This document shows, piece after piece, positions 1 through 20,000 of a stretch of 20,000 nucleotides of DNA. Numbering within the stretch: the first letter of the stretch is position 1; each line of letters opens with the position of its first letter. The translations under genes and the position numbers were made by a program. The DNA comes from an uncultured virus (IMG/VR IMGVR_UViG_3300017767_000007) (taxonomy: Duplodnaviria; Heunggongvirae; Uroviricota; Caudoviricetes), in the IMG/VR virus record IMGVR_UViG_3300017767_000007. The stretch is one strand, 5' to 3'. Under the pieces are notes generated by a model that saw only the letters and a program-made list of their open reading frames with translations, was not told where the DNA came from and made no database searches.

Positions 1-2
1 TG

Positions 3-383
3 AGGGAAATAGCCCGTATGGTGGCTGTCATAAAAAAGTTTAAAAGGGAGTTTTACAGCCACTTTCCTCGTATTAAGTATATGGAATTAGATAGCATGGA
101 TGAGATGGTGGACTTCTTAGCAGGTACTCACTATCAAGAAACAGTCAAAGGAACTTCTAAACCTACACTACGCAGCAACTCAAAACCACTTCTTGATAAT
201 AGGGTCGCTGCGCTTTCTGCAATAAAAGGAATTAGCGTAAAAAACGCTGGTGACCTGTTAGACAAATTTGGTTCATTACCAAAAATACTACGCAGTCGCA
301 CCACCCAAAAACAGCTCATGTCGGTGAAGGGTATTGGCAGGTCTAAAGCAAAAAGTATTTTGGAATTGAGAAACTCGATTTAA
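3..383 (+). CDS. C-terminal part of an ERCC4/XPF-type structure-specific nuclease with tandem helix-hairpin-helix motifs (5' end outside window)
   Basis: The frame is open from position 3 (REIARMVAV...), so the gene probably starts upstream. Two HhH motifs (LSAIKGISVKNAGDLLDKFGSL and LMSVKGIGRSKAKSI) follow a segment resembling the end of an ERCC4 domain (YMELDSMDEMVDFL). The catalytic motif is not in the window. Confidence 0.7.
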   Translation, partial: REIARMVAVIKKFKREFYSHFPRIKYMELDSMDEMVDFLAGTHYQETVKGTSKPTLRSNSKPLLDNRVAALSAIKGISVKNAGDLLDKFGSLPKILRSRTTQKQLMSVKGIGRSKAKSILELRNSI

Positions 384-433
384 TTTTGTGTATATAAAAA
401 GAAATAAACGCAGTACAGCGTAGCATTTCTTTA
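384..433. terminator. Convergent AT-rich intergenic region, putative oligo-T termination zone for both transcription units
   Basis: 50-nt gap between convergent stop codons. The minus strand reads TTTATTTCTTTTT; the plus strand has TTTT right after the stop and TTTCTTT near 425-431. No strong GC hairpin. Confidence 0.35.
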
Positions 434-892
434 TTAATTTATAATTTCCAAGTGTGGCGACCACCATACTTCTCTATGCTCAAAATGCTTCCAAGTACTG
501 TTAGACATAATTTTTTTGGCTTCAGAATGTGCAAGTTTAATATAACCTAAATTGCTGACAACGCTCTTTAACTGAGACATTTTCGATTCTTCAATTGGAT
601 TTAATACTGCTACAATCGGTTTTCTAATTCGTTTGTTTCTTTCCTGTAAAATTTTAGTGTGATAACCTTTACCTCTAAAACCTCTCTTAACATAGGTATT
701 TCCGACCAAAATAAAAGAATCTATGTATGCTGTGCAAGTGTATGCCACTGGGACATCTCCTTCATACAAAAACCAATATGTCGCAAAATCAAAAAGAGGT
801 GGATAGCCCTTTTCTGTCGCTGGAATAATTTTTTCTCCCCAAATACTTTCAGCGTTTTCAATACCCATAACTAATTTTAAGAAAATGCTCAT
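434..892 (-). CDS. GNAT-family N-acetyltransferase
   Basis: Acetyl-CoA-binding motif A (YVKRGFRGKGYHTKIL) is preceded by beta-strands (WFLYEGDVPVAY, ILVGNT), with a C-terminal NLGY. The ATG at 892 overlaps the upstream stop (TGATG); GTG at 895 is the alternative start. Confidence 0.75.
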   Translation of the reverse strand: MSIFLKLVMGIENAESIWGEKIIPATEKGYPPLFDFATYWFLYEGDVPVAYTCTAYIDSFILVGNTYVKRGFRGKGYHTKILQERNKRIRKPIVAVLNPIEESKMSQLKSVVSNLGYIKLAHSEAKKIMSNSTWKHFEHREVWWSPHLEIIN

Positions 893-3800
893 CACCTTGA
901 AACTACATTTGTGTCAAAGACTTCTCCAGGACCATCAACCATATTTGCGCCTGTTTTCATAGTTACGCTGATTGATGAAAGTTTTACGGATTCTTGAGCT
1001 GCTGTATCACCATTGATACCAGCCGCTCTTCTGATTGTAATTTCTAAGTGATTACCTGCTACATCAGCACCTTCTATCTTTTGATTGAATAAATTGTGTC
1101 TTAAACCATTTTGGTTTATAGGGATGACAAGAGTTTCCGTTTTGCTAAATCCTGTTTCAACAACCTTTACAGTAGTGTATATCTTGGCAAACCCTTCTGC
1201 CGTTGGATTTGTATTAAGCCCTATTCCACTTGGAGTTGGAATGGTACTTTGGTTAGTTTGAGCAGACTCTGAATGCACAGTAGTATCAACCTTAGAAAGA
1301 ATAGTTACTGAATTATTTGTAACATTGTTAGGTACTACTTGTATTCCAGAAACTTCTGATACTTCGGCTTGTTCAGAATCACCAGCTGCAAATGTTCTGC
1401 CTGGCAATGAAATTCCAGTTTCGCTTAGAGCAGCACTTCCCCCCGATGGAGTAAAAACACCGTCATTAGAAACTAAAACAGAAGTTTCTATTGCTGCTGG
1501 CAATGGTCTGTCTTGACCTAATAACCCCCATTCCGAATTACCCATAGGCACCTGCATTTTCTTTTTTAGTCTTCCCATAATGCCTTTAGATACTTGATTA
1601 ATACCTATTGTGCTTGCAGTAGTGTAGCCTGTTTGACTACCAAATGTTCCTGGTGGGGTCAATTCAGGTCTTGGTCTTGGTTTGGGTGCAGGACCTGTTG
1701 TATCTCCGCCTGGAGGCACAGGTTCGCCATCGTCTTCATCAGAATCTCCACGACCCGATGTTCCACCTGGTCCTGCTGGACTTGGTTTAGGGTCATTAAT
1801 AATAGGAGGAGTCAAAAACATAGAACCTAAATTACTTAAGAAATGAGATTCATCAGTTGTTAGACCTAATACTACTTCTTCATGTCTTAGTGGGTTTATT
1901 TTCCATTGAACATTATTAATAATCAAAGGTTTGTTTGTAAATCCATAGGTTGAATCGCTATACTGTAGAGCAGTTCCTGTTCTAAAGTTAATGTCGTCAT
2001 TGATAATCAATCTCGGTGCATACCACAAAGTCCTGTCCCTCATACCAGACCCAAATTCGTCATAATATCTGCACCCAAGAGGGAATATAGACTTGTCATT
2101 ATATGAACCGCTGCCGAGGAGGGTGAAGTAATTTGTCGGTGCGGATTCAACAGGTACTCCGTGAGCAGGATTTAAGATATTTCCTAATGTATCTCCACAA
2201 CGCATTCTGATTAAAGATTCTAAGTATTCTCTGTTTACTGAAACTATAATTTTATTGACAATACCAGTTCCAAATGCGTATGTGGGTGGCAAATTAAGTT
2301 CAAGAAAACCATTATCCAATGAGCCATAACTAACGGTCTGTGAAAAGAAATCGTTTGCGTGGCTATGCCCTTGACCAGCTGCATTAACTGCTGCAATGTG
2401 ATTCAAATCTCCTCTATTACAAGCCCCAAACCATTCTGCTTCACCTATTAGATTTGGGTCTCCATTTGAGTCAGTACCGTTAGAAGAAACAAAGCCTGTG
2501 TTTCTTGTTGCATTATCTCTGAATATAGGGTCAATAACTGTTATAATAAACTTTGCCGATGTAGCAGCCTCGTCAATTGTTCCAGGAGTAGGCGCACCAC
2601 TTCTTGTCCCATCAACGCTAATAATAAATCTTAATTGATTTCCTGTTGTCATACTGTATTTAGGTAAGCCTTGAGGAACATAAACAACTTCAATAGCATT
2701 AGCAAGGCTGTTTGCACCATACCAATAATTATTTCCAGCCCAAGTAATTTCATCAGAAGCATTTACAACTGAAGCATCCCTGTTAGATGCTCCAATAAGA
2801 GGAGTATTGGTGTTATTGAGTTGGCCGTCAAGAGCACTTACTGAACCAGAAAAGAAATTGTTGTTCATCCTTCCCATCATATAGTGCGGGTACTTACCGT
2901 ATACTGTCCTTTGTGGGTCAGCAATATACCCATACCTTGCACCATCAAGCATAACATCATCTGATTGCGTTCCTCGCACTACTTTTGCATTTAATGAAAC
3001 GGGTGCTTTCTTTGCTTTCAAGTATTCTTGTTTTGCTAAATACTCTGCTTCTGCTTTAGTTCCCACATCGGGCATATCCATAATTTTCCAGCGAATGTTT
3101 TCTGTCCCTACTACTTTTGGATAGTCACAAAATGACTTAGAATCATTGAAGTAAACTCTAACATGAGTTACTCTTTGTTGTATGCTTGTGTTCATATTAG
3201 ATATATTCAAAACGCTTCTGTCGAGCGAGCGGAAAGAATTGTAGCCAGGTCTAAGTTCTATTCTGCCATCAGGACCAATTTGATAAGTAAATGTTTGTCC
3301 GAGGCCTGAAGTTCCAGTACCAGCTGCTTTTTGAATTTTTACTATGGCACTATACATTGTTGAATTTTTAGCATTTACTACACTGCCAAAACTGTCAAAT
3401 TGTGTATTATTGTGACCCCAGTGGGGACTGCCAATAGTTGCAGAGCCATTAGTGCTCATTATTTTTGTTTGTGGCACATTCTTAAAGGATGAAATACCTG
3501 TAAATTGAGATTTACCCAACCAATTTTTTGTCAAAGACAACATATTTAAGAATCTAAACTTTTCGCTTTCAAACCATGTTCCGCTGTTTTCGTTTTCGAC
3601 CTTACCAGAAATACGCATCATAAATCTCATACCACTAAGAGGAGCATACGAGTTATACGCAGTAACACTATCATAATCTTCTAAGTCAAATATCGCTCTT
3701 GAAGATGAACCGTTTTGTTGAGCAGCCTTAATGTTATTTGCTGCTATTGTTCTTTCAGCAGCAGTCTTGGTTGGAACTCCGTTCAAACCTCCTACAATAT

Positions 3801-6800
3801 CAACGAACACATTGTTTAAATAGTTATCAACTGTATTTCGACCAGACCAAGCATAATACCATGTATATGTTGTCTTTGTCTGTCCAGCTCCTTCAACTGC
3901 TACTATTCTTCCAACTCCGCTATCATCCCATTCTGTAACATCGTCGAGGTATAACCTGTTAATTCCACTAAAATTATCTGGTTGGTTTCTTTTTACTTCC
4001 GACGCATCTTGAATAAAGTCCATTTGTTGAGGGTGAGGCATATATGGGTGTTGAATAGTTTTGTATGAAGGCATTGCTTCAATCCAATAGTTATCCATCA
4101 TAATTGGGAATCCGTGACCTACTGCAAAGTAATCTTGTAGGTCTGTCCTCCCACCACCTATTCTTCCTGTCCTTCCAAGATTTGCTTCAGTATTCACATT
4201 CCAGAATTTGCTTGTGTCAATAACAACAAAGGAACCTGCTTTATCTTCCCAATTGTGGTATATTGAATTAGAGTCAGAGTTTGAGCCAAGAGGTAAAGCA
4301 GACCAGGGTGCTTGAGTTACAGGTTCAAGCGTTGAATCTAATTCCCATATGTCTAAGTCTTCACCAACCTTCAAATCAGCAAACTTAACAGGCGAGCCGT
4401 CAGGTTCTTCTGAATCAACAAATTCCATGCTAACACTATAATTATTAGAAATAGGCATCATTAAACCAAACTTCTTTTTCCTTAAACCAGAATCAGCGTT
4501 AGCAGTTCCATCATTTCTCATATCAGCCCAGAGAATCCAAATGTGTTTGTAATCGTTATCAATTTCTCTAAATCTTACAATACTTCCTGCAGAGTGGAAT
4601 TTAGACAAAAATTGTACTCCTGTAATTGAAGCATAAGTCTGGTCGACTGCGTTAAAACCAGCTAAACCTGTAAATGTAAAAGAATCTACTGTTCCGTCAG
4701 CATCCACAATTTCTCCAACGCCACCTGATGTAGCCATTGTAGTTACTAATCCTATTGGGTTTCCTGTTGTTTGGTCGTTTAATGCTAATCTTGTATTTGC
4801 TATTGATACTGTTTGACCAGTTGTATATGCGTTAGGAAAAATATCTGAAGATAATAATACATCTGGGTGATAGGTTGAACCATTTTTACCTTGACTGATT
4901 TTCTTTTCCTTGATACGCCCAAACTGCATTTGAAACCACTTAGATTTAGGCATATCTTGAATCCAACGAGAATGTACTGCTCTATATGGTCTGGCAATAG
5001 AATTATTAGCAGCAGCAAGAGGTGCAGTCGCTTGTTCGTTGCAATATTCTAAGTCAGGACTATCATACAAAAACCAGCCAACTTCTCCAGCAGTTCCTAA
5101 TCCAAGCCCTGTTATTTCGTTGTGGTTATAATATAGGTTCGCTAAATCTCCATAAGTAGCGTTATATGTTCCGTTACCTAATTGAGAAACTTCAAGATAA
5201 TGTGTCCCATCAATCCATGTTTGGCCTGGGTCTGGCATATTACCAAAGCCTGTGATTTCAAATACAAGAGTTACAATCCCATCCCAATTATTACCTGTTG
5301 TCCCTTGTGGAATTTGAATTGGGTTTCCTTGAGCGTCATTCCCACCATATCTAATTACCAAGCGTTGCCCAATGTATAAATCCCAGATGTTGATATTTTC
5401 ACCTGTCTTAAAGTAAAGTTTTGTTATTAAATTCCCAGCAGGTTCTGAGCCACCATGAGCATTATCAAGTATATTAGTAGCACTCCAATATTGCCAAACA
5501 TTGTCGCCATTAGAATTAACTCTAAACCAACCCAACCTATTTAACCAATCTTGCTGAGTATAGGAAAGTGTAGAATGAGCAGCATTCCAACTGGCATCAA
5601 ACATTTGTCCAGCAAAAGTATCGTTATTTTGATTTTGACTTGTTGGTGGGCCTGGTAAAGCAGACCCAAACCCATTCCAACTTCTATACAAATTATCAAA
5701 CGGAGTACTTCCTACAGTATAACCTCCACCAGGAACTTGTGCTCTTCCTGTCTTTGGGTTGTTAGGAATATCAGCGTCAATCAAAGCAAAATGATAACCA
5801 CAATTTGAGCTCCTTGTTGTTTGTTGCCAATTTGTAGGGTCAGGAATATCTCCAGACCAAAGGGTATTAGGGTAATCGTGTTGAAGTGGTGTAATGTTTG
5901 CTGTTGTGTGCTTAACCCTATTACTGCTGGTTAATCTCATTGGAATATCAAGGTTACCTCTTGTTAGGTCACGAGGAGTTACTGTTACTCCATTAATTGT
6001 GGTGGATGAGTCGCTTGGTAATTCAGATATTCTATTATACCTTTGACCTGACTGACTTGCACCTCTAAAAACTCTTGTGTCTGAAATAGTAACATATTGC
6101 TTTTCCCAATCTATTAAATGTCTTGTGTTGCCTGCAGAAGAACTAACAAATTCACCACCTAAAAGAGCTGGATTTTTATAGATTTCATCGAATTGCAAAG
6201 TCCAGTAATGCTTTAGTCCTGTCTTATGCCTTCCGTCATCATAACTGTCATTGTTGTCAATAGCCAAAATTTTACCTGATGGGACATATGTTTTGTCAAT
6301 GTAAAAGTGATTTGTTGATGGGTCGTGAACTGTAAATGAGCCACTATAATTAGTTGAGCCTTGTATGTTTATTGTTTCTCCTTGAGTATATCCGTGAGCA
6401 TCAGAATAAACTCTTAGTGGGTTTGTAAGTGCAGATGGATTAGCATAAGTCGCTTCAGGCTTTTGGAATCCATAAATGTGAGTTTGACCTACATAATCGT
6501 ATATAGTATCAGGTGCTCCTCCTTCTTCATTATACATTTGAATTGGGTGTCCCGAATTTAATCTCATTCTTGTTGATGTATCTGCATTATAGTTCGGTCT
6601 TTCATAACCTAAAGTACCTGTGCCTCTTTCAAGAGAAGTAGCACCTAAATGCAACTTTTCAATAAAGTTTGCAGATTCGTATGGTCGCCAGCCAATAGGT
6701 TCGGTTTCATCTATTTGTTCACTTTGTCCTACTTCCCAAATAGGTATTGTTCGGTCAAGAGAAGCCAAATAATCTCTGGCACTCAACTTTATGATTTTTT

Positions 6801-8505
6801 CTCCAGGTCGGTTTTGGTTGCTGGTGTATCTTTCAATATGCCCTCTCCAAACGCAACGATGGATATTATCACGGAATAGCATCAGTTCTTGCAGTTGGTT
6901 TGTTTCTTCTTCAAAGACCTTAAAAATATCTAAGTTATCGAAATCATCATGTATGTCTAACTGGCATTGAGATATACCGTTTGAAGTATAGTTAATAGAA
7001 GCCCTTGACAAAGTAACCTGTTCACCGCCAATGCCAGATGAATCTGCAATATCACGCCAAAGATATGCTCGGTCAAGAAGTGTTGTAATTTGAACATAAT
7101 CTGTGTCTGTCCCTGCTTCTTGGTAGCCATCAACCAATCCACTATCAAGGGACAAATCCCAACCAAAAACTTCTGGTGCTTTGTATTTATTTCCTGTATC
7201 GGGGTTAATTCCTATTGCTTGTGCTGAAGCAACAACTTCACCGTCATGTAATACATCATAAGTTCCTGCAGTCCAGTCAAACTTAAATTCAATATCATTC
7301 CAAATTTGCAGCAAAGTCCAGCGCCTTGTTTGGTCGGCTGATGGTATAGCATTATCAGATGGAAAAGATGTGCTTTCAGGCGTTTGTCCGAAGTTTGCTA
7401 ATACATTGTAGCCTCCGTCAACTGCGCCACCAGCCATTACAAGAGAAGCAGAGTTTGAACCTGTTAATGCTGATTTTTTAAACCAGGGGTTTCTGTCAAG
7501 ATAACCTGTTTTTAGACCTGTTGCTTCGGCTGTCAAAGGCGAGCCGCTGATTGCTGCGTTTTGTTTTCTTGAAGAAGTGGTAAATGTGTATGTAGCAGCT
7601 GGTACTGCTGAAGAAAATCCGTTAGCGTCAGTGTAGTCATCCCTTCTAAATCCTACTTTTATTGTGTAAGAATGACCTGTTGATTGTCCGTTGTCCCAAC
7701 CAGACCAATTGCGCCAAGCCATTCTAAGTCCAAAAATGTCTTTATCAGATGCAGCTCCTAAATTAGCGTTATAGGAAACAAGCCTTCTGGTCATATTTTC
7801 TCTAATGTGAGTGTTAATTGCTAACATAGGTTTTCCAGAATCAAGAGATTCAATTGGTTCTAAGATAGCCTTTGAAAATGGGTCTCCTGCATAACCTGTT
7901 TTTAGTTGGTTAGCGTCTGGAGCAACTTCTCCTACATGAACGCTGCAAATGTTTGCATATTGAAAGATGTTAGTCGCTGAAGCAAAGGAATCAGATTCAG
8001 CACTCCCACCTTTGTATAAATTGCTTGAAACCATATCAGGAATCGTGATTGCTGCGCTTTTTCCTTGCGATGGGTCATTGTTACCCAAATGAACAGAATA
8101 ACGCCCAGAAGTGTTATATCCGTTTGTTAAAGTTTGAAAGGAATCAAGAGATGCGTCTGCACCAAATTTGTATCGGTTGCCTTGTGTAATACCATCGGGA
8201 TATGAGGGTTGAGCCTTTCCTTCATACTTCCCAGAGTTTTTTCTCATAGTGTCGTTTGTTAAAAATTCATGAGCACCTAAATTATGAGTTTCATCTCCGT
8301 CAACTCGCTCTTTGTATGCCTTTTTGTATCGAGGGTTAAGGCGAGCCTCACCATTTAAAGAATTACCAAAATGGCTTGCTGTGTGAACAATTAGTCCAGT
8401 TAAATTAGGGTTGTTTTCATCATCAGCAATTGCTCGACTTGCGTTAAAGTCGTCATAGTAACCTGCCAAAAATACTGAATACTTTCTATCTACTGACTTT
8501 GCCAT
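892..8505 (-). CDS. Giant (2537 aa) tail-tip protein: baseplate hub/Tal-like scaffold with large inserted putative adhesion domains
   Basis: Lies directly downstream of the tape measure gene. Hub-like segments: VWRGHIERY...IKLSARDYLASLD; FTYQIGPDGRIEL...THVRVY...DVGTKAEAEYLAKQEY; FRTGTALQY...LIINNVQWKI...VVLGL. Rich in G/N/T/S and aromatic residues, with a Pro-rich linker near the C-terminus. Confidence 0.7.
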   Translation of the reverse strand: MAKSVDRKYSVFLAGYYDDFNASRAIADDENNPNLTGLIVHTASHFGNSLNGEARLNPRYKKAYKERVDGDETHNLGAHEFLTNDTMRKNSGKYEGKAQPSYPDGITQGNRYKFGADASLDSFQTLTNGYNTSGRYSVHLGNNDPSQGKSAAITIPDMVSSNLYKGGSAESDSFASATNIFQYANICSVHVGEVAPDANQLKTGYAGDPFSKAILEPIESLDSGKPMLAINTHIRENMTRRLVSYNANLGAASDKDIFGLRMAWRNWSGWDNGQSTGHSYTIKVGFRRDDYTDANGFSSAVPAATYTFTTSSRKQNAAISGSPLTAEATGLKTGYLDRNPWFKKSALTGSNSASLVMAGGAVDGGYNVLANFGQTPESTSFPSDNAIPSADQTRRWTLLQIWNDIEFKFDWTAGTYDVLHDGEVVASAQAIGINPDTGNKYKAPEVFGWDLSLDSGLVDGYQEAGTDTDYVQITTLLDRAYLWRDIADSSGIGGEQVTLSRASINYTSNGISQCQLDIHDDFDNLDIFKVFEEETNQLQELMLFRDNIHRCVWRGHIERYTSNQNRPGEKIIKLSARDYLASLDRTIPIWEVGQSEQIDETEPIGWRPYESANFIEKLHLGATSLERGTGTLGYERPNYNADTSTRMRLNSGHPIQMYNEEGGAPDTIYDYVGQTHIYGFQKPEATYANPSALTNPLRVYSDAHGYTQGETINIQGSTNYSGSFTVHDPSTNHFYIDKTYVPSGKILAIDNNDSYDDGRHKTGLKHYWTLQFDEIYKNPALLGGEFVSSSAGNTRHLIDWEKQYVTISDTRVFRGASQSGQRYNRISELPSDSSTTINGVTVTPRDLTRGNLDIPMRLTSSNRVKHTTANITPLQHDYPNTLWSGDIPDPTNWQQTTRSSNCGYHFALIDADIPNNPKTGRAQVPGGGYTVGSTPFDNLYRSWNGFGSALPGPPTSQNQNNDTFAGQMFDASWNAAHSTLSYTQQDWLNRLGWFRVNSNGDNVWQYWSATNILDNAHGGSEPAGNLITKLYFKTGENINIWDLYIGQRLVIRYGGNDAQGNPIQIPQGTTGNNWDGIVTLVFEITGFGNMPDPGQTWIDGTHYLEVSQLGNGTYNATYGDLANLYYNHNEITGLGLGTAGEVGWFLYDSPDLEYCNEQATAPLAAANNSIARPYRAVHSRWIQDMPKSKWFQMQFGRIKEKKISQGKNGSTYHPDVLLSSDIFPNAYTTGQTVSIANTRLALNDQTTGNPIGLVTTMATSGGVGEIVDADGTVDSFTFTGLAGFNAVDQTYASITGVQFLSKFHSAGSIVRFREIDNDYKHIWILWADMRNDGTANADSGLRKKKFGLMMPISNNYSVSMEFVDSEEPDGSPVKFADLKVGEDLDIWELDSTLEPVTQAPWSALPLGSNSDSNSIYHNWEDKAGSFVVIDTSKFWNVNTEANLGRTGRIGGGRTDLQDYFAVGHGFPIMMDNYWIEAMPSYKTIQHPYMPHPQQMDFIQDASEVKRNQPDNFSGINRLYLDDVTEWDDSGVGRIVAVEGAGQTKTTYTWYYAWSGRNTVDNYLNNVFVDIVGGLNGVPTKTAAERTIAANNIKAAQQNGSSSRAIFDLEDYDSVTAYNSYAPLSGMRFMMRISGKVENENSGTWFESEKFRFLNMLSLTKNWLGKSQFTGISSFKNVPQTKIMSTNGSATIGSPHWGHNNTQFDSFGSVVNAKNSTMYSAIVKIQKAAGTGTSGLGQTFTYQIGPDGRIELRPGYNSFRSLDRSVLNISNMNTSIQQRVTHVRVYFNDSKSFCDYPKVVGTENIRWKIMDMPDVGTKAEAEYLAKQEYLKAKKAPVSLNAKVVRGTQSDDVMLDGARYGYIADPQRTVYGKYPHYMMGRMNNNFFSGSVSALDGQLNNTNTPLIGASNRDASVVNASDEITWAGNNYWYGANSLANAIEVVYVPQGLPKYSMTTGNQLRFIISVDGTRSGAPTPGTIDEAATSAKFIITVIDPIFRDNATRNTGFVSSNGTDSNGDPNLIGEAEWFGACNRGDLNHIAAVNAAGQGHSHANDFFSQTVSYGSLDNGFLELNLPPTYAFGTGIVNKIIVSVNREYLESLIRMRCGDTLGNILNPAHGVPVESAPTNYFTLLGSGSYNDKSIFPLGCRYYDEFGSGMRDRTLWYAPRLIINDDINFRTGTALQYSDSTYGFTNKPLIINNVQWKINPLRHEEVVLGLTTDESHFLSNLGSMFLTPPIINDPKPSPAGPGGTSGRGDSDEDDGEPVPPGGDTTGPAPKPRPRPELTPPGTFGSQTGYTTASTIGINQVSKGIMGRLKKKMQVPMGNSEWGLLGQDRPLPAAIETSVLVSNDGVFTPSGGSAALSETGISLPGRTFAAGDSEQAEVSEVSGIQVVPNNVTNNSVTILSKVDTTVHSESAQTNQSTIPTPSGIGLNTNPTAEGFAKIYTTVKVVETGFSKTETLVIPINQNGLRHNLFNQKIEGADVAGNHLEITIRRAAGINGDTAAQESVKLSSISVTMKTGANMVDGPGEVFDTNVVSR

Positions 8506-8507
8506 TA

Positions 8508-11500
8508 CTAATCCACTGCTCCACTTCTAACCACTCCAGCATCAACTAAAGCACTAACTACTTCTTCGGTAATCGTATCAACCATTTCATGTAGCAACAT
8601 ACCATTAAAGTTGTTAGTTACAACCAGCTCAGTGTTTGCTATAAGGTTTTCGACTCCTTTATTTTGGACTTGCTTAACGAAGTCACCTGATATACCTGAT
8701 TGGGAAAGACCGAAGAACATTGCTTCACGGTTGTTGTTAAATTCCAACATTGTATCTCCTAAATGTTGTATTGAATCAGCCACATCATCAATATCATTCA
8801 TGCCACCAGACCCCATGCTGCTAATTTCATCAACGAGGAATTGTGCTTCTTCAGTCGTCATAGAAAATTGCTTTTCTAAGTCATCCACTACCTCTTTGTA
8901 TTTCATAACAGAGCCTGTGTCAAAGTCGCCTGAATCATCAACTGCTACTGCCAACATTTCTATTTCTTTATCGGTAAAGTTTTTGTCTAAGAAGTCCATA
9001 AATTCAGTAGTATATTCACCACTACTTGCTACTGCATTTGCGTAAGTTTCACTAAAGTTTGAAGCTGAATTTCCTATAACTTCGAGCAAATCTTCCATTT
9101 GAGCAGCACTTGCATTAATTCCTTCTTCTTGTTGGAAAGCAGCAATTATGGCAGCAACAGTCTTTGTTGTATCATCTTGCAGACCTTTAGTTTCTCGATA
9201 TGAGCCCATACTTGCTCCACCAGTAACATAATTTAGAATACCCATTCCCAGTGCATCATCGTATTCGTCTTCATATTCGTCTCTAAATTGACTCACTGCG
9301 CTGGCTGCATTTGCACTTGCGTCATCAGACATTTTCTTTTGCATTTCTGCTAATTCGCCTTGTAATACGAGTTGAGCAATCAATAGAGTTTCTTGAGTTT
9401 GCAAAGCACCAACATACTTTTGAGCGGCCTCTAATTGCATCATAAAGAGCCTTTCTTGAACAGTAGCACCGTCACCTGCTTTTTCTTTTAATTCATCCAT
9501 TTCATCTTTTACAATTCCAATGGCTGTTTGAGTTTGCTCTAATCCCATTGCATTAATTGTATCAGAATCTATTCCAGCTTCTAAAAAGGCATCACGAACC
9601 ATTGTTGGAACATCTTCTAATGCTGGTTCTAAACCTGTATTTCTTAAGTCTGTTAAAAGTGTGAGGCTGTCAGTTAAGTGTCCGTTAAATTCAACAACAC
9701 CCTCGCTCATGCTGTCTACTGAATCTGTAAATAAGTATGTGGCAGCAGTAATAGCAACTACAAGAGCGATACCAAGACCTGTGCTTACCAAAAAGGCTTT
9801 CATACCAGCAGCAGCAGCTCCAGCAGCAGCAGCAACACCTTTTAAGGAAAAGGAAAGTGTGTTGTTTGCAACAGCAGCACCCATACCTGCCGTTGCTTGT
9901 GCGAGCATAGAATTTGTCATCTGCATCATTTGTACTGTGCTCATAATCATAACAGGCATCATTAACGCCATGCTTGCTTTAGCACCCTTAGATGAATCGT
10001 CAAATAAAGTAATTAATGCAGATGCACCTCCTAAAATACCACTATACTTTGTCATTGTAGCATTCATAGCCATTTGCTTTGCCATCATCCTATCTTGGGT
10101 TTGAGCATGAGCAGTTTGAGCCATAATTATTTGAAACAAATTGGCAATTTGTTCCTCAGTTTGGAAGTTGTTTTCTTTCATTAACTGTGTTAAAATTTTA
10201 AGAGCCAAAGCCTCTTGGTCAGTCAAATCTTCCTTAATGAATTTTTTGGCAGTTACCCTTTCTATAATGGCAATTTCTTCTTGGCTCACATTATTTAGCA
10301 TATCTTGAGCACTCATGTGTTTATTCAAAGACAAAGCAATTTTTTCATTTTGCACTAACCTTTGAACCATCATTTGTAGATTTTTACCCTTTCTTTTGTC
10401 CTCTTCACCACCAATCAGCTTTTCTAATTCAAGTGACTGTCGAGCCATCAACAAGTCTGATTCGCTAATGCTTAACTTCATTCTTTTATCATTGAGAAGT
10501 TGATTTGCTAAGTCTTGCTCTATCATTCCTAACTCAACCAACCTCCCAAGCAGTTGAACTTCATGTCCTGCATTTTGTACAGTTGTAGTACCACTTCCAA
10601 CCTTAGCCATTTGTATCGCATGAATATTTCTCAATGCTTGTTCTTCTTGGTTAATTAGCATCAATTCATTACTTCTTAGTGCTACACCAGCCCTAACTGC
10701 TTCTAATTCTTCAGCAGACATTACTTGATTAGCAGCTGCCCTCGCTTGCACAACAGCAAGAATGCTGTTTTGTGCCTGTTCACTTTGCTTTACAGCATTA
10801 AGAATTTGACCTTCTAAACCAGCAATTTCAGCAGCAAGTCCTCGTCTTCGATTAGCAAGAGCGTTTATATCGCCTGCAGCTGAAGCCTGCATGTGCATTT
10901 TCAATAAAGTATTAGTCCCAGAAAATTCTTTCATCTGCTCATATGCGAGTGCTGTTTTACCTATGTTAGCAATCCTTTGTCTAACTTGCATTTCTTTTAT
11001 TGCCATATCCGTTGTAAAACTTTGCATTTGTGCTGCTTGGTTATAGATTTGTGGATTAACCAATTGCTCGCCTTGCATAGCCCTTAGAATCGTTTGCTGG
11101 GTCTGCATTGCTACACTTAGGGATTTAATGTTAATCATGGCTTCCACGACAGGCCCCATCACCTTTTGCACCCTTTGGAATGCAAAAGCAAAGTCCATAC
11201 CTTTTTTTACTACTGAGCCTAAAACAGCATCCATAATATCGAAGTTTTCAAAGTCTAATTTTGCTAATGCCTTAAAATCATTAGTTATACCTCCAAGAGG
11301 ACCCTCAGACCCAGATTCGTAAAAGTCGGTCATAGCCCTGTTAAATGATATTTGTTGTTTTGTCGCTTTCATTTGTGCTGGGATAAAAGCAGTACCCATT
11401 GCTGCTTCGGTATTCTTTAACTCGGCTTGGAGTTTCTGGAGTTTAGTTGCTTGGTCGTCAAGTTTAATATTAACTTCATCTTGAGCATCTGATAACCCAA

Positions 11501-12515
11501 GAGCAGCCTGAGTCGCTAATGTTTGTTGTCTATCAGCACCTTCAACTAACTTAAGGAATCTTACATAGTGGTCGTTACCAGCAACTATTTGAGCAATATG
11601 TTGCTTTTCAGCATCTTCTAACTTAGGGAATTGTTGCGCTAACTGTTGAACAATGTCAGAAAGAGGAAGCAAGTTGCCTGCAGTATCTTTAACTTGAACA
11701 CCATAAGCCTGTAAAATCTTATTGTTATCGTGGGTATCAGAACCTAATCGAGCATAAATCATTTTGAGGGCACGACCAGCCTTACCCATCTCTTCACCAG
11801 ATTCAACCATTACTGCAGCACTTGCAGCCATATCAGCAATAGATTCACCTGTCATGTGTGCCTGACTTGCGAATTGATTCATAATGAAAGTAATTTGTTG
11901 CATTGTAGCAGCAGATCTGTTTTCAACTGTGTTTAGTTGAGTCAAAGTCTTCATAGAATTTGCTCTAACAAAGTTTGCTCTTTCTTCAGCATCCATAGCC
12001 TCAATTTGAGACTTAGCCATACCACCGAACATAAAGTTAGTCTGTTGTTGCAGGTTTACCATCTTTTGCATAGCATCTTGGGTTTCCATATCACCAATCA
12101 ACGCAAACTTAATACCTACCTCAGTCGCAGCAACAACTGAACCTTCACCACCTACTACATCTTTAAGTTGTGCCATTTTAGCACCAGCCTCAAGAGCCTT
12201 ATCAGCAGTAAATCCAAATTGTAAACCAATGCTCTTAATTTGTTCTCTGACTTCTTCAAGATTTTCAGTTTCACCCATAAACTTGTCAAATTGAATACGA
12301 GCCTTAGCAAATTCTTGAGCCAAAGGGACAGTTGCTTGGACTAATCCATCCATTTGCTCTGTTATCTGGTCAACTGCTTGGTGAACACCCGAAAGACCGT
12401 TAAGCATAATAGCATTCATAATGTTCATCTGTGCTCTTGCATCAGACAAAAGACGCTTCGCTTGAAATGAACCAACCACTTCAAACATTACCATTGCTGC
12501 GCCTGTGGTTGCCAT
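8508..12515 (-). CDS. Tail tape measure protein (TP901-like core region), 1335 aa
   Basis: Long Ala/Gln/Met-rich helical protein with the TMP core motif (GEEMGKAGRALKMIYARL...YGVQVKDTAGNLLPLSDIVQQL) and hydrophobic Ala/Gly stretches. Located after the chaperone pair. RBS GGGAGTGA upstream. Confidence 0.9.
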   Translation of the reverse strand: MATTGAAMVMFEVVGSFQAKRLLSDARAQMNIMNAIMLNGLSGVHQAVDQITEQMDGLVQATVPLAQEFAKARIQFDKFMGETENLEEVREQIKSIGLQFGFTADKALEAGAKMAQLKDVVGGEGSVVAATEVGIKFALIGDMETQDAMQKMVNLQQQTNFMFGGMAKSQIEAMDAEERANFVRANSMKTLTQLNTVENRSAATMQQITFIMNQFASQAHMTGESIADMAASAAVMVESGEEMGKAGRALKMIYARLGSDTHDNNKILQAYGVQVKDTAGNLLPLSDIVQQLAQQFPKLEDAEKQHIAQIVAGNDHYVRFLKLVEGADRQQTLATQAALGLSDAQDEVNIKLDDQATKLQKLQAELKNTEAAMGTAFIPAQMKATKQQISFNRAMTDFYESGSEGPLGGITNDFKALAKLDFENFDIMDAVLGSVVKKGMDFAFAFQRVQKVMGPVVEAMINIKSLSVAMQTQQTILRAMQGEQLVNPQIYNQAAQMQSFTTDMAIKEMQVRQRIANIGKTALAYEQMKEFSGTNTLLKMHMQASAAGDINALANRRRGLAAEIAGLEGQILNAVKQSEQAQNSILAVVQARAAANQVMSAEELEAVRAGVALRSNELMLINQEEQALRNIHAIQMAKVGSGTTTVQNAGHEVQLLGRLVELGMIEQDLANQLLNDKRMKLSISESDLLMARQSLELEKLIGGEEDKRKGKNLQMMVQRLVQNEKIALSLNKHMSAQDMLNNVSQEEIAIIERVTAKKFIKEDLTDQEALALKILTQLMKENNFQTEEQIANLFQIIMAQTAHAQTQDRMMAKQMAMNATMTKYSGILGGASALITLFDDSSKGAKASMALMMPVMIMSTVQMMQMTNSMLAQATAGMGAAVANNTLSFSLKGVAAAAGAAAAGMKAFLVSTGLGIALVVAITAATYLFTDSVDSMSEGVVEFNGHLTDSLTLLTDLRNTGLEPALEDVPTMVRDAFLEAGIDSDTINAMGLEQTQTAIGIVKDEMDELKEKAGDGATVQERLFMMQLEAAQKYVGALQTQETLLIAQLVLQGELAEMQKKMSDDASANAASAVSQFRDEYEDEYDDALGMGILNYVTGGASMGSYRETKGLQDDTTKTVAAIIAAFQQEEGINASAAQMEDLLEVIGNSASNFSETYANAVASSGEYTTEFMDFLDKNFTDKEIEMLAVAVDDSGDFDTGSVMKYKEVVDDLEKQFSMTTEEAQFLVDEISSMGSGGMNDIDDVADSIQHLGDTMLEFNNNREAMFFGLSQSGISGDFVKQVQNKGVENLIANTELVVTNNFNGMLLHEMVDTITEEVVSALVDAGVVRSGAVD

Positions 12516-12555
12516 GTTATCACTCCCTCTTAATACTCAAGAACCTCATATTCGT

Positions 12556-12813
12556 TTAATCGTTCCGCTTGGCTCGCTTTTGTTTTCGCTTTTCCCATGC
12601 TGAACGAGCGCTTTTTGAGCCACCCTTTTTGCCTTTCTTGGCTTTTTCTGTTGCTTCTCCAATTTGGTCTTGTATCTCGCAAGCAACTGCTAAATCTAAT
12701 TCCAAACGGTATGCTCCGCCTGGCTCGCAATACTTCATTACTAAGTCCGATGGAAGGACACCCTTGTAGGCTTGGCACAAGACGGGTGCTATCTTGTAAA
12801 TTAGACCAAAGGG
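12556..12813 (-). CDS. Tail assembly chaperone C-terminal extension (lambda gpT-equivalent), probably expressed only through a -1 frameshift
   Basis: The -1 frame is open from just after a TGA at 12825-12823 to the TAA at 12558-12556 (PFGLIYKIAPVLCQAYKGVLPSDL...LELDLAVACEIQ...). It has no ATG/RBS at its 5' end (the track starts it at TTG 12780) and overlaps the chaperone's 3' end at the slippery site. Confidence 0.75.
   Translation of the reverse strand, partial: PFGLIYKIAPVLCQAYKGVLPSDLVMKYCEPGGAYRLELDLAVACEIQDQIGEATEKAKKGKKGGSKSARSAWEKRKQKRAKRND
12758..12813 (-). promoter_or_regulatory. -1 programmed ribosomal frameshift signal: slippery heptamer C CCU UUG, 8-nt spacer, predicted H-type pseudoknot
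   Basis: X XXY YYZ heptamer in the correct phase at 12813-12807. Stem 1 is UACAAGAU (12798-12791) with GUCUUGUG (12783-12776); stem 2 is GCACCC (12789-12784) with GGGUGU (12763-12758). Confidence 0.75.
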
Positions 12814-13163
12814 ACTGCGCCCTCATTCGTGTCACCCCTAACAAACATCAACAATTCTCTGAGTTCGTTAGAAGTTAGAATGCCCAAATCAAAATCGGCA
12901 GGTTCAACAATACATTTTGGAATCCATTCTGTGATTTGCATTTCAACACCGACATTTTGTTCTTCGAGGTATTCAACAAACTCCGCTTGTTGGTCTTCAG
13001 TCCATTCTTCGACTGACATACCAAAGTCACGGAATTTACGCAAGGCTCGACCTTGAGCTGCTTCCCACTTCATTCTATCTAAACCGCTGGCTTGTCGGAC
13101 TACGAGTTTAACTTTTCCTGATTCGTCGTCTCCGAACTCAAATTCTTTTTTCATTACTGGCAT
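12801..13163 (-). CDS. Tail assembly chaperone (lambda gpG-equivalent), about 120 aa
   Basis: Acidic small protein between the tube and TMP genes with chaperone-like motifs (LVVRQASGLD, KCIVEP). Likely start is ATG 13163 behind GAAGTGA; the track uses GTG 13172. Confidence 0.8.
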   Translation of the reverse strand: MPVMKKEFEFGDDESGKVKLVVRQASGLDRMKWEAAQGRALRKFRDFGMSVEEWTEDQQAEFVEYLEEQNVGVEMQITEWIPKCIVEPADFDLGILTSNELRELLMFVRGDTNEGAVPLV

Positions 13164-13200
13164 TTTTTTCACTTCGCTACTAAACTATTCTAAACTTTGT

Positions 13201-13207
13201 CTTAAAG
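13201..13207 (-). promoter_or_regulatory. Putative archaeal-type TATA box CTTTAAG upstream of the chaperone gene
   Basis: 37 nt upstream of ATG 13163. The same heptamer lies 41 nt upstream of the tube gene. It sits within a short inverted repeat TGTCT-TTA-AGACA. Confidence 0.35.
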
Positions 13208-13224
13208 ACACTAACTAATACTAA

Positions 13225-14229
13225 TCAAATGTATGCGCTTGCTTGTGCGCTTCTAATGGTGCATTCGGCCATACAAGTGTTTGTATTGTCGAACAACCCA
13301 AAGAAAGGAGTTGTCATGGTTTGGTGGTCACGACCAGAAACAGATGTTTCAGGTGAATCAAATACAACCTTGAAGAAGTCAAATTCAATGTCAGCGTTTG
13401 CTGTTTCAATATACTTCATACGGAGTGCTGGAGTACCAACAACGGATGAATCGTAAATGAATGTTGAACCAGATGCTTGAGTCAAACCGTTGTATGTTGG
13501 CTCTGATGCGCCAGCAGTATACATTGGTTCGTTAAATTCAATGTTTCCGCTAATAGCCCTACGAGTAACAGGAGGTGCTTGTGTAAGAGTCAAGTTTCCA
13601 ATAGAGAAACCAGAATCAAGGTCACGGTTAATTGAAAGTTCAAAGTCAGAAGATTTAACCGATGCAGACTTTGTTGCATTGCCGTTAAAGAAAATTTCTG
13701 CGTTAGCATAATACATTGGTTCATTGTCTGGGAAAGAAGGAGTCGCCATTGTTCCAGATGAAGGAGATTCAGATTTTCCTTGACATTCAAAGGACATAGT
13801 AGTAAAGTCACCAACGCTTGCAGATACAGACATTTTGTTTACAGACATACCTGTAAAGATGTGGTCACGAGCAGTTCTTCCGATGTGGATAGAAAAGGTT
13901 GGGTAAAAGTCAGTAGTTGCAGCACCTTCTTCAAGTGTATGGACATTCGGAGAACCTGCCACTACAGTATCAGTAGCGAATAGTCCAGCAATCATCGAAC
14001 AAGTAAAGTCATCAGTCATCATAACGGTATTCAAAGAACCTTCACAGTATTCTTTACCACGAACCACCTTCGATGCACCATACTTAGACATATCTTCACG
14101 AACCATTGTTTCGTAAATATGTTTGAATGATTCGTCGTCTATTTCACCATATACAGGTGAGGTTGCAGGGTCTGTTCCATAAGTTGTTTCTTTCTCGATT
14201 GATACATAACGGCTGTCGAAGTCTCCCAT
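13225..14229 (-). CDS. Major tail tube protein (334 aa)
   Basis: N-terminal YVSIEKETTYGTDP plus FTGMSVNKMSVSAS and RRAISGNIEF motifs typical of siphovirus tube proteins. Canonical position between terminator and chaperone. RBS AGGAG upstream. Confidence 0.85.
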   Translation of the reverse strand: MGDFDSRYVSIEKETTYGTDPATSPVYGEIDDESFKHIYETMVREDMSKYGASKVVRGKEYCEGSLNTVMMTDDFTCSMIAGLFATDTVVAGSPNVHTLEEGAATTDFYPTFSIHIGRTARDHIFTGMSVNKMSVSASVGDFTTMSFECQGKSESPSSGTMATPSFPDNEPMYYANAEIFFNGNATKSASVKSSDFELSINRDLDSGFSIGNLTLTQAPPVTRRAISGNIEFNEPMYTAGASEPTYNGLTQASGSTFIYDSSVVGTPALRMKYIETANADIEFDFFKVVFDSPETSVSGRDHQTMTTPFFGLFDNTNTCMAECTIRSAQASAYI

Positions 14230-14270
14230 ATTATCATCTCCTAATACTCACTCTTCACCAGTCAATCACA

Positions 14271-14277
14271 CTTAAAG
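14271..14277 (-). promoter_or_regulatory. Putative archaeal-type TATA box CTTTAAG upstream of the tail tube gene
   Basis: Located in a 54-nt intergenic gap, 41 nt upstream of the ATG, and repeated upstream of the next gene. Confidence 0.4.
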
Positions 14278-14283
14278 TCTGTG

Positions 14284-15324
14284 TTATCTCTTACGATAAT
14301 TGCTTCTGCGTCTAAACTTAAATGTGTGATGGTTTACACAAACTACTTCATCTTCTTCCAATTTCATATCAATGTTAGAACTGAAGTCAGCAACTGCGTC
14401 TGTATTATCGTTTTGTCCTGTTTTTGAATAAATTTCTTCAACGACTTCTCCTGATATTTCAGCACAAAGTCGGTGTGCATATCTAAAGTCAGCCGCACGA
14501 GTTACTACAAAGACTTCAACTGTGTAATCGTGATAAACTACTCCACCGCCTAATGCTTCTATGTTTGTATTAAGTGAAGGAACTACAACAAATATCGTAG
14601 GGGGTTGTAATCTTGCTGTAACTGAAGGTGAAAGGTCATTGGCATAGACAATAGAAGCATCTTCAACGAATGTCTTAAGATACATTCGCTTTGAATTTTT
14701 TAAGACTTCTATGATTCTATAACCATTTCTTACCAGCAAATCAGTAGTCCAAATAGACGAGGCTAATTCTTCTGTACCAAATGCACCGTCACTTGAATAA
14801 TAAACATTACCAAACAATACTGAACCATCGTCACAACCAAATGATACATCAGTTGTGCTGGAAGTGCTGATAACTTCATTGTATAGTGTTTCTCCTGTTT
14901 CTGTTTCTTGCATATCAAATGGATAGAATCTGCCAACTGCACCGTTAAGTGTTAGTCTAAAAAAGAAGGGTTTACTCAAGTCTAAATTGCTTATGGTTAC
15001 ATCAGTAGCACCCGCACCACTTATCTTCAAGGAAGTAGTGTTTCCTGTGGATTTAACGATGATTTCTCCTACACCATTACCAAGTGAAGCCAACTTTGTT
15101 CCATCAACGGGTGTAGTATCATATTTTAGCGATACTATCATTGTAAGTCCTGTATTTGTTGTGCTGATTGTATTATATCCAGCAGCACTCACTTTCCAAT
15201 AATCTTCATCTTCGGCACCTGCTACTGTTGTATTCCACGAACCTTGATTTTGCCCGATAGGGTTTGCAGGGTCTTCTCCATTTAATCTATGCGACCACGA
15301 AACTAATCTGCCTGCTACACTCAT
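14284..15324 (-). CDS. Putative tail terminator/completion protein with an N-terminal beta-sandwich (lectin/LamG-like) extension
   Basis: Immediately upstream of the tube gene. The C-terminal ~150 aa show a terminator-like pattern (PPTIFVV...HDYTVEVFVVTR...RLCAEISGEVVEEI); the N-terminal ~190 aa are T/S/G-rich and all-beta-like. ATGA overlap with the upstream gene. Confidence 0.55.
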   Translation of the reverse strand: MSVAGRLVSWSHRLNGEDPANPIGQNQGSWNTTVAGAEDEDYWKVSAAGYNTISTTNTGLTMIVSLKYDTTPVDGTKLASLGNGVGEIIVKSTGNTTSLKISGAGATDVTISNLDLSKPFFFRLTLNGAVGRFYPFDMQETETGETLYNEVISTSSTTDVSFGCDDGSVLFGNVYYSSDGAFGTEELASSIWTTDLLVRNGYRIIEVLKNSKRMYLKTFVEDASIVYANDLSPSVTARLQPPTIFVVVPSLNTNIEALGGGVVYHDYTVEVFVVTRAADFRYAHRLCAEISGEVVEEIYSKTGQNDNTDAVADFSSNIDMKLEEDEVVCVNHHTFKFRRRSNYRKR

Positions 15325-16100
15325 CTCAACATCAACTCCATAAACTTATCCATTGTCAAACTTGTAGTATTGACACTCCATTGCTGTAAGAATGGAAGTG
15401 GTTTAACTCGCCTAACAGGATTCATTTTGTTCTTATTGTTTGAATCAATAGCCATTTGGAACAAATTGTCTAAGTCATTACCTGCAGCTGATTCAGTCCA
15501 TTCAGGGCTACTGGGAGTCCAATTAACGCTTGCTGCTACAGGGAACATTGGCGCACGAGGTTCACTCCCAGCCTTAAGTCCTTCAACAAGTGGTGCTAAT
15601 TTTGCGCCTCTTGAACCTGTTAGTGGTGTTCCCATATCTTTACCTACAAATCCTATAAATCTTGCTTGTTCAACATCAAAGTCATAGTTTAGGTGTTTTC
15701 CTACTAACTTGTAAATTGACATTCCTGTGCTATCACGCTTAAGTCTTTCTCGGATAAATGAACTTTGTATAGAAGGTGCTTTTTTGTGATAACCCTGTCC
15801 TTGCTGTAAAAATAACTTGGTCTTTGTAGTGCTCATACGGGCAGCATGACCTGTAGCCAAAGCAAATGTTTTCTTTAGTCCTGATTCGCTTAGTTGTTTC
15901 ATATACTTCTTTAGTTGAGACCAATCCCACTTAATCATCATTGCTCCCTGTTTAGGAGAAATTACTCTTTGCATTTCGTCTTTAAATGCTCTATCAATAA
16001 ATGCAGCATCAGAAGAAGTGACATCTGGTAACGACCTCACTTTAGACATATAGTCTGATATATTAAATGATTCTCCTAAAACCTGTGAAACACTCATCAT
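15321..16100 (-). CDS. Putative neck/tail-completion protein (HK97 gp10 / Mu gpG-like)
   Basis: Basic protein with IKWDWSQLKKYMKQL near the N-terminus and a C-terminal KPLPFL motif. Located between adaptor and terminator. TAATG overlap with the adaptor stop. Confidence 0.5.
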   Translation of the reverse strand: MMSVSQVLGESFNISDYMSKVRSLPDVTSSDAAFIDRAFKDEMQRVISPKQGAMMIKWDWSQLKKYMKQLSESGLKKTFALATGHAARMSTTKTKLFLQQGQGYHKKAPSIQSSFIRERLKRDSTGMSIYKLVGKHLNYDFDVEQARFIGFVGKDMGTPLTGSRGAKLAPLVEGLKAGSEPRAPMFPVAASVNWTPSSPEWTESAAGNDLDNLFQMAIDSNNKNKMNPVRRVKPLPFLQQWSVNTTSLTMDKFMELMLR

Positions 16101-17311
16101 TAGTTAATGCCTCCGTGATGTGCAATTCTGTTAAGGGACTCAGTACCTCTTTTACGGAAGGTATTTGCTCTTAGGTCTTTGCCATCACCGAAAACTGCTT
16201 GGTCTTCATAGATATAGCCAGCTGCTAAATCAGCACAAACCTCTCTTATGATATGCGCTATTTCTCCTTCTTGTACTGTTACTCCGCTTGCGTGGTCAAA
16301 TGATAATCCTGTTGCCCCTGTTAATCTTGTAAATGTAAATGTTGGAATTATTGAACCATTACTATCACCGCTTTCTGAAATAGTAATTCCTGTTGGTGCT
16401 ACGGTATAGACACCAGGAGAAGTAATGGAAGTGCTTGATATAATTCCTGTTGTATTCAAAACAACAGTTACAGTAGCATTGCCAAAAGAAGATGACGAAG
16501 TTATTGTTGGGGTCGAAGCATACTTTGTAGTATCGGTAACTGTAATTGATTGTAGTTGTCCTGTGGAATCAAGGACTGCTGTTAGTGTGTTAGTACCAAA
16601 GTCAGTAGAATCAGCAACTGTGATAGGTGGAATAGATGGATAATATGTAGTGTCTGTAATAACTATATTGCTAATAACTCCAGAAGTAACTGTAAATGTG
16701 CCACCTGCACTACTGCCGATATTAAATGTGCCAGTTCCGTCTGTTGAGCCATCATCTGCTAAAGCACCACCATTAACACCACTCAAAGTTATACTGCTAA
16801 CTTGAAAGTGAACAGTATAAGAGCCAATGCTGACTCCGTTTACAAGATAGTTTCCTGGCTGGCAATTTGTGTTAGTGCCTCCGATAGTATATGATGCTGT
16901 TGTTGCGCTAATTCCGTATGTTCCAGCAAATCCACTACCTGTTCCACCTGTTGCAGTTAATGTTCCTACAGGATAAGTGTCGCCAGCAACTGCAATAGTT
17001 AAAGCAGATATTCCTCCGTCTTTTCCAGTCCATTGAAATGAATCGCCATCAACATTGCCCTTTGCAGAAGCAGTAAATAGATTAGCGTTAGTGACAGTTA
17101 CTTCAGTTGCTTGAGCCAAAGAATCGGCATTTGTTGTAGTAGCAGCCAATGACTTGCTTGGTTCATCACGACCTCTTGAAAAAAATTCTTGGTCTATGTC
17201 AATACAAGCCCTTCTTATTGCTCCTGTTAATCTTGATGCAGCTGCAATACGCTCTTGAGAACTAAGTCCCATTCGGTCAGCAACATCAGATGTGGAACAA
17301 TAATAAACCAT
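16100..17311 (-). CDS. Head-tail adaptor (Mu gp36/gp6-like) with a large T/G/S-rich insertion
   Basis: N-terminal YCSTSDVADRMG...IRRACIDIDQEF and C-terminal IIREVCADLAAGYIYE...GTESLNRIA are the two halves of an adaptor, separated by about 295 aa of beta-rich sequence. Confidence 0.7.
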   Translation of the reverse strand: MVYYCSTSDVADRMGLSSQERIAAASRLTGAIRRACIDIDQEFFSRGRDEPSKSLAATTTNADSLAQATEVTVTNANLFTASAKGNVDGDSFQWTGKDGGISALTIAVAGDTYPVGTLTATGGTGSGFAGTYGISATTASYTIGGTNTNCQPGNYLVNGVSIGSYTVHFQVSSITLSGVNGGALADDGSTDGTGTFNIGSSAGGTFTVTSGVISNIVITDTTYYPSIPPITVADSTDFGTNTLTAVLDSTGQLQSITVTDTTKYASTPTITSSSSFGNATVTVVLNTTGIISSTSITSPGVYTVAPTGITISESGDSNGSIIPTFTFTRLTGATGLSFDHASGVTVQEGEIAHIIREVCADLAAGYIYEDQAVFGDGKDLRANTFRKRGTESLNRIAHHGGIN

Positions 17312-17312
17312 T

Positions 17313-17468
17313 TCACATCAGCACCTGAGCATCCATTCCGAGAGAAGCAAGCATAGCAAAGAAGGCATATTTCAAGTATTTAGCCATTGTTGATAATTCA
17401 AAGACTGCTTGTTCAAGCAAACGAACCCTGTCGTCTAAATCTTCAACTCTATCTTCTAAATTTGCCAT
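17313..17468 (-). CDS. Small coiled-coil protein with a C-terminal hydrophobic segment (51 aa; XhlA/holin-like architecture), not in the ORF track
   Basis: Translated by hand: MANLEDRVEDLDDRVRLLEQAVFELSTMAKYLKYAFFAMLASLGMDAQVLM*. An alternative in-frame ATG at 17477 overlaps the upstream stop (ATGA). It fills the operon gap exactly. Confidence 0.75.
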   Translation of the reverse strand: MANLEDRVEDLDDRVRLLEQAVFELSTMAKYLKYAFFAMLASLGMDAQVLM

Positions 17469-17473
17469 TACAA

Positions 17474-17653
17474 TCATTCCTCTTCAATCATTTCTTTTGC
17501 GTCTTCTGCTATACCTGTTACTTCTTCAATAATTTCCTCGATTTCATCAAGGGTAATTTTTCCGTCAGCCATAACTCTTTTGTAAAGAGCAAGACCCTTT
17601 TCACCTACATAGGCAGCAACCATAGCATACAGCACAATACTTTCTAATTCCAT
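17474..17653 (-). CDS. Small protein with an N-terminal hydrophobic helix and acidic tail (59 aa; putative holin-like membrane protein), not in the ORF track
   Basis: Translated by hand: MELESIVLYAMVAAYVGEKGLALYKRVMADGKITLDEIEEIIEEVTGIAEDAKEMIEEE*. RBS GTGAGG upstream; starts 2 nt after the previous stop. Confidence 0.75.
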   Translation of the reverse strand: MELESIVLYAMVAAYVGEKGLALYKRVMADGKITLDEIEEIIEEVTGIAEDAKEMIEEE

Positions 17654-17655
17654 TT

Positions 17656-17883
17656 TTAGTCCTCACTTTGAATTTGAACGACTTTGCTCCAGGGAATTAC
17701 TAAGAAGTGTCGCTCACCCTTCTTCTTAGAAACCAACAAACCATGAGGTGTTTCTTTGATATACACATTGGTATAGCATCTTTCAGGAGGTTGATAAACA
17801 ACCTTTCCTCTATATACCATCTCATCAGTCATATTCTTAGCACGAGACGATGCTCTTTTAACATTAACGGACATATTTATCAC
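17656..17883 (-). CDS. Hypothetical small basic beta-rich protein (possible SH3/Sm-like barrel)
   Basis: Co-oriented and tightly packed ORF ending in FLVIPWSKVVQI. The true start may be ATG 17874 or further downstream. Confidence 0.6.
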   Translation of the reverse strand: MINMSVNVKRASSRAKNMTDEMVYRGKVVYQPPERCYTNVYIKETPHGLLVSKKKGERHFLVIPWSKVVQIQSED

Positions 17884-17886
17884 TAA

Positions 17887-20000
17887 CTACATTCTTAATT
17901 CGTAATTATTCATCAACCATCTTCCTCTATCATGTAGTTGTTGATAATCAACAATAAGAAGTATTCTTACAGGCATTGGTTCTTCCGTAGGCTCACCCGT
18001 ATTTGGGTCAATCATAAATGCTTCGTGTTTCCCTGCATCCATTACTCTAACATTGTTTAGTCTTGTATCTCTCGACGCAGGATAAATTCTTAGTCTGGTG
18101 CTGGCGACCATTCCCGAAGCAACATCTCTCATACTTTCAACAAAAAAGATTGGTATTGGAGTATTAGGACTACCGCTATTAAATGTTTGATATTCAGTTA
18201 GTCCCATTCTATCATCTTGTCCGAAAAACATATACTCACGGCCTGTATTCGTAGCATGTGAACCAATGTCTATAATATCAACAACTACAGGATTTTCAGT
18301 ATTTACTGGGGTAAAGACTGACACATCAGCATTATCATCACCACCTGAAGTTACTCCTAACTCTATTGTATCTTGGTCTTGCAGTAATCTAAATGGACTA
18401 AAATTATTTGAAGTTGGGTTTTGGTCGTGTTTGAATAGTGGATAGCCACCACCTCCACCACCACCACCGCCTGATGAAGAAATTACAAGAGTTTCATTTC
18501 CACCTAAAGTTAGTTTAGTAAGAGTAATGTTAGCCCCTGCAGTCAATTTATTTTCTAAGAAATCTTCTGTTGTATCTGCGGAAGATATTTTTACTTTGTT
18601 ATTATCTGCCGAAAATACAAAATTATTTCCTACTGTTGCAGAAGCAGCAGTATTAAGAGTAATGTTCATATTTGCACCTGCACCTAATTTTGCATCAAGA
18701 TAAGCAGGTAATGTATCTGTTGCGTTTGTTCTAACCTTTGACCCATCAATAGTAATAGTTTTTATTGGCCCTGCGCCTGTTGCTTCAACGGCAAATGGTT
18801 GTGGGTTGGGAAGAGTTTGAACAAGATGCTGACCATCAACAAAGTTAAGAGTAGTAGCTGCTGTTAAGAGGGATGAACCTTCATCTTGAATAGTAAGAGC
18901 ACTACCTCCACCTCCACCTCCTGTCGCAGCAGTAGTTTGTATTGTTCCGTCATTAAATTGAATACCGCCAGTCCCAACAGTCAATGTTTGTGTAGTAGGA
19001 TTAAAGTTAAATGTGCTTCCTTGACCCATATCTAAAAATGCTGCATACGGAAGTGTGTCATTTACAAATGGAATAGCGAAAGATGTGTATATTCTTGTGT
19101 TAGTGCCTCCTGTATCAAGAGGTTGAATCATAGAACTCTTTTTTGACCTGTATACTCCATCTGAAATAGCGTAAAATTGCCAAGAACCCCTAATGTTTGG
19201 TCTTGATGCAATGTGCAATTCAGTAACTCCTCTCGTAGTTCTAAGGCGAACTCCCTCAGCAACAGTTAACTTTTTAAGATAGTGATTGCCAGGTGGGAGT
19301 GATTGTTGATTGTCTCCTGTCCTTGAATTAGGAACAATTGTTATATTTTCTAATTTATTTACAGTTCCTGAACCATAAGTTTGTCTGCCTGTTCCTGAAA
19401 GAGGTAATTCTTTAACATCTACTGTGCCAGCAGCGTGAAAAATCCAATGCCCCTTTCCACCTTCAAATGAATTTTTTAGAGCCATTGTAAAACTTCTTAC
19501 TCTAAATGTTTTGTCTATTTCTTTTATTGGGTCAGTTTGAAATATACCAGCATTTGCTTCTTTAAAACTTCCTGTATTTGTTGTAATTAAATCGTAAAAA
19601 TCAACTTCAGGGTGAAGAGTTACTTCTGATTCGTTAATGCTATAGTGCGGTAATACATCTCTCAACACTTCCACAGTAGGATATATGCCATGAGGTAAAC
19701 AAGGAGGATTTGTTGTATTAAACTTAAACTTTAAGTTTGGTATTGTGCTGCTTCTCATTATTGTTGTTGCAGCAGAACTTTGAGAAGAAAACCAAATAGG
19801 AAATTTTTGTGGGAAATAAATAATATCTCCTGTGGCTGATGTTGCATTGTTAAATTCAACTGTAATTACACCCGTTGAAGAGTTTGAAATTCCAACAGGA
19901 CCATTATGATGAAATGTGCCGTAAAGTTCATGAGCAGTAATACCAGCACCACCAAATACTAAGGTGATTTCATTATGCTGATGGTTAATTGAACCAAGAG
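17887..20000 (-). CDS. Fibre/appendage-like structural protein (>700 aa; 5' end outside window)
   Basis: The reading frame stays open upstream of ATG 19758 to the window edge. Contains fibre-type motifs (GIQFNDGTIQTTAA, LTIQDEGS...ATTLNFV), two poly-Gly hinges and a duplicated KV...DT...L..KL.AGAN repeat. Confidence 0.6.
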   Translation of the reverse strand, partial: LGSINHQHNEITLVFGGAGITAHELYGTFHHNGPVGISNSSTGVITVEFNNATSATGDIIYFPQKFPIWFSSQSSAATTIMRSSTIPNLKFKFNTTNPPCLPHGIYPTVEVLRDVLPHYSINESEVTLHPEVDFYDLITTNTGSFKEANAGIFQTDPIKEIDKTFRVRSFTMALKNSFEGGKGHWIFHAAGTVDVKELPLSGTGRQTYGSGTVNKLENITIVPNSRTGDNQQSLPPGNHYLKKLTVAEGVRLRTTRGVTELHIASRPNIRGSWQFYAISDGVYRSKKSSMIQPLDTGGTNTRIYTSFAIPFVNDTLPYAAFLDMGQGSTFNFNPTTQTLTVGTGGIQFNDGTIQTTAATGGGGGGSALTIQDEGSSLLTAATTLNFVDGQHLVQTLPNPQPFAVEATGAGPIKTITIDGSKVRTNATDTLPAYLDAKLGAGANMNITLNTAASATVGNNFVFSADNNKVKISSADTTEDFLENKLTAGANITLTKLTLGGNETLVISSSGGGGGGGGGYPLFKHDQNPTSNNFSPFRLLQDQDTIELGVTSGGDDNADVSVFTPVNTENPVVVDIIDIGSHATNTGREYMFFGQDDRMGLTEYQTFNSGSPNTPIPIFFVESMRDVASGMVASTRLRIYPASRDTRLNNVRVMDAGKHEAFMIDPNTGEPTEEPMPVRILLIVDYQQLHDRGRWLMNNYELRM

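What the first reader, a model, noticed from the sequence alone, without database searches (positions are those of the whole stretch)
12556..13163. -1 programmed ribosomal frameshift joining tail chaperone G to a G-T fusion in a probable archaeal virus
Seen: the chaperone ends ...GCA GTC CCT TTG GTC TAA, containing an in-phase X XXY YYZ heptamer C CCU UUG (12813-12807). The -1 frame is closed by TGA at 12825-12823, three codons before the heptamer, then stays open to 12556 with no proper start, so a shift must occur in the ~20-nt window containing the heptamer. Predicted products are ~120 aa and ~202 aa from ATG 13163. Established: lambda gpG/gpGT-type frameshifts between tube and tape-measure genes are widespread in long-tailed viruses. 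Inference: an archaeal host, where few recoding cases have been characterised.
Basis: partly seen in the sequence, partly recalled or inferred. Interest (0 to 1): 0.75.

Follow-up and report, generated by a model that had tools for sequence, protein, structure and literature searches.

The report
Shape-shifting frameshift in marine archaeal virus
A marine virus that probably infects archaea uses a well-known ribosome-slippage trick to make two tail-building helper proteins from one gene, but its relatives have swapped the slip signal and even its direction, and this lineage also keeps an unexplained third reading frame open over the same stretch.

Summary
Observation confirmed. The 120-aa gene between tail tube and tape measure ends C CCT TTG GTC TAA; a startless -1 frame (T, 83 aa) gives a 202-aa G-T. 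In 123 distinct homologous loci T is kept, in the -1 frame in 121; 89 carry C CCT TTR (89/89 exact, seven different preceding residues), 12 T TTT TTG, 20 T TTT C. This is a lambda G/GT-type programmed frameshift, inferred, not shown, and already proposed for haloviruses. Host probably archaeal (magrovirus-like, group C pattern). Two additions. (1) Two relatives put T in the +1 frame behind TCC TTT C(GT/TT), the influenza PA-X-type motif, on separate branches (AU p 6e-73): direction switched, probably twice. (2) In the window's clade (10 loci) the third frame, U (window 12826-12530, 98 aa, strong SD-like start), lacks stops through T: 2 of 71 versus 53 of 153 states (p 3e-8), though its amino acids are unconstrained. 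No stimulatory RNA structure found. New variant of a known kind; interest 0.55.

The parts
13225..14229 (-). Tail tube protein, 334 aa
   Evidence: PF18906 Phage_tube_2 E 2.9e-21; phrog_290
13180..13192 (-). TAG triplets at 5-nt period just upstream of the G start; possible operator, unexplained
   Evidence: Only such run in the 46.8-kb genome; 15 of 122 loci have one versus 0.1% of shuffles
12801..13163 (-). G, tail assembly chaperone, 120 aa, acidic (pI 4.4)
   Evidence: Position; AF2 model pLDDT 88; best PDB row HK97 tail assembly chaperone 2ob9, weak, E 0.3; ESM Atlas lead PF06894 score 0.90
12832..12839 (-). SD-like AGGGGTGA inside the Arg-Gly-Asp codons of G, 5 nt before the U-frame ATG
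   Evidence: -10.6 kcal/mol, strongest of 9 starts tested; not beyond synonymous shuffles, z -0.6
12823..12825 (-). TGA closing the -1 frame three codons before the heptamer
12807..12813 (-). Slippery heptamer C CCT TTG (-1 shift site; junction ...GAVP[L/F]GLIYK)
   Evidence: 89 of 89 Pro-Leu loci written xxC CCT TTR; control Pro 36 of 74 CCT
12556..12807 (-). T domain, -1 frame, 83 aa, no own start; G-T fusion 202 aa
   Evidence: T-profile E 7e-36; invariant A7 K15 L22 Y26 G31 D38 in 37 rows; helical model pLDDT 87
12530..12826 (-). U, third frame (+1 to G), 98 aa, basic (pI 10.9), open in all 10 loci of the window's clade
   Evidence: no database homologue
12544..12564 (-). Conserved DNA over the T stop (A-rich then TTAAA); possible archaeal BRE/TATA promoter for the tape-measure gene
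   Evidence: DNA alignment of 9 clade loci; promoter reading is inference
8508..12515 (-). Tail tape measure protein, 1335 aa
   Evidence: phrog_28 E 3e-16 and six more tape-measure families; PF10145 E 1e-17

Best explanation
A lambda G/GT-type programmed -1 ribosomal frameshift in a long-tailed marine virus of (probably Marine Group II) archaea. Most ribosomes stop at the G stop and make the 120-aa chaperone that coats the tape measure protein; a minority slip back one base on C CCU UUG (tRNA-Pro CCU to CCC, tRNA-Leu UUG to UUU; or P-site-only slip giving Phe) and make the 202-aa G-T. The slip is probably low-level and driven by the site itself and the stop codon 0-5 codons downstream, with no conserved RNA stimulator. 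Selection acts on the G:GT output, not on the mechanism: lineages have replaced the site with U UUU UUG, with U UUU C, and twice with a +1 site UCC UUU C. In the window's clade the third frame U is also translated, most likely from the SD-ATG at 12839-12824, and what matters is that ribosomes run through it, not its amino acids. Shown: sequence anatomy, conservation, tree. Inferred: shifting itself, efficiency, binding partners, host, U translation.
For: Site: 89/89 xxC CCT TTR, codon before Pro is V, I, P, L, A, C or T yet always ends in C; control Leu uses six codons. Crossover: G frame conserved up to Pro-Leu, T frame from the next codon on (G 78/89, V 77, A 83, P 87, L 85), G-frame tail length varies. 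T kept at 81-104 codons in all untruncated loci; overlap window 16-106 nt. Compensatory sites: 12 loci T TTT TTG (residues change PL to NFL), 20 loci T TTT C; classes cluster on the tree, 4 changes vs 24.7 shuffled. +1 loci: T-profile E 1e-34 and 1e-31 in the +1 frame only; each is a 2-nt insertion plus AAT to TCC against its nearest -1 relative; not one clade, p-AU 6e-73. Host: PolB best phage hits HCTV-5 and HVTV-1, PriL/PriX-like primase, Hef/ERCC4-like nuclease and GroEL, no ATP-dependent ligase in 0 of 4 genomes, 3 complete. U.
Against: No protein, ribosome-profiling or reporter evidence. 10 of 121 -1 loci have no perfect heptamer (only T TTT C). Z = G is outside the usual rule quoted in PMC8211752, though HVTV-1 also has G GGA AAG. 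No conserved 3' structure (window z -0.02; RNAalifold -5.2 kcal/mol, covariation -0.07) and no family-wide SD stimulator (mean z +0.39, 89 loci). G and T have no significant family or fold hit. Each +1 case rests on one contig. MCM not detected (0 of 4) and the PolD-exonuclease link not confirmed. U shows no drop in T's synonymous divergence (about 50% at 4-fold sites) and its start spacing varies (GTG 11 nt from the SD in L005, L018, L021).
Confidence: 0.85

Rival explanations
1. T is a separate small gene started by its own codon or by re-initiation after the G stop; the heptamer is kept for the amino acids Pro-Leu.
For: TTG at 12780 and ATG at 12738 exist; gene callers list T homologues as free-standing 85-aa proteins (A0A516MCV4).
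Against: Conserved T residues begin right after the heptamer, upstream of those codons; first ATG not conserved; SD -2.1 kcal/mol; synonymous lock 89/89 is not explained by amino acids.
Confidence: 0.05
2. Transcriptional slippage rather than ribosomal slippage makes G-T; direction changes among orthologues are the mark of slippage according to Antonov et al. 2013.
For: PMC3711429 passage: direction is conserved among orthologues for ribosomal shifts, not for transcriptional realignment; one clade has a 6-T run.
Against: The window and 89 loci have only CCCTTT, the +1 loci only TTT; the site is in codon phase everywhere; the one RNA-run contig reaching the site shows no indel (contigs drop rare forms).
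Confidence: 0.04
3. The window's site is a three-way switch: some ribosomes go -2 (tRNA-Pro CCU to CCC to UCC/CCC) or +1 into U and make a third product G-U with a basic tail.
For: U is open from before the heptamer to at least T codon 80 in 10 of 10 clade loci, including the first 45 columns (0 of 24 vs 25 of 90, p 0.002); two other lineages (L196, L050) keep U open to T codon 74; -2 and +1 shifts are used by other tail genes.
Against: L065 and L088 have the same local sequence GTC CCT TTG GTC TGA yet U is closed after 18 codons; A-site re-pairing at -2 is poor (inference); U residues are not conserved.
Confidence: 0.2
4. The open U frame is an inherited accident of one clade with no function.
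For: The 10 loci are one clade (support 99), so the tests are not independent; no aa constraint; no homologue; picked out after looking at the data.
Against: Third positions are about half diverged yet T occurs at 2 of 71 distinct risk states, both at the last codons, vs 53 of 153; G (118/252) and tape measure (382/734) of the same loci show no avoidance; 0 of 89 other loci scored have zero stops.
Confidence: 0.25

Closest known systems
Phage lambda gpG/gpGT (G GGA AAG, -1) and the conserved tail-chaperone frameshift of long-tailed phages (Atkins 2016, PMC5009743, passages; Xu 2004 not seen)
   Same: Two overlapping ORFs between tube and tape measure, X XXY YYZ near the G end, startless T, similar sizes.
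   Different: No detectable sequence homology; site C CCU UUR; probable archaeal host; third frame open in this clade.
Halovirus G-T frameshifts: HVTV-1 (joined CDS HVTV1_130, G GGA AAG), HCTV-1/2/5, Hardycor1 (G GGA AAT, PMC7911831 passages)
   Same: Archaeal tailed viruses, same locus, -1 direction, also inferred from sequence.
   Different: G and T do not align to HVTV-1 (HHalign prob 0.2 and 0.4); different heptamer; marine, 40% GC.
+1 sites UCC_UUU_CGU of influenza PA-X and TTT-CGC of HF1-group haloviruses (PMC7230728 passages), HSTV-2 +1
   Same: L113 ends TCC TTT CGT TGA and L115 has TCC TTT CTT with T in +1.
   Different: Here the +1 site arose inside a -1 family, from T TTT TTG, probably twice; found in relatives, not in the window.
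Magrovirus group C (Philosof 2017, PMC5434244 passages)
   Same: Marine, PolB, primase, GroEL, no ATP-dependent ligase, phosphoesterase-type nuclease beside the terminase.
   Different: Complete relatives 67-74 kb; MCM not detected; no reference sequence held for direct comparison.

Membership tests
lambda G/GT-type tail-chaperone frameshift | Lies between tail tube and tape measure genes | tested here: met
   same order in 16 relatives listed (some with an extra ORF between tube and G)
lambda G/GT-type tail-chaperone frameshift | Overlapping second ORF without its own conserved start | tested here: met
lambda G/GT-type tail-chaperone frameshift | In-phase shift-prone sequence in the overlap, conserved beyond amino-acid need | tested here: met
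   89/89 C CCT TTR; 111 of 121 -1 loci have a perfect heptamer, 10 only T TTT C
lambda G/GT-type tail-chaperone frameshift | G has a tail-assembly-chaperone fold or family hit | tested here: inconclusive
   HK97 chaperone is rank 1 in PDB but E 0.3; Atlas lead PF06894 0.90; YqbN Z 4.6; no HMM hit
lambda G/GT-type tail-chaperone frameshift | G-T fusion protein is made at a low ratio to G | not testable with these tools
   needs reporter, proteomics or ribosome profiling
lambda G/GT-type tail-chaperone frameshift | G binds tape measure protein, T binds tube protein | not testable with these tools
   needs binding assays
Magrovirales (group C) | Archaeal-type PolB, archaeo-eukaryotic primase, GroEL-type chaperonin, marine | tested here: met
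Magrovirales (group C) | No ATP-dependent DNA ligase | tested here: met
   PF01068 in 0 of 4 genomes, 3 of them complete; control rang in 6 of 14
Magrovirales (group C) | MCM helicase; PolD-exonuclease-like gene in the structural module | tested here: inconclusive
   PF00493 0 of 4; metallophosphoesterase beside TerL but no PolD hit by phmmer; the paper used profile-profile searches
Magrovirales (group C) | Clusters with reference magroviruses in MCP/PolB trees; host link to Poseidoniales | not testable with these tools
   ON649702 and PP497039 not held; no relative in GTDB genomes

The most novel reading that the evidence does not exclude
In this clade of marine archaeal viruses one 300-nt stretch is read in all three frames: G stops, a -1 slip makes G-T, and a third route (a -2/+1 slip at the same site, or an SD-led start hidden in G) sends ribosomes through U, whose job is the act of translation (keeping ribosomes on the mostly untranslated T region so transcription runs on into the tape-measure gene) or a basic G-U product. 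Across the family, archaeal ribosomes support interchangeable -1 and PA-X-type +1 sites, reached by 2-nt insertions at least twice.
Probability: 0.35. Interest if true: 0.8.

Novelty: new variant of a known kind. Interest (0 to 1): 0.55.

Why it matters
Only one archaeal -1 frameshift (fucA1) has been shown by experiment according to the 2021 review (PMC8211752 passages). This abundant family (238 IMG/VR matches) supplies a natural allelic series of shift sites (C CCU UUR, U UUU UUG, U UUU C, UCC UUU C) in one gene, ready for a Haloferax or Thermococcus reporter. Repeated -1 to +1 switching among orthologues shows how a recoding signal can change direction without losing its product, and convergence on the influenza PA-X motif suggests that motif works on archaeal ribosomes. 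The open third frame, if translated, would be an unrecognised layer in tail-gene control. The core G/GT phenomenon itself is well known.

Tried and rejected
3' stimulatory structure: none conserved (one of five, L005, had z -3.1, not shared). 5' SD stimulator: not enriched over synonymous shuffles. Own start for T: rejected. Homology of G or T to HVTV-1 G/T: none. G, tube, MCP and primase had no tblastn match in the GenBank phage set. No relatives in GTDB genomes with G or tube alignments. U has no match among called proteins of 53-172 aa. Tube plus T complex prediction: no verdict, score 0.00; says nothing either way. VIA-align of G gave only helical look-alikes, best Z 5.2; T model matched only an unnamed family member. 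Sigma-70 promoter scan at chance level. RNA run X15 holds contigs over 12505-12825 but contigs cannot show expression or frame. The 94-row tree is the quick search, not the finished careful one. Earlier scan findings: three look-ups, nothing. Literature searches that found no magrovirus frameshift, no CCCTTTG chaperone site and no archaeal UCC UUU CGU paper; Xu 2004, Pietila 2013, Sencilo 2013 (not held), Nishimura 2017 and Zhou 2023 were not seen and no supplements were opened, so an annotation there is not excluded; the Aoguangviridae profile labels a TAC gene without mention of a shift.

Full report
Observation. The window is part of a 46,791-base virus record, 72% complete. On the minus strand a tail tube gene (14229-13225; PF18906, E 2.9e-21) is followed by a 120-aa ORF G (13163-12801) and the tape measure gene (12515-8508). 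Contigs from three other DNA runs cross the site without indels.

Family survey. Eight IMG/VR scans and one metagenome scan gave homologous loci; one search found 238 matches of which 80 were returned, so the set is a sample. One search examined 194 loci (window included, some contigs fetched twice), dropped 5 truncated ones and collapsed 189 to 123 distinct sequences; L196 was read separately and also has C CCT TTG. All 123 keep T: 121 in the -1 frame, 2 in the +1 frame. Sites in the 121: C CCT TTG 78, C CCT TTA 11, T TTT TTG 12, and a class of 20 sharing T TTT C, of which 10 also have C CCT TTT and 10 have no perfect heptamer. In the 89 Pro-Leu loci Pro is always CCT, Leu always TTR and the preceding codon always ends in C although it encodes seven different residues; a control Pro is CCT in 36 of 74 and a control Leu uses six codons. 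Amino-acid conservation passes from the G frame to the T frame exactly at the site, and the G-frame tail after it varies from 0 to 9 codons. The first T-frame ATG is at no fixed place. These loci are related, so counts overstate independence; after 95% de-duplication 94 rows remain and the site classes need 4 changes on the tree against 24.7 for shuffled labels (quick tree).

Identity of G and T. No HMM family matches. The G model (pLDDT 88) ranks the HK97 tail assembly chaperone first in PDB but only at E 0.3; several chaperones appear weakly in BFVD; the Atlas gives a lambda-G lead at 0.90. So the chaperone call rests mainly on position and on the G/T anatomy. T is a helical, basic domain with six invariant residues in 37 rows.

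Mechanism. Tandem slip of tRNA-Pro (CCU to CCC) and tRNA-Leu (UUG to UUU) is the simplest reading (established X XXY YYZ model; inference here); the T TTT C class suggests single-tRNA slips also suffice. No conserved downstream structure and no family-wide upstream SD stimulator were found; a stop codon follows within 0-5 codons in nearly all loci. By analogy with lambda (ratio about 30:1, G binds tape measure, T binds tube; Atkins 2016 passages) the shift is probably a few percent.

Direction switch. L113 ends G with TCC TTT CGT TGA and L115 has TCC TTT CTT; in both T lies in the +1 frame (profile E 1.4e-34, 1.2e-31) and the -1 frame is closed. Each differs from its nearest -1 relative by a 2-nt insertion and AAT to TCC, restoring the same junction length. 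Both sit inside the T TTT TTG clade; with 600 aa of tape measure added, L113 groups with L105/107/108/111 (100/99) and L115 with L118 (100/100), and holding them together is rejected (p-AU 6e-73; 14 rows). Two gains are more parsimonious than an ancestral +1 with at least three reversals. UCC_UUU_CGU is the influenza PA-X cassette and TTT-CGC was proposed for HF1-group haloviruses. Each case rests on one contig, but an assembly error would hardly make this motif twice. Antonov 2013 reports that ribosomal shift direction is normally kept among orthologues; Atkins notes a fungal family with both directions and that different phages use -1, -2 or +1, so switching has precedent but I found none within one archaeal virus family (searches listed under Tried and rejected).

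Third frame. In the window's clade (10 distinct loci; 8 rows at support 99 on a long branch) the remaining frame U has no stop across T in 8 loci and one near the end in 2, against 5.6-9.1 expected from synonymous shuffles (P at most 0.0015 each); none of the other 89 loci scored has zero (mean 8.7 seen, 9.9 expected). A U stop needs T at a T-frame third position before AA, AG or GA: such sites have T in 2 of 144 cases against 160 of 390 elsewhere in T, while G (118/252), tape measure (382/734) and T of 78 other loci (658/1741) show no avoidance; counting distinct aligned states gives 2 of 71 against 53 of 153, p 3e-8. Yet four-fold sites in T are about half diverged, so U's residues are not under clear selection. 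In the window U runs from ATG 12826 to TAA 12530 (98 aa, pI 10.9) behind the strongest SD-like sequence of nine starts tested; all 10 loci have an ATG or GTG there, and the Arg codon forming the SD is AGG/CGG in 9 of 10 against 8 of 81 elsewhere, but the SD energy is not beyond shuffles. L196 and L050 keep U open to T codon 74, which may be chance. I put about 0.7 on U being kept open by selection; independent initiation seems likelier than a -2/+1 slip because L065 and L088 share the local site but not the open frame. The test was chosen after seeing the data and the loci are kin.

Host. Best phage-collection matches of PolB are haloviruses HCTV-5 and HVTV-1 (23-25% identity); the genome has a PriL/PriX-like primase subunit, Hef/ERCC4-like nuclease, Cas4-like nuclease and GroEL; holders are marine and viral metagenomes; complete relatives are 67-74 kb with PolB 52-57% identical and no ATP-dependent ligase. 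This fits the description of group C magroviruses, but MCM and the PolD-exonuclease link were not confirmed, terminase and GroEL best hits are bacterial phages and no reference was available. Archaeal host about 0.85, Poseidoniales about 0.7.

Papers seen: passages of PMC5009743, PMC7911831, PMC7230728, PMC8211752, PMC11375127 (a capsid -1 shift in MSTV1), PMC8651126, PMC11706807 (no 'frameshift' in main text), PMC3711429, PMC10885494, PMC12451623, PMC5434244; passages and one section of PMC10160649; whole text of PMC10768690. The BRE/TATA and TRAP-like readings are recalled motifs, not tested.

Verdict. A real, strongly conserved G/GT frameshift of a known kind, in a virus group where I found no report of it. 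The added value is the allelic series with repeated -1 to +1 switching and the unexplained open third frame in the window's own clade. New variant of a known kind; interest 0.55.

Noticed in passing
window 13192-13180 (-); L018, L005, L021 upstream of G: TAG triplets at 5-nt spacing just before the G ribosome-binding site; 15 of 122 loci vs 0.1% of shuffles, spacing 5 is the commonest. Looks like a repeat site for an RNA-binding protein (TRAP-like, recalled) or a stop array.
   Followed up: partly
window 12564-12544 (-): DNA over the T stop is conserved in the clade although T ends at different places (4-nt offset between window/L001 and L005/L002); possible archaeal promoter for the tape measure gene.
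   Followed up: partly
L007, L050, L089, L157, L162, L170, L172, L182, tape measure 5' end: In many other clades the tape-measure frame has a hydrophobic N-terminal extension that the window's clade lacks; possible second start or signal/membrane segment.
   Followed up: no
L147-L155, L182 tube gene: Tube proteins of the T TTT TTG/+1 clade are about 540-590 aa against 334 aa in the window, suggesting an added C-terminal domain.
   Followed up: no
L196 and L050, T region: U frame open to T codon 74 in two unrelated lineages; database protein P0024 is a chimera reading about 80 aa of this frame.
   Followed up: partly
G000:C1:5442-6617 (L030): ABC-ATPase plus GNAT acetyltransferase fusion (phrog_11143); a second GNAT-like gene lies at window 434-895.
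   Followed up: no
window 892-8505 (-): 2537-aa protein after the tape measure with no Pfam or PHROG hit and a Pro-rich segment near the C terminus; probable tail tip/adhesin.
   Followed up: no
window 17313-17653 (-): Two small ORFs (59 and 54 aa) with hydrophobic segments, holin-like candidates.
   Followed up: no
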